Shown piece by piece: positions 1 through 64,000 of a stretch of DNA of 64,000 bases. The notes below the pieces were generated by a model that had not been told where the DNA came from, ran no database searches, and was given only the letters and a program-made list of their open reading frames with translations. Position 1 is the first letter of the stretch; the number at the start of each line of letters is the position of its first letter. This DNA comes from Minutocellus sp. GHC0000111 (taxonomy: Eukaryota). Position numbers and translations under genes: made by a program. The DNA lies in assembly GCA_977018835.1 (NCBI GenBank), contig OZ361260.1, positions 1,488,001-1,552,000 on the forward strand, written 5' to 3'.

Positions 1-3000
1 GCGTCAGGGTCAGCAATGCAGGATTTCCCGTCGGTCTCGTCGAGAGTGTATCCAGCGTTACAGGCACATTCAAATCCTGGTACTTTGTCGGTGCAAAGTT
101 GGTCGCAACCAGAGGTTCCAGTCTCGCATTCATTCTCATCTGACGTCTTGATGATCGATTGGACATCAACATCAAATTGCGGCACCTGGATCGCGGATGC
201 CAACTTGACCTCGATGGCCTCGTCGTCGGAAGGGATCTCGAGGTTGATGGTTACCTCGTACGTCGTTTTATTGTTGGCATCTAAGAGCTCCAATATTGTC
301 TGGTCCTTTGCCACGCAATTGGTAGGAAGGGTCGTGGCCGAATTCGCGTAAGACACGTACACATCGCACAGACTTCTCTGCTCGTCGGGGTCAAGGTGTC
401 GTTCCTCCGATAGCACAACAACTTGATCGAAGAAGGCAATCACTCCCCCGCAACCAGCAATGTTGTTTGATCCTGATGTAAAGAGGTCGAAATCTGAAAA
501 GAGATTGCATCCGTGGCTACCTCTATTTGGGAGAACGTAGTCGAGGTCGGCATCGTCGGTGATGTCGAACCAGTGGGATATGCCGTGCCATATGGCATCC
601 CACGAGGTTGTTGGGATAATGCGCCCTCGGGGAAGGACGTAGGCATCATCATTATCGAAGAAGGTAGATGGGTATTCTCCGAGGATCTTGCCGCCCTTTG
701 CTGAGCCGGAGGCCATGAAATAGTTTCCTGAGAAGACGATAAGAGAGCGGAGAAGCACAGAAGCGAAGATCAATGGTGGTGGTGAGGAAGAGTAGATAAA
801 ATACACTGCTACCATCCTCGCATTTGACTGACTTACCTCCCCACGCGTGGTCGGTACCTTGACCAGAATTTGGTGTCATTGTTCTACCAAATTCTGAGCT
901 CATAATAAAAATTACATCCGATGTGAGTCCCTCGGCCTCCATCTCGCTCCAAAATCCTTCCACGGCCCCATTGATCTCTAATAGCTGAGCGTTGAAGTTA
1001 CTCTTGGCATTGGCGTGATGATCAAAACCCCCAACTTCGACATGAAAAGCGTCTCGATTTACGCCTCTTCCAACGCGAGCCTTGATGAGTTTCGTCACCA
1101 TTTCCAATTGCCGACCTACTCGTCCATTGCCAAAGCTGCTCGCAACGGTGACGGCATCGAGCACATCCGTGTAGTCATCGGTGTACTTCCTGCTATCAAC
1201 CATTTTCTGGCTCCACAAGCTACCAAACATGCCGCTGGTGGCAGTAAAGTTGCCATTGAGATCGGCCATCAGCGCGAGAAGAGTATCCTTACCTCTCGGG
1301 CTTGCGCTGTCCGTGTCGAAGGCAAATGTGTCCACCGGTGGTTGGCCATCTAAAAGATCAATTGGGCCCCAGTTCGATATCACATCGATTGAACGGGCTA
1401 GCAATGGATTCCCTGCGAGGCTGATGGAAGTGCGGTCAATCGCGATGGATCCGACCGACATGGACTTGTCTTCGAGGACGTCCAGCATTCGACCCAAAAC
1501 ACCGGTACCTGGCTCGTCTCTGAAAGCGTCGACAAGATGATTTTCAATCTTCTGATGATAATGACTGAATAGCTGGGACCGGGTTTCAGTCTTGTAGTTG
1601 CTTTCAGTGACGGGCTTGTTGAGATGACCGGCGTTCGCGAAGAAGACGCCCGCGCCATTGTCGTATAGTGTCTTGAAGAAGTCGATGTTCTTGTTGATGC
1701 CAAACTCGGCGCATGGCTGGTCCGAGGACGTTGCATCAATTGTAACTACTTCATGCAGTGGGTCCAAAGCGACGTTCTCTCCTCGAACCTGCTTGTATTC
1801 ATCGAATAGGGGGCACGTTGGACCAGGAACCAAGAGGTTGAACGTGTCAGCGCCCCCAAAGAGATATAGGTGAACAATCGCTTTATACCCGGCATCTTCA
1901 GCTGGCGGGGGGCGAGGAGTGGGAGGGCGATTCTCATTGACCAACGTAGTCAGACTCGTCGAGTGGAACTCTGGCGTCGAAGCAATGAGCTCTTGAGCAA
2001 TCTTGAGGGCAATGTCTGGTCGCCGAGAATCGGAAGAGAGCCGCCCGCTGGTGAGAAGCAGTGAGAGTTCATCTACAACAGCGGCAGAATCGTTGACATC
2101 GACAGGCTCGTAGTTTAGATAGCCCGTAGAATCTTCGTAAAGACGATCCGGTTCTCTAACATCAGAGTTGCACGGATTGAAACTGAGGGTGTCAAAGCCC
2201 ATGCCAGCGCCGTATGGGCAGGCATTCAAACCATGGTGTATAAGCGCAGCGAGACCATTAAGTCGGCCGATTACTTGGTTGATCGACGACACTCCAGCTT
2301 CCGGAGCGACAAGGTTGGCCACTGAAAATATTCCTGGGGGGGTAAAATCTGGCGAGAAGAAAGAAAATTGATCGGGAGATGTATGAGCGTGTTGTCCAAT
2401 AAGGCCTTGGACGGCTTCGGCCAAGATGGAATCCGTCAGACGGCTGTGCCCGGTTCTGGTAAAGTCCATGGAGCGCATGAAGCCGACGACTCGGTTCAGT
2501 GGCGCTGCCATTGACCCGGCGGTAGGATCAACGTCAAGAGAAACCGAGAGACCCTCGCTTTCCAGCAGGATTGCCGCGGCTGTGGCCGCGAGATCTCCCC
2601 ATTTACCTGCACCGAATACGTAGGCACCGACTTGGTAGGTACCACTCTTGAAGGCCTCTGCAACGACCTGAACATACGCCGGGGACGGGTTTGACGTGCC
2701 AAAGTGCTTGATGAGATTCTTGGATACAAACGGCGCAGTATTCGGGTGATAGAGGTACATGTCGAGAGCGGCATCGATTTCGTAGTGGGCGTCTCGGACC
2801 TCTGGGTCTAAGAGAGTGAAGGACAAGAAGAGGGAGAAAGTTAGATAGATCTCAATAAAAGCGATTCACTTTATTCGGCCCGAATGTCATGCGTACAGAC
2901 CAACACAAGCATAACAAAAACTCACCGACAAGATCATGAAAAGTCGGCGCGTTGCGGAAAGAATAAATCCCGCCACCAATGCTGACGGTCGACAGCAAGT

Positions 3001-6000
3001 TCCGATAGAACTTGACATTGCCCGCAACATCTGTCGTAGAAAAGACGGTGTCCTTGGTGAAGGCCGAAGAACCCTCGGGAGCCCACGCCGACACATCAGC
3101 CAAAGTTCCAATGGACACATACTCTCCGGCATCAAATGTGTCGATGTCAAAGGCCCCGACATGAAGAAGAGAAAGAATGTCATCTCTCGATGGCAGGTCG
3201 GGGCCTTGAAACACCGCAGACTCCAACACCGTCACATCACACAAGCAATAGGCCGAACCATGAGCCTCGCAACCGGCTGTGACAGTGCACGAAGCTTCCG
3301 GCACACTGGGAAAATCACCGGCATTGGAGTCTCCCGTCGATGCCTCGTTCCACGACACATCAAAGAAGCTAATGCCCTCGTCAACGTCCACGTGATACAT
3401 TGTCTGGACCGCAGGATTCGTGTTCTCGTGTACAATTGCAACGAGACCATCACGATCAACCTTGACCTTGATGTTGCAGGGAGTTGCCGACCAACCGAAG
3501 GCTACTCTTTCATACATGTCATTACAACATGTGTCGGTGTTGGCCTTGAGACGATCGCTCTGACCGCCGTATTCGCAAAAGCTTTCTTCTGCTCCGTAAT
3601 TCCCGTTGGCGTCGTACTGGGTGTAGACGCCGTTTTGCTCGAAGCCCGCTCTGTCCGGAGTACAGATAGAAAAAGGATCGTCGTCGTACAGAGCAAGGCA
3701 ACGGTTCTCGTTGGTACCGTAGTCGACCCGTTCCCCTCGGTAGGCACAAGGGAAATCGGCATAAATTTTGTAGAGTCGAACCCCTTTCCAGGTGTAGACG
3801 GATGGGTCCCCGCAGCATGTGCTCAGCGCTTGAGGAAGTCGAGGATCAGCGCACATCTCGAAGAGCTTTTGGGGTTCCTTCCACACCATTTTGGCTGAAC
3901 CGAAGAAGGGAAAATTGACGCACGGCTGCCGAAGATATTCGTAGTATACGTCGTCGACCTTGACGGTTCGCAAGGAGCTCAAGTTACAGAAGTCATCAAC
4001 TCCGCCCTCGATGGTTACGGATCCATCGCAGGGAATGTTATCGGTGAGCTCGATGATGGGCGGAAAGGTACACTCACCAGCATCTGCGGAGCACAGTGCA
4101 GTGTACAGCGAAGAACCAGTGCCGGTAAGGTCTATGACGTTGGCCACAGCACTTTCATCAAGTGTCGGGTCGCTGGACTGCCAGTGAGGCCGTTTCGAGC
4201 CGCCTAGGAGACGGTACCGGGCACCCTTGCGAAGGTAGTGCTGGCGTGGAAGGTCGACACAGAGAGGGTACCCATCGCCTACATGTTTCCCTCGCAGGCC
4301 CATTTTTGGGAACCAGTCTCTGGCCCTGACATCATAAATTTGCAGAGGGTCGACACGAGAAACCGACTCCCATGCAGCCTCCTCCAGATTACCACGGCGA
4401 TGGGACATTTCAAGTCCGGTCCACAATTTTTGCGAGGCTCATCACCTCCTTTGTTCCGTAGGTTTCGATGACTCGGCCGAATCTGTCGAGCTTCTCCGTG
4501 CCATCGATATTCAATTCGACAAGGCCGATGGTGTAAAGCTAGAAATGGGAACAATCACAAGAGAATGCGATTCGATCGGCATGTCAGAACATTTTATAGA
4601 CCTGGATACATTTCGTCCTACCCCAGGTACCTAGCTAGGTACATGAAATAGTTGCTCTGCTTGAATTCACCGCAACTTTACTCACCTGCATGATCTCTCT
4701 AGCATAGTTTTCGTCGGGATAAACAAGCGTTCGGCCATCAACTTCCGGATTCCGACCATACTCTGGCATGAGGTCGTTGTTCCACTCGTACTGGACGGCC
4801 TTGTTGCTATTAAATGTAAGCATCTCGCCCATTTTGGGATTGAAGGACACGCGCTTGAGGACGTCTACATGAATTAGAAATTGAGAATCGAAGTGAGAAT
4901 GTTATCAGGAAAATACATTGGTTCCAAGAGCAGTATCTTGCTAGAAATAAATAGGTTAGAAATTGCTACATATACAACCAAACCAGCTCAAGCCGCCGCC
5001 GATTCAAACTCACCTCGATAGTTTTTCAGACCAAAATTCACAAAGATGTCGTAGAAGTTGATGTTCGGCTCGGTCCCCCAGGGATCAGTCAGCATCGGTG
5101 GACTTATGGAGAAGATTTGTGACAGGGCGAACGCCATTCTCTGTCCAAGCTGATCCGGAGCCGTCAGCGCCATCTGCGTCCACACATTGCGCTTCTGGTC
5201 GTCGTAGTCCACAGCGTCGCTCTGGACCTTCATGTTATTCAAATCAAAGCTATCAGAGCTGGTGGGATCCGGGGCGACCTCATTCTCGCTGCCACAGACC
5301 ACTACACCACCGCCAGACGCTCCGCGATAAACAGGTAGATAGTCCTGGTATTTTAGAACGTTGGCCCAGTTACCACCACCGGGGACCTGCTGGAGCTTGG
5401 CGTTGACACAGGCATTATCGTCAAGACTGAGACGGCATCCGTCCTCATTGAATGGGGTATATGGTGCATTAGCGCACATGGTAACAAGATGATCCTCTCC
5501 GTGGGCTGATCGAATCATGGCCGACCCGCCTCCATCAGGGGCAGGGGCGTCGATGGTATTTTCAACCAGGAGGGGACGGGCGTAAAAATAATGCATAGGT
5601 CGATGAATCTCCTCCAGGAAGACGGGCAAAGACCGGCTTAAGGGCATCCTCGTTGAAGCGGGTCTTGTCATATGCAGTGGTATGATAGTCTCCGGTTCTC
5701 TGATTGCCCCAAGTGTCGGCCCTGTCATCATCAGAAGCAAACGAAAAGATTAGAGGATAAAAAGGTGTCGAATGAGACAAGGGCGCCAAGGCAAATGGCC
5801 AACGACAACTTGACTTGGCTCAATTATAAACTGCCAAGCATTCCATAAGTATCGTTCCTTCATCTCCCTGCAACTTACCAGAAGCAAACCTCGGCAGGGT
5901 CCATGATGGCATCGCAAACCGCGGCATTGGTCTCGGCGAAAGTGCTTCCAGTGTACAGCACCTCGATGCCACCCTCCCGGATCTCTTCCACATTTGCCCC

Positions 6001-7050
6001 CTCCGCGGTCATATCCACCGCCTGCACACCACCCTCGGCGTCCGCCGCGGCAGCACTCCCCACCAGCAGATCTGGATGCATCAACACTTCCGGATTTCCA
6101 CCGACGACCATAATTCGTTCGTTCAGATCCTCACAAACGGTCGTGCATTCATTGCCCAAAATACAGCTGCTCTGCGCAATGAACAGGCTCCATTCCAGTC
6201 CATTGGTGTATCCTTTCCCCGTTGGCATGCTTGTACCGATGAATTCCATCACATCACAAAGAGTGTAGTCCACGTCGGTTTGCAACGTCACATCGATCCG
6301 AGCATACTTGTCACTTGGGTTGGCCGTATCCATCAGCTGTCCACCGGGAAGCGCATCCAGCACGGTCCGGATCCACTTGCCGTACTTGACGAGGTAGTAC
6401 ACGTTGCCATCAGACGGGCTGGTCCATTCCTCGAAGCGCACCTTATAAAATGGATTCCAATCCCAACCGAACGGTGCATCTCCATTGGCCTTGGATTGGG
6501 AGAATCGGGACAGCTCGACATCCTTGGTGGTAAAGGCAAAGCGTCTCCAACGGCTGTTCTGATCGCACGGATGTGGCCCAGCCAGAGCATAAGGGTAACT
6601 CGATGTCGTTCGAGGCACGAGGTGACGACGGTAGTAGGCTCGGTGCGAAGAGATGGGAGCGTCGTATATCTGATTGTGCGTGTATGCCGCCAACGCCTCT
6701 CTGCCATCGTCATCGGTCCCCAACGTCGATATGGAGGCGCTCAGAGATTGGATCTCCTCTAGCTTGGGCCCAAAGGTTGTCCGCTCCAGGAATCGTGCCG
6801 CCAAGACGTCGGAGCTTACCGAGGGACGATGGTACGACGTCAGGTAGTACTCTCCCTCGATTCCGTCCAACCCAGATATGATGCACTCCTCCTCCGCGCC
6901 ATCGCAGGTCAGAGTCGTCGTCGAGAGATATGCACCCGCCGTGAGCTGCCAGGCCCTGCCATCATAACTCCGAGCGATGGGAACATGAACGGACGAGACG
7001 AGACGGGTCAGAGTGCACAGACTCGTCTCGTCGGTGGCACCGGTCGTACG
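1..7050 (-). CDS. Large multi-exon DUF1800 + DUF1501 fusion protein with a C-terminal Ca-binding EGF-like domain. It runs off the left edge of the window and its 5' end is uncertain.
   Basis: DUF1800-type motifs (ARFLERTTFGP, QRMAFALSQIF, PDENYAREIMQ-LYTIGL, HPNTAPFVSKNLI, SNPSPAYV) are followed by DUF1501-type motifs (LYLFGGADTFN, LFSHYHQ, GGFDHH, SEFGRT, GTDHAWGG-GNYF). The last exon (<1-727) reads DENECETGTSGCDQLCTDKVPGFECACNAGYTL. GT-AG introns at 728-836, 2808-2925, 4539-4685, 4865-5013 and about 5722-5889. One-base indels in homopolymers at about 4430 and 5587. Confidence 0.85.
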
Positions 7051-7170
7051 TACGTATGACGTACCTAGGTACGTTGTACGTGAAAAATTGCAACCGTCAA
7101 AAACCGCGGCCATCATGCCAATTGGTACATACGATATCAACTGGCAAGGTGCTATGAAAAAACGGCAACC

Positions 7171-9523
7171 ATGGCGAGGAGGAAACCCATTAAAAAGGCC
7201 TCGTCCGTCGATACGATCTCTCCCGAGATCGAGGAGGTAGCCTCGAGAGCAGTAGGTGCGTTGTTATCCTTGGTGAATCCTCAGTTAATGCCGAGCGATA
7301 CGTTGGTCGCCCGAGTCGCGCCAGTACTCAGAGAATTTATTGACCTCGCTGGGCGGTCGAGCGATGGCTATGACCTTGCCAAAAGGATGGTCGAGTGTTG
7401 CTTCGTTGCCAAAGTTTTAGATAATGCCGCGGATGCGTTGAGTGCGACGGATCGAAGTGGCGGTGCAAGACATCATGGTCCATCTCCGGGCGAGCGAGAT
7501 TCGACCTCTCACGGAGGAGTCGCTTCCAAAGTTGAAGGAAGACCAAGACTTTGTCAACAAACCAGTTACCCTCGACAGGAACAGCGGTAGTCCATCCCAC
7601 TGGAGAAGCTTTGCGTTGATGCTCAAGGAGGCCGGATACAAACGGAGTGACCCTATATTCGACGAGGTGGTCGCTCTGGCAGCCTGGTTGGCCACAACCA
7701 AACAGTTAGACGAGTTTGTGATCATGCCAATCATCCTGGGCGAGGAGGAGACCATACTGGAACCCGAGTACGGCAGCCCGACCTTTTCGCTCATCAACGA
7801 GTACATTGCGCAATGTGAGAAGCGACCTGACCATGTAAAATTTGGAGGGGGGGCAAACAGGCGTTACCGTCAGATGGATTGTCCTACCGAAACGCAGATC
7901 CAAACATCGCTCGTGGCCGTCCGCAAGGCCCGCGTATTGGCTGGTAGCATCCAGTCCGGAGAGGAGGCCGAGGAAGAGAAGGAAATAGTTGCTGCATACC
8001 ACTACTCGGTGCTTCTGGACATACTCCGTGGTATGCATGGTTGCCGAGATTTCAAAAGTACTCATGCCATCGAGACGTTGGTAATGTGCGAGCTCGGCAT
8101 TCCGCCAGAGGAACTGGAGGAGGCGCGAAGTGGACAGGGCCGAGGCCGAAGGAAGCGAAGGAGGCAAAAGATATCGGCCAAGGCGGGGAAGAAGGAGGGC
8201 GAGGTTTTGGAGGAACTATTTGGGCCGGTCGACCTGATGCTGTATCGGATCGGATGCCACGCCCAGATCTCCTGTTCCGTGAAACCAAAGGAAAAGGCGA
8301 CGGAATTCAAGGTAGACGGACACCTCTTTTTGACCAAGTTACTGGACAACCTTGTGGATGCCAAGGTGTACGACGTGCCAAGGAAGCTATCGATCAGCGA
8401 AGGTGTGATCTGCGAGGCAATGAGAGGCACCTTGCCGAATGAGGAATACCGACTGGGCCGGTGCGTGTATCAGATTCTGCCCACCGGAGTCAAGCTGGTC
8501 GGCAAGATTACTCGGGCCACCGCCGAGGAGGATCCCGAGCTAACTTGTAGTGGTGGCGAGAAAGACAAGGATGACAAGATTGTGGAGGCGGCTAGATCGA
8601 GAGCTGGAATCGAGATGAGCAAATGGAGGAAGAATGACGAGGAGTTTCTGGTCTTTAAGATGCACGCTCGTAGGATGGTAATCCAGGCTTTAAGGAGTGT
8701 TCAGGAAGCGGACCATGCTAGGGAGATCCTCTTATCATATGTCCGTCTCATCCATTGGAGGTGCTCTGTTGTGAGCGCTGCCCTAATGGACTCAGAACAA
8801 GAAGTCGTTAGAATATCAAAGAGCACCAACGCTTCTGCCTTGCTGGATGTCCTGGAAAAGCAAGCGCCAGGCAATGATGCTGACCCCAAAAAGAAGGAAA
8901 AGGAGGAGGAAGCTGCGTCGAAAAAATTTCTGCACTTCCAAGAGGCGACCACGAAGGCAGGTCTCCACATCAGAGAGGTTGTGCAGCTAACTCGCACGGA
9001 CGTGCACTTTCTGAGGAACGCGATGCTGATGGTCATTGCAATTGATGCTTTCCCCGAGGCACAGCGTCGCAAAATGATGTCCAGTACCAGCAAAGAAGAG
9101 ATCAAGGGATTGATAAAGGACTCCAATCTGCCAGGCGTCAGAAGCTGGGAAAAAGCGGAGAAGGAGCTTACCCTACATGTAGGGTCTGCCACTAAAAGAA
9201 AGAAAAAGGGGGATGGCGGGATACATGTATATACACAAAACGAGCTCGCTAGGCAGGCGGCCACGTATCTTTTGGTTGCTCCACGGTTTTTGGCTTCAGC
9301 CAACAGCGTAGAGCAATTGATGTGTTCGTCGCTGAGTGCGATCAAGAAGTGCACAGGTCCCAACATCGTCGATGATGCCATCCTCGAGCCCGCAAAGAAG
9401 CGCTTGAGCCAAAAATTGCTCACCGCAAAGGATGGTGACACGATCGTCGTGGGGTGGCAGGGCAACAAGGAGTCCCCGGAAGACCACGTGAGGGCTCTGG
9501 CGAAGTACTTGCCAACGAGCTAG
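7171..9523 (+). CDS. Orphan protein of about 780 aa (one frameshift at about 7441) with possible HhH-like helical motifs
   Basis: ORF 7171-7440 (MARRKPIKK...) joins the 693-codon ORF 7442-9523 if one base is removed at GCG TTG A GTG CGA. Basic NLS-like stretches (GRGRRKRRRQK). Motifs LRGMHGCRDFKSTHAIETL and SEGVICEAMR. Confidence 0.6.
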
Positions 9524-9667
9524 CTAGGCCCGTTCAATTTTTAGAACCATCTAGAGTCAATACTAGTACATACCGGTACTTGCACATTACTTATAATAAC
9601 GACCCTGATGAATTTAACATTTTTCGCTCGGGAGAGCTCGCAAAAATAACGCGAGGGACGTTATTTA

Positions 9668-9730
9668 TGTAACCGAGGTCCCGAGGGCGCAAATTACGAA
9701 GTAGATCTAATTTGCCCGAGGGCGGTTACA
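9668..9730. repeat. Nested hairpin with CCGAGGGCG direct repeats, possibly a mobile-element terminus
   Basis: Outer stem TGTAACCG...CGGTTACA. Inner stem GCAAATTAC-GAA-GTAATTTGC, perfect once a GATCTA insert is removed. Confidence 0.6.
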
Positions 9731-9744
9731 AGTAGATCTATTAG

Positions 9745-10599
9745 TCTAGCTAGATCGAACACACATATCTTCTTCATTGCTACATGTATGCGGTCCATGC
9801 ACCACTTCCGTTGCACTGAGCCGTCGACGCTTCACCCATATATATACCAAGCGCATTTGAGTGGGGGGTGGTGGCATTTCTTGACAATTCATAGAGAAAA
9901 CTATTCCCAAAGTCCCGTGTCTGATGTCGGCACCAGATTTCACCTTCATTGCTTCTGCCGCCCGAGAGGAACGAAACCGGAGAAAGCGGCCAAACCAACA
10001 CGTGAGATCGATGGATGTAATATAGAATGAGCATCGTGCGTGCTGATATTGCGTGAAGGAACAGTGGTTGAGGCTTGAAGGGGGTTGTAGTTGGGGATTT
10101 GCTACTTTCAGATGTTTTTGCTTTCCATGGTGACGGCCACAATGATACAAAGATGGGGCCCAATATCGACCCTCTGGCGCAAACTTGCTCCCAATATTAC
10201 CCAAGTGAAAGTAATGCCGGTCAGGGGGAATTGAAATGGATGTAGACAAGCATCAGCCATCATTCTTTGCCATTTTGAGGGTAAAAAAATATTGAAAATT
10301 TCTGGGCATGAGGAGATGTTGCTAAAATAGCACATGATGTACGAATGAGTTTGCTTTCAAGTATGCAATACTCACCTAACGCATGTAGTTGGCGTATACA
10401 TCGGTTGGCTTGGAGTTATTTATCGTTATACCATCATTTGGTGGCCTTCTTGTGGAGATGAATTCTCCTTGCTTTCGCCGTGTTGAGAGAGGACATTTAG
10501 TGGGTTCATTTTTGCGCTGCATAAAGTATCGCACAAAAAAATTTCCTAGTGCCTTACTATTTACGGCGATTTTGTCGGCGGTCTCGTGGAATCACTCTA
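9745..10599. mobile_element. Probable truncated non-autonomous DNA transposon relic ending in GAATCACTC|TA
   Basis: Non-coding stretch whose right end (10589-10599) matches the right TIR of the MITE at 11288-11518. No matching left end was found. Confidence 0.4.
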
Positions 10600-10628
10600 C
10601 ATGTGTGTCTAGCTTTTATAGAGATCTA

Positions 10629-11121
10629 GAGTAAATGTCATATTAAGAAATGGGTACGATTAAGAAATGGGGTCTCCAGAGCCCATTGTACCATACTGCT
10701 ACTACGTAGCTAAAAAGTTCGTTTTCAAAATATTTTTCTCAGTGGCGTTTGATAGCTCACTGGATTCAGCTCGTGGAGAGGAGCTCAAATCCGGTGAGTT
10801 TTTGGAAATCTGAGGACTGGGGGGAAAGTTATGTGCGTTATTGTAAGTTCAGTATACCTACTAGCTTCTACTAGTCATGATTTTACGCGGTGAAGTTACC
10901 CTAGTATTTCTTAATTGGGCAGTTTTAGAAATCGTCCGGTGATGCCCAAAAATCGAAGTACGGCAAAACTCAGACGGCATGGAATTTTTCCGCCGTTCAA
11001 AATTTTCTCTTACTCTCCTCATTGAGAGCTATCAAAAACCGTGCCGTTTGGGGCGTCTCGACGAATGCTCGCATGTTTGTAGCATTTACTATTTTCAATT
11101 TCTTAATTAGACATTTTACTC
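10629..11121. mobile_element. MITE of about 493 bp with imperfect TIRs and TA flanks
   Basis: Left end TA|GAGTAAATGTCATATTAAGAAAT. Reverse complement of the right end TA|GAGTAAAATGTCTAATTAAGAAAT. Non-coding interior. Confidence 0.75.
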
Positions 11122-11208
11122 TAATGTAGACGTCTACGTTTGTAGATCTAGAATAATATAACATCTAGATCTAGATCTGTGTCTAATGTACGTTTACATT
11201 TGTAAATT

Positions 11209-11265
11209 GAATCTACGTAAACGTTTATCAGATTGTCATCTTGAGGGTAAAATCAATACATGTAG
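11209..11265 (+). repeat. Dispersed repeat of about 60 bp containing a hairpin, copy 1
   Basis: AATCTACGTAAACGTTTATCAGATTGTCATCTTGAGGGTAAAATCAAT matches the copies at about 17968 (+) and 51900 (-). Confidence 0.8.
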
Positions 11266-11287
11266 TAGATCTAGAGTCAAATCAATA

Positions 11288-11518
11288 GAGTGATTCGGTG
11301 AATGATCACAACACCAAATACCGAAGTACTGAAACGTCTGATCACGCAATCTTGCTTTGAAAATATTGCTCATTCATTGGCGATCAGCGTCGAACCAGCT
11401 GATCAACGAAGAATGAGGAATATATTTTGAATTGACTGGCACTCAAGACTACGTGATCAGACACTTCGCTATTTGAGTGTTCGATCATTTGCTGGTGTGT
11501 GTTTCTCCCGAATCACTC
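11288..11518. mobile_element. Foldback-type MITE of 231 bp with TA flanks
   Basis: Perfect TIR TA|GAGTGATTCGG...CCGAATCACTC|TA. The interior forms a long imperfect palindrome (e.g. GTCTGATCACG/CGTGATCAGAC, CTCATTC/GAATGAG, GATCAGC/GCTGATC). Confidence 0.85.
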
Positions 11519-11718
11519 TAATACATGTACTAGTCTAGAGTCTAGTAGATCTACCGGTACATGTGTACCGTTGCACCGGTACCGGTACGTCACAGCTGAA
11601 AAGAGATTTTGTTAGCAGTTTCTTTCAGACATCGATGGCAGCGGCGCGGAAATGCGGAAAGCCCAAGCTCGGCATCAACAACTTGAAAACTTCCACCACA
11701 CCATTTCCATTGCCGACC

Positions 11719-14700
11719 ATGGCACCACCAAGGAAACGGCGCAAATCAGACGAAGCATGGAACGAGAAACGGAGGGCCGAACGCCGAGCAAAAGGTGGGA
11801 GGAAGTTTGCTGCTGGGTACCCTGAATGGTACAGATACACGAGCGATGAAATGAGACATGCACATGACCTGTGCATTCTTGCCCGGAACTGCGCGCTGAA
11901 GGGTAAGGTACCGGCGAGCGCGCGTGTAGCAAACATGAATTTTGCAGCAATGATGACACAGGCAATGGCAGCAGGTGTTGTTCTTCCAGTACTTTTGGTA
12001 CCACCGATTGCTGCTGCTTCCGCAATGGCAAGCATTCCAAACGTAAATTTGGCAGTGATGGCGCCAACAGCAGCAGGTGCGCTTCCAGTAGTATCACCAA
12101 CCATGGCCACGGCGACACCAGCACCGCCTGCCGCTGCTGCTGCTGCGGCAGCACCAGCAGCAGCTCGGACGGCAGTCGCATCTCCGGCCCCGGCTCTGAA
12201 CGGTAGCACCGACAAGAGCGACAATGCCAATGGTGATGCAGATGCGATGGAATGTGAATCGGATAGTGGACCGATGCCGGCGCAGGATGACGATTCTGAA
12301 CTTGTGCCGGCGCAGGATGACGATTCGGTCCATGTCGACGCCGTTGGCATCAGCCCGACGGGGGACGATCCAGACCAGTCCTCCGCGCCGATGCCAACTG
12401 TACATGTACCGATACCGACGCCGACGCCAACTATACCGATACCGCCGACTCAGATGGGCGGCAGGCGCCTGAGGCCGAGGCCGGGGCGTGCGGGGCAGAG
12501 CGATGAAGCAGCAGAGGGGGAGCGCGACTGTGAATTAGACTTTGAGCATTGCTGCGGCTGCTGCTTGGTCTGCAAAAGAATGTTTGACAGCGAAAGTCTC
12601 AAGGGATGCCTCGAGCGCAAAGATTCAGAGTTGGATGGAGTGGGTCTGTTTGCAACCCAAAACCTGCGAAAGGGCGATCCCGTTGTGGAATACGAGGGGA
12701 AGATTCAGACACACGATAGGAAGTCGAGGCCCAGCGGGAAATACATAGTGAAGGTGTCAGGGTCAACGTACATCCATGGGAGCGAGAGCAGCATGGGCAG
12801 CGCGGCGAACCATGGTTGCGCCGAGAAAGCGAACTGCGAGCTGAGAAAGAAGGTGCTCCCCGGCCGTACCCGTGAGACGGTATTCATTGTGGCGCGCGAG
12901 GACATCGAGAAGGGGTCAGAAATTCTTTTTGATTATGGCGACGGGCACGACCTCGGGCATGGGTGTAGGTGCGGCAGCCTCAAGTGCCGCAGTTTGGCCG
13001 CAGACGGCATCAGCGACGGCGGCGGCAGTGATGGAGATGCCGACGGATTCTCCAACGACGATGAGTACGAGGACGGCGGTCTCGATGATCTGACGGAGAA
13101 GGAATTGGGAAGGCCACGGCGGGGGGGACCGCTCGGTCGAAGGAGCAGCCGGCTTTCCGATCCTTCGGATCCTTCGGACCGCCCAACGCCCGAGGATGCC
13201 ACCACGTACCAGCAGCCACCGAAGAGGAAGAAGAAATCCAAGCCTGGAAAGGCAAAAGCTCCGCGGGCGGTCCATCAGAAGCAACCGAGTAGGAGGGAGA
13301 CCACCAAGGCTGGCGTCGATACCCACGGCCGCGACGGAATCGTCGACGAGAAGGAAGTCCAGGAGGAGGTGGAGAAGGTGTTGGCCGCCTTTGGCAAGAG
13401 AACGCAATCTGCGGCTGGCACATGAGCACCCCGGACGAAGGCTCACCGGACGAGTCTACACTCGGCTCACCTTGCCTACTACGACGATTTCAATACGAAA
13501 GATGACGTCCAATTGTTTGTCGACGGAACGGTTGTGTTCAAAGACGAAGAATACTTCAACCGGAGGAATGCGCTCATGATCAAGGTCAACGCCATCCTTG
13601 CTGCGCAGCACAGACCCCCACCACGAGCGATACCGATACCACCGCTCGTTGGCCTCTCTTCTGTGCTGACGAAGGAAGACGTTGGGGCTCTCGTCAATTT
13701 CTTTTTCGACAAGGATGGGTCTCTCTCGAAGGTGGCATCGGCCATGGTCAAGGAATGTGGCTACATAGTATTTCATGGTGCGCGTCCAAATGCTGTCAAC
13801 CGAGACAAGCGGTATCAAGTCAAACGTGAGTGTCCCGCTCTGGAAATCGGATGATCGAATCGCGGCTCCTCCCGCCTATTTCTCCCCTCTTTACGCTTGT
13901 TCTCGATGGCAACTCTCACCACTTGTTCGTATGTCATTTATTCCCAATGGTGCTGTTCGTTCCCGCTACTCTTCGCAGTGCGCGTTGATGCCCTGCTTGC
14001 TGAAGGTCAACATACCGGTGAAAGAAAGGATAAAAAAAAGAATCCATGCCAAGAGAAGGTGGAGACAATATTGCGTGCCTGCTTGCCAGAGGATTCCGAC
14101 TTTGTAGAAATTGTTCTCCTCTTTGGGGGCGAGGAGGACCAGGCATTTCATGTAGACACGGAAAGGCAAAAAGCACTGCACATTGTAAGTTTGATTCATG
14201 CTCCATCGGAACCGCATCTCCGTCTCGGCCTCTCTTGACCTTTCTCTGCCATGCTTTCTCATCGCCATGCTTTTCTCATACCCATGCGCCTCCATTCCCT
14301 TTTCCGCTCTCATCCCAATCGGGCCGACCGTTGCCTTCCACGCAACGCCTCTGTCCAGACGGGTCTGCCGATGGAAGCGAGCATCAGTGACGTGGTCAAA
14401 AGGCTAGATGATAGTAACACCCAGGTGGGCTGGGAGACCGACTATCTGGGATATGAAACCGCCATGTCGGCCAAGAATGCCCCATCGAGCGTCTTGATAG
14501 GATTGGACGGCGGGGGCTCAATTCACCTTGGGGTTCAGCAGGACCGCATCCTGATCGAGAAGAAGGATGGAATGCGCTTCTGTCGCATCAAGGGGGACAA
14601 AGGGAATCAACAGTTTCCAGTGATGAGATCGACCAAGCATCTGGCCGCGATCAAGGTGGAGAGGGGGGCAAGATTCATTGGAAACTCCCCCCACGCCGGC

Positions 14701-15419
14701 GTCCGCAATTTCAGTCGAGATTCGGATGAGCAGAAGCTGGCAAACCAACTCCACGAGGCCATTGCCGAGGCAGGTGAAAACAATGTGCGATCGGTGAAGG
14801 ACGAACTGACCAAATTTGTGGGTCTGAACAAGCTCTGCCGGCTTCATTTCTCGACGGAGCCCAAAGACAAGTTTGTGTTGATTCCACGCGACAGAGTGGG
14901 CTACGATGGCTGCGAGAACAATCCAGCCAGAAATGGCTTCATGGACCCGGTGGGTACGAAAATGGCGAGAAGAGCCAAGAATCCCTCCGTCTCTGCCTCA
15001 TCATCCCCTGCCATCCGGACCAATACCCCTGTGGCATCAGCCAGCAACGCAGTTGGCGGCAGAACAAGCCGACGCCGGCGAAGGCCCCGAACCAACACCG
15101 CTGGCAACGGGTCGGCACCGATTGCAGGTGCGGCCGCAGCGTACGGTACCAGCGATGCGATCGACCAGCCCAAAAGCCGACGCACGACTCGAAACGACAC
15201 GAAGAAGGCCACGCTAGAAGAGGTCAAAGTTGGCTCACGAATCAATTTTTGTGGGTCGATAGGTATTTTAAGGCAACCATCGCTTCGAGGGAGGAAGATC
15301 AAGGCCCTCATTGCTACGAGATCCACTTTGATGATGGCGAGATAGACACGATAGATCTGTCGGACAGCGAAGAAAAGTTCTACATTCTGACCGACGACAG
15401 CTTGCTACGTAGATGCTGA
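11719..15419 (+). CDS. SET/post-SET + 2OG-Fe(II) dioxygenase + Tudor-like multidomain protein. Two introns, an in-frame TGA at 13423 and a one-base deletion at about 15250; possibly a pseudogene.
   Basis: SET motifs GVGLFA, EYEG, AANHGC, EILFDYG and post-SET CRCGSLKCR. The same frame continues past TGA 13423. Phase-consistent introns at 13826-13978 and 14185-14358 join DQAFHVD (HxD), FIGNSPHAG (distal His) and CRLHF (Arg). After the T-run indel the frame reads VKVGSRINF-LWVDRYFKATI...YEIHFDDGEIDTIDL. Confidence 0.75.
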
Positions 15420-15730
15420 TAGCTGCATCAACACCTACAGGACTGCATGTAAACGTAACCCTATTGCATAACACAGGCTACTACTCAGCTATTAGACTAG
15501 CTACGTAGTGTGTTAATTACACGCACATATATACTGTAATGATCATCTCATAATACACACAATCAATTGTACTGCACATTGAATGGTTCAGTATCTCACC
15601 ATCAGATGCCATCCGTACCAACTCGGTTCGGTCTGGAAGGTCAAATTCCGACGGCATTACGTAGTACAACAGGAATCAGTCAGGTTCAGGTTCACCAATC
15701 ACCCTCGCTCACTCCGGCGGGATCGATGGA

Positions 15731-16321
15731 ATGGATACTCTCGTCGGCACTGATGTTACCGATACGCACGCTGTTTCCAACAGGTCTGCCGATGTGCGCA
15801 GGGTCACGCTGGAAGTAGCCAATCAGCCTACCAAGCGTATGGCCAAGCCACATGAAGATACTCCCCGTCCCACCAAGGTCCCCAAGTTGGGCGGCACGGT
15901 CGATGCTGCCAAGGCCCTCCGGAGCCTGGACCCCAATGCCTGCAAGGCTGCCAATTCACCCCGGAGCCTGAGTGCCAAGGCCCGCATCCCGGTCAGCATT
16001 GCCGAAGTGGCCGAGCTCACGCCTTCGCCCCGTGGTAGTGACGGTATCGGATACAAATCCGCTCAGAAGGATGACAATAAGGAGAATATGGATGATGCCA
16101 AGTTCGGAAGCGCCAACTTTACCGCTGGACCGGATCTGATCCTTGGCAATGGAGGTTACGAGACCGAAGTGAGGGTGTACAAGAAGATGGAAACGTCCAT
16201 CGTCAGCAGGGCCTGGGCGGAGGCGAAGTTCCCGGGCGACCAGATCATCTGCGGCCGCATCCCGATCACCCGTTTCGGATTGTTCTGGAGGGGCCGTCAG
16301 CATGGATGGTCTGCTGACTGA
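15731..16321 (+). CDS. Hypothetical protein or fragment, 196 aa
   Basis: ATG-started ORF with coding-like GC3 and a short internal repeat (CCGGAGCCTG x2). No recognisable domain. Confidence 0.35.
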   Translation: MDTLVGTDVTDTHAVSNRSADVRRVTLEVANQPTKRMAKPHEDTPRPTKVPKLGGTVDAAKALRSLDPNACKAANSPRSLSAKARIPVSIAEVAELTPSPRGSDGIGYKSAQKDDNKENMDDAKFGSANFTAGPDLILGNGGYETEVRVYKKMETSIVSRAWAEAKFPGDQIICGRIPITRFGLFWRGRQHGWSAD

Positions 16322-16398
16322 TGCCCAACCTGATGGCACATTGCATTGACATGTCATTTCAGCGTTGCCCCCCTGCCTACTCATAAAGTCTTCCAGCG

Positions 16399-17940
16399 AT
16401 GAAGAGAACGGCGCCGACAACAGATTCCATTCCGCGACGGGCGGTTGCTCTCGATCTCTTGCTGATGTCGCTACTTCTACTTTGGCCCACCTCCTTGGCA
16501 CAGGGGTTGTCAATCAACAAACACTCACAATCTTCGAATAGCATCGTATCCAAGAAGGCAAATGGTGGTGCCAGCAAGACATTCATATTCGACGCCGCCG
16601 AGACAGGTGCTGCCAGTAGAGTGGATGATTATCGGCGCATCCTTCAGCGAGCACTTGACATCTCACTTCTGCGGAATAAGATCCACTCAACGCTTCGCGC
16701 CACTTTTCTTCCGTCCGGTTATCCATTTCAAACTCCGACAGGATATATCGCTTACTCTTCTTGGAGCTGGCTACAGGACCTTACAACTCAAATGAGGGCA
16801 GTCCTTGCAACTCAGCGGGTGTTGGAGGGAGTTGGCGTTGGCAAGGAAGGTGCCACTGCATTGAGTGCATCACTAAACTTTATATTTCGTGATGGATGTG
16901 GTATGCTCGCCTCTCTTCTCTTTACCTCCTTGGCAGCATCAAGATTTCGTTCGGATATCAAACGATGGAGATTGTTTGCTGATATTGCTGTTGATGTTGG
17001 CATTACACTCGAAGTAGCAGCTCCACTCTTTCCAAAGAAGTGGTTCCTCCCCCTCATATCCATTGCGAATAAATTTAAAGCCATATGTGGTGTTGCTGCT
17101 GGATCCACTGGCGGTGCGATCAATGTCCATTGGGCAAGAGGAAGTGACATATCAGACATTAATGCAAAATTTGGAGCTCAGCACACCGTAACGGGTGGTT
17201 TGGGGCTAGTTTCGGCGGCAGTATTCGCTGCTTCGATGTCGCACGCGCCACAGGCAATTACTTGGATCCTCTACGCCTTGCTCACTGCCTTTCACATATA
17301 CGCCAACGCCAGATGTATGAGGCTGGTCGCTTTTGATTCACTCAATACGTCTCGAATAGATTTGTTGATCTCGCAATTTTTGGAGCAGAGGGATGGGACG
17401 GACGGCGCTTCGATGAATGAAAAGTCACAGTCGTTGATGGATCCAGCCCAAATGTCTAGAATCGAACCACTCTTCTTTGTTTGGAAACGACCGAGAAATC
17501 TTTCCAAGTTCCCAATTTTGAGCGGTATATCTTTCAATGAATTCGCTTGTCTTTCCGGCGAATCTTGTTCGGTGCTCAAGGATGCCGTTCAAAAGGCCCA
17601 AAAGGATCGGTATTTGGTTGCGAGTGGCAAACGTCGAAGAGGAAGGAGGGGACTGTCTATTCTTCTCGTATTCTTCTCATCAGCAACTGCTGAACAGAGG
17701 GCCAAGGGGTATTTTCATGCACTCTGCTTATGCCAGGCATTGGAAAGGGAAGGATTTCACCCCAGAGGGCGACGAGGACAACATTTTCGATCCTATAAAA
17801 ATATTCACCAAGCCGAGGAGAGTGCGAGGCAAGAGTGTGAGAAATCCTGGCCATTGTTCCGAGAGAGGGCAGTGAAAGCTAGCTGGGATCTGTCGCAAAC
17901 AGTCCTGGCAACAGAAGGCTATGATTTGGACACAAGTTGA
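16399..17940 (+). CDS. RUS1/RUSF1-like (DUF647) protein
   Basis: FLPSGYP, LATQRVLEGVGVG, FRDGCGMLASL, DIKRWRLFAD, DINAKFGAQ, HIYAN; N-terminal signal peptide. Confidence 0.9.
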   Translation: MKRTAPTTDSIPRRAVALDLLLMSLLLLWPTSLAQGLSINKHSQSSNSIVSKKANGGASKTFIFDAAETGAASRVDDYRRILQRALDISLLRNKIHSTLRATFLPSGYPFQTPTGYIAYSSWSWLQDLTTQMRAVLATQRVLEGVGVGKEGATALSASLNFIFRDGCGMLASLLFTSLAASRFRSDIKRWRLFADIAVDVGITLEVAAPLFPKKWFLPLISIANKFKAICGVAAGSTGGAINVHWARGSDISDINAKFGAQHTVTGGLGLVSAAVFAASMSHAPQAITWILYALLTAFHIYANARCMRLVAFDSLNTSRIDLLISQFLEQRDGTDGASMNEKSQSLMDPAQMSRIEPLFFVWKRPRNLSKFPILSGISFNEFACLSGESCSVLKDAVQKAQKDRYLVASGKRRRGRRGLSILLVFFSSATAEQRAKGYFHALCLCQALEREGFHPRGRRGQHFRSYKNIHQAEESARQECEKSWPLFRERAVKASWDLSQTVLATEGYDLDTS

Positions 17941-17967
17941 AAGCAGGGGCAGAACACGTATAAGTAG

Positions 17968-18081
17968 AATCTACGCACACGTTTATCAAATTGTCATCTT
18001 TAGATCTACAGTAGGGCAAGATCAATACCAATTGTAGGCGAGCCGAGTCGAGTGAGTCGAGTCGAGTCGAGTCAAGGCAAT
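17968..18081 (+). repeat. Dispersed repeat copy 2, interrupted by TAGATCTACAGTA and followed by a (CGAGT)n microsatellite
   Basis: AATCTACGCACACGTTTATCAAATTGTCATCTT[TAGATCTACAGT]AGGGCAAGATCAAT...GTAGG-(microsatellite)-TCAAGGCAAT. Confidence 0.75.
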
Positions 18082-18181
18082 GATTAATTTGATGCTTCGC
18101 ACAAAATTGCTCCTCATTCAATCGAATCTTTCTTCGTTTCTACAACGAGGAAAACCATATCACGCGGCAAGTGCAAGGCAA

Positions 18182-21100
18182 ATGACCTCCGCTCCGCTGT
18201 GCCTCCGGAGACGACCCTGCTCATTCAGGCCAATAATACATGTAGGAATTCCTAGTCTGGCTTTGCTGCTTGCTACCATGGAGGACGCCAGCGGCGCCGC
18301 CGATGCAGCGGACGATGACTTTCGCTTCACAGACGGGGCAGCCGAGGTGGCACCGACGACGTCCATCGCGTGTGCCTTGATTTTTGGTTCGATCATTTTC
18401 GCCACTGTGTCCCTCCTCTCTCGCACTTGGATGTCTGGGGATGTTCGTGCCATCGAGAGGGCGTTCGATGCTCGGTCTTACCCGCTCAATCTGCGCTCAT
18501 ATGAGTCTCTCTACACGCTGCTGCATCACTTCTCGGTGCTTGGGGTGATACTGCTGTTTGCGTACATTTGCGAATATCATCCGCCGTTCCCTCATGCCGA
18601 AAAGTCATACGATCGAGATGAATTTTTCTTCCTCACGGCGATACTGCTGGTTGCAAGTGCCTATACGGTGCACAAGAATGACGGGATGGACGCCGCGGCG
18701 CTTGCAGAAAGCAAGGGTAAGAAGGACGATGACAGTCCTCAGAAGAGTGCTACTAGGTCATCCGGTCCTGTGGCGTCGAATGAGGATGATGATGACGACG
18801 ACGAGGAGGATGGTAGCGACGAGGAAGCTGCCGCAGGAAAACAAAGATCTTCCAAGAGAAGATCCAGCGGTGGAAACAACAGTGGCGATGAAGAAAGTGG
18901 CGATAACGGCAAAGATGATGATGAAGGGTCTCTGGATACTGTTGGAACTCCAGATAACCAGGATGATGACAATGATGAGGATGGTGGTCGTGGCAGATCT
19001 GCTGCCAAATCCTCCGATCCCCTGGCCTTTTTGCCGTCTCGTGGCCGCTCAAAAAGGTCCGGTGCTGGTGCTGCTGGTGCTGGTGCCGGTCGCGCAGGAC
19101 GACCAGGAGCTGGGGCAGGAGCTGGACGATTTGGACGTCGGCGGAGAGATCTGGACGCCGGTCGTGCTGCTTATCGAGTCAAACCTGTCGCCGAGGCAGT
19201 AGAGGCCAACGACGTGCTGAATCGAGATCAGACTGAAGAATGGAAAGGTTGGATGCAATTCATTTTCCTTCTCTATCATTACTACAGTGCCGGGGAGGTC
19301 TACAATAGCATTCGGATCATGATTACATTCTACGTTTGGATGACTGGCTTCGGCAATTTCTCCTTCTTTTACGTCAAGGGCGATTTCTCCTTGGTCCGAG
19401 TCTTGCAGATGCTTTGGCGTCTAAACTTTTTTGTCATCTTCCTCATGCTAAGTCAGGGCACAACGTACATTCTTTACTACATCTGCCCGCTTCATACCTA
19501 CTTCTTTCTGATGGTATACTTCACCATGAAAATATTCCGTGGTGCCAATTATATGAAGTATCAGATCCGATTGAAGCTCATGTTTCTTGCCGTTCTCATT
19601 TATCTGTTTTGGGATGTGGAGTCGCCAGTGTGGAAAATGGTTCATCTGCCCTTTTTGAGCGAAACGCCTATGCTCGGTGCGACTGGTGGTTCAATGTGGG
19701 AGTGGTACTTCCGAACAACACTTGATCATTGGTCTACGTTCTTGGGGATGCTCTTTGCACTCAATTATCCCATCACTTCGTTGTGGTACCGAAAGCTCGA
19801 AGCTCAGCCGCCTCATAAGGAATGGCTCGGCAAGGGCATTGTCGGAATTGTCATTTTCGGTGGATTTGTGGCTTGGGTCATTGGACCATTCCAACAGCCC
19901 AAACTTGAATACAACAGCACCAATGCCTACTTTGGATTTGTCCCGCTCATTACGTTTATTTATTTCCGCAACTTGACTCCGACGATGAGAGAATATTCAC
20001 TGGATTTGCTTCATCAAATCGGAAAGACCACATTGGAAACCTATCTAATGCAACATCACATATGGTTGACTTCCAATGCCAAAAGCCTCCTAACGCTCAT
20101 TCCAGGATGGCCTCGTGTCAATATGTTGGTCGTTACCGTCATCTACTTCTTTACGAGTCGTCGACTGTACAAGCTTACGTTGCATCTGAGAGGTATTCTT
20201 TTACCTAACGATCGAAATGCATGCCTCAAATCACTTATGGGCTTGTCTGGCATAATTGGTGGATTCTATGCGATGGCTTTGACATTGGAAGCATACGGCT
20301 ACACAAGTTTGACAGTTTTGGCTGCGATTTGTGTCGTTTGTGGCTTCATCCTCTATGGAACAGTGATCGATGCAAGCTGGGACTACTATCGAAAGACCGC
20401 ACCGCTCGCGAAGGACGATCAAGTTCTGCAAGGCGCAGAAAACGTGGAGCGGCCAGACTTTGAATCTTCCATTTCCCGCGTAGCTTCGCCACTTTTCGGA
20501 GCCATGGCTTTGTTTGTCCTTGGTTTGACATGGCACGGAATGGCCGAAGCTGGTGCTGGGAAGATTCAACCACTACCAGAGCATTGTTCCGTCTTTGCCA
20601 ATGATGGTCAATGGATCCCGATCAATGGGTGCAACGAAGGGATGCGGGCAGAAGCTTACAGAAACTACGATACTTTTGGCTTTGCAACTTGTGGAAGTAC
20701 AGGATCATATGCGTGGGCATGGAACATAACAGATCCGTCAACATATTGCCGATTTGCACGAAGAGATAGCCGTCAGCTGAAAAAAGCTCTGAACAAGCGA
20801 AGATTACTTTTCATTGGAAACTCTATGACCAGAAATACTTATCATGCTATGATGCGTGCCTTGGGAGTTGAAGGCTCTGGCGGATACGATGCTACAGGGG
20901 CCAAGCACGCCGACATATCCAACGAAGTTGGTTCAATCAACGTTGACTTTGTGTGGGCACCTCTTGCATCTGATCAACTCGCCGCATTTCAGAATTTGAA
21001 CCGAAAGCTTGCAAAGGGAGATGAATGGGAAAGAGGATTTCCCGACTTGATAGTCGTCGGAGGCGGAGCTTGGGACAGACTCCATCAGTACGTCACCGAA

Positions 21101-22000
21101 GAAGACCAGGATTCTCTCAAGGAGACATTGCGAGAATTGAAGACTCAAATCATCTCCATGGAGGAAGATGGCGCTCCAGTAACATGGCTCGTCCCAACCA
21201 CCATCAATGATCGTGCTCTCAACACCGAAGAAAAGCGAGATCATATGACCGAGCTCGATATGGAGGACATGCGAGATGTTTATGCTGACATTGGACTCTT
21301 GTCGGCATGTTCCTTCGTGGTCGATGGTCCTGCCTTCACCAAATCGCGGAGGAAAGAGAGTTATGACGGAGTACACTATCCTCCACAGGTCTACGATGCT
21401 GGCGCTCAAATACTTGCCAACGCAATGGATTGGTTACTGCCCGAGAGAGACGATACGGGAGAAGACTTCGTCCCTATGCAACCAGGGAGAATGGCGAATC
21501 CGTATCTCGGCTTGATGATGCTTTGTTTTGTCTTCGTTGGTCTCATGTTCTTCGATGGTTTTATGGGCGTGTCGTACTTAGCATCCATGTGTGTCAGTGG
21601 AATCATGCCTAATGATCTGTTCGAAGAGGCATTCACGACACTACATAAGAAGGCAAACCTACCGCTTGAGGGCATTCTCAGCGAAGAACAACCAACGAGA
21701 GGATCGAAATTCAAAGCGGGTAGAGGAGGCCGATCAGGTCGGGCTGGCATTCGCGGCAGGGAAGATCGTGGTGGCGGCGGCGGTGGAGGTTGGAAGTCAA
21801 AGTATTCCGACAAGTACCAAGGTCGACGGAGTCGGGGGGCAGATCGCAAGGAGAAGAGCTATAAGCGCGAAGATACTGCCATTTCTGTCAAAGAAGAGGA
21901 GGAGGATAAGCCTGCTGTACGAAGTAGACACGGAAGACGGAATGCACCACCGAGGGATAGCGTGGATGATGAAATCGCTGCCTTACTTGGACGAAAATAA
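18182..22000 (+). CDS. Cas1p/RWA/CASD1-type 10-TM O-acetyltransferase with a C-terminal SGNH (PC-esterase-like) domain
   Basis: LNRDQTEEWKGWMQ, YVWMTGFGNF, YYICPLHT, EWYFRTTLD, GKTTLETYLMQHHIWL; then FIGNSMTR and DGVHY. Single 1300-codon ORF. Confidence 0.92.
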   Translation: MTSAPLCLRRRPCSFRPIIHVGIPSLALLLATMEDASGAADAADDDFRFTDGAAEVAPTTSIACALIFGSIIFATVSLLSRTWMSGDVRAIERAFDARSYPLNLRSYESLYTLLHHFSVLGVILLFAYICEYHPPFPHAEKSYDRDEFFFLTAILLVASAYTVHKNDGMDAAALAESKGKKDDDSPQKSATRSSGPVASNEDDDDDDEEDGSDEEAAAGKQRSSKRRSSGGNNSGDEESGDNGKDDDEGSLDTVGTPDNQDDDNDEDGGRGRSAAKSSDPLAFLPSRGRSKRSGAGAAGAGAGRAGRPGAGAGAGRFGRRRRDLDAGRAAYRVKPVAEAVEANDVLNRDQTEEWKGWMQFIFLLYHYYSAGEVYNSIRIMITFYVWMTGFGNFSFFYVKGDFSLVRVLQMLWRLNFFVIFLMLSQGTTYILYYICPLHTYFFLMVYFTMKIFRGANYMKYQIRLKLMFLAVLIYLFWDVESPVWKMVHLPFLSETPMLGATGGSMWEWYFRTTLDHWSTFLGMLFALNYPITSLWYRKLEAQPPHKEWLGKGIVGIVIFGGFVAWVIGPFQQPKLEYNSTNAYFGFVPLITFIYFRNLTPTMREYSLDLLHQIGKTTLETYLMQHHIWLTSNAKSLLTLIPGWPRVNMLVVTVIYFFTSRRLYKLTLHLRGILLPNDRNACLKSLMGLSGIIGGFYAMALTLEAYGYTSLTVLAAICVVCGFILYGTVIDASWDYYRKTAPLAKDDQVLQGAENVERPDFESSISRVASPLFGAMALFVLGLTWHGMAEAGAGKIQPLPEHCSVFANDGQWIPINGCNEGMRAEAYRNYDTFGFATCGSTGSYAWAWNITDPSTYCRFARRDSRQLKKALNKRRLLFIGNSMTRNTYHAMMRALGVEGSGGYDATGAKHADISNEVGSINVDFVWAPLASDQLAAFQNLNRKLAKGDEWERGFPDLIVVGGGAWDRLHQYVTEEDQDSLKETLRELKTQIISMEEDGAPVTWLVPTTINDRALNTEEKRDHMTELDMEDMRDVYADIGLLSACSFVVDGPAFTKSRRKESYDGVHYPPQVYDAGAQILANAMDWLLPERDDTGEDFVPMQPGRMANPYLGLMMLCFVFVGLMFFDGFMGVSYLASMCVSGIMPNDLFEEAFTTLHKKANLPLEGILSEEQPTRGSKFKAGRGGRSGRAGIRGREDRGGGGGGGWKSKYSDKYQGRRSRGADRKEKSYKREDTAISVKEEEEDKPAVRSRHGRRNAPPRDSVDDEIAALLGRK

Positions 22001-22072
22001 ATAAATTTGGAACATACATTTACAGCGTAAAGAGAAGCATTTTCTCGCAATAATTTCTTTTCGTTAAACAAG

Positions 22073-23259
22073 CTACAGATCAGGGTTGCAGTAGTTCGCC
22101 ATATCTTCTCGTCCAGCCTCCTTATAAATATTGGCCAAGTCATCGCGAATGCTCTCCCACTTTCCACCCGTCAAGGCAGTTCGATCCAACAGGTAGTTGG
22201 CCTCATCAATCGCTGCCTGCTCCGGCGTCATGCTCCCCTGATTCTGATCACCCTCCTCTTTCTCATGCTCTCGAATCTTTTCGTAAAATTCCAGCATTTT
22301 GGCCATGGCCTCCGGCGTATCACCCTCGCCGGCAAGCTCCGCCAAACGGGCGATTTGGGCGAAATCATCTGCGTCCATACCAGCACTTGGAATTGGCAAG
22401 CGCAGGCACATGCGTGCGGCATCGCGTGCCTCCTCCTTCCTTTGAGGAAATGTTGAGAGGAGCTTGGCATAGAATGCAAACGTCGACCCAAAGCCAGTGA
22501 ACTTGCCATTGCTCGCCTCGGCGGCAATGAGAGACGACTGCTAATCACCTTTGGCCTGATGACGGAGTGACATTTGTTCATAGAGGTCGGGGAAGGGACC
22601 AATGCGCAGCAGAGCGAACTTATCGAGTCCATACCCCAGCTGCTCGACCGCTCCACATTCATACGGAGTATCCAAGCCGGCATCACTGAGCTTGCCCTCA
22701 CCCAAACCATCGTTGTAAATTGCAATCGTCTCATCGTCATCGGGTGTGCGTCCACCGTCATCTGCAGTCGCAGCAATGCGACGCATCAAATGCTCCGAGT
22801 TCAGGGCCAGCAGCTTCATTCCTGGTCCATGCAGCTGTGCTTCGACGATGGGAAGGGGGGCATTGGTCGAGCTCTCGTACATGGGTTCGTCGTCGGCATA
22901 CGCTCTTTTGAGAGCGCACACGTAGTTGCCAGATGAGGTGGACTTGGCAAGCGGATAGAGGTGAGGATGCAAGCCGAGAGTTTCCTCGCTCACTCCATCA
23001 ACGGGAACAATGTCACCGTCGGGCTTTGCACAACCCCGGCTGCCGGGAGCACCGGCACGAGACAACAAGCTCTGGAGAGTAGAGAGACGGGAGATGCCCT
23101 GCTCCACGTCGTCGTTGGTGGTGCTCGCCATCCATCGTCGAGTTGCAATGCGACCGGCAGCTGCTGTTGCGCCGTTCTTGGCGGAAAATGCCCTTGGCGA
23201 CTTGCGCTGGCCAATAGGACTGCCACACACATGATTAAGGAGGAAGAGGGGGTGGTCAT
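22073..23259 (-). CDS. PAB-like protein (chloroplast ATPase biogenesis) with an in-frame TAG at 22541-22543 and a probable indel at about 23200
   Basis: GLHPHLYPLA, LPIVE, LLALNSEHLMRRI, IGPFPDLYE, KGD*QSSLIAAE, EARDAARMCLRLP are all in one frame across the stop. Signal-peptide-like MTTPSSSLIMCVAVLLASA starts at 23259 in a neighbouring frame. Confidence 0.75.
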
Positions 23260-23377
23260 GCTTCACTGGGCGGTCCTCGGGCAGGCAAGGTCGGCGCTTT
23301 GCAGCTTTGGCGGTGCGGTATCGAGCATTCGCTCGATCGAGCGAGAGCGAGAGCATCCCTGTCCGTCGCCAGCGAGT

Positions 23378-23428
23378 ACGTACTCTAGCTACACGTAGAG
23401 TACCTACCTAGGTAGGTACCTAGGTACG
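23378..23428. repeat. Cluster of TA-anchored palindromes in a divergent promoter region
   Basis: TACGTACTCTAGCTACACGTAGAGTACCTACCTAGGTAGGTACCTAGGTACGT. Similar clusters at about 7046-7080, 11520-11590, 26760-26790 and 63715-63890. Confidence 0.8.
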
Positions 23429-23542
23429 TCAGTGGCCTACGACATGCATTGAGCAGCCAAGAAAAATCTGACTGAAGGGCGCCAACGCGCCAACATCCGC
23501 CGGTCATTTCTCCCTTTCAAGCCAGGCAAGAAGCAAGCTGCC

Positions 23543-24871
23543 ATGAGGATCGATCTCGTCGTCGCAATGTTCATGTTGAATGTGGCTGGAAGAAGGTCGT
23601 GGGCATTCTCCTGGCATTCCTCCAGCGTCGTCAAAAGCCTTGCTGGTCGAGGGCCTTCTAGTAAGACGCCATGTATCGATACCAAGCCAGCAGCAGCAGC
23701 TCTTCGATGCCGTAACCACTGGGGGCGTTCATCGTCCACCGTCATTTTCAGTATCACCGCAGCCCAAGAGGATCAGGCCGAGATCAACGCTGCCGATGCT
23801 ATTGGTTTCGACGACAAGCAACCATGGAAAAATCTCTGCGGCGAACCAATCGAATCGTTGCTCGTGGTTGGCGACGGAGACCTAAGTCATTCTGCTGCCA
23901 TTGCTCCCCTGTTGGCCGATCTCAATGTGAAGCTGACGGCAACTGTACTGGAAGATCAGGAGACTCATCATGCAACCTACCAGCAATCGAGACAGCACAC
24001 GGAGACCATCCGTTCTCATGAGCATACCGTGCAGTTCGGAATCAATGCAACGGATCTGATCAATCACTTTCCAAAAGGCAAAACAACGTTTGACCGAATT
24101 CAATTCAATTTTCCACATTGGCGTGGCAAAGCCAATCATCGACATAATCGGGCCCTGCTTGACAATTTCCTATGCAGTGCAGTCGATTACCTATCCGAAA
24201 GGGGAGAGATTCATATTGCATTGTGTGAAGGGCAGGGCGGTGGCACGGCAACCACCAAGAAGGAGTGGAGGGAAAGTTGGAAGGCCGCAGAATATGCAGC
24301 TACTCACGGCTTGCTGCTGCGATCCGTAACACCCTATCAACCCGTTTATGATTTAAGCTCCCATCGTGGCATGGACCGAGCATTCCGAGTTGGGAAGGTA
24401 CCCAAGTTGTATGTGTTCAATAAGCCGGATTCAGATGCGAGTGTGAAGACAAGGAGAGACCTGCAAATGTGTTGTCGTCATGAGTTGCATGTGAATTTAC
24501 CCTTGGAAGGACTGCGACCTGGCTCGCCTTACACAATTGACGATATTGTTGAGGGATCAGCAATCAAGACCATTGCAGAGGGTGTGGTCGATCACGGTAT
24601 TCGCGTAGATGTACCCATGCGTCGAATCTTGAAGCCAGAGGAAGCCAACTCAGATGTCCCGGTAGCAGTCTTCTTGATGAGTTACTGTGGCGAAGGGACA
24701 ACCCTCACAAGAGACCAAGCCGATGGATACCGATGTGCTCTCGAGGCAGAAATTCAGGAAAATCATCTACCGCTACGATCCAACCGAGCAGGTAGATTGG
24801 TTTCGAGGCCATTTCCCTCTCCCCTGTTGGACAATCTCATATATCACTATCTCCAACCCAAGGAGGATTAG
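23543..24871 (+). CDS. BMT5-like (DUF2431) rRNA methyltransferase domain protein with a probable FDX-ACB-like C-terminus
   Basis: LVVGDGDLSHS, VQFGINATDL, FDRIQFNFPH, GEIHIAL; N-terminal targeting-like presequence. Confidence 0.85.
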   Translation: MRIDLVVAMFMLNVAGRRSWAFSWHSSSVVKSLAGRGPSSKTPCIDTKPAAAALRCRNHWGRSSSTVIFSITAAQEDQAEINAADAIGFDDKQPWKNLCGEPIESLLVVGDGDLSHSAAIAPLLADLNVKLTATVLEDQETHHATYQQSRQHTETIRSHEHTVQFGINATDLINHFPKGKTTFDRIQFNFPHWRGKANHRHNRALLDNFLCSAVDYLSERGEIHIALCEGQGGGTATTKKEWRESWKAAEYAATHGLLLRSVTPYQPVYDLSSHRGMDRAFRVGKVPKLYVFNKPDSDASVKTRRDLQMCCRHELHVNLPLEGLRPGSPYTIDDIVEGSAIKTIAEGVVDHGIRVDVPMRRILKPEEANSDVPVAVFLMSYCGEGTTLTRDQADGYRCALEAEIQENHLPLRSNRAGRLVSRPFPSPLLDNLIYHYLQPKED

Positions 24872-24943
24872 ATGAGTACAGAGTGGAGATGGATCGAATC
24901 AAATTGAATGAAAAGCCAGTGGTTTCGATTACAAATATTGTGA

Positions 24944-26623
24944 TTATAGGCTACTGCCACGGCCGCTATCAGTACCGCCAGCATCCTCTTTGTTGCTGTC
25001 TTGATGATCAACAATCTGCATGCAGTGCGAGAGAAGCTGACTTATCTGGGCTATTGAGCAAAATATACCGGAACTATCGTCGCTATTTGGAGGAATAAGA
25101 AGACTTGACATGATCGAGTCAATCTCGTGGATATGATCTTTTGCCTTCTTTAGAGTTTCAATGGCAGCACCGCATTCGACTTCGTTGTACTTATTGGTTG
25201 TTTTGTTGTCGGAATTTATCTGAGAGGTGTCACGTTCCAACCATCTTGTGCCAAACGATGAACCGATGAACCAAGAGCCAATGGGAGCTGTCACCAAGAT
25301 GCTAATGATGGCAGTTGAGATGATTTCATTGCACATTTCGACGTAGATTTGGTACTCAGATCGGCCCACCATCAATTCCTTCACCATGGCAAGTGGGAGG
25401 AAGCGCAGAGCAGCTTGCACAGTTGCTTTTGGACACCAGCTCAACGCAATGAAGCATCTCTCAAGCTTGGTGAATCCAGCTCCGTTGGTTGACAGGTACG
25501 CAAAAAGTATTCGTCCGACCAATCCAACCATCACAATGGCAAGGCTCCGAGGAATTATCCGAGCAGACATGGTGTGAAAATTGAGTGCAGTTCCAACGGA
25601 AGAGAACAAAAGAGGCTCACAAATCATTGTCCAGATGAATTCCATGTCCTTGCCCGTTTCGTAGACCATATTGTCGCTCTCGGCACCGCCATGATTCTTC
25701 TGGTGACATCGGTGACACAAGCCCTTCCAAATGAAGGCAGCAATGGCGCCAATGGCAATTGATGCTAGCGCACCGCTGCCGGGAAATCCAATCTTTTTGG
25801 TGCCATTCATTGCTATGAGACCAAACAAGAGCAGGATGGATGTTCGTTGCCATCGATGCCTCCACAAATTGGTGAGTGACATTATCAGACCACCACTGAT
25901 TCCCAATCCTATTCCTAGCAATACTGTGAGAGGCATGTTCAGGACCAACCAGACGACATTGGTACTCTCATCACGTATGGCAATGCCAATGCACATACTG
26001 AATGCTGATATGGCGACAATGTCATCCAACGATGCCGCTGCAATAACGAGAGATGGAATACCCTTGCTGACGCCATATCCTTTGCGACGTAGATTCAGCA
26101 TCCCGCCTACTACAACAGCTGGTGAGACTGCCGCCAGTACAAATCCTTGGGCCAAGGCCAGCAGCGGTGCCATGCCCAGTATGATCACTGATGCGAGAGC
26201 GGTAATCAGCGCTTCGAATAGAGCGGGTAAAATGGTGAGCCTGAACGCCACGCTTCCGGCCTTCCGAACCTTTTGATAATTAATATCGAGGCCAGACCGT
26301 AGAAGGATTACAACTAGTCCAGAAGAACGTATTCTCGCGTGCCAAACATCTGGCAAATCGAAAGTAGATACTGTAACATTCGAGAGCACAATGCCCGACA
26401 CTAGATGGCCGACAAGTGGCGGGAGACCAAGCACTTTGGAGATGGAGCCTCCGCTTATTGCCAGCGTCCAGAGCGCGCAGAGAATGAACCACGGAGTACT
26501 GTTGTTGTTTGGATCGGATTTGGATGGGTCATCAATGCCGAGGATGTATAGAAGAAGATAAAAGAGTGCGACGGGGGTCACACGACCTACGTAGGCCCTT
26601 CCCTCTTTTTGTAGAAGCTCCAT
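24944..26623 (-). CDS. Na+/H+ antiporter, NHA/SLC9B family
   Basis: LPPLVG, AAVSPAVVV, GYGVSKGIP, AASLDDIVA, EPLLF, WCPKATVQAA, ILVTAPIG. Confidence 0.92.
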   Translation of the reverse strand: MELLQKEGRAYVGRVTPVALFYLLLYILGIDDPSKSDPNNNSTPWFILCALWTLAISGGSISKVLGLPPLVGHLVSGIVLSNVTVSTFDLPDVWHARIRSSGLVVILLRSGLDINYQKVRKAGSVAFRLTILPALFEALITALASVIILGMAPLLALAQGFVLAAVSPAVVVGGMLNLRRKGYGVSKGIPSLVIAAASLDDIVAISAFSMCIGIAIRDESTNVVWLVLNMPLTVLLGIGLGISGGLIMSLTNLWRHRWQRTSILLLFGLIAMNGTKKIGFPGSGALASIAIGAIAAFIWKGLCHRCHQKNHGGAESDNMVYETGKDMEFIWTMICEPLLFSSVGTALNFHTMSARIIPRSLAIVMVGLVGRILFAYLSTNGAGFTKLERCFIALSWCPKATVQAALRFLPLAMVKELMVGRSEYQIYVEMCNEIISTAIISILVTAPIGSWFIGSSFGTRWLERDTSQINSDNKTTNKYNEVECGAAIETLKKAKDHIHEIDSIMSSLLIPPNSDDSSGIFCSIAQISQLLSHCMQIVDHQDSNKEDAGGTDSGRGSSL

Positions 26624-26797
26624 GGCGCTCAACATACATCGTACATGTAGGCTCAGTTGCTGGCTGAATGATGGAGCATTCAGCCAGGATATCCTATCAA
26701 TAGTGAAAATAGAACCTGTGCTCCCAAAATCTGTGTTTCTAATTTATTTTGTTCAGCTCTACCTACTACGTAGCTACAGTAGTCTAGACCATTTTCT

Positions 26798-29700
26798 TCA
26801 CTTTTCATCTGCGCCGTCGAGCTTCTTCTGTGCCTGCATCTGCCGACTGACTAAATTATTGTAAGCACCGCCTTCAATTTTGACTAGCGCGTCGTGGGTA
26901 CCTTTTTCAACCACCTTTCCCGCTTCGATCACATAAATGACATCAGCATTGCGAATCGTTGAGAGCCTAGAAAAAGAGAGTTAAAAAAGGCGAGTTAAAA
27001 AAGGCGTGTGAGCTAACGGCAGGCGCACGGCTCATTCTACTAAGATATTGGAGCATGCAACATCACCTCTTCCGCTCACCTATGGGCAATGACCATTACA
27101 GTCATGGAATTTTCTTCGTCTCCAGCTTCGTGGCTTTGTCTTTCTCTCTTGAGCATTCCATCAATTGCTTCTTGGACAGAAGCTTCGCTTTCGGAATCAA
27201 GCGCAGAAGTCTGAGAGAATCAAAGGCATGGCAGTAAGATCACGTGAGACTCTTGTAATCTGATAATGAAAAAACACGAAGATGCCGGACCAAAGCTCCC
27301 CTCGCAACTGCACTCACCGCTTCATCAAGCAAAAGAATACGAGGATGCCGGACCAAAGCTCTTGCAATAGCCACACGTTGTTTCTGGCCGCCAGAGAGCT
27401 GCACTCCTCGCTCTGTGTAGGATTTGTAGACACACAGACACAAACATAATGAATGAAAAAATGAATGAACGAAGAAGAGATAAAACCAACACTGCAAAAT
27501 TGGCCCGGCTTGATTCAACTCACCCCCGACTTCAGTTTCATATCCCTGAGGCAAATTCTCGATGAATGCATGGGCATTCGCAAGCATGGCAGCCTTCTTC
27601 ACCTCTTCTTCTGTTGGCTCGTGAGGTGTTCCTTCGAGGCCGTAAATGATATTGCGATGAATGCTGCGTGCAAACAGAGTAGGTTCCTGACTAACAATGC
27701 TGATGTTGCGACTCAGAAATTCATAGCTCAAATCCTGAACCCTCTTTCCATCAATTGTGATTTGTCCTGCGCTGGGATCATATAGGTGTTGCACAAGAGA
27801 GACAATGGAAGATTTCCCACCTCCACTAGGTCCAACCAAGGCTACCACCCTTCCTGGCGGCGCTTCCAGAGTCAACCCGTGCAAAATTTTTCGCTGAGGA
27901 CGAGCTGGGTAAAACATTTCTACATCGTTCAAGTTGATCTGACCCTTGCAGGTACCACTTGGCGGACAAAGTCCTCGGTGGCGATGATGCACAATGTTCA
28001 TTGGCTTAATTCCGTACTGAGCAAGATTACTAGTAGCCAAAGAGCACTCTTGGCGTGTGTCGACCTGGGGCGCTGTAGCTGTTACACCCGATGGCTCTTC
28101 AATCTTTGGCTGGCGATGGATCAATTCAAAGACCTTGTCGGCAGCTCCAACGGCCTGGGTCAGGCTGGCAAAATAAATATAGAAGTGATACAGTTGAAAA
28201 GCATGTTGAATAAACGAGCCGAAACCAGGAGAATCCTCCTACGTGTATTCAAAACAGAAGTCTCACCTTGCAAATATAGATCCGATTGAGTTAAATGCGT
28301 CACTCAACGAGGATAGATAAAGAAGGAACGTGACTAATTGTCCACTACTGATGTGATCAGGACCATCGCTATGCACCAAGAGCCCTCCATAGAACAAAAC
28401 GACCGCGATCATGATTTGAGGAAGTGAAGTAGTAAGGGTAGCATAAAATAGATAGGCAATGGCCGACTTTTTATTCAAAATAAGATACCGTTCGCAATGC
28501 GTGCTGAATTCAAAAAGCTCAGCATTTTCTGCCCCGAATGCTCGCACCGTTGGCATAGCGCTCAGCGCCGCTTCACTTACAGAGTTGCCATCAGCAAGTT
28601 TCTTCTGCATCAGCTTAGTGAGGCTTCTTATGTAATGGCCGTATCCCTTACTGAGGACTGTGATTGCCGGCACCGAAATGAAGGCAAGGAGGGTGAGCTG
28701 CCAAGATATTGTACACATGAAACCCAATACGCCGATTGCTTGCACTAGAGACCGAAGAAACACGTTCACATTCAAGGTCACCTGATCACCGACGAGGGTC
28801 GTATCGCTAGTCAGTCGAGAGGAGATATGTCCTGTCTTCGTCGTGTCGAAGAACCCCATCTCCTGTGTCAAGAGACTGTCCATGAGCTCCACTCTCAGTC
28901 GGCAATTGACACGTCCACCGACCACCGTAAAGATACTGCCACGAAGACCAGAGAAAATACCGCCCAAAATGGACGCCAGCACCAGCTTCTCGACATTGCT
29001 AACGAAGCCTGGAATAGCCCAGGGGGAGGAGTCCGAGTCCGCATGGTCGTCATCGCCGCTATCGTCGCTATAGGCACCGGCAAGCGCATCCAATACCTTT
29101 CCTGTGTAATGAGGCACGTATATCTATATAAAGAAGATAGAAAGAATTGAAGTTTGAGAGAAATTTGCACTGATGATGCATATACTACATGTCACCGGCA
29201 TTAATTTGATAACTCACCTGAGCCATGGCCGCGCAGAGCAAAAACACGAATGCGAGGGCAATAAGATGAGCATCGGGCGCACAGACGCCGAGCAGATCGC
29301 GCCACCCGGCACTGTAATTAGAGTCCCCGGTGATATCGCTCACTCCAGCTCGCTCCCCCGCCTCTCCTTCGGTGTTGTTGTTGTCATTGCCGTTGTCAGA
29401 ACCTTCTTCTTCATCGTCACTGTTGTCCCCAACATCCGAAGAAAGCAATGGCGCCAATAGGTTGGAACTGGACATGCGGGACATGATGGTTGACCGTCTG
29501 CGGGTGGTCAGCTGCCGCTGACGCCGTCCAATCTCACCGGCAATCAATCCGACCGATTCCAACATCACGGACTCCACGACGCAGAACACAGCCACCAGAC
29601 AAAGGGCGGCCCAAAACAGCGGATGCGACGGCTCGGCATCGTCGAATACACCAATCTCTACATTGAGTCGAGCGAAGCATTTGATGACCAGAGTTAGACT

Positions 29701-30228
29701 GCACACAAGCGCAATGAACTCACACGGGAAGGCAGACCGAGAGGTGTAGCGGCGAAGCCACGGCGCGCAGGCCTCTTCCAGCGCCTCCTCTTCGAGGTCT
29801 TCTCGCGATTTGCGCTCTCCGTTGGGATGGTACGGGTCAAAGGGCGTGCTGGGAGGCTCGTCATCCTGCAGGTACGACCGAAGCAGGCAGTAAGCGGCGG
29901 CGAGTATGCGCAGGACGGACAGTGCATAGAGATCGACCAGGGACCCGTACAGAGTATAATGCTCCGTTTCATCTTCCACCCGCCGAATGCGAAGGAAAGT
30001 CCAGGGAAGGAGGAGAACGTTGGTGCAAATGAGGTCGACGGCAAGGAAGGTGAGGAGGACCACGAGGCGTCGTCTCGACTTGAAATTGTTGCCTTGGCCG
30101 GAGATGGCGGAGACGGATGAGGACTGCCGACCAGCCATGGTCCCACCGCCGCTGGTGTTTTCGGACCGCCGACCAGCCATGGTCCCACCGCCGCTGGTGT
30201 TTTCTTGCCTACCGGTTTGTCTGCACAT
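26798..30228 (-). CDS. ABCB half transporter (TAP/ABCB9-like), multi-exon
   Basis: TMD motifs (QEMGFFD, SRLTSDT), Walker A GPSGGGKS, Q-loop SQEP, LSGGQKQR, ILLLDEA; several GT-AG introns; stop TGA at 26798. Confidence 0.92.
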
Positions 30229-30497
30229 TGTTGCGCTTTCGCTCAAAGAATGATAAGCAGTCCAAATTGAAAAATGAGGGAGGAGGCAGCGCAGGGAGGA
30301 CAGGCGCCGCTCGGCGAAATTCTCTCCAACTTCCCCGTCTTCTAGTCTGCGTACGTAGATCCCTACGTACGAAATTACCTTCCTGCCGCCCGCTGACGCA
30401 ACCATGGTGGTGTCGTCAGTCGATAGCGCCGTCGCTGTCGTAGTCAGCGCGGTACGACTTACTCCATCCGCAACGCCCACAATACGAGACAGCAAAC

Positions 30498-31753
30498 ATG
30501 TTCCAGCGAGCATCAGTGCTTCTCCTTGCCCTCCCGCTTGTGGCCAAGGCATTCGTTGTTCCCTCGAGCAGGGCTGTTGCAGGCGACTGCCAATCAGCAT
30601 GTGTTCTTCAACAGCGCCAGACATCACCATTATCACCACAACCATCCTCCTCCTGGTCAACTGCCATCCACAGCAGTAGCAACGACGAAGAGGATTCCGT
30701 CCCGACGTCTCGACGACGACGAAAGGCCGCCGGCCTCGACCCAGAGATGCGTTCCAAGCTGCTATCGGAAAGCATTGCCCCATGGCGGACCGTCCGATTG
30801 TTCCTGTACGTTGCTGCCGGCAGCGGTGCCCTTATTGGTGGTCTCATCACCCTGAGCGGTGTGGCGGCTGCTCTCAGTGGGGCCAGGACCGACGTCGATT
30901 TGAATACCGAGGTATGTCATTTGCTGTGATTCTCGATTCGAGAGACGAGTTGGTGGATGCCGCCGCCGTTGTATCTTTGCTTGTTTTACACGAGATGAAA
31001 CAAGTGGCATATCTTTCATGTTCAACATACAAATCCTCTCATTCAATTGCATCATCTTCCGCTCAAAAGTACGTGAATCTGGCAATCGATTTCGGTGCGG
31101 TGCTGGCCTTTGTCCTTGCCTTTCGATTCGACATTGGCAAGGCCGCCGAGCTCAATGAGAATGTGGCGGCAAAGCTTGAGGCCAAGCGGGACAGCAAGAA
31201 AATTGCCGCAGCCCTGAAGGAGCGGGAGGCGGCGATTGGCAAGCTCAAGATCAATGTCCGGGTATCCGAGGACGGGAAGCAAATGAAGGAGGCCACCGTC
31301 AGCGAGGTGCAGGCCGGTGCCAAGCAGCACATGATCATTGTCGTTGGAGAGCGAACTGCCATCAAGGATGCCCTCTTCTCGGCCAAGCTTGTTGACTTTG
31401 CTGTTCGAGACGTCCTCATCGTCCCGTATGAGTTGGCAACCGATGCGGAGAAGGCCACTCGGCCAACGGGAGGATTTGGACAGCGACCTTCTTGGGAATC
31501 AGCTCCGTACGTTGCCGATCCCAGCGGTGACGGATGGGATGAATATATCAACGAGGAGCTTCAGGATGCGATTAAGCAAAACGGGGAGAGCGTCCGCAAG
31601 GACGGCATTGCCATTGTGGTAAAGAACAATGGTTCGGTCGTTCGTCGTGGCGTCGGAAAGGTGCCATGGAGAGATATGGTGGAGGAACTCGAAGAGAAGA
31701 AGAAGGATGACGTTGAGATGGCTGATCTTCGTTTCCTGACTCCAGGCGAGTAG
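30498..31753 (+). CDS. LPA1-like (DUF3493) plastid protein; intron 30912-31069
   Basis: Bipartite presequence (VAKA-F), LLSESIAPWRTVRLF, W..YI and GSVVRRGVGKVPW at the C-terminus. Confidence 0.85.
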
Positions 31754-31938
31754 AAAAGGAGAGAGATTGATGCCTTTCCATCGTATTGAAGATATATATT
31801 TGATAAATATCGCTTATGCTTATGGCAGTTAGTTGCACATTAGAGTACTTTAGTGGAGCCTGCTTTAATTAAGCGCAATATTTTATAAATAAAGGCACAT
31901 ATAACATGCAGATAATACACCGCATGCGCAAATAACGA

Positions 31939-34900
31939 TCATCTCTCTCGATGGGAGAGGCGGAAGCGTCGGGCTAACTTCATTGCCACCTCGGCAGGCC
32001 ATAATTCCGGCACATCACCGACTTCCACCTCTACGTCACTCAGTTGCGCATACATGCATTGAGACCGAACAACTACAGGGAACATGGGTTTACTTGCCTC
32101 GTTGGCATGAGTTTGTTCATCCATCTCAAACTGAGCCTGTAATTGGAACTTTTCACCTTCTCCTAGCTCAGAGACGCACCAAAGAACCGACCGCTTTTCC
32201 GGATCCCAAACACCCCCTGGGGGGGATGTGATAAGCGACTCGCCCTTGACAGTAGGTGGAACTGCCATTATGATGGTAAGATCTGTGAGATCATCCTCGT
32301 TGGCAGGATTGGAGCTTACCTGTAAGGCAACTCTGACCATGGATTCGCCGTGTGGTCGAACGCGAGTTTGGACACGCTTGTATATAAAATGGGATTGTGT
32401 TGTTGGTGAGAAAGAAAAATGCTTTGCTAGGCTTTGATACGGCGATAATGCCATAATCACGACAACGATAGATAGTCATAAAATAAACAAGCAACTCACA
32501 ATAGGAACTGGGCTTAAGTCATTGCTGCATTTGTACTTCATTACGGGGAAGTAAGATGACGTTTTGGGAAGCGTCACAACATATTTGCGCTCATGTTCTG
32601 ATCCATCGGCAACATTCTCTCCTGTTATCGACGCAACCGCAGCTCCATATCCCCCAGCATATTTCTTATTCTCTTGAATTGATCGAATGTGGCGGGATGG
32701 ATCGCGCAGGTACAATGCAAATGGAGGTGGCTCGTCGTCCGGAGCCATGGCATCGCCCAAACCTTCCACGTTCTTGATTTGGACCTGGATCATACCATCA
32801 ACCGAGCAGCTGGATATCTTGGAATCCCTATACGAGCAGGTGAGATCCTCGTTGAGTGCCACACTAACCTGGAATCGAACTGTCGCTGGCGCCTCTTGCA
32901 AAGGAGAGGCAACTGGAGGATCAGAGATGGTTGTTCCAGCGATTGCAGCTTCCAAAGCAGAGGTTGCCGCGGCGTCTTGGCTGGACTGTCGAGTTAGACG
33001 ATTCAGCGAAGGTCCTGGACTAGTCGGTTGAGGACCAGGACTTAATGGGATTTGTTGCGGTGGGTGGGGTGACATCGGAGCATCCTCGAAGAAGCCATCC
33101 GCGTTGACGCCCTGCGGCGTACTTAGCGGAATAGGCGTTGCCTCCACAAGTCCTCTTCCTTGGGTTGCTGCCGCCATTTGGCCACCTTGGCCACCAGCTC
33201 CCACATCCCACCCATCTCCTGCGCCATCAAATGCAAATGGGTCGAATGTAGCGGCCGCCTCCTGCGCCGGCATAGATTGCTCGTTGAATGCAAAGGGATC
33301 CATCGCTGCCTCACCTGCACTCGCGGGTGGAGTTCGATCACCAGACTGCTGCTGCTGGCGCCCAGAAGTTTTGCGACGGTCGGAAGGTGCTCTTCTGAGA
33401 CCTGTACGTCCTGTATCTCTCCTGGGACCGGACAGTCGGGAGGTTGGCGACACAAGCGGCGATCTTCCGACACCAGATTCATTTGGCGACAGACCAGTCG
33501 GTGGTAGACTAGAGGAACCTCCTCTTGGCGTGGATGCAGCCTCTTTTGGGGGAGACATCATTGGCGGGACGCTTCCAGCAGCGCCACCCGGCCTCCTGCC
33601 TCCGACCGACGACTTTCGTGGAGGAGCAAAGGCTTCGAGGTCGATCGGGCCCAAGTCAAGTGGATTGAGCCCCCGGCCGTATCGTTTCCGTCTTTGTAAC
33701 TTCCCGCTCGCCTCCAATCTAGCTCTTGCCTGATACGGGGGTATCACCATGTCGTCTTCGGCAACACCCAGGATCTGATATTGTTCGAACAGTATCCGTG
33801 TCTTTTCAGCGGGACCGGCACTCGCTGCCCACGCGGCACCGCCAAAGCGGGAGCTGCCTCCGGCACCACCACCAATTGACGAGGACAGACTGTGCCTGCT
33901 TCCACCGGAAAGAGATGCGGCAGCACCACTCCGACGCTTAAGCTTGTTCGAGGAAAAGCCAAACTTTTTCGATCCGACGCCGCTGCTGCCCTTGGCCGAT
34001 CCAGGTCGGAAGCGATTGCTACCCTTCACGGAGGCCGGGCCACTCTCGGCGAAAAATTGCACGTCGTCATCGTCTAGGGCACCACGCTCGGCATCAATCA
34101 TGGCGTTTGTAGCAATGCCATCAGCATCGGCAAGGAGCAGAGCACTCAATGTCGACCGAGCATATCGTCGAGCTTCCGACAGGATGTTGGTAAGATTGTT
34201 GGCACTCGTAGCTTTGTATTTGCTACCTCCACCGCTGGTGGCGGCCGCAGCTGCCGCCTTGACAGATTTGGCCGAGACAACTCCAAGTCCCTGCAGGAGG
34301 GCGACAGAGTCGGCAAATCGGAGGGGTAGGGTGGGAACCAGCTCGGAAGTTTCCAGGATGGAATTGCACCCAGACACTGCGACGGCAAGAACTGCGGCCG
34401 ATATTGTTGGTCCAGCCGGAGTTGGATCTGCAGCGGATGGATTGGCAGTATCAAACGACACGGCCTTGCCATTCGCATTGCCGTCCGATACGGTCGATCC
34501 CGAACGCAAAGCCGACGCTGCCGCTCCGCCCTGGGATGACTTGGGGGAGGCAGCAGCAGCAGCAGCAGCTGCGGAAGCGGCCGTGGCCTCGGCACTCCCC
34601 AGCAACAGCCCGCAGATCCGTCCGACCAGGACCGTGTCCCTCACGACGATGTAATGCAAGGCCACACCCCCACCGCTCCGCTGTGGACGGAACACCCGCA
34701 CATCGCTGGTCCGACGATGGTGGCTGTAGTATGACGCATGATGACCATACAAAGCATGACCATCGTCACGGAGGAGGTCGGACCCGACGGCATCCCTCAG
34801 CCTCATGTGACGCTCGTACCAGTGCTCGGGAGCCGCGCCGTCGTCACTGTGCTCATTGTCATCGCCGCCACTTTCCTTCTTGCGCTTTTCTTCGGCCTCT

Positions 34901-35652
34901 CTCTTCTTGCTCTCCCCGCTGGCGGCAACCAGCATGGCCAGCAGGACCTCGGCATTCTTCTCTTCCTGCCTGGCCTTGTCTTCGGGGCTCATGCCGGATT
35001 GCTCCCCACCGTCGTCACTGTCGCTGTCCTCCTCCTCGTAGTCCGTGCCGAGAGTTTCCAGAGTTTGGAGGGAGTCACCCCGATCGACCCGCCGTCTACG
35101 ATTGGTGTTGCTATTGTTGGAGCTGGTACCTCCACGCCTGGATTGCGATTGAGATTGAGACTGCGACGCCGCCCTTCCATTGCCGCCGTCGCCACCGCCG
35201 GCCTCTTCCTCCTCCTGCTCTTGCCGCTTCTGCCGTCGCTTCTCCCTCCGTTCCCTCCTCCGTTGCATCCTGGCATGAAATTCCTCCTCGGCCCTGCGCT
35301 CTTCGGCATCAATGCTGGACAGATAGGCGTGCAATTCCTCCAACGCGTAATGTGCCGAGGTTGCCGACGACGTGGCCAGGGGTGACACGACGGTCATAGT
35401 CTCCCCAACGAGGGTGCAGGCGGCTGCTCGTGCCGCGGATGGTTTCGATGGACCGGCCGCCTCATCGGCTGCTGCTGCATTATTGGTATTGACATCATTT
35501 ATTGGGTCACCACCGCCCTTTGTCGATTGGGTATCTTGGGCATTGGAAGCAGAAGCCGGGTGCACCGCCTCCAACGATGACGGCGGTTCCACGAGCAGGG
35601 AGAGGCTGGCAAATTCGGCAACAGGATACGGGTTGGAATGAAGGAGCTGCAT
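31939..35652 (-). CDS. Muniscin/TCUP-type mu-homology-domain protein; one intron at about 32378-32499
   Basis: C-terminal VALNEDL...VDGMIQV...MKYK...SPVPI/RVQTR...PPGGVWD...VLWCV...FPVVVR; DPF motifs in a long disordered linker. Confidence 0.8.
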
Positions 35653-35938
35653 TTTGCCTCTCGGTCAACACAATGCTCACTTACGCCCTGCCCGCCTGTC
35701 ACAATCAATTCGTTGCTTCTCGAGCTGCTCCACGTTTGTTACCACAAGTGCCGTGGGGTCGGCCGGCGACCGGTAGCGGTATCTGCTCTCGTCAAAGGAA
35801 AGTCAGGCGTGTGCTCAAGCGAGATGCGATGATCGAAGAAATCGCTCGAAAGCAGGTGATGGATGAAAGTGCAGACACCAGTTCCTGATTTTTGCGCCAT
35901 CTCTCAGGCATGTCAGCTCATGTGTGCATGTGCTCAAA

Positions 35939-38900
35939 ATGAACGGCGGCGTATCTTCTGCAAACCAGAAGCCGCCCAAACAATACACGCACGCTGATAA
36001 CACACAGATACCACCAAGGCAACACTCTCGACAAAGCATGCGCGGAGGAGGTGGCGGCATCGATCCGGCCGGTGCGGGGGCCGACCCAGGACTTGTTGGC
36101 GGAGGCGCTGCGGGGGCGACGGCGATGCGGTCGTACCGGCACGAGTTGTGCTTTCTCCCCACGACGGCAGATACCAATAATAATGCGGCGGCGGCGGCTA
36201 ATGCTGCGATCAAGTCGGGTGGTGCTGCTGGCGGTGATGATGACAATAAATCTACCGATAGCGATGGAAGCACCACCGACGATGGCGGCGGCCACGATGA
36301 GCCGCAGCCGAAGCAGCCGCAAAAGCCCGAGGCCGCTTCAGCGGAGAAGGCTCACGCTGCAGAGCCTCTCGAGCTGGTCGGCGGAGAGAATTTCCTTTCG
36401 GTGATTCGGACCGCTTCCACAGGCCATGGTGGTGGAGCCGCTGCAAGCAACGGAGATGAACTCACGCTCACCGTCGGTCCCGACCCAACGATACCGTGCG
36501 AGGGTGAGAGCGGCAGCTGTGGGGGTGTCATCCTCCTCGTCGATGTTGATGGGCAGTACGTGGCCATCAAGGACATTCGGGATGGTGGCAGCGGTGCAGC
36601 CGCACGTGCAGTCCAAGAGGCTGCCAGCGGAGCACAGATCTATCTGCTGAGGCGCAAGAGACGTCAGCTCCTCGCAGCGACCGCTGCTGCTGCGGCGGCG
36701 GCGGCTTCAGCGCCCGTCATCCCACCCCGGCCAAGTCCGACGGCATATGCACAGCTGCAGCCAAAGGAGGGAGATGCCGTGCACCCAGGCGACGAGAAGA
36801 AGAAGGACGGTGCCGACATTGAGCGGGGATACGACACCGACGACGAGAATGATGACTACCTTCGCCAGGGTGGGGAGCAGCCCAGCGTGGCCCGGAGCAA
36901 GCACAGCGGTGCCGGCGGTGGTGGCAGTGGAGGAGTCGGAGGCCTATCGAACGGTAGTGGCGTCGAGTATGGCCCGCCAGAACCACTTCCAAGGAGACAG
37001 ATGCGGCTCTTGCACAGGGGAGATCGGCTCGTGGTGCGGTTGCAGGGAGGCCATCGGACCATCCGGTTGGAGTATCATCAGAAGAGGAGGCTCGAGGTCG
37101 ACTCCGTCAGCACCGACGATGCCCTGATGAGTACATCGGTCGATGCTGCCGCGGCGTATAGTACCAATGCCGCCGCCGATGGCGGAGGAAACGGCGCAAA
37201 GGTTGCGTTTGCAGTGGCAGCCGCCGGGGCAGAAGGAGCTGCAGGTGAAAGAAGTCCCAGCAACAAGTTGAATGGCGCTCCCTCGCCGTCCCGCAAGGCT
37301 GCTTCGCCGGCGAAAGCCACAGGGAGTCCCCAGAAGGAGCCACCTGCATCGGCCCATCCTCACGGACCGGCTCGAGGCACCATCACCTTCCAGGACGATG
37401 ACGATACCACCACGACGGATGGGGCCGTCCGAAGGTTGATTGGCATTTCTGTCGCTGGGGGGAAGCAGAGCGGAGCTTCATCCGATGGGGCCAGTACCAA
37501 TGCTGCGGTCGTCGTGGAGGCCAAGAAAATCGATCATGGAGATGCCCAAGCGGTAGGAGGAGGGACGAGGGGTAGCGGCAGCAAACCTGCCGCGCCCATC
37601 CCAGCCGTAGTCGCAGCCCCTGCGGGCGCCACGAGTGGCGCCCCAAAGAGCGCACGTCGATCGTCGGCACAGAGCCCTGAGCAGCAAAAACGCTTTTCTC
37701 AATCTCCTCAGATGGAAGGTGACGACGACGACGAAATGGAGGAGTACTCCTACTTAACGGGAGAAGTCATCATGAAGGATCAGGGCTATGTGAGTGCTAT
37801 CACTGGCGATGAGGAAACCGACATGGAGCAGTCGGCTGAGATCGCTCATCGCAAGCGCAGCAAGATCGAGGCTGCAAACCGGGCCCTGGGAATCGATACC
37901 GCCAATAATGCCATCGGTGGCGTCACTGAGACGACCAAATCAGCGGGGGGCCCGCAGATTGACGGCAAGCCTTGGGCACGGGAGACCGAAGAGGATGCCG
38001 CCACGGCCTCGGCAGTAGTTTTGGACGCAAAGGCTGAGAAGAAGGTGACAATCAGAGGAGATACTAGTAGTGGTGGGAAGGCGGGCGCGATCCAACTTCC
38101 CAAGGCAATCGAATTTCCGAGCCAGCCCTCCAACGAAATGCCACCTCCACCCTCAACCGTGGACGTCACGGATACTGCAATATCACCATTGCCTTCCACA
38201 CAAAGATCTGCGAAGAACCCGGGCGACGAAGCTGGTGAAAACGTGAAAGTTGCTGCAGCAAGCTCGAGCCCTGACGAAAAGAAAGATCCAGAGGTACCGG
38301 AACCAATGGACTTGGAGGATGAGAATTCCAAAGCAGACGACAAAGCTGGCGACGAAAAGTTTTCAGATGCTCACGAGGAGCCAATGTTTCTCACAGCGCA
38401 AGAAAAAGATGATAATGACGACGATGATTCTGACGAAGAAACACGTGACGAAGACAATGCAGGTACGGGCGGCGATACAAATGATGTGGAAATGGAGGAT
38501 GCGCAAGTCGCCGATGCCGTTGTGCTCAATGGCGACACCGATAGTGATGGCTCGGATGCCGACGACGAGAACGAGGAAGGAGGAGCCCTGACCCAGGCAT
38601 ATCCTATGCCAACTTCACCCGGTACGTCTCATGTCGATGGCGTCAACACTCCCGAGAGCAGCCCTCACCGCTCCCACGCTAATGCCGATGTTGATGATGA
38701 CGAAACTACTACCGCCGGACCTGATCAAGACGACGCAAGTCACCAATCGATAGATATTTACGACCAACCAACCCAGCCGAATCCTGCCTTGCACGGATTT
38801 GCGGAGGATTCACCGGAAAAGTTTGATCTCGACACGCAGCCATTCAACCCAAGAGAGGCATCACCATCGCCTGGACGGTCGTCGCAGAATAGGGGTAGTG

Positions 38901-40966
38901 CAGCGGCGGCACTGGCCACCGTCAACGAGGAAACAGAGGCAGGGAAGCGTCCAAATAAGAGTGAGAACGATGGCTCTGGCGATAGTGGAGGCGGCGACAA
39001 TGGTGACGACGACTCGGCCACAACCGCAGGGTCCGCACCACTGCTCGACGAGAAGAAGGATACAGCCAAAGTGTTTACCACGAATAAGACAGAGGACGAG
39101 TCTATTCCCACAGACGCGGCAGTCGCAGCTCTGTCTGTCCCCACAAGTGTTGCTGGTGGAGACACCCCCAAGCCTCATGCATCTGTCCCAGCCCAGGAGG
39201 CCGTGGGCGATGATGAAATCGATAGCGATGCGACGGAAGACGAAAATGCCATCACCACGGAAGCAGCAGTTGGCGCTCCTAGTGCCCTAAGTTCCTTGCC
39301 TACCAGCGATGCGGGTGACAAACCCAGTAATGATAATGACGAGAGCGATAGTGAAACGGAAGACGAGAATGAGCAGCAGAAGAACAGTGGTGGTGCGGCC
39401 GGAAATATAACTTCGCCTGGAGCTGCCGCGCAACCTGCAGATTTGCTGACCTCCATTGCTCTTTTGAGCCAAGACAAGGAAGAGGAGAATGATGATTCTT
39501 CTGAAGAAACTACCGTGTGTCAGATGGACGTATCCGAAGGTGACGAGGGTACGGATGACCAGGTAGATAAGAAGATCCTCGACGAGGCTCTTGTCGAAAA
39601 AGCTCGTATCGCGGCTAAGGAGGACGCGGAGAAACGTCGCCTGGAACAAGAAGGGCTCATCCAAAGGGAACAGAAACGCGAACGGCTTGATAAGGAGCGC
39701 CTCGATGCCAACATTCAACTACTGGAGAAGATCAAGTCAACTCGTGAGGCAAATAGGAAAAGAGAAGAGCAGAAAGCTCTTGCAGCCGCTCAGGAAGCCG
39801 AGAAGAAACGCCTCGAGGAGGAAAGGGTGGCTGAAGAGGCTCGCATCGCCGAGGAGAAGCGTATCGAGGAGGAAAGGGCGGCGGCTGAAGAGGCTCGTAT
39901 CGCCGAGGAGAGGCGTATCGAGGAGGAAAGGGCGGCGGCAGCCGAAGCCGAGGCAGTGGCTACCGCTGAAAAGAAGGCGGAGGAAGAACGCATCGCGGCT
40001 CAAAAGAAAACAGAAGAGGAACGTGAGGCAGCGGAAGCCAAGGCCGCTGAGGGACCAGATACTTCGCAAAAAGAGGAGAGCCAGTCACCGAACAAGCGCC
40101 AAAAGAGAGGCCGGTATAGCCTCCGAGATTCCGAGGATGTGGAGGCCGAAGAAGAAAAGGAAGACCAAGAAGAGGACGACGGCATCCGTGTCATCATCAC
40201 TGGCATCACCGTTACGGCCAAACTTAAAAAAATGGTGGAATCAATCGGCGGTGAATTGATTGAAATGGTCGACGATGCCACAACGGCTACTCATGCTATT
40301 GCCGGTGATGGGAAGGCACCTCTGAGAAGGACCCCTAAGCTCATGATATGCGTCTGCAAAATTCCCAACATTCTCAATCTGGACTGGCTGACGAAATCTT
40401 CCAAGGCAAAGGAAGCCCTGGACCCGAAAGAATTTCTCCTTCTCAACGACACGGCGGCAGAGAAGACATATGGCTTTAGCATGAAGGAAACCTTGAAGAA
40501 CGGCAAGGCCGTCAGGAATCAGAGAGGGGGATTACTCGGTGGTTGGTCTGTTCATTTTTGCAAGGGTGTTGCAGGAAAGAAGGCTCCCCCCGAGCATGAG
40601 CTTCGCTTAATTGTGGCCGCTGCTGGTGGTACATTTCTAAAAACGGCATCTGCGCGGGCTACGAAAGATGTTGATGCTTCAAAAGTGATCATTATCACAT
40701 CCGACCCTGCCACTGCTGCACAAAAGGCGAATAAGGATGTGAAGAGGCTTACGTCTCAAGGCGCGAAAATATTTACCACCAAATGGTTCTTCCATTCGAT
40801 TATTACTCAGCATTTGTCGGAGATCGAAGATGTACCTGTTGGCGCCAAAGATGATGATCAGAAGCCGGCAGCAGCGTCGTCTCCCAAGAAGGGCGGGCGG
40901 AAGAGGAAAGCGGCCACTCCGTCCAGCAGTAGTCCAAAGCGAGAATCCAGAAGGCGAAAGAGATAA
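35939..40966 (+). CDS. MDC1/PAXIP1-like protein with C-terminal tandem BRCT domains
   Basis: ATHAIA...LRRTPKLMI...ILNLDWL...FLLLND..AEKTYGF; second BRCT LIVAAAGG...KWFFHSIITQ. Acidic disordered middle region; EEARIAEE coiled-coil repeats at about 39810-39940. Confidence 0.85.
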   Translation: MNGGVSSANQKPPKQYTHADNTQIPPRQHSRQSMRGGGGGIDPAGAGADPGLVGGGAAGATAMRSYRHELCFLPTTADTNNNAAAAANAAIKSGGAAGGDDDNKSTDSDGSTTDDGGGHDEPQPKQPQKPEAASAEKAHAAEPLELVGGENFLSVIRTASTGHGGGAAASNGDELTLTVGPDPTIPCEGESGSCGGVILLVDVDGQYVAIKDIRDGGSGAAARAVQEAASGAQIYLLRRKRRQLLAATAAAAAAAASAPVIPPRPSPTAYAQLQPKEGDAVHPGDEKKKDGADIERGYDTDDENDDYLRQGGEQPSVARSKHSGAGGGGSGGVGGLSNGSGVEYGPPEPLPRRQMRLLHRGDRLVVRLQGGHRTIRLEYHQKRRLEVDSVSTDDALMSTSVDAAAAYSTNAAADGGGNGAKVAFAVAAAGAEGAAGERSPSNKLNGAPSPSRKAASPAKATGSPQKEPPASAHPHGPARGTITFQDDDDTTTTDGAVRRLIGISVAGGKQSGASSDGASTNAAVVVEAKKIDHGDAQAVGGGTRGSGSKPAAPIPAVVAAPAGATSGAPKSARRSSAQSPEQQKRFSQSPQMEGDDDDEMEEYSYLTGEVIMKDQGYVSAITGDEETDMEQSAEIAHRKRSKIEAANRALGIDTANNAIGGVTETTKSAGGPQIDGKPWARETEEDAATASAVVLDAKAEKKVTIRGDTSSGGKAGAIQLPKAIEFPSQPSNEMPPPPSTVDVTDTAISPLPSTQRSAKNPGDEAGENVKVAAASSSPDEKKDPEVPEPMDLEDENSKADDKAGDEKFSDAHEEPMFLTAQEKDDNDDDDSDEETRDEDNAGTGGDTNDVEMEDAQVADAVVLNGDTDSDGSDADDENEEGGALTQAYPMPTSPGTSHVDGVNTPESSPHRSHANADVDDDETTTAGPDQDDASHQSIDIYDQPTQPNPALHGFAEDSPEKFDLDTQPFNPREASPSPGRSSQNRGSAAAALATVNEETEAGKRPNKSENDGSGDSGGGDNGDDDSATTAGSAPLLDEKKDTAKVFTTNKTEDESIPTDAAVAALSVPTSVAGGDTPKPHASVPAQEAVGDDEIDSDATEDENAITTEAAVGAPSALSSLPTSDAGDKPSNDNDESDSETEDENEQQKNSGGAAGNITSPGAAAQPADLLTSIALLSQDKEEENDDSSEETTVCQMDVSEGDEGTDDQVDKKILDEALVEKARIAAKEDAEKRRLEQEGLIQREQKRERLDKERLDANIQLLEKIKSTREANRKREEQKALAAAQEAEKKRLEEERVAEEARIAEEKRIEEERAAAEEARIAEERRIEEERAAAAEAEAVATAEKKAEEERIAAQKKTEEEREAAEAKAAEGPDTSQKEESQSPNKRQKRGRYSLRDSEDVEAEEEKEDQEEDDGIRVIITGITVTAKLKKMVESIGGELIEMVDDATTATHAIAGDGKAPLRRTPKLMICVCKIPNILNLDWLTKSSKAKEALDPKEFLLLNDTAAEKTYGFSMKETLKNGKAVRNQRGGLLGGWSVHFCKGVAGKKAPPEHELRLIVAAAGGTFLKTASARATKDVDASKVIIITSDPATAAQKANKDVKRLTSQGAKIFTTKWFFHSIITQHLSEIEDVPVGAKDDDQKPAAASSPKKGGRKRKAATPSSSSPKRESRRRKR

Positions 40967-41084
40967 ATGGATGTACCAATATACATACGCACAATATATG
41001 TTTTATTGGGTGTAATTGCACACATATTTTTGTGACTTGACTTGGTAAATATATTTGATCATTAGAAAATATTTTTGTAGCCTT

Positions 41085-42422
41085 AACTTTTATTTTGATA
41101 GTAGCATCCTTGGTGCCTGATACACCCTCCATCTCAGCTCCAGGGCAACCCATCGATATGATGCCGTCTGAAGTGCGTCGAAGCTTTTTCTTTCCAAGCT
41201 TAGTGACAGGATATTGCTTCGCCAACCCGCAATCTGCCATGAAGCTTTGGAACTCTTCGTTAGGTTCAAGCGTATACCATATATATCCTTCACACGGGAG
41301 ATCTCTATCTACTGGACATTCCTCCATGGTCCGCAACAAACCTTCTCGTTCCTCAGCTGTGTCGATGGGAGCAAATCGGTTCGCTTTAGCTGTAGCTCTC
41401 GCATCCTCACCAAGACTCTTGTTCAAATATTCATCCCACACCTCTGAATCGACGAGCCTTACCGAGAATCCATATTTTTCATGCGCATCGGCCAACACCT
41501 GAATTCCATCGGCAAATGTGTTTCCAGCAGTATTCCACCTCTTTGGTGGCCCATACTCTATCAGCACATTTTGAACTCGCTTCGATTCAAATAGCGTATT
41601 CGCTGATGGCACAGCATGCAACTCAAATCCCTCAACATCAATTTTGAGACAAGCGATATCTCGAGTTTCTGGAGGCAAAAAGAATTGGCCAACGTCATAG
41701 CACACTCTGCCCAATCTTTGAATGGAAATGACGTGAAAGAACGAATAAAAGTATACAATTTTGCAATATTGGGGAAGAGAGAGTTTGTAGGTATGGAAGG
41801 GCAGGAAGAACGCGAGGGAGCTGTTGCCAATGTAGTTCGAGGGGGTGCTGCAAACGGCGACAAAGCGGCAGTCGGGATGGTCGAAGCTCGACCAATTTCT
41901 GATTTTTTGCGGCTCAATGGCAATGACATCAGCCCCCAATCGAGCGGCAAATATAGCGAACAAACCGTGATTCGATCCCACATCGACCACCAGCGGCCTT
42001 TCACTAGGACGGCGCCTCTTCGCCTGATCTACCGCGTCCTTCATCAGTGCATAGGCATTCGTCTCTCGAAAGACATGCGCTCGAATCAGGCCAGCATGTG
42101 ATGGATTACGTAGCACAAAATTGAGTCTCATCCCAAACATGTACATGGATTGTTCATGGTAATCACCATGGGATTGATTTAGACTGTACTGTCGCGGTGG
42201 ATCCAGGGCAACCAATGAAGAAGCAGGAGGGACGACGGATGAGGATTTGGCGCTTGGGGGTTTGTCAACCTCACGCGGCGGCGGTGAAGTCACCATGTTC
42301 AATTCCTCGGAAGTCAGAGGCGGAGTTGTATCGAGTGGTGTGGCCGATAATGCAATCAGGTACAGGCAGACAGTCGCGACGATCCCGAGAAAGATGTTGT
42401 AAAGTGACGGCATGGCGGTCAT
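41085..42422 (-). pseudogene. FkbM-family methyltransferase, apparently disrupted
   Basis: TM anchor, VVDVGSNHG, IAIEPQ, LKIDVEGFE, IEY. After EPQ the frame runs into intron-like pyrimidine-rich DNA with no donor site, and the 3' end runs into AT-rich UTR-like sequence. Confidence 0.65.
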
Positions 42423-42496
42423 GGCTGCGCTGCTCTGGGCTAGTGCCCCCCTACCCCCTAAGAAGCTACACGTACTACGTAGTAATTCGATTCACC

Positions 42497-44044
42497 TGGG
42501 ACAACCGGCACCTGGACCACACCAGCAACAGCGGTACACAGCAGCACCCTTCAGCAACCGCGCCACCTGATGATGAGGCATCATTTTTCACTGTGTTCTT
42601 CGCCTCTGCCGGACCACCGAGGCTCCTCGTCTTGGCCCTCCTGCTCAGTCTCGGGATTGGCTCCATTGTGTCCAACGTCCCAGAGGTCTTATCGGACCGC
42701 TTCGCACAAATATCTCATCACTACGATGGTGCTCCTTGCTCGACATTTGATCGCAACGATATGCCGTTGGAATGCGTTCAAGGAGGAGAAGATGCGCAAA
42801 GGTTCGCGGCGAATTTCAACTTGGCGAAGAATGTGCTCATACTGCTCTTCGCTAGCATAGTTGGTTCAGTTTCAGATTGTAGAGGGAGAAAGGGTTTCTT
42901 AGCACTTTCCTTCGTTTTGTCATCGCTTGCGCCGGTTGTCTTGGCCCTAATGCAATGCATCAGAAGCATCCATCCAATATGGTATTATGCAGCCGATTGC
43001 AGCAATGGTCTCATATCTGGTATGACGCTGATGCTCACGATGCTATCGGATTGCCTGCCTGCCAGATTTAGAGCTGCTGGTTACGGCTTATTTTTGGCAT
43101 GCTTTCTCTCTGGATTTGCCTTTTCCCAAGCTTTGGCGCTTGGTCTAGGCCACGTCGGTGTATCTATTGCGTCAGCCTTCCTTTTGCTGTCTGGTTGTTT
43201 CTTTACGCTCTGCTTTGTGCCCGAAACACTAAACGAAGAATCAAAGTTGAAAGCGTTGGAAAAGCAATCCTCAGAGGAAGATGGTCTGTTGCGAACAATT
43301 ATTCGTCCTGTGACAGAATTGAAAATACTGAATCGCAATAAATTCTTCCGTCTGTTGGCATTTGTATCCTTTTGCTCGGCATTCATCTATTCAAGTGATC
43401 AAACTCTTGTAGTTTACTACATGGAAGAACATTTGGCTGTTCACGATGAAATGGTGGCGTATATGCTTGGCGCAATGAGCTTGTTGGGGGTCGTCGTCCA
43501 AGTCGTTTTGCTCAATAGAGTAATATCATTTCTCGGCGAAAAAAAGACACTGATATTGGGCTTCTTCTTTGGCACATGTCACAATCTGATGTATGGAAGT
43601 GCCAACTCTCAGCGCACAATCTTTGTGGGTCTTCTCCTCTCGGAACTTACAGGTTTGACATATCCAGTTATCATCGCCATGAGATCATTTAATGTAGGAG
43701 AAGAAGAGCAGGGCCACGTCCAAGGTGCTTTCTTCGCCTTGGCATCGATTGCCAATGCTCTGGGACCGGTGTGTTTGCAAGCAATTTACGACCGAACCAA
43801 ATATCTGCCTTATCCAGGGCCAGGATCTATGTTTCTTTTCGCCGCATTTGTTTATTATATCGGATGCGTCGTTGCTTGCCTTCTACCGGCGGACAAAGCC
43901 AATTGTAATTTGTCAGAGTCGGAAGCAGAAAATCCAGGCGAAGATGGCGACATAACGGAAGATGAAGAAGCAAATGAAACATTGTCAGATTCGTCGATCC
44001 TGGCATCACAAAGGGAGCCGTTACTGGGGGCAGCAGAAAGATAG
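42497..44044 (+). CDS. MFS transporter (HIAT1/TetA-like); start codon not evident
   Basis: GSVSDCRGRK motif A, PETL, EEQGHVQG, about 12 hydrophobic segments. Confidence 0.88.
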   Translation, partial: WDNRHLDHTSNSGTQQHPSATAPPDDEASFFTVFFASAGPPRLLVLALLLSLGIGSIVSNVPEVLSDRFAQISHHYDGAPCSTFDRNDMPLECVQGGEDAQRFAANFNLAKNVLILLFASIVGSVSDCRGRKGFLALSFVLSSLAPVVLALMQCIRSIHPIWYYAADCSNGLISGMTLMLTMLSDCLPARFRAAGYGLFLACFLSGFAFSQALALGLGHVGVSIASAFLLLSGCFFTLCFVPETLNEESKLKALEKQSSEEDGLLRTIIRPVTELKILNRNKFFRLLAFVSFCSAFIYSSDQTLVVYYMEEHLAVHDEMVAYMLGAMSLLGVVVQVVLLNRVISFLGEKKTLILGFFFGTCHNLMYGSANSQRTIFVGLLLSELTGLTYPVIIAMRSFNVGEEEQGHVQGAFFALASIANALGPVCLQAIYDRTKYLPYPGPGSMFLFAAFVYYIGCVVACLLPADKANCNLSESEAENPGEDGDITEDEEANETLSDSSILASQREPLLGAAER

Positions 44045-44189
44045 TTCGACTTTATTACATAATTTGAATCAAATGCATATTGAAAGGTGTGCTTTATTAC
44101 GAGTCTATATAATAGCTAGTAGCTTTGCGGTGATAATGTCTTATTGGCTCGGTACTTCTTCAAAAAGGAAAAGCCGAGAGGAGAGCCTT

Positions 44190-45790
44190 CTATAGATCAT
44201 CGACGTTGTCGTCAAGATCCTCAACATCATCATCAGGAGGTGATGCCTGAGCTGAATCATTATTGCTTTCCGATAAGTCCATATCGGTAACACCCGAATC
44301 GCTGGAAAAGGAAGGACTCCCGTTTGTCCCCTCCTCTGTGAATTTTTGTCGCCACGCAGTAAGATAATGCACAAGTTTGTAAAAATCAATCCACAAGCCC
44401 TCCACACCAAGAGCATCCCTCATAATTGCTTCCATGTTCGCCAACGAACTTGACGGGACGCCAAATAGTGTGGATATCTCGCAGTAGGCTCCATCATATT
44501 CAATACCACCCTGACCTCGGCCAACCCGGCATGAGAGGACCATTGCGGCCAATACAAGTCTATGAACTGTCCGGGGCAACAATGGTGGACACGGTTGAGA
44601 TGATTCACCGTTATAGCCATAGTACCGTTCTGTGTCGACGCTGCATGCTCGATCCAAATATATCAAGGCTCGTGCCAGCATAATTGGTATATCTTCATCG
44701 GAACATTCCATCGCCCGACATATCTGTTCAATATATTGTTGCAAATCCATCCCCCATCTTCTCAACCCCGTCAGGGAATCTGTGGAAGCTCCATTTCGTG
44801 GACTGTCCGCATGAAATATAGTGTGCTGGTTGGGATTAGAATGATATGCTTCCCCCGATTCTGGATCTGGACGTCTGACCTTGGGCTGCCACTCGTGCTC
44901 ATTTTGGTGCTGTGATTCCTCCATCTTTTGTCGAAACGGTTGCATTTGCCACGTTGACTGATGCTGTTGATGTAGTTGCGGTTGCGATTGTGAGGGCGGC
45001 GGCGGCGGTGGTGGACGCGGTGGCTCTAATGCCTCATTTTCATTCACCAAATCCATATGCAAGTGCCGAAGGGAATCGTCGTCACTATTGCGATAGGCAT
45101 GCGGAGCCTCCGTCCCCCGACGAAGTCTTTGATTGATCTCAACAGTCAACCGCAAGGCCAAAGATGCTGTCTTCGCGTTCATCCGACTTATCGATGCCAC
45201 TTGCGACAGATAGGCCGCCTGGGCTGCCTCGGCTTGTGCCTGCGCTAGCTGTTGCTGTTGCTGATAGTCATCACAGCCATATCCATGCCCATATGGTATT
45301 GCTGCAGTTGATCTTGTGGTTCTTGGCCATTGTGGTAGCCATAGGGTTGCTGTTCGCCCTGCTGTGCATCATTCATGGTTTGGTTTCCAGAATTGCCATC
45401 TGCATCTGCATCACCATCGTTATTGTTATTGTCGCTATCGGAATACATCCCATCGTCAAAGAAATCGGCATGTCCACCCCTTGGTATTGTTACCAAAAAC
45501 GTTGGACGGTGCCTTCTGCCGACTCCACGTCGCTGTTGTAATCTTCGATCGAGCAGCACATCTTGTGCTGGTGTTCTACGCAGCCGCTGCATCTTCAATG
45601 ATCCCAACGCCGCAGAAGATACTCTGTGAAATGGCAGGGCATCGACTACTGTTATTGATGCTGCTGCTGCTGCCGCCGTCGCGGCGACGAGGGCCGCACG
45701 ACCAATCCATGTGATGTCAGTTGAGCGTGGTGGCGGTGGCGGTAGTGGTGCCATTGGTCTCGCCACCGAAGGTGCTCTTGGCCTTCTCAT
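44190..45790 (-). CDS. Cyclin-like (P/U, PHO80-type box) protein with an N-terminal signal-like segment; one-base frameshift at about 45296
   Basis: LQQYIEQI, ALIYLDRAC, TVHRLVLAAMVLS, FGVPSSSLANME. The upstream ORF 45245-45790 joins it if one C is added at CAA TAC C(C)A TAT. Confidence 0.7.
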
Positions 45791-46204
45791 CTCCTCAAAT
45801 TAAAACAAGAAAGATGCAACGCCAGCCTCCTATTTGCATCAACCTTCACAGGTAGGCACATACAAGGCGATGGGCGGGAGGAGGGAGGACTGACTGGTAT
45901 GGTGGCTGGTGGCGGGGGTCCGGCGGACCACGCACTTACAGGTGGCAATTAGGTTTATGTAGTGAAATTTCTGGAAAGTAGTGAAATTTTCCGAGCCCTT
46001 CTAACGGTATTTGAGGGTAAAAAGTACATTATTCACTACAATATCACTCATGAAATATTATAACACTATGGTAGCCATCGTACAGTACGTACAGCACGTA
46101 CGTCGAGTTGTAGGAAGTGATGTGCGTCAGCGATCGCTCTCTTCTTTTCGCCCGGCCCCAGCCGCGCCACAAACAAACCAAGCGGCAAGCGGCAAAAAGT
46201 AACC

Positions 46205-48094
46205 ATGAGGATTGCTTCGACGGCTCTAACAGCCTTCTGCCTATCGCAGATCGCGACGCCCACACTGGGCTTCTCTTCACCGGCGGCGTTCCGTGGCGTA
46301 TCCACTGCTAGCCACCGATCAGCCCCTCTCTTTGCTGTCGCTGAAGACGAAAAGGTCGAGACCAAAGAAAAGGCTTCCGCCGATGGTGCTCCCATCAACG
46401 GCGATGCATCCGCTGCCCCCACTGCCGATCCCGATGCCGAAGGATTGCCCTGGTGGTGGGAGCTGGTTTGGGATCTCGACATTATGGAGAGAGGAAATTC
46501 CGGGGAGGACATTATCTTTGGAGACAGCGCTCACGTTCTGCGAACAAACATTGAGCAAATTTACGGTGGATATCCATCACTCGATCGCTGCCCCCTTGCC
46601 GAGGGAGACATTACCGACATTGCCGATGGCACCATGTTCATCGGACTGCAGCGCTACCAGCAAAACTACGGTTCGCCCTACAAGCTTTGCTTCGGACCCA
46701 AGTCTTTCCTGGTGATTAGCGACCCAGTTCAGGCTCGCCACATCCTTAGAGATGCCAACACCAGCTACGACAAGGGCATCCTGGCCGAAATCCTCAAGCC
46801 CATCATGGGCAAGGGTCTAATCCCCGCCGATCCGGAAACCTGGAGTCGACGAAGGAGGCAAATTGTGCCTGCCTTTCACAAGGCTTGGTTGGAGCACATG
46901 GTTGGTCTGTTCGGATACTGCAACAAGCCCCTCATTGAAAGTTTGAACGGAATTGCCGCCAAGGGTGGCAAGGTGGAGACGGAGGAGAAGTTCTGCTCCG
47001 TGGCCCTCGATATTATTGGCAAGTCGGTATTCAACTACGAGTTTGGGTCCGTCACTGAGGAGAGTCCTGTGATCAAGGCAGTCTACAGCGCTCTCGTCGA
47101 GGCCGAACACCGTTCCATGACGCCGGCTCCCTACTGGGATCTGCCACTTGCAAATGAGGTCGTTCCTCGTCTTCGCAAGTTCAATTCCGATTTGAGACTT
47201 CTGAACGACGTCCTTGACGATTTGATCGAAAGGGCCAAGAAGACTCGGCAGGTGGAGGATATCGAGGAGTTGGAGAAGCGCAATTATGAAAATGTGGAAG
47301 ACCCCTCCCTCCTTCGTTTCCTTGTGGATATGCGCGGAGCTGACATTGACAACAAGCAGCTTCGCGATGATTTGATGACCATGCTTATCGCCGGTCACGA
47401 GACCACCGCAGCTGTATTGACCTGGGCTCTCTTCGAGCTTACCAAAAACCCCGAGTGCATGGCCAAGGCTCGCGAGGAGATTGACCGTGTTGTTGGAGAT
47501 CGCACCCCAACCTTGCAGGATGTCAAGGATATGAAGTACCTGCGCCTGGTTGTCGCTGAGACCCTCCGCCTCTACCCTGAACCTCCTCTACTCATCCGAC
47601 GATCTAGAGAGGACAATGATTTGCCCAAGGGAGGTGGCCGAGAGGCAACCGTCATTCGAGGAATGGATATCTTCATTTCCCTCTACAATATTCACAGAGA
47701 TGGGCGTTTCTGGCCCGAACCGGATTTGTTCGACCCCGATCGCTTCACTCGTCCGTACTCCAACCCCGATATACCGGAATGGAAGGGATATGATCCTGCC
47801 AAGTGGGAGAACAATCTCTACCCCAATGAAGTTGCATCTGATTTCGCTTACTTGCCCTTCGGTGGTGGCGCACGCAAGTGCGTTGGTGATGAGTTCGCTA
47901 CTTTGGAGGCCACGGTTACTTTGGCAATGGTTCTTCGTCGATTTGATTTTGATTTTGATCCGGATTTCAAGACCAATGTCGACATGATGGAGCATCCTAT
48001 GGATCTTGAGCACCCTGTCGGCATGCGAACGGGCGCCACTATTCATACCAGAAAGGGACTTCACATGATTGTGAAGGAGAGGAAGACCGAGTAA
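46205..48094 (+). CDS. CYP97: Cytochrome P450 of the CYP97 family (LUT1-like carotenoid hydroxylase), plastid-targeted
   Basis: FGPKSFLVISDP, KGILAEIL.PIMGKGLIPAD, AGHETTAAVLTW, ETLR, FGGGARKCVGD; bipartite presequence. Confidence 0.95.
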   Translation: MRIASTALTAFCLSQIATPTLGFSSPAAFRGVSTASHRSAPLFAVAEDEKVETKEKASADGAPINGDASAAPTADPDAEGLPWWWELVWDLDIMERGNSGEDIIFGDSAHVLRTNIEQIYGGYPSLDRCPLAEGDITDIADGTMFIGLQRYQQNYGSPYKLCFGPKSFLVISDPVQARHILRDANTSYDKGILAEILKPIMGKGLIPADPETWSRRRRQIVPAFHKAWLEHMVGLFGYCNKPLIESLNGIAAKGGKVETEEKFCSVALDIIGKSVFNYEFGSVTEESPVIKAVYSALVEAEHRSMTPAPYWDLPLANEVVPRLRKFNSDLRLLNDVLDDLIERAKKTRQVEDIEELEKRNYENVEDPSLLRFLVDMRGADIDNKQLRDDLMTMLIAGHETTAAVLTWALFELTKNPECMAKAREEIDRVVGDRTPTLQDVKDMKYLRLVVAETLRLYPEPPLLIRRSREDNDLPKGGGREATVIRGMDIFISLYNIHRDGRFWPEPDLFDPDRFTRPYSNPDIPEWKGYDPAKWENNLYPNEVASDFAYLPFGGGARKCVGDEFATLEATVTLAMVLRRFDFDFDPDFKTNVDMMEHPMDLEHPVGMRTGATIHTRKGLHMIVKERKTE

Positions 48095-48183
48095 AATGTT
48101 CTTCTCGAAATACACGACTATGATTTAAAAACTACGTAGCTAGATTCAATTCATATCTAAACCATACATTTCTGGTAAATACA

Positions 48184-49710
48184 TCAAGGGCATGCCGCCT
48201 TTTGAACCTCAGGAGGAACAATAACGTCAAACCGTTTCGCCAATTCTACGAGTGCTTTTGCATAAAGCCGGCCAAAGATTATGGAGTCAGGAAGTTGTTC
48301 CGCATCGAATATCATATTGCCATATATCTGGCCTGCATAACTCATCAAGTCGACCTGTGTGAGTAAATTGTCGAAGAAGAGCTGGACACTCTTGGCCGGC
48401 TTTCCGGCAAACAAACATTTCTTACTCGGTCCGGGAACGTTGGTAAGCACCAGCGAGTGTCTCGAGAACGTATCATAGACCGTTTGTTGCCCAGCACTCG
48501 TCGGGACGTACGGTCCGAGATTATTCTGCACCTTGAGCTGCATGTAGGCCCTGGGCTTTTCTTTCATCTCCTGTGTTTTTTGGTGAATGTGGGTCAAACG
48601 ATCTTCGATATCTTTGTGGCCAACTCCTAAGTCGCAGCTCACCATGCACCAAATATTCCTCATTGCTGTCCCTGGATCATTGAGCTCATTTGGCGACCTT
48701 GGAAAGCCAACTGGCAGCAATGCTCGGCACTGAATACTAGGTCCCTTTTTGGCTAGTACAGGATCATTTTGAGCCTCACAATAACCATGAATTGCCTGGC
48801 TTACAGCAGTCATAAGAATATCATTCACCGAAACCTTTGCAGCCGTCTTGAGGCGTTTGATAAAGTCCAAAGGGATTGTTGGGAAAACCACAGCCTCTCT
48901 CTTGCCCGAATGTTTCATTTTTGAATGATTCATTTTCGAGAAGACGGTATCGTCATCATACTTGGTTGCTCCCAGCATCAGAACGTGCCCCGTCGCCTCG
49001 ACCAAGGACCAAACGGTCGAAAAGATCCCCTTTTTCTTGCCATTTCCTCCGCCACCCGCCGAAGAAGCACTGCTCTTGAAGGATATTGGCGATTTGATCG
49101 ACGCTCCATCTACATCCGTGAGGAACTTTTCGAAAGCCCCTACAAGTGCCAATCCATCACCAATCACGTGGTGCACTCGGACCACACACGCCGACGATCC
49201 CACACCGGTATTCTTGACAATAAGAATCTCCCACCAGGGCAGATCATCTCTTCCTTCTCCCAGCGTATCCTGACAATGCTCCACGATCGTTCTGTTGGTG
49301 ACGTTATCATCACCCTTGATGGTTATCTCGCGGACCAAATCCAACGGACGGACATCGCCATGTCTGCTTAGCCGGGTGGTATGGTTGGTGAGATCCGGAA
49401 CCTCAGAAAGTCGTTTGTTCACCAATAGCGGCTTGACGACCAGTTGGGCGACATCGTTTGCGGTGGGCGGATCATCATCGAAGTACACAGCGGCGTTGAT
49501 GATGGGCTCCTTGACATTTGCGTCGGGTGGAAACGACCCGATCCCCAACCCAACTGAAGTGAAGGAGAGACGGCGCTGCAGGGGCGTTCGCTGCGAGCGT
49601 TTGGCACGCGATGAGTAATACGTGTATGCCACCGGAATGGCCAGGAAGGCCAAGCCGACCAGGATCTGGGTTTGGTCGGCGTTGGCGATGGTATTGCGAA
49701 TTGTGCTCAT
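48184..49710 (-). CDS. Wax ester synthase / diacylglycerol acyltransferase (WS/DGAT)
   Basis: LPWWE, HHVIGDG catalytic motif, SVNDIL, LTNVPGP, MSYAG. Confidence 0.92.
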   Translation of the reverse strand: MSTIRNTIANADQTQILVGLAFLAIPVAYTYYSSRAKRSQRTPLQRRLSFTSVGLGIGSFPPDANVKEPIINAAVYFDDDPPTANDVAQLVVKPLLVNKRLSEVPDLTNHTTRLSRHGDVRPLDLVREITIKGDDNVTNRTIVEHCQDTLGEGRDDLPWWEILIVKNTGVGSSACVVRVHHVIGDGLALVGAFEKFLTDVDGASIKSPISFKSSASSAGGGGNGKKKGIFSTVWSLVEATGHVLMLGATKYDDDTVFSKMNHSKMKHSGKREAVVFPTIPLDFIKRLKTAAKVSVNDILMTAVSQAIHGYCEAQNDPVLAKKGPSIQCRALLPVGFPRSPNELNDPGTAMRNIWCMVSCDLGVGHKDIEDRLTHIHQKTQEMKEKPRAYMQLKVQNNLGPYVPTSAGQQTVYDTFSRHSLVLTNVPGPSKKCLFAGKPAKSVQLFFDNLLTQVDLMSYAGQIYGNMIFDAEQLPDSIIFGRLYAKALVELAKRFDVIVPPEVQKAACP

Positions 49711-49978
49711 AGTTGTGGGAAAGTGCTGTGCGTCTTTTATTATTGAGGGCCAGCTTGCACCTACCTCGACTCAACGCTCCGCATCCGATCTTTTGTGTTC
49801 TCATCAGATTGGCCGGCCAATCTTTCTTCGATGATTCGATTCATTCGAGCGAATCGATTCGGGGAGGGGTTCCCCACTTTACCCCAATCATGTGCCTTGC
49901 ATGACTCCTCCCTCCTCGACGACTCGTCACTCGATCGCATCTGCATATCGGAGAATAGAACCACCTGAACCTGCTGAG

Positions 49979-50974
49979 ATGATATTGGTTGGGAGCCGGG
50001 CCGAAGCCCTCTTCTTTCTGCTCGCAATATATGCTCCTGGAATACAGCTGGCGCAATGTCTCTCCTCTCCACCTCCAGTGGAGACACGCGACTCGCCAGT
50101 AGCGATTCCGCCGCCGCTGGTCGCATCACCGATACCGACAAAACCAAATCCAGCCGTAGCACTGTCGCATCGTGATGCCATAGCCTCGGGTGCAACAAGA
50201 ATACTTGCGACTGCGGCAACGGCTGCTGCATCGATAGTTGGCAACCCGTCGCCGTCTCGTGCCGCTGAAAGTGGAGTACTGTTGTCTGCGTCGTCATCAC
50301 CCCTCATCATTGAGGGCCCACCCGAGCGACAAGCCCTCCTTCGAGCTCTCGCATCCAAGGCGTCGGATGAAGAGGTGAAGCGATTGATTGCGGAGTTGGA
50401 ACCCTTGGACCCATCAAAGTCAAACAGCGCCACATCGCCAGAACTTGACGGGACCTGGGAGCTTATATATAGCGTGGGAGCCGAGGCCTTTTCTCCTCTC
50501 CTTCAACTTCCGTCTCCCATTCGCCCCTCGAGTCTCCAATTGATTGGCGCCGACTCGGCAAGAGAGGTCGGTGAGGGGAGAGTGGCTCAGGTATTGAACT
50601 TTCCCATCCTCCCGCTCTCTTTCTTGCTGTCCAGTGGGCTCGTCCCTGCCGCAAGCGGTGGTGGGAACGTGCTTGAAATCCAGCCTCCGTTTCGCTTCGA
50701 GGCAGTTTGGAATGATGCCACCTTGCGACGTCCAGGACGACTGTCCAAGGGTGTGGCCAAGGGTGGGACACGGTGGAAGCTTGTCGAGTCGGGTTCTGAT
50801 GCCGATTTCCGTGCCCTCAATGCCAGAGACGAAGATGCCCAGGCTGCTGGCAGGAACATGTATAAGCAAAGATACTTGGATGCCACTGGACAGCCGGGAG
50901 ACTTAAGGGTGAGCGAGATTGTATCTGGAGACCCAGTGATCGTCGGAGCCGTCTTCATTCATCGTCGATTGTAG
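49979..50974 (+). CDS. PAP/fibrillin-domain protein
   Basis: LIAELEPLDP...LDGTWELIYS, QRYLD...DLRVS; signal and transit-like N-terminus. Confidence 0.7.
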   Translation: MILVGSRAEALFFLLAIYAPGIQLAQCLSSPPPVETRDSPVAIPPPLVASPIPTKPNPAVALSHRDAIASGATRILATAATAAASIVGNPSPSRAAESGVLLSASSSPLIIEGPPERQALLRALASKASDEEVKRLIAELEPLDPSKSNSATSPELDGTWELIYSVGAEAFSPLLQLPSPIRPSSLQLIGADSAREVGEGRVAQVLNFPILPLSFLLSSGLVPAASGGGNVLEIQPPFRFEAVWNDATLRRPGRLSKGVAKGGTRWKLVESGSDADFRALNARDEDAQAAGRNMYKQRYLDATGQPGDLRVSEIVSGDPVIVGAVFIHRRL

Positions 50975-51061
50975 ATGATTGTTGTACTAGATCTATGGTC
51001 GTCAAGGCATTTGTCATCAGGTCTATATATATTGAAATATATATAAATAAAAAAATATATA

Positions 51062-51811
51062 TGTTAGTCCCAAAATGCGCACTGTCCCAGTTCGCGAACT
51101 GGGATCCCAGTTTGCGAACTGAGATTCATTTATCCCAGTTTGCGCACTGGGCCCCAGTTCCCAAACTAGGATCTCAGTTTGCGCACTGATACTACCAGAA
51201 TGGAAACTGAGATAAACACGCCAATCCGAATTTGGGAACCAGACGAGTTCGCGAACTGGAACAAAAATGAATACCAGTTTGGAAACTGGCATTCTCGGCA
51301 AGTGTCAGAATGGTAACTGCCGGTGTTGGCTCATGCACAATGATTATGTACTGGTAGATCTATCTACAATACAAGTTGCACTGTGCATCATATCTTGAAT
51401 TTGCAAGCTACATGTACTGGTACAGTAGCAACATGATGCCGGCATAGCACAGATGCATGTACAGTTCATGACTTATATTTGCCAGAAGCAGCTAGCTAGA
51501 TATTATTATTTATTCACTATATGTATTTAGTATCAGCTAATGCCAATTTATTGAGTATCAGCTCCGGCACTAATGTCGTCTGGACGTCTGGACCAGGTTT
51601 GGGCTGTGTTGCTTCACTATGAAAAAATGAAGCGAGGAGAAGCAAAGGCGATATCATCCATGCTAAATATTCATTATTTCTCGATTGATCCCAGTTTGCA
51701 AACTGAGATTGTGCCTATGATCCCAGTTTCCAAACTGGGATAAATTAATCCTAGTTCGCAAACTGGGATCCCAGTTCGCGAACTGGGACAGTGCGCATTT
51801 TGGGACTAACA
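51062..51811. mobile_element. 750 bp MITE with TIRs of about 90 bp, TGT...ACA ends, inserted in a (TA)n tract
   Basis: TGTTAGTCCCAAAATGCGCACTGTCCCAGTTCGCGAACTGGGATCCCAGTTTGCGAACT is perfectly inverted at the right end. Many subterminal CCAGTTYGCRAACTGG palindromes. Confidence 0.92.
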
Positions 51812-51867
51812 TATATATAGAATCTATATATGTAAGCACACCAAGAAAGACGAAATTTGTACGGTGA

Positions 51868-51938
51868 ATTGCCTTGAACCTACATGTGTAATTGATCTTG
51901 CCCTCAAGACGACAATTTGATAAACGTTTACGTAGATT
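51868..51938 (-). repeat. Dispersed repeat copy 3
   Basis: The reverse complement reads AATCTACGTAAACGTTTATCAAATTGTCGTCTTGAGGGCAAGATCAATTACACATGTAGGTTCAAGGCAAT. Confidence 0.8.
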
Positions 51939-52759
51939 TCACCCACGCATGTAGACCAGCCTCGAGTCATTTGCAATACCGGTACAAAAAGGAACTTCGA
52001 ATCGAATCGAATACGGTACCGGTACAACATGTAGATCTATCAATTGGATCTATAAAATATCAATCGAATCGAATCACCATCCACCACCAATCGAATCGAA
52101 TGAATCACCCCCTTATAAAATAGTGAAAAGAGAGAAGTCCCCACTTTCGCCATCACACGGCAGCAGCACCTCACATGTACGAGGTCGCGGACAGCAGTTT
52201 CAGGGACCCGGTTTTCGGGTCTTTGGGCAAAATCTCATAAAAATCAGCACAAACGCACGCAGCAAGCAGCATTTGTTTGCTATCGTCCTGTCTTCAAGAT
52301 GGCGGTGACGGCAGTGCCGACGGCATCCGCTTCACGCAAGGGATAAGCGTGGTATCTCCAGAACGGGTTGGTCCTTGACCTTGGACCGACTCGGAGATAT
52401 CGATTTCATCTTCCCATGCCAGCGTCTGGCCGATTCACCCCATCCATCGCCCCTCCCGACTTCTGCCAGTTTTTCCGATGACAACCGGTCACCTCCTCCA
52501 CCTCCCGACCCCACCACCACCTCCCAAATGCATTGATTCAAGTAGCCATATGGTTTGAGCTCCGATATCGGTCTCCATGGTCCCCATAATGGCGTATCTT
52601 ATGCGGTCCGGGTGACCCCGCGCCAAAATCGAGCGGGCCAAAAAAATCATCACCCGCCCGGCGCGCCCCCCACTCAATGAAACCTTCCTCATTTCCAACC
52701 CACCCGACATACAAACTGTTGCTCTACTGCCACAAAATACTGCATCCAACACCATATTA

Positions 52760-55683
52760 ATGCAAATGGCTGTTACTACTGCTGCCACCGCAGCTGATGC
52801 GCCAGCATGTCGCCGCTCCCGTCGGTCCGGCAGCTCCATCCCATGCTTTGATTATTTTGTCCATCGGAGCTGCACCATCGATGCCTCTGCGATTCGTGGC
52901 AAGTCTCCTGGGATGATCCAGACCATAGCGAACCGGGCATGGGCGGGCCTCTCACTTCAGAAACAGCAGGATGTTGTGGAGCAAGCCCGAGAGGAGGAGC
53001 TGTGCTGTCCGAGCCAGACCGGTCCTGATCCGGCACAAGATGTGCCGATTTCTCAAATTCAAGTTGCTCGGCGCAATTCGTCATCCAACAACGCCGATGC
53101 CAGCCCTGAGCCGACGGTCGAGGACAATGCTGGTGTCGCTGCTCGTCCTGGTGATGATAACATCGAAGCTGGGGGCATCGCCGAGTCCATGGCTAACAGT
53201 GAAGAATCTGGCAATCCTGCCAGTGTCGGTGTTTCTGCTACCGGCACCGCCAATTCTGGTGGATCGACCGAGGAGAATTTGGATGTGCTGCTGGTTGAGG
53301 CCGAAGCGCAATACAAAGCTGCAGAGGAGGCTTTGAAAGGGCTAAGGGATGCCTTGAAACGAGAAAAGCGGAAGGATGAAAAGGCCATGGTCGATGCCGA
53401 GAAGAAAAGGAACAAAATGAAGGAGGCGATGCGTCATTTGGAGCAGAGGGTGCAAATGCGTGAACATCTTCGGTCGCACAGGATGCCGACGGATGCACCA
53501 CCCGAACGCAAGAAAGCAATGAGAATGGAAGACAACATGCGACCTGCCATCAGCACTGGGGAACGTGTCCTTGTGTCTGCCGACTTCAGTCCCAACATGA
53601 ATCGGCCTGAGGGTAAGGGATTTGTTATGGTCAGTCGAGGTGTCGGTGGAGGTGCTCTTTGCGATGTCCAGTGTGAGAAGCCTTTTGGTGGCATGATGCA
53701 TAAGAATGTGCCTCTCAAGGCCATCACCCCGATCCCACTCGGCCTCAATGCCGATTCAATTGCCAAGGACAGGCGCAAACGGACAGTAGCTGCTCAGGCG
53801 GGGATGGATAGTGTTGACAGCGCCGGTGCCAATAAGCGTGCAAAGAGCGATGGCAGTCCGATGGAGACTCTTGTCGGAAAGCTTTTGCATGGCATGCGAT
53901 ACAGGAAGAAGGATGGATATCTTCGAAAGGAGGCGAATCGAGCAACCAAAGGCAAGAAGGGATTGAACGACGAGGACAAGAGCATGCTTTTTGCCCAGGG
54001 ATTGCTTCTGGAAGTGCATTTGAAGAGCACCGGAGGGACGCAGCACTCAAGTAGGAACAGTTCATCGCAGAAGTTTCAGTCGGATGGGAGGGTCACTATT
54101 CGTGAGCTCTGCAGAGCGTGGGGGAAGGGTAAGAATGGGCTGCGAGACATCCAGAACGAGTCTCGGAAGAATGCCATTGCCCGGGGCATGCCAGCAGATC
54201 AGGCCGAGCTTGCATTTGTCACCCCCGCTCCCAAGGATTCGTCGGTTCGGCCAAAGTCTACCATTGACAATTACAAGACGGCTGAGCAGCACTTTACTGC
54301 TAAGCGCCTGTATGCAATCAATAAGTGCAGAGAGGCAAAGGAAGACTGCTATGATTCTGTATCGAAGGAGGCTGACAATGAGTTGCTCAAAACGTACCTG
54401 ACCGAGTACGACACCATCAGCGACGATGACAAGCAGCTGTGGGAGCTGAAGAGGCGGGAGCACTTGGCAAGGCAGCCGTACCTAGGCACATACAGAACGA
54501 CATTGTTGCGGCCCTTTCCAGCAATCCTCAGCGATTGTTCCGTGGTTTGGAGCAGGACATTGGTCTGTGGTGCTCGCACAAGACGATTGAGCGGTGGCTC
54601 AAGTCATTCGACACCTTCACTTTCTACAAGGAGCGGCTGGTACCGCGCCTGTCGGAGGCTCAAAAAGCTAAGCATCTGGCCTTTGCTCAGCTCGTGCGGA
54701 ATTTCTGGAACATTCGGGATGAGAACGGCAATTTACCGAATGGAAAGAAGCGAGTTCTCCTCGTGCATTGCGATGAGAAATGGTTCTGGGGTCTCGTCCT
54801 CCGAGCTTTTGCGAAGGCTTGCGAGGAAATCGGCGTGAAAAAGCGAGATTACGCGGCCTTTCACAGGAGCCACATCAACAAGGTCATGGCCATTGCATTT
54901 GTTGCCACTGTCTTTGACGGTTCTCTTGAGAGTGGGTGCGAGGTTGTAAAACTGCCACTGGTACGAGCTCAAGCTCCTAAAATAGCGGAGCGAGCTCAGC
55001 ACGAAGCAGCATCACAGCCTGATGGTTCAATACGGTACCCAAATACCAACCCCGATGGGACACCAAAGGAACCTCTTCGCCGGAAAGGAGAGTCGTTTCT
55101 TGTTGATTGTTGCGTTACTGGATCGAACGAAGGCACCAAAAAGGATCCGAAATGCTCTTTGCTCCTCGTATTCAAGGAGACTATTTTCCCAGCGATTCTC
55201 AACCTTGTCGGTCCGGGCAAGCAATACGAAGATTGCCATGTTATTATCCAGGGCGACCAGGCCGGGCCTCACGAGGACGGAACCTTCACGCAATTTGTTA
55301 CTAACTTCTGTGCTGAGCAAGGCTGGACGTGGCAGCCACAGGCACCGCAGATGCCTCACGCCAACGTCCTTGACTTGAGCGTGTTCCCCGCGATGAGCCG
55401 GCGGCACTCGGAATGGGCACGAAAAATGGTAGGCACCTCCGTCATTTCCACCGACCAGATCTGGGACACTGCCGAGGACGTTTACGATAGCATGCCTAAC
55501 TGCAAAATTGCTTCGGCCTTCATTCAGTACTGGAGGATAATGGGCCTGGTGATTAAGGCCGGTGGTAGCAATGAGTTTGTTGGAAGGTTGGGTGACGAAA
55601 ACTTGCACACTGGAATTAGGATCGACTTCAACGAAACGGCCAAGGGGATGGAGCCCTCAGCTCGTCATCCTTCTAATAAATAG
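52760..55683 (+). pseudogene. Long (about 970 aa) mariner-type DD38D transposase, frameshifted by an 8 bp insert at about 54480
   Basis: VHCDEKWF, QGDQAGPH and QAPQMPHANVLDLSVF (38 residues counted between D2 and D3). HTH-like GLEQDIGLWCSHKTIERWL. ORFs 52760-54838 and 54439-55683 fuse when 8 nt are removed. Confidence 0.88.
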
Positions 55684-55778
55684 ATAGTATTAATATCTTT
55701 ACACATGTATTAAATAAATGTTACACGTCTACAAATTATTTATAGATCTACATGTAAGATGCAGCAGCATTGGTTTGT

Positions 55779-56908
55779 TTATATCACGGTGGGCTTCTTT
55801 GTTCTTCTATTTCTACCGGTATTCTTTTTTGCCTCCTTGGCCTTCTTATGATCATTAGAAAGCCACACAGCGTGGAGGGACTGACGAATCTTTCCGCGCT
55901 TCACACCATATGCATCGGCAAGTTTATTGTCAGTGAGGGCAGGGTGAGCAGTTGGTTGTTTACTCCCATCCTCATATCCCAACTTATATGCATCTAATGC
56001 AATCTTGTCAGTAGATAATGCAATAGAGAATTCTATTGTCTTGTTATCATACAATCCGAGTTCTCTGCTTCTCCACCCTTTCGGGTAGGCACCACGACCC
56101 TCTCTTACTTGGCGATCGACTTCGATCATGCCTAGCACTGTGGTGACCGCGACCTCGCTACCCCAACCAGGAACTTGTTTGAAGGGGAGGTAGACCCCTT
56201 TCTCTTTTCTTCTTGGTTCGGGCCTCTGACTACATGTGGGTGACTTGTAGTTCTTTATATCTTGTGGTAGTGGTGCTTCTCCGTACGTCAAAAAGCACGC
56301 AAGCCTCCGATGTTCCTCAACCTCTCGTTCAATCTGTCGTTCGGTTGGTTCGGTTGGAGGCAAGGGCTCCAAGATGGTAGGGGATGACAATTGAAGGTTG
56401 CTGAACGACGGGCATGAGCGGCTTGGGGTAAGAGCATACTGAGTATGAACTGACATTGGACTTGTTACCATGGGCGTGGCGGAGGGAAGGTCGAATGAGC
56501 TCACGGGCTTTCTCCTCTCGCCGCTTGGCTTTGCGTCGGCGGTTGCTATGCTCATCTCTGAGAATGAATCATCTTCTGAGATGAAACGGTAGCGGTACCG
56601 CGAAAGTCGGCACGCAATATGTCATGATGCAAGTACTTCCTTGCTTGGGCTTGTTCGGCGGCGAAGCCATCCTCTTCGTTGTACTCGCGTCGATATTTCA
56701 ACACACGAGGAGATGTGAGGTCTGACGATGCCGGTGGGACCCCTTGGTTGTCCTCCTCGTCATCGTTGTCCTTGTTCTCTCGATACCGCGGATGTTCCGG
56801 CGTTTCGTTGGAAGTTTCCTTCTCATGGCGCGAGGGGCTGAATGCAGTCGCCTCGGCGCGTTTCGGTGGACGCGGTGGACTGAAGATGTGTCCCTTTGGA
56901 GTATCCAT
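55779..56908 (-). CDS. Second, transposon-borne gene with a C-terminal HTH-like motif; frameshift or intron at about 56560-56630
   Basis: Lies inside the TIRs, convergent with the transposase. MDTPKG... starts at 56908 and a 258-codon ORF follows. Motif LTDNKLADAYGVKRGKIRQSL and a basic tail. Confidence 0.6.
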
Positions 56909-57132
56909 GAGTATGGAAGCTTCTTGAAGCGCCAGTCGGCAGAAGTTGCCCAGTCTATTTGTGGTAATTGCTTGGAGGTCGGTTGTTGACGGATGTGTTT
57001 TGATTTGCTTGCTTTGCCGCGTGTTTTTCAAGGTGCGCGCAAACCGCCGTGTCGGAAAGTCCAAAGACCCAAAAAACCGGGTCCATTGCTGTCCCGGACC
57101 TCGTACAGCCATCCTAGGTACAGCGTAGCAGC

Positions 57133-58134
57133 ATGACTGTAGACACTGACTTTGCCGTTCCTGACCCACCGCCGCAGGGGGAGACGTCGGTAGCACTATC
57201 GGACAAGACGCTGCTGGCCGTATCACTTGCTGGCTTTGTCGTTCTCGCAACCACAGTCTACGTCCTTGTAATCCGACCCAGCCTTACGGCCGAAGAAACT
57301 GACGAACGTGACGGCATCTATAATTATGATGACGAGCTCGATCATGCCGATGTTCGGACACTGAACCGTGCCCAGCGCAGAGCAAGGGCGCGGAATCGCA
57401 TGAAGAGGAATCGTCGCGTTGATCCCCGGACGCCTGGTCAGCTCCATCAACATCACGAGGATGTGGACGACGGAGCGGATGACGCAGACGGCGGTGCAGC
57501 CGTGGCCCAGCAACAGCTGTTGGATGAAGACGAAGCTGCAGCGGCGGAACAAGATGGAAATGAATCTTCACAACAACATTTGAGCCGAAAGGAACGGACT
57601 CGGCTGGCCAAAGCGAAAGAACGAGAGGAACGCAAGCTGTTCGAGAAGGAACGGCAGGAGCAAAGGAGGAAAGCCGAAGCGGCCGCAGCCGTCGAGCGGA
57701 GGGAGAGAGAGAAGGAGCGGGAGGCGTTGGCCCAAGAGGAGAGGAGGAGGCGAGAGGCCGAGGCTCACGATCGTGAACTTACCGAGCACAGGGAATGGGT
57801 TCTCATGTTCTTGGAAAGCCGAAATAATGCCGAAGCCACAGTCAGAGAATTCATTTGCAAGGCGAAGTCGAAGAAAATATGGCCCGTCGAGGATATTTCC
57901 CGAGAGTACGGAGTATCATCAGAAAAAGTAGAGATAAGACTACGACAGCTCCTTGCTGATGATCGAATGTTTGGCGTCGTATCGAATGGAAACTTCATTT
58001 ATCTTGAACCCAACGACATGAAGAGCATTGCAGAAAGGATCAAGGAGAATGGGAGGACTTCACTTTCAGAATTGGGACGAGAAATATGTCGTGTCGCAAC
58101 TGGCAGCATAGCAGTAAGCAATGATAGCTCTTGA
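57133..58134 (+). CDS. DDRGK1/UFBP1-like protein
   Basis: N-terminal TM anchor, E/R-rich coiled coil, and a PCI-like C-terminus FICKAK..K...EDISREYG...LRQL...MFGVVSNGNFIYL...IKENGRTSLSEL. Confidence 0.82.
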   Translation: MTVDTDFAVPDPPPQGETSVALSDKTLLAVSLAGFVVLATTVYVLVIRPSLTAEETDERDGIYNYDDELDHADVRTLNRAQRRARARNRMKRNRRVDPRTPGQLHQHHEDVDDGADDADGGAAVAQQQLLDEDEAAAAEQDGNESSQQHLSRKERTRLAKAKEREERKLFEKERQEQRRKAEAAAAVERREREKEREALAQEERRRREAEAHDRELTEHREWVLMFLESRNNAEATVREFICKAKSKKIWPVEDISREYGVSSEKVEIRLRQLLADDRMFGVVSNGNFIYLEPNDMKSIAERIKENGRTSLSELGREICRVATGSIAVSNDSS

Positions 58135-58278
58135 ATTTTCTATTTTCTATGTTTTTTCCACACACACCCAACTGCCGGTATGGTAGATTTTCAAGACTTG
58201 CTTATGTTGACAATTCCAGACATCACATCTTGCAATCTGAAATGTTCTCGAGCCTCCAAACACGGCAACAAGGAATTC

Positions 58279-59806
58279 CTAATAGAAAGCGTAAATGAAG
58301 AGGATAAACGTTTCATATCCGAGCATCATGAGATGCCACCTCAAATCCAAGCTTGCACTTGCGGCCGCGCCAACGAAGAGTCGGAAGAGAAAGGTAATCA
58401 AACCATCACCGACCGCCTGAACTCTCCAGAACAGCTTGCTCTTGGTCTCGCCACTTCCATCCTTGCCAACACGAATAAAAACGCTGACGAACTTGCATAT
58501 GCACGTGAGGAGCATGTACAGGGCCATGAGTTGGCTCGCAAACTTATCCCCGATGAAAAGCGGTGCCTCAAGACCCTGCTCATCGCTTTCTACTGAACCA
58601 GGAGGCGGGGAATGGATGAGCGCTCCGGTCCACTCGAGATAAATGTCATCTCGAGGAATGAACAAGATATGGCCGGGGAAGAATAGATCGCGCGCCACAA
58701 TGAGGCCCACGAACCCAGACACAATGCCAACCGTCCGCAATACAATCTTGCTCACAATAGAAGATGATGTCTTTCCCTCTGGAATTGTTCGGGATACCTT
58801 GCTATTCTTGGCCAGACGACGAGATGTCAGAGCATATCCCAGCAATACAATTGCCTCCACAACGAGCAAGGCGCAAATCAGTAGGCCCATCTCGCCGGCA
58901 TCGGCGCCCTTCAAGTCATCCAAATACATCACATAGAGCGCCACAACAGCCAAATTACCAACCACACCTGTCAGCAATACGGGCGTGAAATGTCCAGCGG
59001 ACCAATGCGCATTGGCCGGCTGGAATACCAGGGGAGCAATTTTCTGTGTGTGGAAGGCGAGAGCAGCCGCACCGCCCACCTTCCGTACGAACAGTCCGCC
59101 CATGTTGTTCTCATCGGTAGTTACTCCCTCGATGGCGCTAAGACCGCCTTGTTTTGACTTCCATCCCTTGGCATCGTCATAGAAATCGACAGATTTGGTG
59201 AAATGCTATGATTTCAATGAATCAAAGTGAAGATGATGTTGAGATATTGTAAGTGAGGATGTAGTACATTTGAAAGCCAAGAGGCAGAGGCGGGGGTGCA
59301 TACACCACATGCATGCAATTGTGGCCACAACATGCCCCAAATCTATGCTAAAAGGCTCATAGCATCAAGCCTTGTACTATATACGAATTTGCAGCATAAT
59401 CATATCAGTGCAAATTGTGCTTCGTCATTGGTCGTCATCAATCAAGGACTGAACACGGCTATTACCAACCACAACGGACACTGGGCGCATATAAATACGT
59501 GTATGTGCACACGAAACTCACCAGCATAGCATCATCCATCCCACCAGCAATGGACCGGCCGGTGGCCATCACATCGCGGAAGGACAGGACCCACAAGGCA
59601 CCGGAGCAGAGGAGGACAATCATAACGAGGGGGAGGGGAGCCAGGTGCATTCCCCGAAATTCGGCTGCGGTTTGTTGCTTCGGCTTCTTTGTTGCCTTGG
59701 AGTATTTGTCGTCGCTTGCACTGGATCCAGTGGCACTGTGATCAGCGCCATCCGCGGAAGCAGCAGCGTTGGCGGTGGTGGCGTTCTTCCTTCTTCGGAC
59801 CGGCAT
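58279..59806 (-). CDS. Hypothetical multi-pass membrane protein; intron 59206-59521
   Basis: Exon 1 MPVRRRK...DDAML|GTGAGT, acceptor CATAG, exon 2 open to the stop at 58279; about 7 hydrophobic segments. Confidence 0.75.
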
Positions 59807-60113
59807 CTTGATAACGATTTTATGCCGTTGTGCCGTTGCAACTGTTGCGTTGCGTTGCGTTGCAACGTTTGCAACGTTGGTCTGCCTGCCTCCCGTACGT
59901 AGGTCATTGCGACACAAAAGGTATGGTGAGGCCGATGACTTCTTGACATCAATGATTTTGAGGATTTTGCCGCTGGGGACTGTCACCTCGTTCCAGGTCG
60001 TTGAGATGAACCCATCCTCCCATCTTCTCAGCAGACGAGATGCAGAAAAGTCTTCGCTCTACGTCTTTAACACCAATAAGAACACATATGCCAGAGCAAG
60101 GAGGGGACGAACA

Positions 60114-63100
60114 ATGATTTCGCAACCGCCGCCGCCACCACCACCAACATCATTTGCTGTTCGAAAGAAGCAGTCTGCACCTTTTCTGCTTCTAATAATT
60201 GGTAGCTGCATCCTCTTACAAGGCGAGCTGAATAATGTAAGCCCTTTGAAAGGACGCCGCGGCCTGCGAACTTTGCTAAGATCCGAGCGACTAGATCTCG
60301 CTGATGTTCAGATGAGTGAGGGCTTCGAGGAGGAATTGCCAATCGCTACAATCAGTACGAACATTAGGAGCAGCACTATGACTATTAGTACCACAGAAGA
60401 TAGCAATGGAGGCAAAGACAATGCCGCTAACGTCCTCCAAAACAAAGATCGCTTCCAGTCGACCCTCATTCGATCTTTGGCTATCGAAAATCGGCAAGAA
60501 GGATTCATTCCCCAGCTCGGCTTTACTGGTCCAGGACTGTTTCACAACGCGAGCTCTGTCCAGGTGGAACTGATGGCTTTTCAAGACAAAGCGCGACAAT
60601 CCTGGTATGGTACACAAACTGTCGTGGCGACGGAAGAGTTTGCTTTTGTTATCAGCAACTTCCCGTCCACCGTTTCGCCCTGGACGGCATGTCCAGAGGG
60701 TATATTGGTTTGGTTCGAAAGTGTAGATACCAAGGTTGTGTTTAGTGTTCCGGCATTTTATCTCCCACAACAAGAAGATCAGGGCGTCGATCTATCCAGA
60801 GAAGACGGCGACGATGATGGCAGCAGGACCTTTCAAAAGCTCATTGTCCAAACTTCGATAGTTGACCCAGGAGAATACCGCCTACATATAGTTGGATTTC
60901 AGCGAGAAGGAGAAAGGGGAAATACGGGCGACGTGCGTCCTGTGTCTGGCAGCCCATGGAATTTGCGTGTCCTTCCAACTACTGTTCCTATCACTGCCAG
61001 TGGTGCCGAAAATGGCGATACTGATTCAAAAAAGGAGAACTATGGCGTACCTGCAAGGCAGACTCGGATTGATGTTCCTTTAAGCACTTGCGATCTCACT
61101 GACCTTGTCGACAACGAGAATGGAAGGTGGGTGGAATGCGAAGCAGCTGGTATTCCTCAGGAACGGTGTCTCGTCGACGGCTGGGTGTACCTCCCAAATG
61201 ATTGCCAATACGATATCTTCACCACCATTGATGCCTTGGAAACCTCCAAGGCCATCGAAGATGCACGGGAAGGGAGGTCAATCTGGATTGTACTTGTTGG
61301 CACGTCAATCGAGCGAGGAATCCTTCACGCCATGGTGGACATGTTGTCGTCGATTGGTATGATTACTGACAAGCATGGCACTATCGATGGTTCAATCGCC
61401 GATGCTTTATTTGGAGAAATTAATAATGACGAAAAAGGACATGGATCTCTTTTAAAATGTTGGGGCTGGTAAGTACACAAATATCCCGACTGCAGGCCTG
61501 GTCGGTGTATCTATGGGTCGGGTGAAATGATTGTTATTTCTACGCGAATTTTACTCTCCTTATTTTTCTATATTCTCGCCCATTCATAACAGGTACGATG
61601 TCCAGATTGGTAGCATACGTTTATCCTACCAGGATTATCATAACAATTACATTCAAGACAAAGAATACAGTGAAGGTGCTCTCAAGCGATGGCACGAGAT
61701 ATTGAGCGAGTCTCCCGACGCAGTGATTGTGGGAGATGTCAATAAAATCAACCTCGCGACGATTCCCTACAAAAGTATGGTCGAGTCGGTCATTAGTACC
61801 CAGTATCAAGGTATTGTCGTCATGGCACCTCAGATGGAACGCATAAAGACAGGAGGAATCGGCAACTCCTTTTTCTGTGACGGGATCGATGGCCAAACGA
61901 CCATGGATTCTTATAGATCTCTCTCAGGAGACATCCGCCACTCTCTCGACGAGGCAGTCCAAGGCTGCAATAAAATCTGCTCAATAGATACCAATAATCG
62001 ATCGAAGAGCCAGTGTCACGAGTACTGTTCCAAAATGAGAGATAATATCTTCGTTGCCGACTTCTCGAAGCTGTCTTGGAGCTTCGCCCATGATACCGAG
62101 CGGCTCATGTCCAATTCACATCTTTCACAGCACTACCATGCGTACAGCACATCACTTTCTGGTCATCCCAAGCCCTTGTGTGGATCTGAACACAGTAATC
62201 GCCGATATGTTCTTGGGTCTGTCGTAGAGATGACTTCTCAGATTTATCTGGGTACTATTTTGAATCATTTGGCAGAGAGAACTAATTTGGCGATGAATCT
62301 TTACAGGTCGAGATCCTGTGACAGCCATCCCTCCCTACCCGAAAGCCCCAACGAAATCGATTTAGCTTCACGCTATCCCTTTCGAGCCTGTTTTACATGT
62401 CCACTCAATACAGTCACTCATCAATACACCTGGATTCCACCATCTCCCCCCCCCCAGACTTTGACTCATTCCAAGCTTAGAAATGTTGTCGAGACCTTTC
62501 AAAATGGTATTCGTGCAAAAGACGACACAGATTTTTGTTACGAGGGTTTCGGCTCAACCTTTCGACGAAACTTAAGAAGGACATTTCGATTGGTCTTTCT
62601 TCAACAATTCCCTTTCTAGTCCAGAGCAAGCCGGTCTTACCTCCAATGCTGGCCGAAAACATAGCATCGATTACTGAACCAGTTGATATTGCCGATACGG
62701 CCACATTCATTCATATCCCGAAAGCTGGCGGAACAAGTATGAAGCATCTCTACAGCCAATGCTACGGCTTGGTCGTTGCGTCAGGTGGTGCCCAATGGGG
62801 ATGGGACTTGGATGAGCTAGTAGTGTGGCCCTATACGACACCCGAAGGCAAAGAAGTTCGTTTCATCAATATCGATCCAAATTCAGTTCAAGGTCTAGAA
62901 CGTGCAAAGCGCTTGGGCCTCGCTGATTCTGGCCTTGTAGATGTTGTCTTTGCGTAAGTCTGGTGAAAATGACGTTTCTCTTTGTTACTCATGCTGATAT
63001 CCCACCGGGCAGCGCAGATTGGAAGATGAGCTCATATTTCATTTCTCTGCTTTACTTCCTCTTATTATTACTCCCCTTCACCAAAGAACATATTTTGCTC

Positions 63101-63654
63101 AAGCTGCAGATGTATTCAACCCACAACATCGAGCGAGGATGTTTACAATTCTACGACATCCCGTTGACACGGCAATATCTGAATTCTACTACCTACAGGA
63201 TGCGACCTGGGAGGTAAATTACGCCCCCGAAACCAAGGATTGGACTGTGCAACAGTATGCCGAAAGCAGGCTATCAAACAAAAACTTTGTCGTTCGTCAG
63301 TTGGTCAACAAGCCATCGGGTTTGCTCTACGAGTCTGATCTCGACTTGGCAAAAGAGATATTGCGAGAAAAGTTTGTCATCGGTCTCATGAATGAAATGG
63401 ACGAAAGCGTGAGGAGATTTGACTTGTACTTTGATTTCGATAAAAGTGATGAAACCAATCGCTGTGTTGATGAAATTTTGCATCCAGATAGAAGCAGCAG
63501 TACTGGCGGCGGAACCAATAGTCATCCCCACCCAAAAATACTCGAGGGCACACCAGAATGGGAGGCCATTGCTCAGAATAACTACTTTGACATACAACTC
63601 TACGAGTTCGCTGTTGGGCTATTTGAAGAGCAGGCAGTTTTATTTCAAGATTAA
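60114..63654 (+). CDS. Type II membrane protein with an SGNH/PC-esterase-like domain fused to a sulfotransferase; introns 61469-61592 and 62954-63086, one-base deletion at about 62560
   Basis: TM anchor; GRWVEC...GWVYLPNDCQY; WIVLVGTSIERG; CWG|WYD. Sulfotransferase PAPS motifs FIHIPKAGGT and LRHPVDTAISEFYY, plus NYFDIQLYE. Confidence 0.75.
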
Positions 63655-64000
63655 TGTAGGGTACGTAAGAGGAAAGAAATGAAGATGAATATCGAATGTA
63701 GATGTGCAATTTCATGTACACGTAGTCTACCGGTACATATAGCTCTAGCTAGCTACGTAGCTAGATCATCTCCAAACCAACAAAGATGCCACCGTTGGGT
63801 ACTCTACAGTGTACCGGTAGATCTTGTTAGATCCATCCACGTTACCGTCGTAGTAAGTACCGGTACATGTATACAGGTTACATGTAGATCGATACTGCTG
63901 GTAACAGATCTTTGCGATCGTCGTTGACTGATTGATTATCAATCCCACTTTTGCGCCGGCGGCGCGCGAACATCGGCGGCCCGGCCGGCCTGCCAAGCAG

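Follow-up and report, generated by a model that had tools for sequence, protein, structure and literature searches.

A locus on the plus strand of a 64,000-nucleotide stretch of Minutocellus sp. DNA (the whole stretch analysed, hereafter the window) raises the question of whether a SET domain, a 2OG-Fe(II) dioxygenase and a Tudor-like domain belong to one protein, and what such a protein would do. The locus comprises five stop-to-stop open reading frame (ORF) pieces, as an initial reading of the letters by themselves (the sequence-only reading) had described; that reading proposed that the pieces form a single gene with two GT-AG introns. Joining 11719–13825, 13979–14184 and 14359–15250 gave a single frame interrupted by only one TGA, at 13423, and placed the motifs QAFHVD (14140–14157), PHAG (14689–14700) and CRLH (14836–14847) in that frame.

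We compared transcript or DNA contigs of eight of 19 listed runs with the locus (four RNA, four DNA or of unknown type); run X15 gave short partial matches only and was not used. Intron 1 (13826–13978, 153 nt) was spliced out exactly in three of the four RNA runs (X6, X8 and X9) and intron 2 (14185–14358, 174 nt) in all four, with the spliced contigs coming from two studies; no exon-exon joint was present in any of the four DNA or unknown runs compared. The two introns and the joining of the five pieces were thereby borne out. Two stretches of low confidence in a structure model of the unspliced read-through (residues 119–174 and 241–294) coincide with the same introns.

Exon 1 (11719–13825) encodes a basic N-terminus, an Ala/Pro-rich linker, the SET domain, an acidic/basic linker and the start of the dioxygenase; exon 2 (13979–14184) bears the H-x-D motif within QAFHVD; and exon 3 (14359–15419) carries the second histidine (PHAG), a helical insert, the arginine strand (CRLH), a basic linker, the Tudor-like domain and the stop. 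One RNA contig (X6 record 12, 12267–14952) covers exon 1 from 12267 to 13825, joins exon 2, is spliced at both introns and stays open from before the SET domain past the dioxygenase arginine strand, so that SET and dioxygenase lie in one open frame, as had been claimed. A second (X8 record 19, 14399–15431) carries the dioxygenase and the Tudor-like domain together, with an open allele at 15250. The RNA contigs end at 11709 and 15431, but we did not take these points as transcript ends: breaks at 11709 occur in DNA contigs too, and position 15432 is variable. A further in-frame ATG lies upstream at 11635 (P0184), in a stretch with indels in run X5.

We conclude that the locus is one real spliced gene. 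The possibility that the SET and dioxygenase regions are separate genes, or that they join by chance, draws on the stop at 13423 in the window allele and on the caveat that a contig can run across two genes without their sharing a transcript, but the doubly spliced, open X6 contig and the nature of that stop, a single-base polymorphism, make it very improbable.

Two breaks interrupt the window allele. At the first (13423–13425), three of seven informative runs (X6, X12 and X5) read GGA (Gly) and the remainder (X1, X2, X8 and X9) read TGA; at the second (15250–15251), a 1-nt frameshift that removes the Tudor-like domain, an extra G is present in two of the three RNA runs that cover the site (X8 and X9) and missing from X6, X1 and X2. 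The extra G yields RINFWWVDRY, a reading also found in a stored protein from another long contig (P0007). The sequence-only reading was right that the TGA can be read through and that one inserted letter restores the frame at 15250; the CGA and the extra T that it had supposed occur in none of the eight runs compared. The deep contigs X1 and X2 carry both breaks, and these are therefore not assembly errors, with the reservation that the two runs may be the window's own source. The TGA and the frameshift are true alleles of the Minutocellus sp. genome. Translation of an allele open at both sites would give a SET–dioxygenase–Tudor protein of 1,124 residues; we infer that the two open sites stand on one haplotype, while among the runs compared no contig was open at both 13423 and 15250.

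The SET domain (12637–12939; motifs GVGLF, EYEG, ANHGC and LFDY) matches PF00856 with an E value of 4.6e-14 (53.2 bits against a cut-off of 22.4) and KMT2, ASH1L and SETD8 chains at 1.7e-7 and weaker. It is followed by a cysteine motif (CRCGSLKC, 12964–12987) that aligns to the post-SET cysteines of KMT2A; a 12-nt deletion at 12949 that keeps the reading frame is polymorphic among the runs (X6, X2 and X5). In the KMT2A alignment the GxG, NH, C-terminal tyrosine and post-SET cysteines are all kept, and the RF of RFINH is replaced by SA. A word-limited search found no second species with this SET domain and linker. The ORF that bears it (P0184) belongs to a cluster of three members.

At the other end of the chain, the gene probably terminates in a Tudor reader (15225–15370, complete in the open allele only). 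The Tudor-like pattern noted earlier was recovered by profile, below cut-off: Tudor_3 matched at an E value of 1.7e-4 and Tudor_5 at 0.003, four Tudor-type families matched weakly (the best at 21.8 bits against a cut-off of 25.8), and the best PDB match was 7de9, at 0.11. The domain contains W, Y, F and D residues that are candidate aromatic-cage positions for methyl-lysine binding.

Between these lies a predicted 2OG-Fe(II) dioxygenase domain that extends across all three exons (13495–14900) and was delimited by family search, alignments and models. It belongs to a large diatom family, of 199 clusters at E ≤ 1e-3. The HxD...H...R pattern that had been read as a 2OG-Fe(II) signature is conserved across that family: H, D/E, H and R are kept in 54 of the 57 rows in which all four columns are filled (63 homologue rows in total), and the window copy keeps H, D, H and R. 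Five arginine positions are at least 80% conserved, and a helical insert about 45 residues long precedes the conserved late arginine. No model in Pfam, NCBIfam or PHROGs covers the family; no NCBIfam or PHROGs family was common to more than two of 64 members, and P0030 matched no Pfam family even at E ≤ 10. Neither the window read-through nor 82 family proteins matched PF05721 (PhyH; E ≤ 0.02), the JmjC and Cupin_8 profiles, or the AlkB and TET/JBP Pfam profiles; that profile library did pick up a phage JmjC protein. Profile searches of PDB sequences gave no match, and the ESM Atlas gave no usable match for P0003 or P0030.

We also considered where the family might come from. A viral or prokaryotic origin was rejected, since a relative was encoded by none of 15 pattern-bearing stretches from viral contigs and none of 97 from prokaryote genomes, a rejection that is weak because both counts come from single-motif scans; the best tblastn match to phages had an E value of 0.5. 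Syn9-gp54-like dioxygenases are described as expanded in diatoms in PMC2938197. Kinship with Syn9 gp54 was rejected (hhalign probability 0.13%; negative profile scores among the eight of 13 Syn9 proteins listed).

The middle domain is predicted from structural models to adopt a classical non-JmjC 2OG-Fe(II) dioxygenase fold, a double-stranded beta-helix, in line with the first proposal. The window model matched AndA with Z 8.7 (rmsd 3.6, 161 residues aligned) and AsqJ with Z 8.6, and a better homologue model (pLDDT 92, pTM 0.91) matched AsqJ with Z 9.2 (rmsd 4.0, 176 aligned), values of 8–9 that stand barely above the tool's stated background of 7–8. The matches listed in both structural searches are 2OG-oxygenase-type folds. 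With neither model did Foldseek reach E ≤ 0.001; it favours the same fold, but only above that threshold. As to which branch of the fold is nearest, PhyH-like enzymes ranked first in both searches, with AlkB and OsALKBH1, at 7.9 and 7.8, level with them for the window model; for the homologue model the AlkB family fell at least 1.4 Z below the top, and the JmjC-type YcfD and TYW5 reached 7.5 and 7.4 against 9.2. No TET/JBP or KDM chain appeared among the best 50 matches of either VIA structural search, which does not exclude them.

What would a protein with these three parts do? The reading we favour, at somewhat less than an even chance, is that this one gene encodes a chromatin enzyme. Judging from domain matches and models, the Tudor-like domain would dock on methylated lysine, the SET domain would methylate lysine, and the PhyH-like 2OG-Fe(II) domain would hydroxylate or demethylate a lysine of a chromatin protein. 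A nuclear location is suggested by runs of basic residues near positions 5, 502 and 1009.

The partners of the domain elsewhere in the family bear on its substrate. Seven of 82 scanned family proteins match SET, Tudor, MBD, E2F/DP winged-helix or DUF6824 models, among them an MBD above cut-off in P0097 and an E2F/DP winged helix in P0079 and P0093; in contig L001 such a winged helix is followed by the dioxygenase and then a Tudor domain. Partners of chromatin type speak for the chromatin-enzyme reading. The MBD and winged-helix partners point to DNA and not to peptide, and are in that respect counter to a lysine substrate; the lack of any chromatin-type Pfam match in the other 75 proteins also counts against the favoured reading. 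It is conceivable, if unlikely, that the oxidised substrate is a base in DNA or RNA, for instance 5mC, T or another methylated one, with SET and Tudor coupling the reaction to histone marks; the dioxygenase would then do a TET- or AlkB-like job in an unrelated fold subfamily. The conserved family arginines could be read in the same direction, as could the structural proximity of the AlkB family: E. coli AlkB, ALKBH1/5/6/7 and NMAD-1 share the fold and, in the search with the window model, come within 1 Z of the best match, and ALKBH7 has a Foldseek probability of 0.96. For some AlkB proteins the substrate is nuclear nucleic acid. Set against base oxidation are the missing AlkB and TET/JBP Pfam matches, the loss of three of the five conserved arginines from the window copy, and the window copy's own partners, since SET and Tudor domains act on peptides.

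The nearest structures raise another doubt about a lysine substrate. Known PhyH-like enzymes act on small molecules, and AndA, AsqJ, SnoK, MysH, EasH and PHYH are the top structural matches; cyanophage oxygenases match as well. If the dioxygenase likewise hydroxylated a small molecule, the chromatin domains would be passengers or localisers only. We regard this as improbable: although AsqJ, AndA, SnoK, PHYH and PHYHD1 share H-x-D…H…R and align with Z 8–9 over 160–180 residues, identity to the top structures is only 8–17%, and this family differs from PhyH-like enzymes in its lack of PF05721, its large inserts and its fusions to chromatin domains. The partners recognised are chromatin- or DNA-binding types, and no biosynthetic partner domain scored above cut-off among the 82 family proteins.

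The usual family form has no SET and instead an N-terminal domain without a Pfam or PDB match, another point against the favoured chromatin-enzyme reading; a suspected resemblance of that domain to FANCD2 had no support in either. Four members carry a C-terminal SET, two recognised by Pfam and two by a custom profile. A single clade of SET-bearing rows was rejected (p-AU 0.0003), a profile of the C-terminal SETs did not match the window SET, and BLAST of the window SET against P0117 gave 25% identity at an E value of 0.003. SET was gained twice independently in the family, in opposite domain orders, with the C-terminal SET in a distant clade. The gene probably goes back to a duplicated diatom family member of the Tudor-bearing clade, the SET domain probably taking the place of the usual N-terminal domain.

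A MITE-like element (11286–11520, no strand assigned; TA plus 11-nt terminal inverted repeats) lies outside the gene, about 200 nt upstream of its ATG, and shows raised contig depth that is suggestive only. The earlier description of a transposon-rich block fits poorly: upstream there are only small inverted-repeat, MITE-like elements, those neighbours that could be recognised are ordinary genes, and within the set of scanned ORFs no transposase match lies closer than about 39 kb.

The SET-first order was found in no other species among the family members; only one organism has so far shown this form, in which it segregates null alleles, and the gene may be decaying. The fusion could then be a young duplicate, produced by domain shuffling, whose transcripts are still made and spliced although selection no longer maintains it, in a family that is itself functional. 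Besides its two independent null changes, the window allele has an F-to-S substitution where 57 of 63 homologues have F, and two of the four RNA runs retain the stop allele as the assembled branch. The branch of the window copy is long (1.24 against a median of 0.48), it has lost several family-conserved residues, three arginines among them, and a word-limited search found no relative with the same SET. Its 14 coding differences (10 non-synonymous and 4 synonymous, against a neutral site ratio of 3.2) look close to neutral, but 14 sites give little power. On the other hand, through 1.24 changes per site the gene has kept all four residues of the catalytic motif, the motifs of the SET domain and the two splice junctions, and the two coding length variants other than the frameshift, of 12 and 9 nt, stay in frame. 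These features and the twofold gain of SET argue against decay, which we think unlikely but by no means negligible.

Related architectures are known. A lysine methyltransferase is joined to a 2OG-Fe(II) oxygenase in the SET+JmjC fusion of the diatom Phaeodactylum tricornutum (bd1647) and in the JmjC-SET protein of Neurospora (PMC3145265); both orders occur there, as they do in this family. The window oxygenase differs from that of bd1647 in having no JmjC or Cupin_8 match, classical 2OG structural matches and a Tudor-like domain after it. The KDM4/JMJD2 histone demethylases, JmjC enzymes with HxE and a zinc cluster, are listed with fusions to Tudor, TAM/MBD and SET domains (PMC2938197), the same partner set (Tudor, MBD, SET) that surrounds the oxygenase described here; this family has instead HxD and the conserved late arginine behind its helical insert. 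SET+JmjC fusions of diatoms are thus already known, whereas we found no description in the literature of this dioxygenase family, of its SET fusion or of SET with a non-JmjC partner; the supplement of PMC2938197 could list the family. PMC3417536 regards the demethylases of histone lysines as either LSD1 or JmjC enzymes. It would be a bold and, on present evidence, unlikely proposal that the family constitutes a third class of diatom histone-lysine demethylase or hydroxylase, PhyH-like and neither JmjC nor LSD1, fused at least twice to SET and also to Tudor, MBD and winged-helix domains, with this gene as its writer-eraser-reader form.

A classical 2OG-Fe(II) domain without a catalogue entry sits among the partner domains of KDM4, joined to SET twice. 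Because the family is large, its fold is modelled at high confidence and it has a named cultured source (Striatella unipunctata), the substrate is directly testable. If the fusion is merely a decaying chimera, the family would still need a profile and a function. Should the substrate prove to be a peptide, chromatin enzymes would gain a new class; should it prove to be a base, diatoms would gain a further DNA-modification route, itself new.

The five stop-to-stop ORF pieces at 11719..15419 (+ strand), which the sequence-only reading had taken for a single gene, do resolve into one frame when 11719-13825, 13979-14184 and 14359 onward are joined, interrupted by one TGA (13423) and shifting frame at 15250. 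Pfam places a SET domain at residues 307-407, above cut-off (E 4.6e-14); its Tudor match at the end of the protein is weak and below cut-off (E 1.7e-4), and between the two nothing exceeds the cut-off.

Part of the window stretch was present in 15 of 19 public sequencing runs, and we compared four RNA runs with four DNA or unknown-type runs, all as contigs, which show presence and nothing more. Both proposed GT-AG introns were exactly spliced out in RNA contigs from two studies (intron 1 in three of the four RNA runs, intron 2 in all four), and the splice joints were absent from the four DNA or unknown-type runs. One 2,347-nt contig (RNA run X6, record 12) spans 12267 to 14952 with both introns removed and GGA at 13423; since its remaining differences from the window are stop-free substitutions and an in-frame 12-nt deletion, the SET domain and the entire dioxygenase core lie in open frame on one spliced contig. 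With both parts carried together in this way, it is very improbable that SET and dioxygenase are separate genes. The second half of the dioxygenase is joined to the Tudor-like end by an extra G after 15250 in an RNA contig (run X8, record 19; 14399-15431) and in P0007, the gene's protein from a separate 1.34 Mb contig.

Upstream lie a MITE-like element (11286-11520; 235 nt, TA-flanked, 11-nt terminal inverted repeats), whose contig depth in RNA runs is far above that of the gene, and a second inverted-repeat pair (10633-11116). The description of the surroundings as a transposon-rich block is weakly supported: upstream there are just these small inverted-repeat elements, and of the ORFs scanned the closest to match a transposase is at 54430, within a Tc1/mariner-like transposase split between two overlapping frames (52616-55683, +; HTH_Tnp_Tc3_2, E 1.7e-6). 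A joint stepping back 223 nt at the MITE-like element occurs in all four RNA runs. Contig depth is raised at 11307-11520 and, about threefold, from 16301, which suggests repeats, depth being no measure of copy number. Contigs of runs X2, X6 and X8 diverge from the window at 16303 with an identical loose end, and a long X1 contig ends there; 16301-16303, just before a downstream RUS-family gene (Pfam), is probably a repeat boundary or structural variant. Two open frames on the + strand have no Pfam match: 693 codons at 7442-9523, directly 5' of the repeat-rich gap, and 218 codons at 15665-16321, partly covered by X8 RNA contigs.

The middle domain was examined in a model of the window's read-through translation (X for each TGA, introns kept; mean pLDDT 76, below 50 only across the two introns) and in one of P0030, a canonical family member (pLDDT 92, pTM 0.91). 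Foldseek returned no row at E<=0.001 for either model and no coherent matches for the window model; 2OG-Fe(II) oxygenases were listed for P0030 (best E 1.6e-3), and cyanophage oxygenases matched with probability up to 0.99. VIA-align searches of 48,161 chains matched the window model to AndA (Z 8.7, rmsd 3.6, 161 aligned), AsqJ (8.6) and AlkB (7.9), and P0030 to AsqJ (Z 9.2, rmsd 4.0, 176 aligned), AndA (9.1) and PHYH (8.4), with ALKBH5 (Z 7.8), YcfD (7.5) and TYW5 (7.4) lower, values barely higher than the background Z of 7-8. The match lists are uniform, consistent with a conserved motif, and the proposed HxD...H...R signature recurs, H, D/E, H and R being retained by 54 homologue rows out of the 57 (63 in all) that have every one of the four columns filled. 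Membership of the predicted domain in the 2OG-Fe(II) superfamily is well supported; assignment to a subfamily is tentative, with PhyH-like enzymes first and AlkB tied. No Pfam, NCBIfam or PHROGs model covers the domain, and sequence searches of the PDB gave no match for it; a helical insert of ~45 residues, which separates the second His from the Arg strand in the P0030 model, is the likely reason that profiles miss the family.

Besides the window's own protein, a first search found four relatives (E 1e-35 to 1e-37), all with a PTM/DIR17-like Tudor match, one of them above cut-off. A three-row profile found 199 clusters at E<=1e-3 among 1.84 billion representatives, 150 of them listed; the core is covered by 58 of 151 proteins examined. 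Weak scans of viral contigs, prokaryote genomes and phages found no relatives. Nine metagenome loci carry members, the longest (L002) among ordinary eukaryotic genes, and the one member with a named source comes from the diatom Striatella unipunctata. Genes neighbouring the window locus also have a diatom-like look, and the host is therefore likely a diatom. At L002:6927-12721 a TCR/CXC and F-box gene adjoins a canonical member, tail to tail. The diatom-expanded Syn9-gp54 group, considered as the same family, was rejected by sequence/profile comparison.

In most long members the N-terminus holds a conserved domain of ~300 residues (P0027-P0156), which has no Pfam or PDB sequence match and is absent from the window gene. 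A Pfam scan of the 82 listed members at least 250 residues long gave chromatin- or DNA-type matches in seven (SET 2, E2F/DP winged helix 2, Tudor 1, MBD 1, DUF6824 1), weak unrelated matches in four and none in 71. Successive frames of metagenome locus L001:3-3449, apparently one gene with introns, encode an E2F/DP-type winged helix, the N-terminal domain, the dioxygenase, Tudor and a C-terminal cysteine/histidine motif. The C-terminal SET of members P0117 and P0120 was also found in P0114 and P0139 with its own profile, a partly circular test because the profile was built from these four themselves. All four are dioxygenase-first and SET-last, and their SET may be inactive because the NH motif is absent and the final Tyr mostly missing.

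In a midpoint-rooted tree of 62 rows, built without those that had <150 core residues, the window sequence clusters with P0052 (97/83) and then with Tudor-bearing P0025 and P0029 (99/96), and the C-terminal-SET members fall in a separate 17-row group (100/98). Monophyly of the five SET-bearing rows was rejected at p-AU 0.0003, an optimistic value because the group was chosen after a first quick tree. The window SET and the C-terminal SETs are barely similar and stand in opposite domain order, and the simplest account is that SET was gained twice, independently. Searching with the window SET plus linker recovered the window's own protein and nothing else; the SET-first order is therefore so far confined to one organism.

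We tentatively propose a chromatin enzyme, with chemistry drawn from established knowledge of the SET, Tudor and 2OG-Fe(II) families and a lysine substrate suggested by the partner domains alone. The Tudor domain would dock on methyl-lysine, SET would methylate lysine, and the dioxygenase, with Fe(II), 2-oxoglutarate and oxygen, would hydroxylate or demethylate a lysine of a chromatin protein. Base oxidation by the dioxygenase domain, to be considered beside the AlkB tie, seems unlikely, and a small-molecule hydroxylase more doubtful still. Writer and oxygenase in one chain are already known from earlier work: Phaeodactylum has a SET+JmjC fusion with cDNA support and Neurospora the reverse, JmjC-SET order (PMC3145265), and fusions to Tudor, MBD and SET are recorded for KDM4 (PMC2938197). 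Histone demethylases are assigned to LSD1 or the Jumonji superfamily (PMC3417536), and PMC4504042 adds nothing further on this. Unlike the SET+JmjC and KDM4 fusions, the window gene has a classical, not JmjC, and uncatalogued oxygenase; neither the family nor the fusion was described in the titles and abstract openings searched.

The breaks in the window allele were located correctly by the sequence-only reading, though not their letters: the alternative to TGA at 13423 is GGA, not CGA, and the base added near 15250 is G (X8, X9, P0007), not T. Runs X1 and X2 carry both breaks at contig depth 100 and 160, X6 has GGA with the frameshift, X8 and X9 have TGA with the extra G, and X5 has GGA; no contig among the runs compared shows both sites open, the 15250 site being read in X1, X2, X6, X8 and X9. 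The same variants occur in four different mixes across the four RNA runs, probably mosaics of two haplotypes, and a haplotype open at both sites would encode 1,124 residues. A decaying chimera, also an unlikely account, has to be weighed here. The window copy retains the four motif residues, but it stands at the end of a long branch (1.24; median 0.48), several residues at least 80% conserved in the family are replaced, three Arg among them, and its allele shows F-to-S next to the second His, a position at which P0007 agrees with the family in having F. Coding differences (10 non-synonymous, 4 synonymous; a small sample of 14 from mixed haplotypes) are as expected without selection (neutral site ratio 3.2). 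Across 11700-16100, CpA<->TpA changes make up 9 of 14 transitions against other contigs (background 25%, P about 0.002, post hoc), counted in either direction and with haplotypes mixed; the excess resembles the context of fungal RIP.

Overall, the locus was observed correctly from sequence, and its interpretation is supported in part. The window fusion may be a young, fading product of its family. The main value lies more in that family, which is large and well folded, has been joined with chromatin domains on more than one occasion, and is ready for assay.
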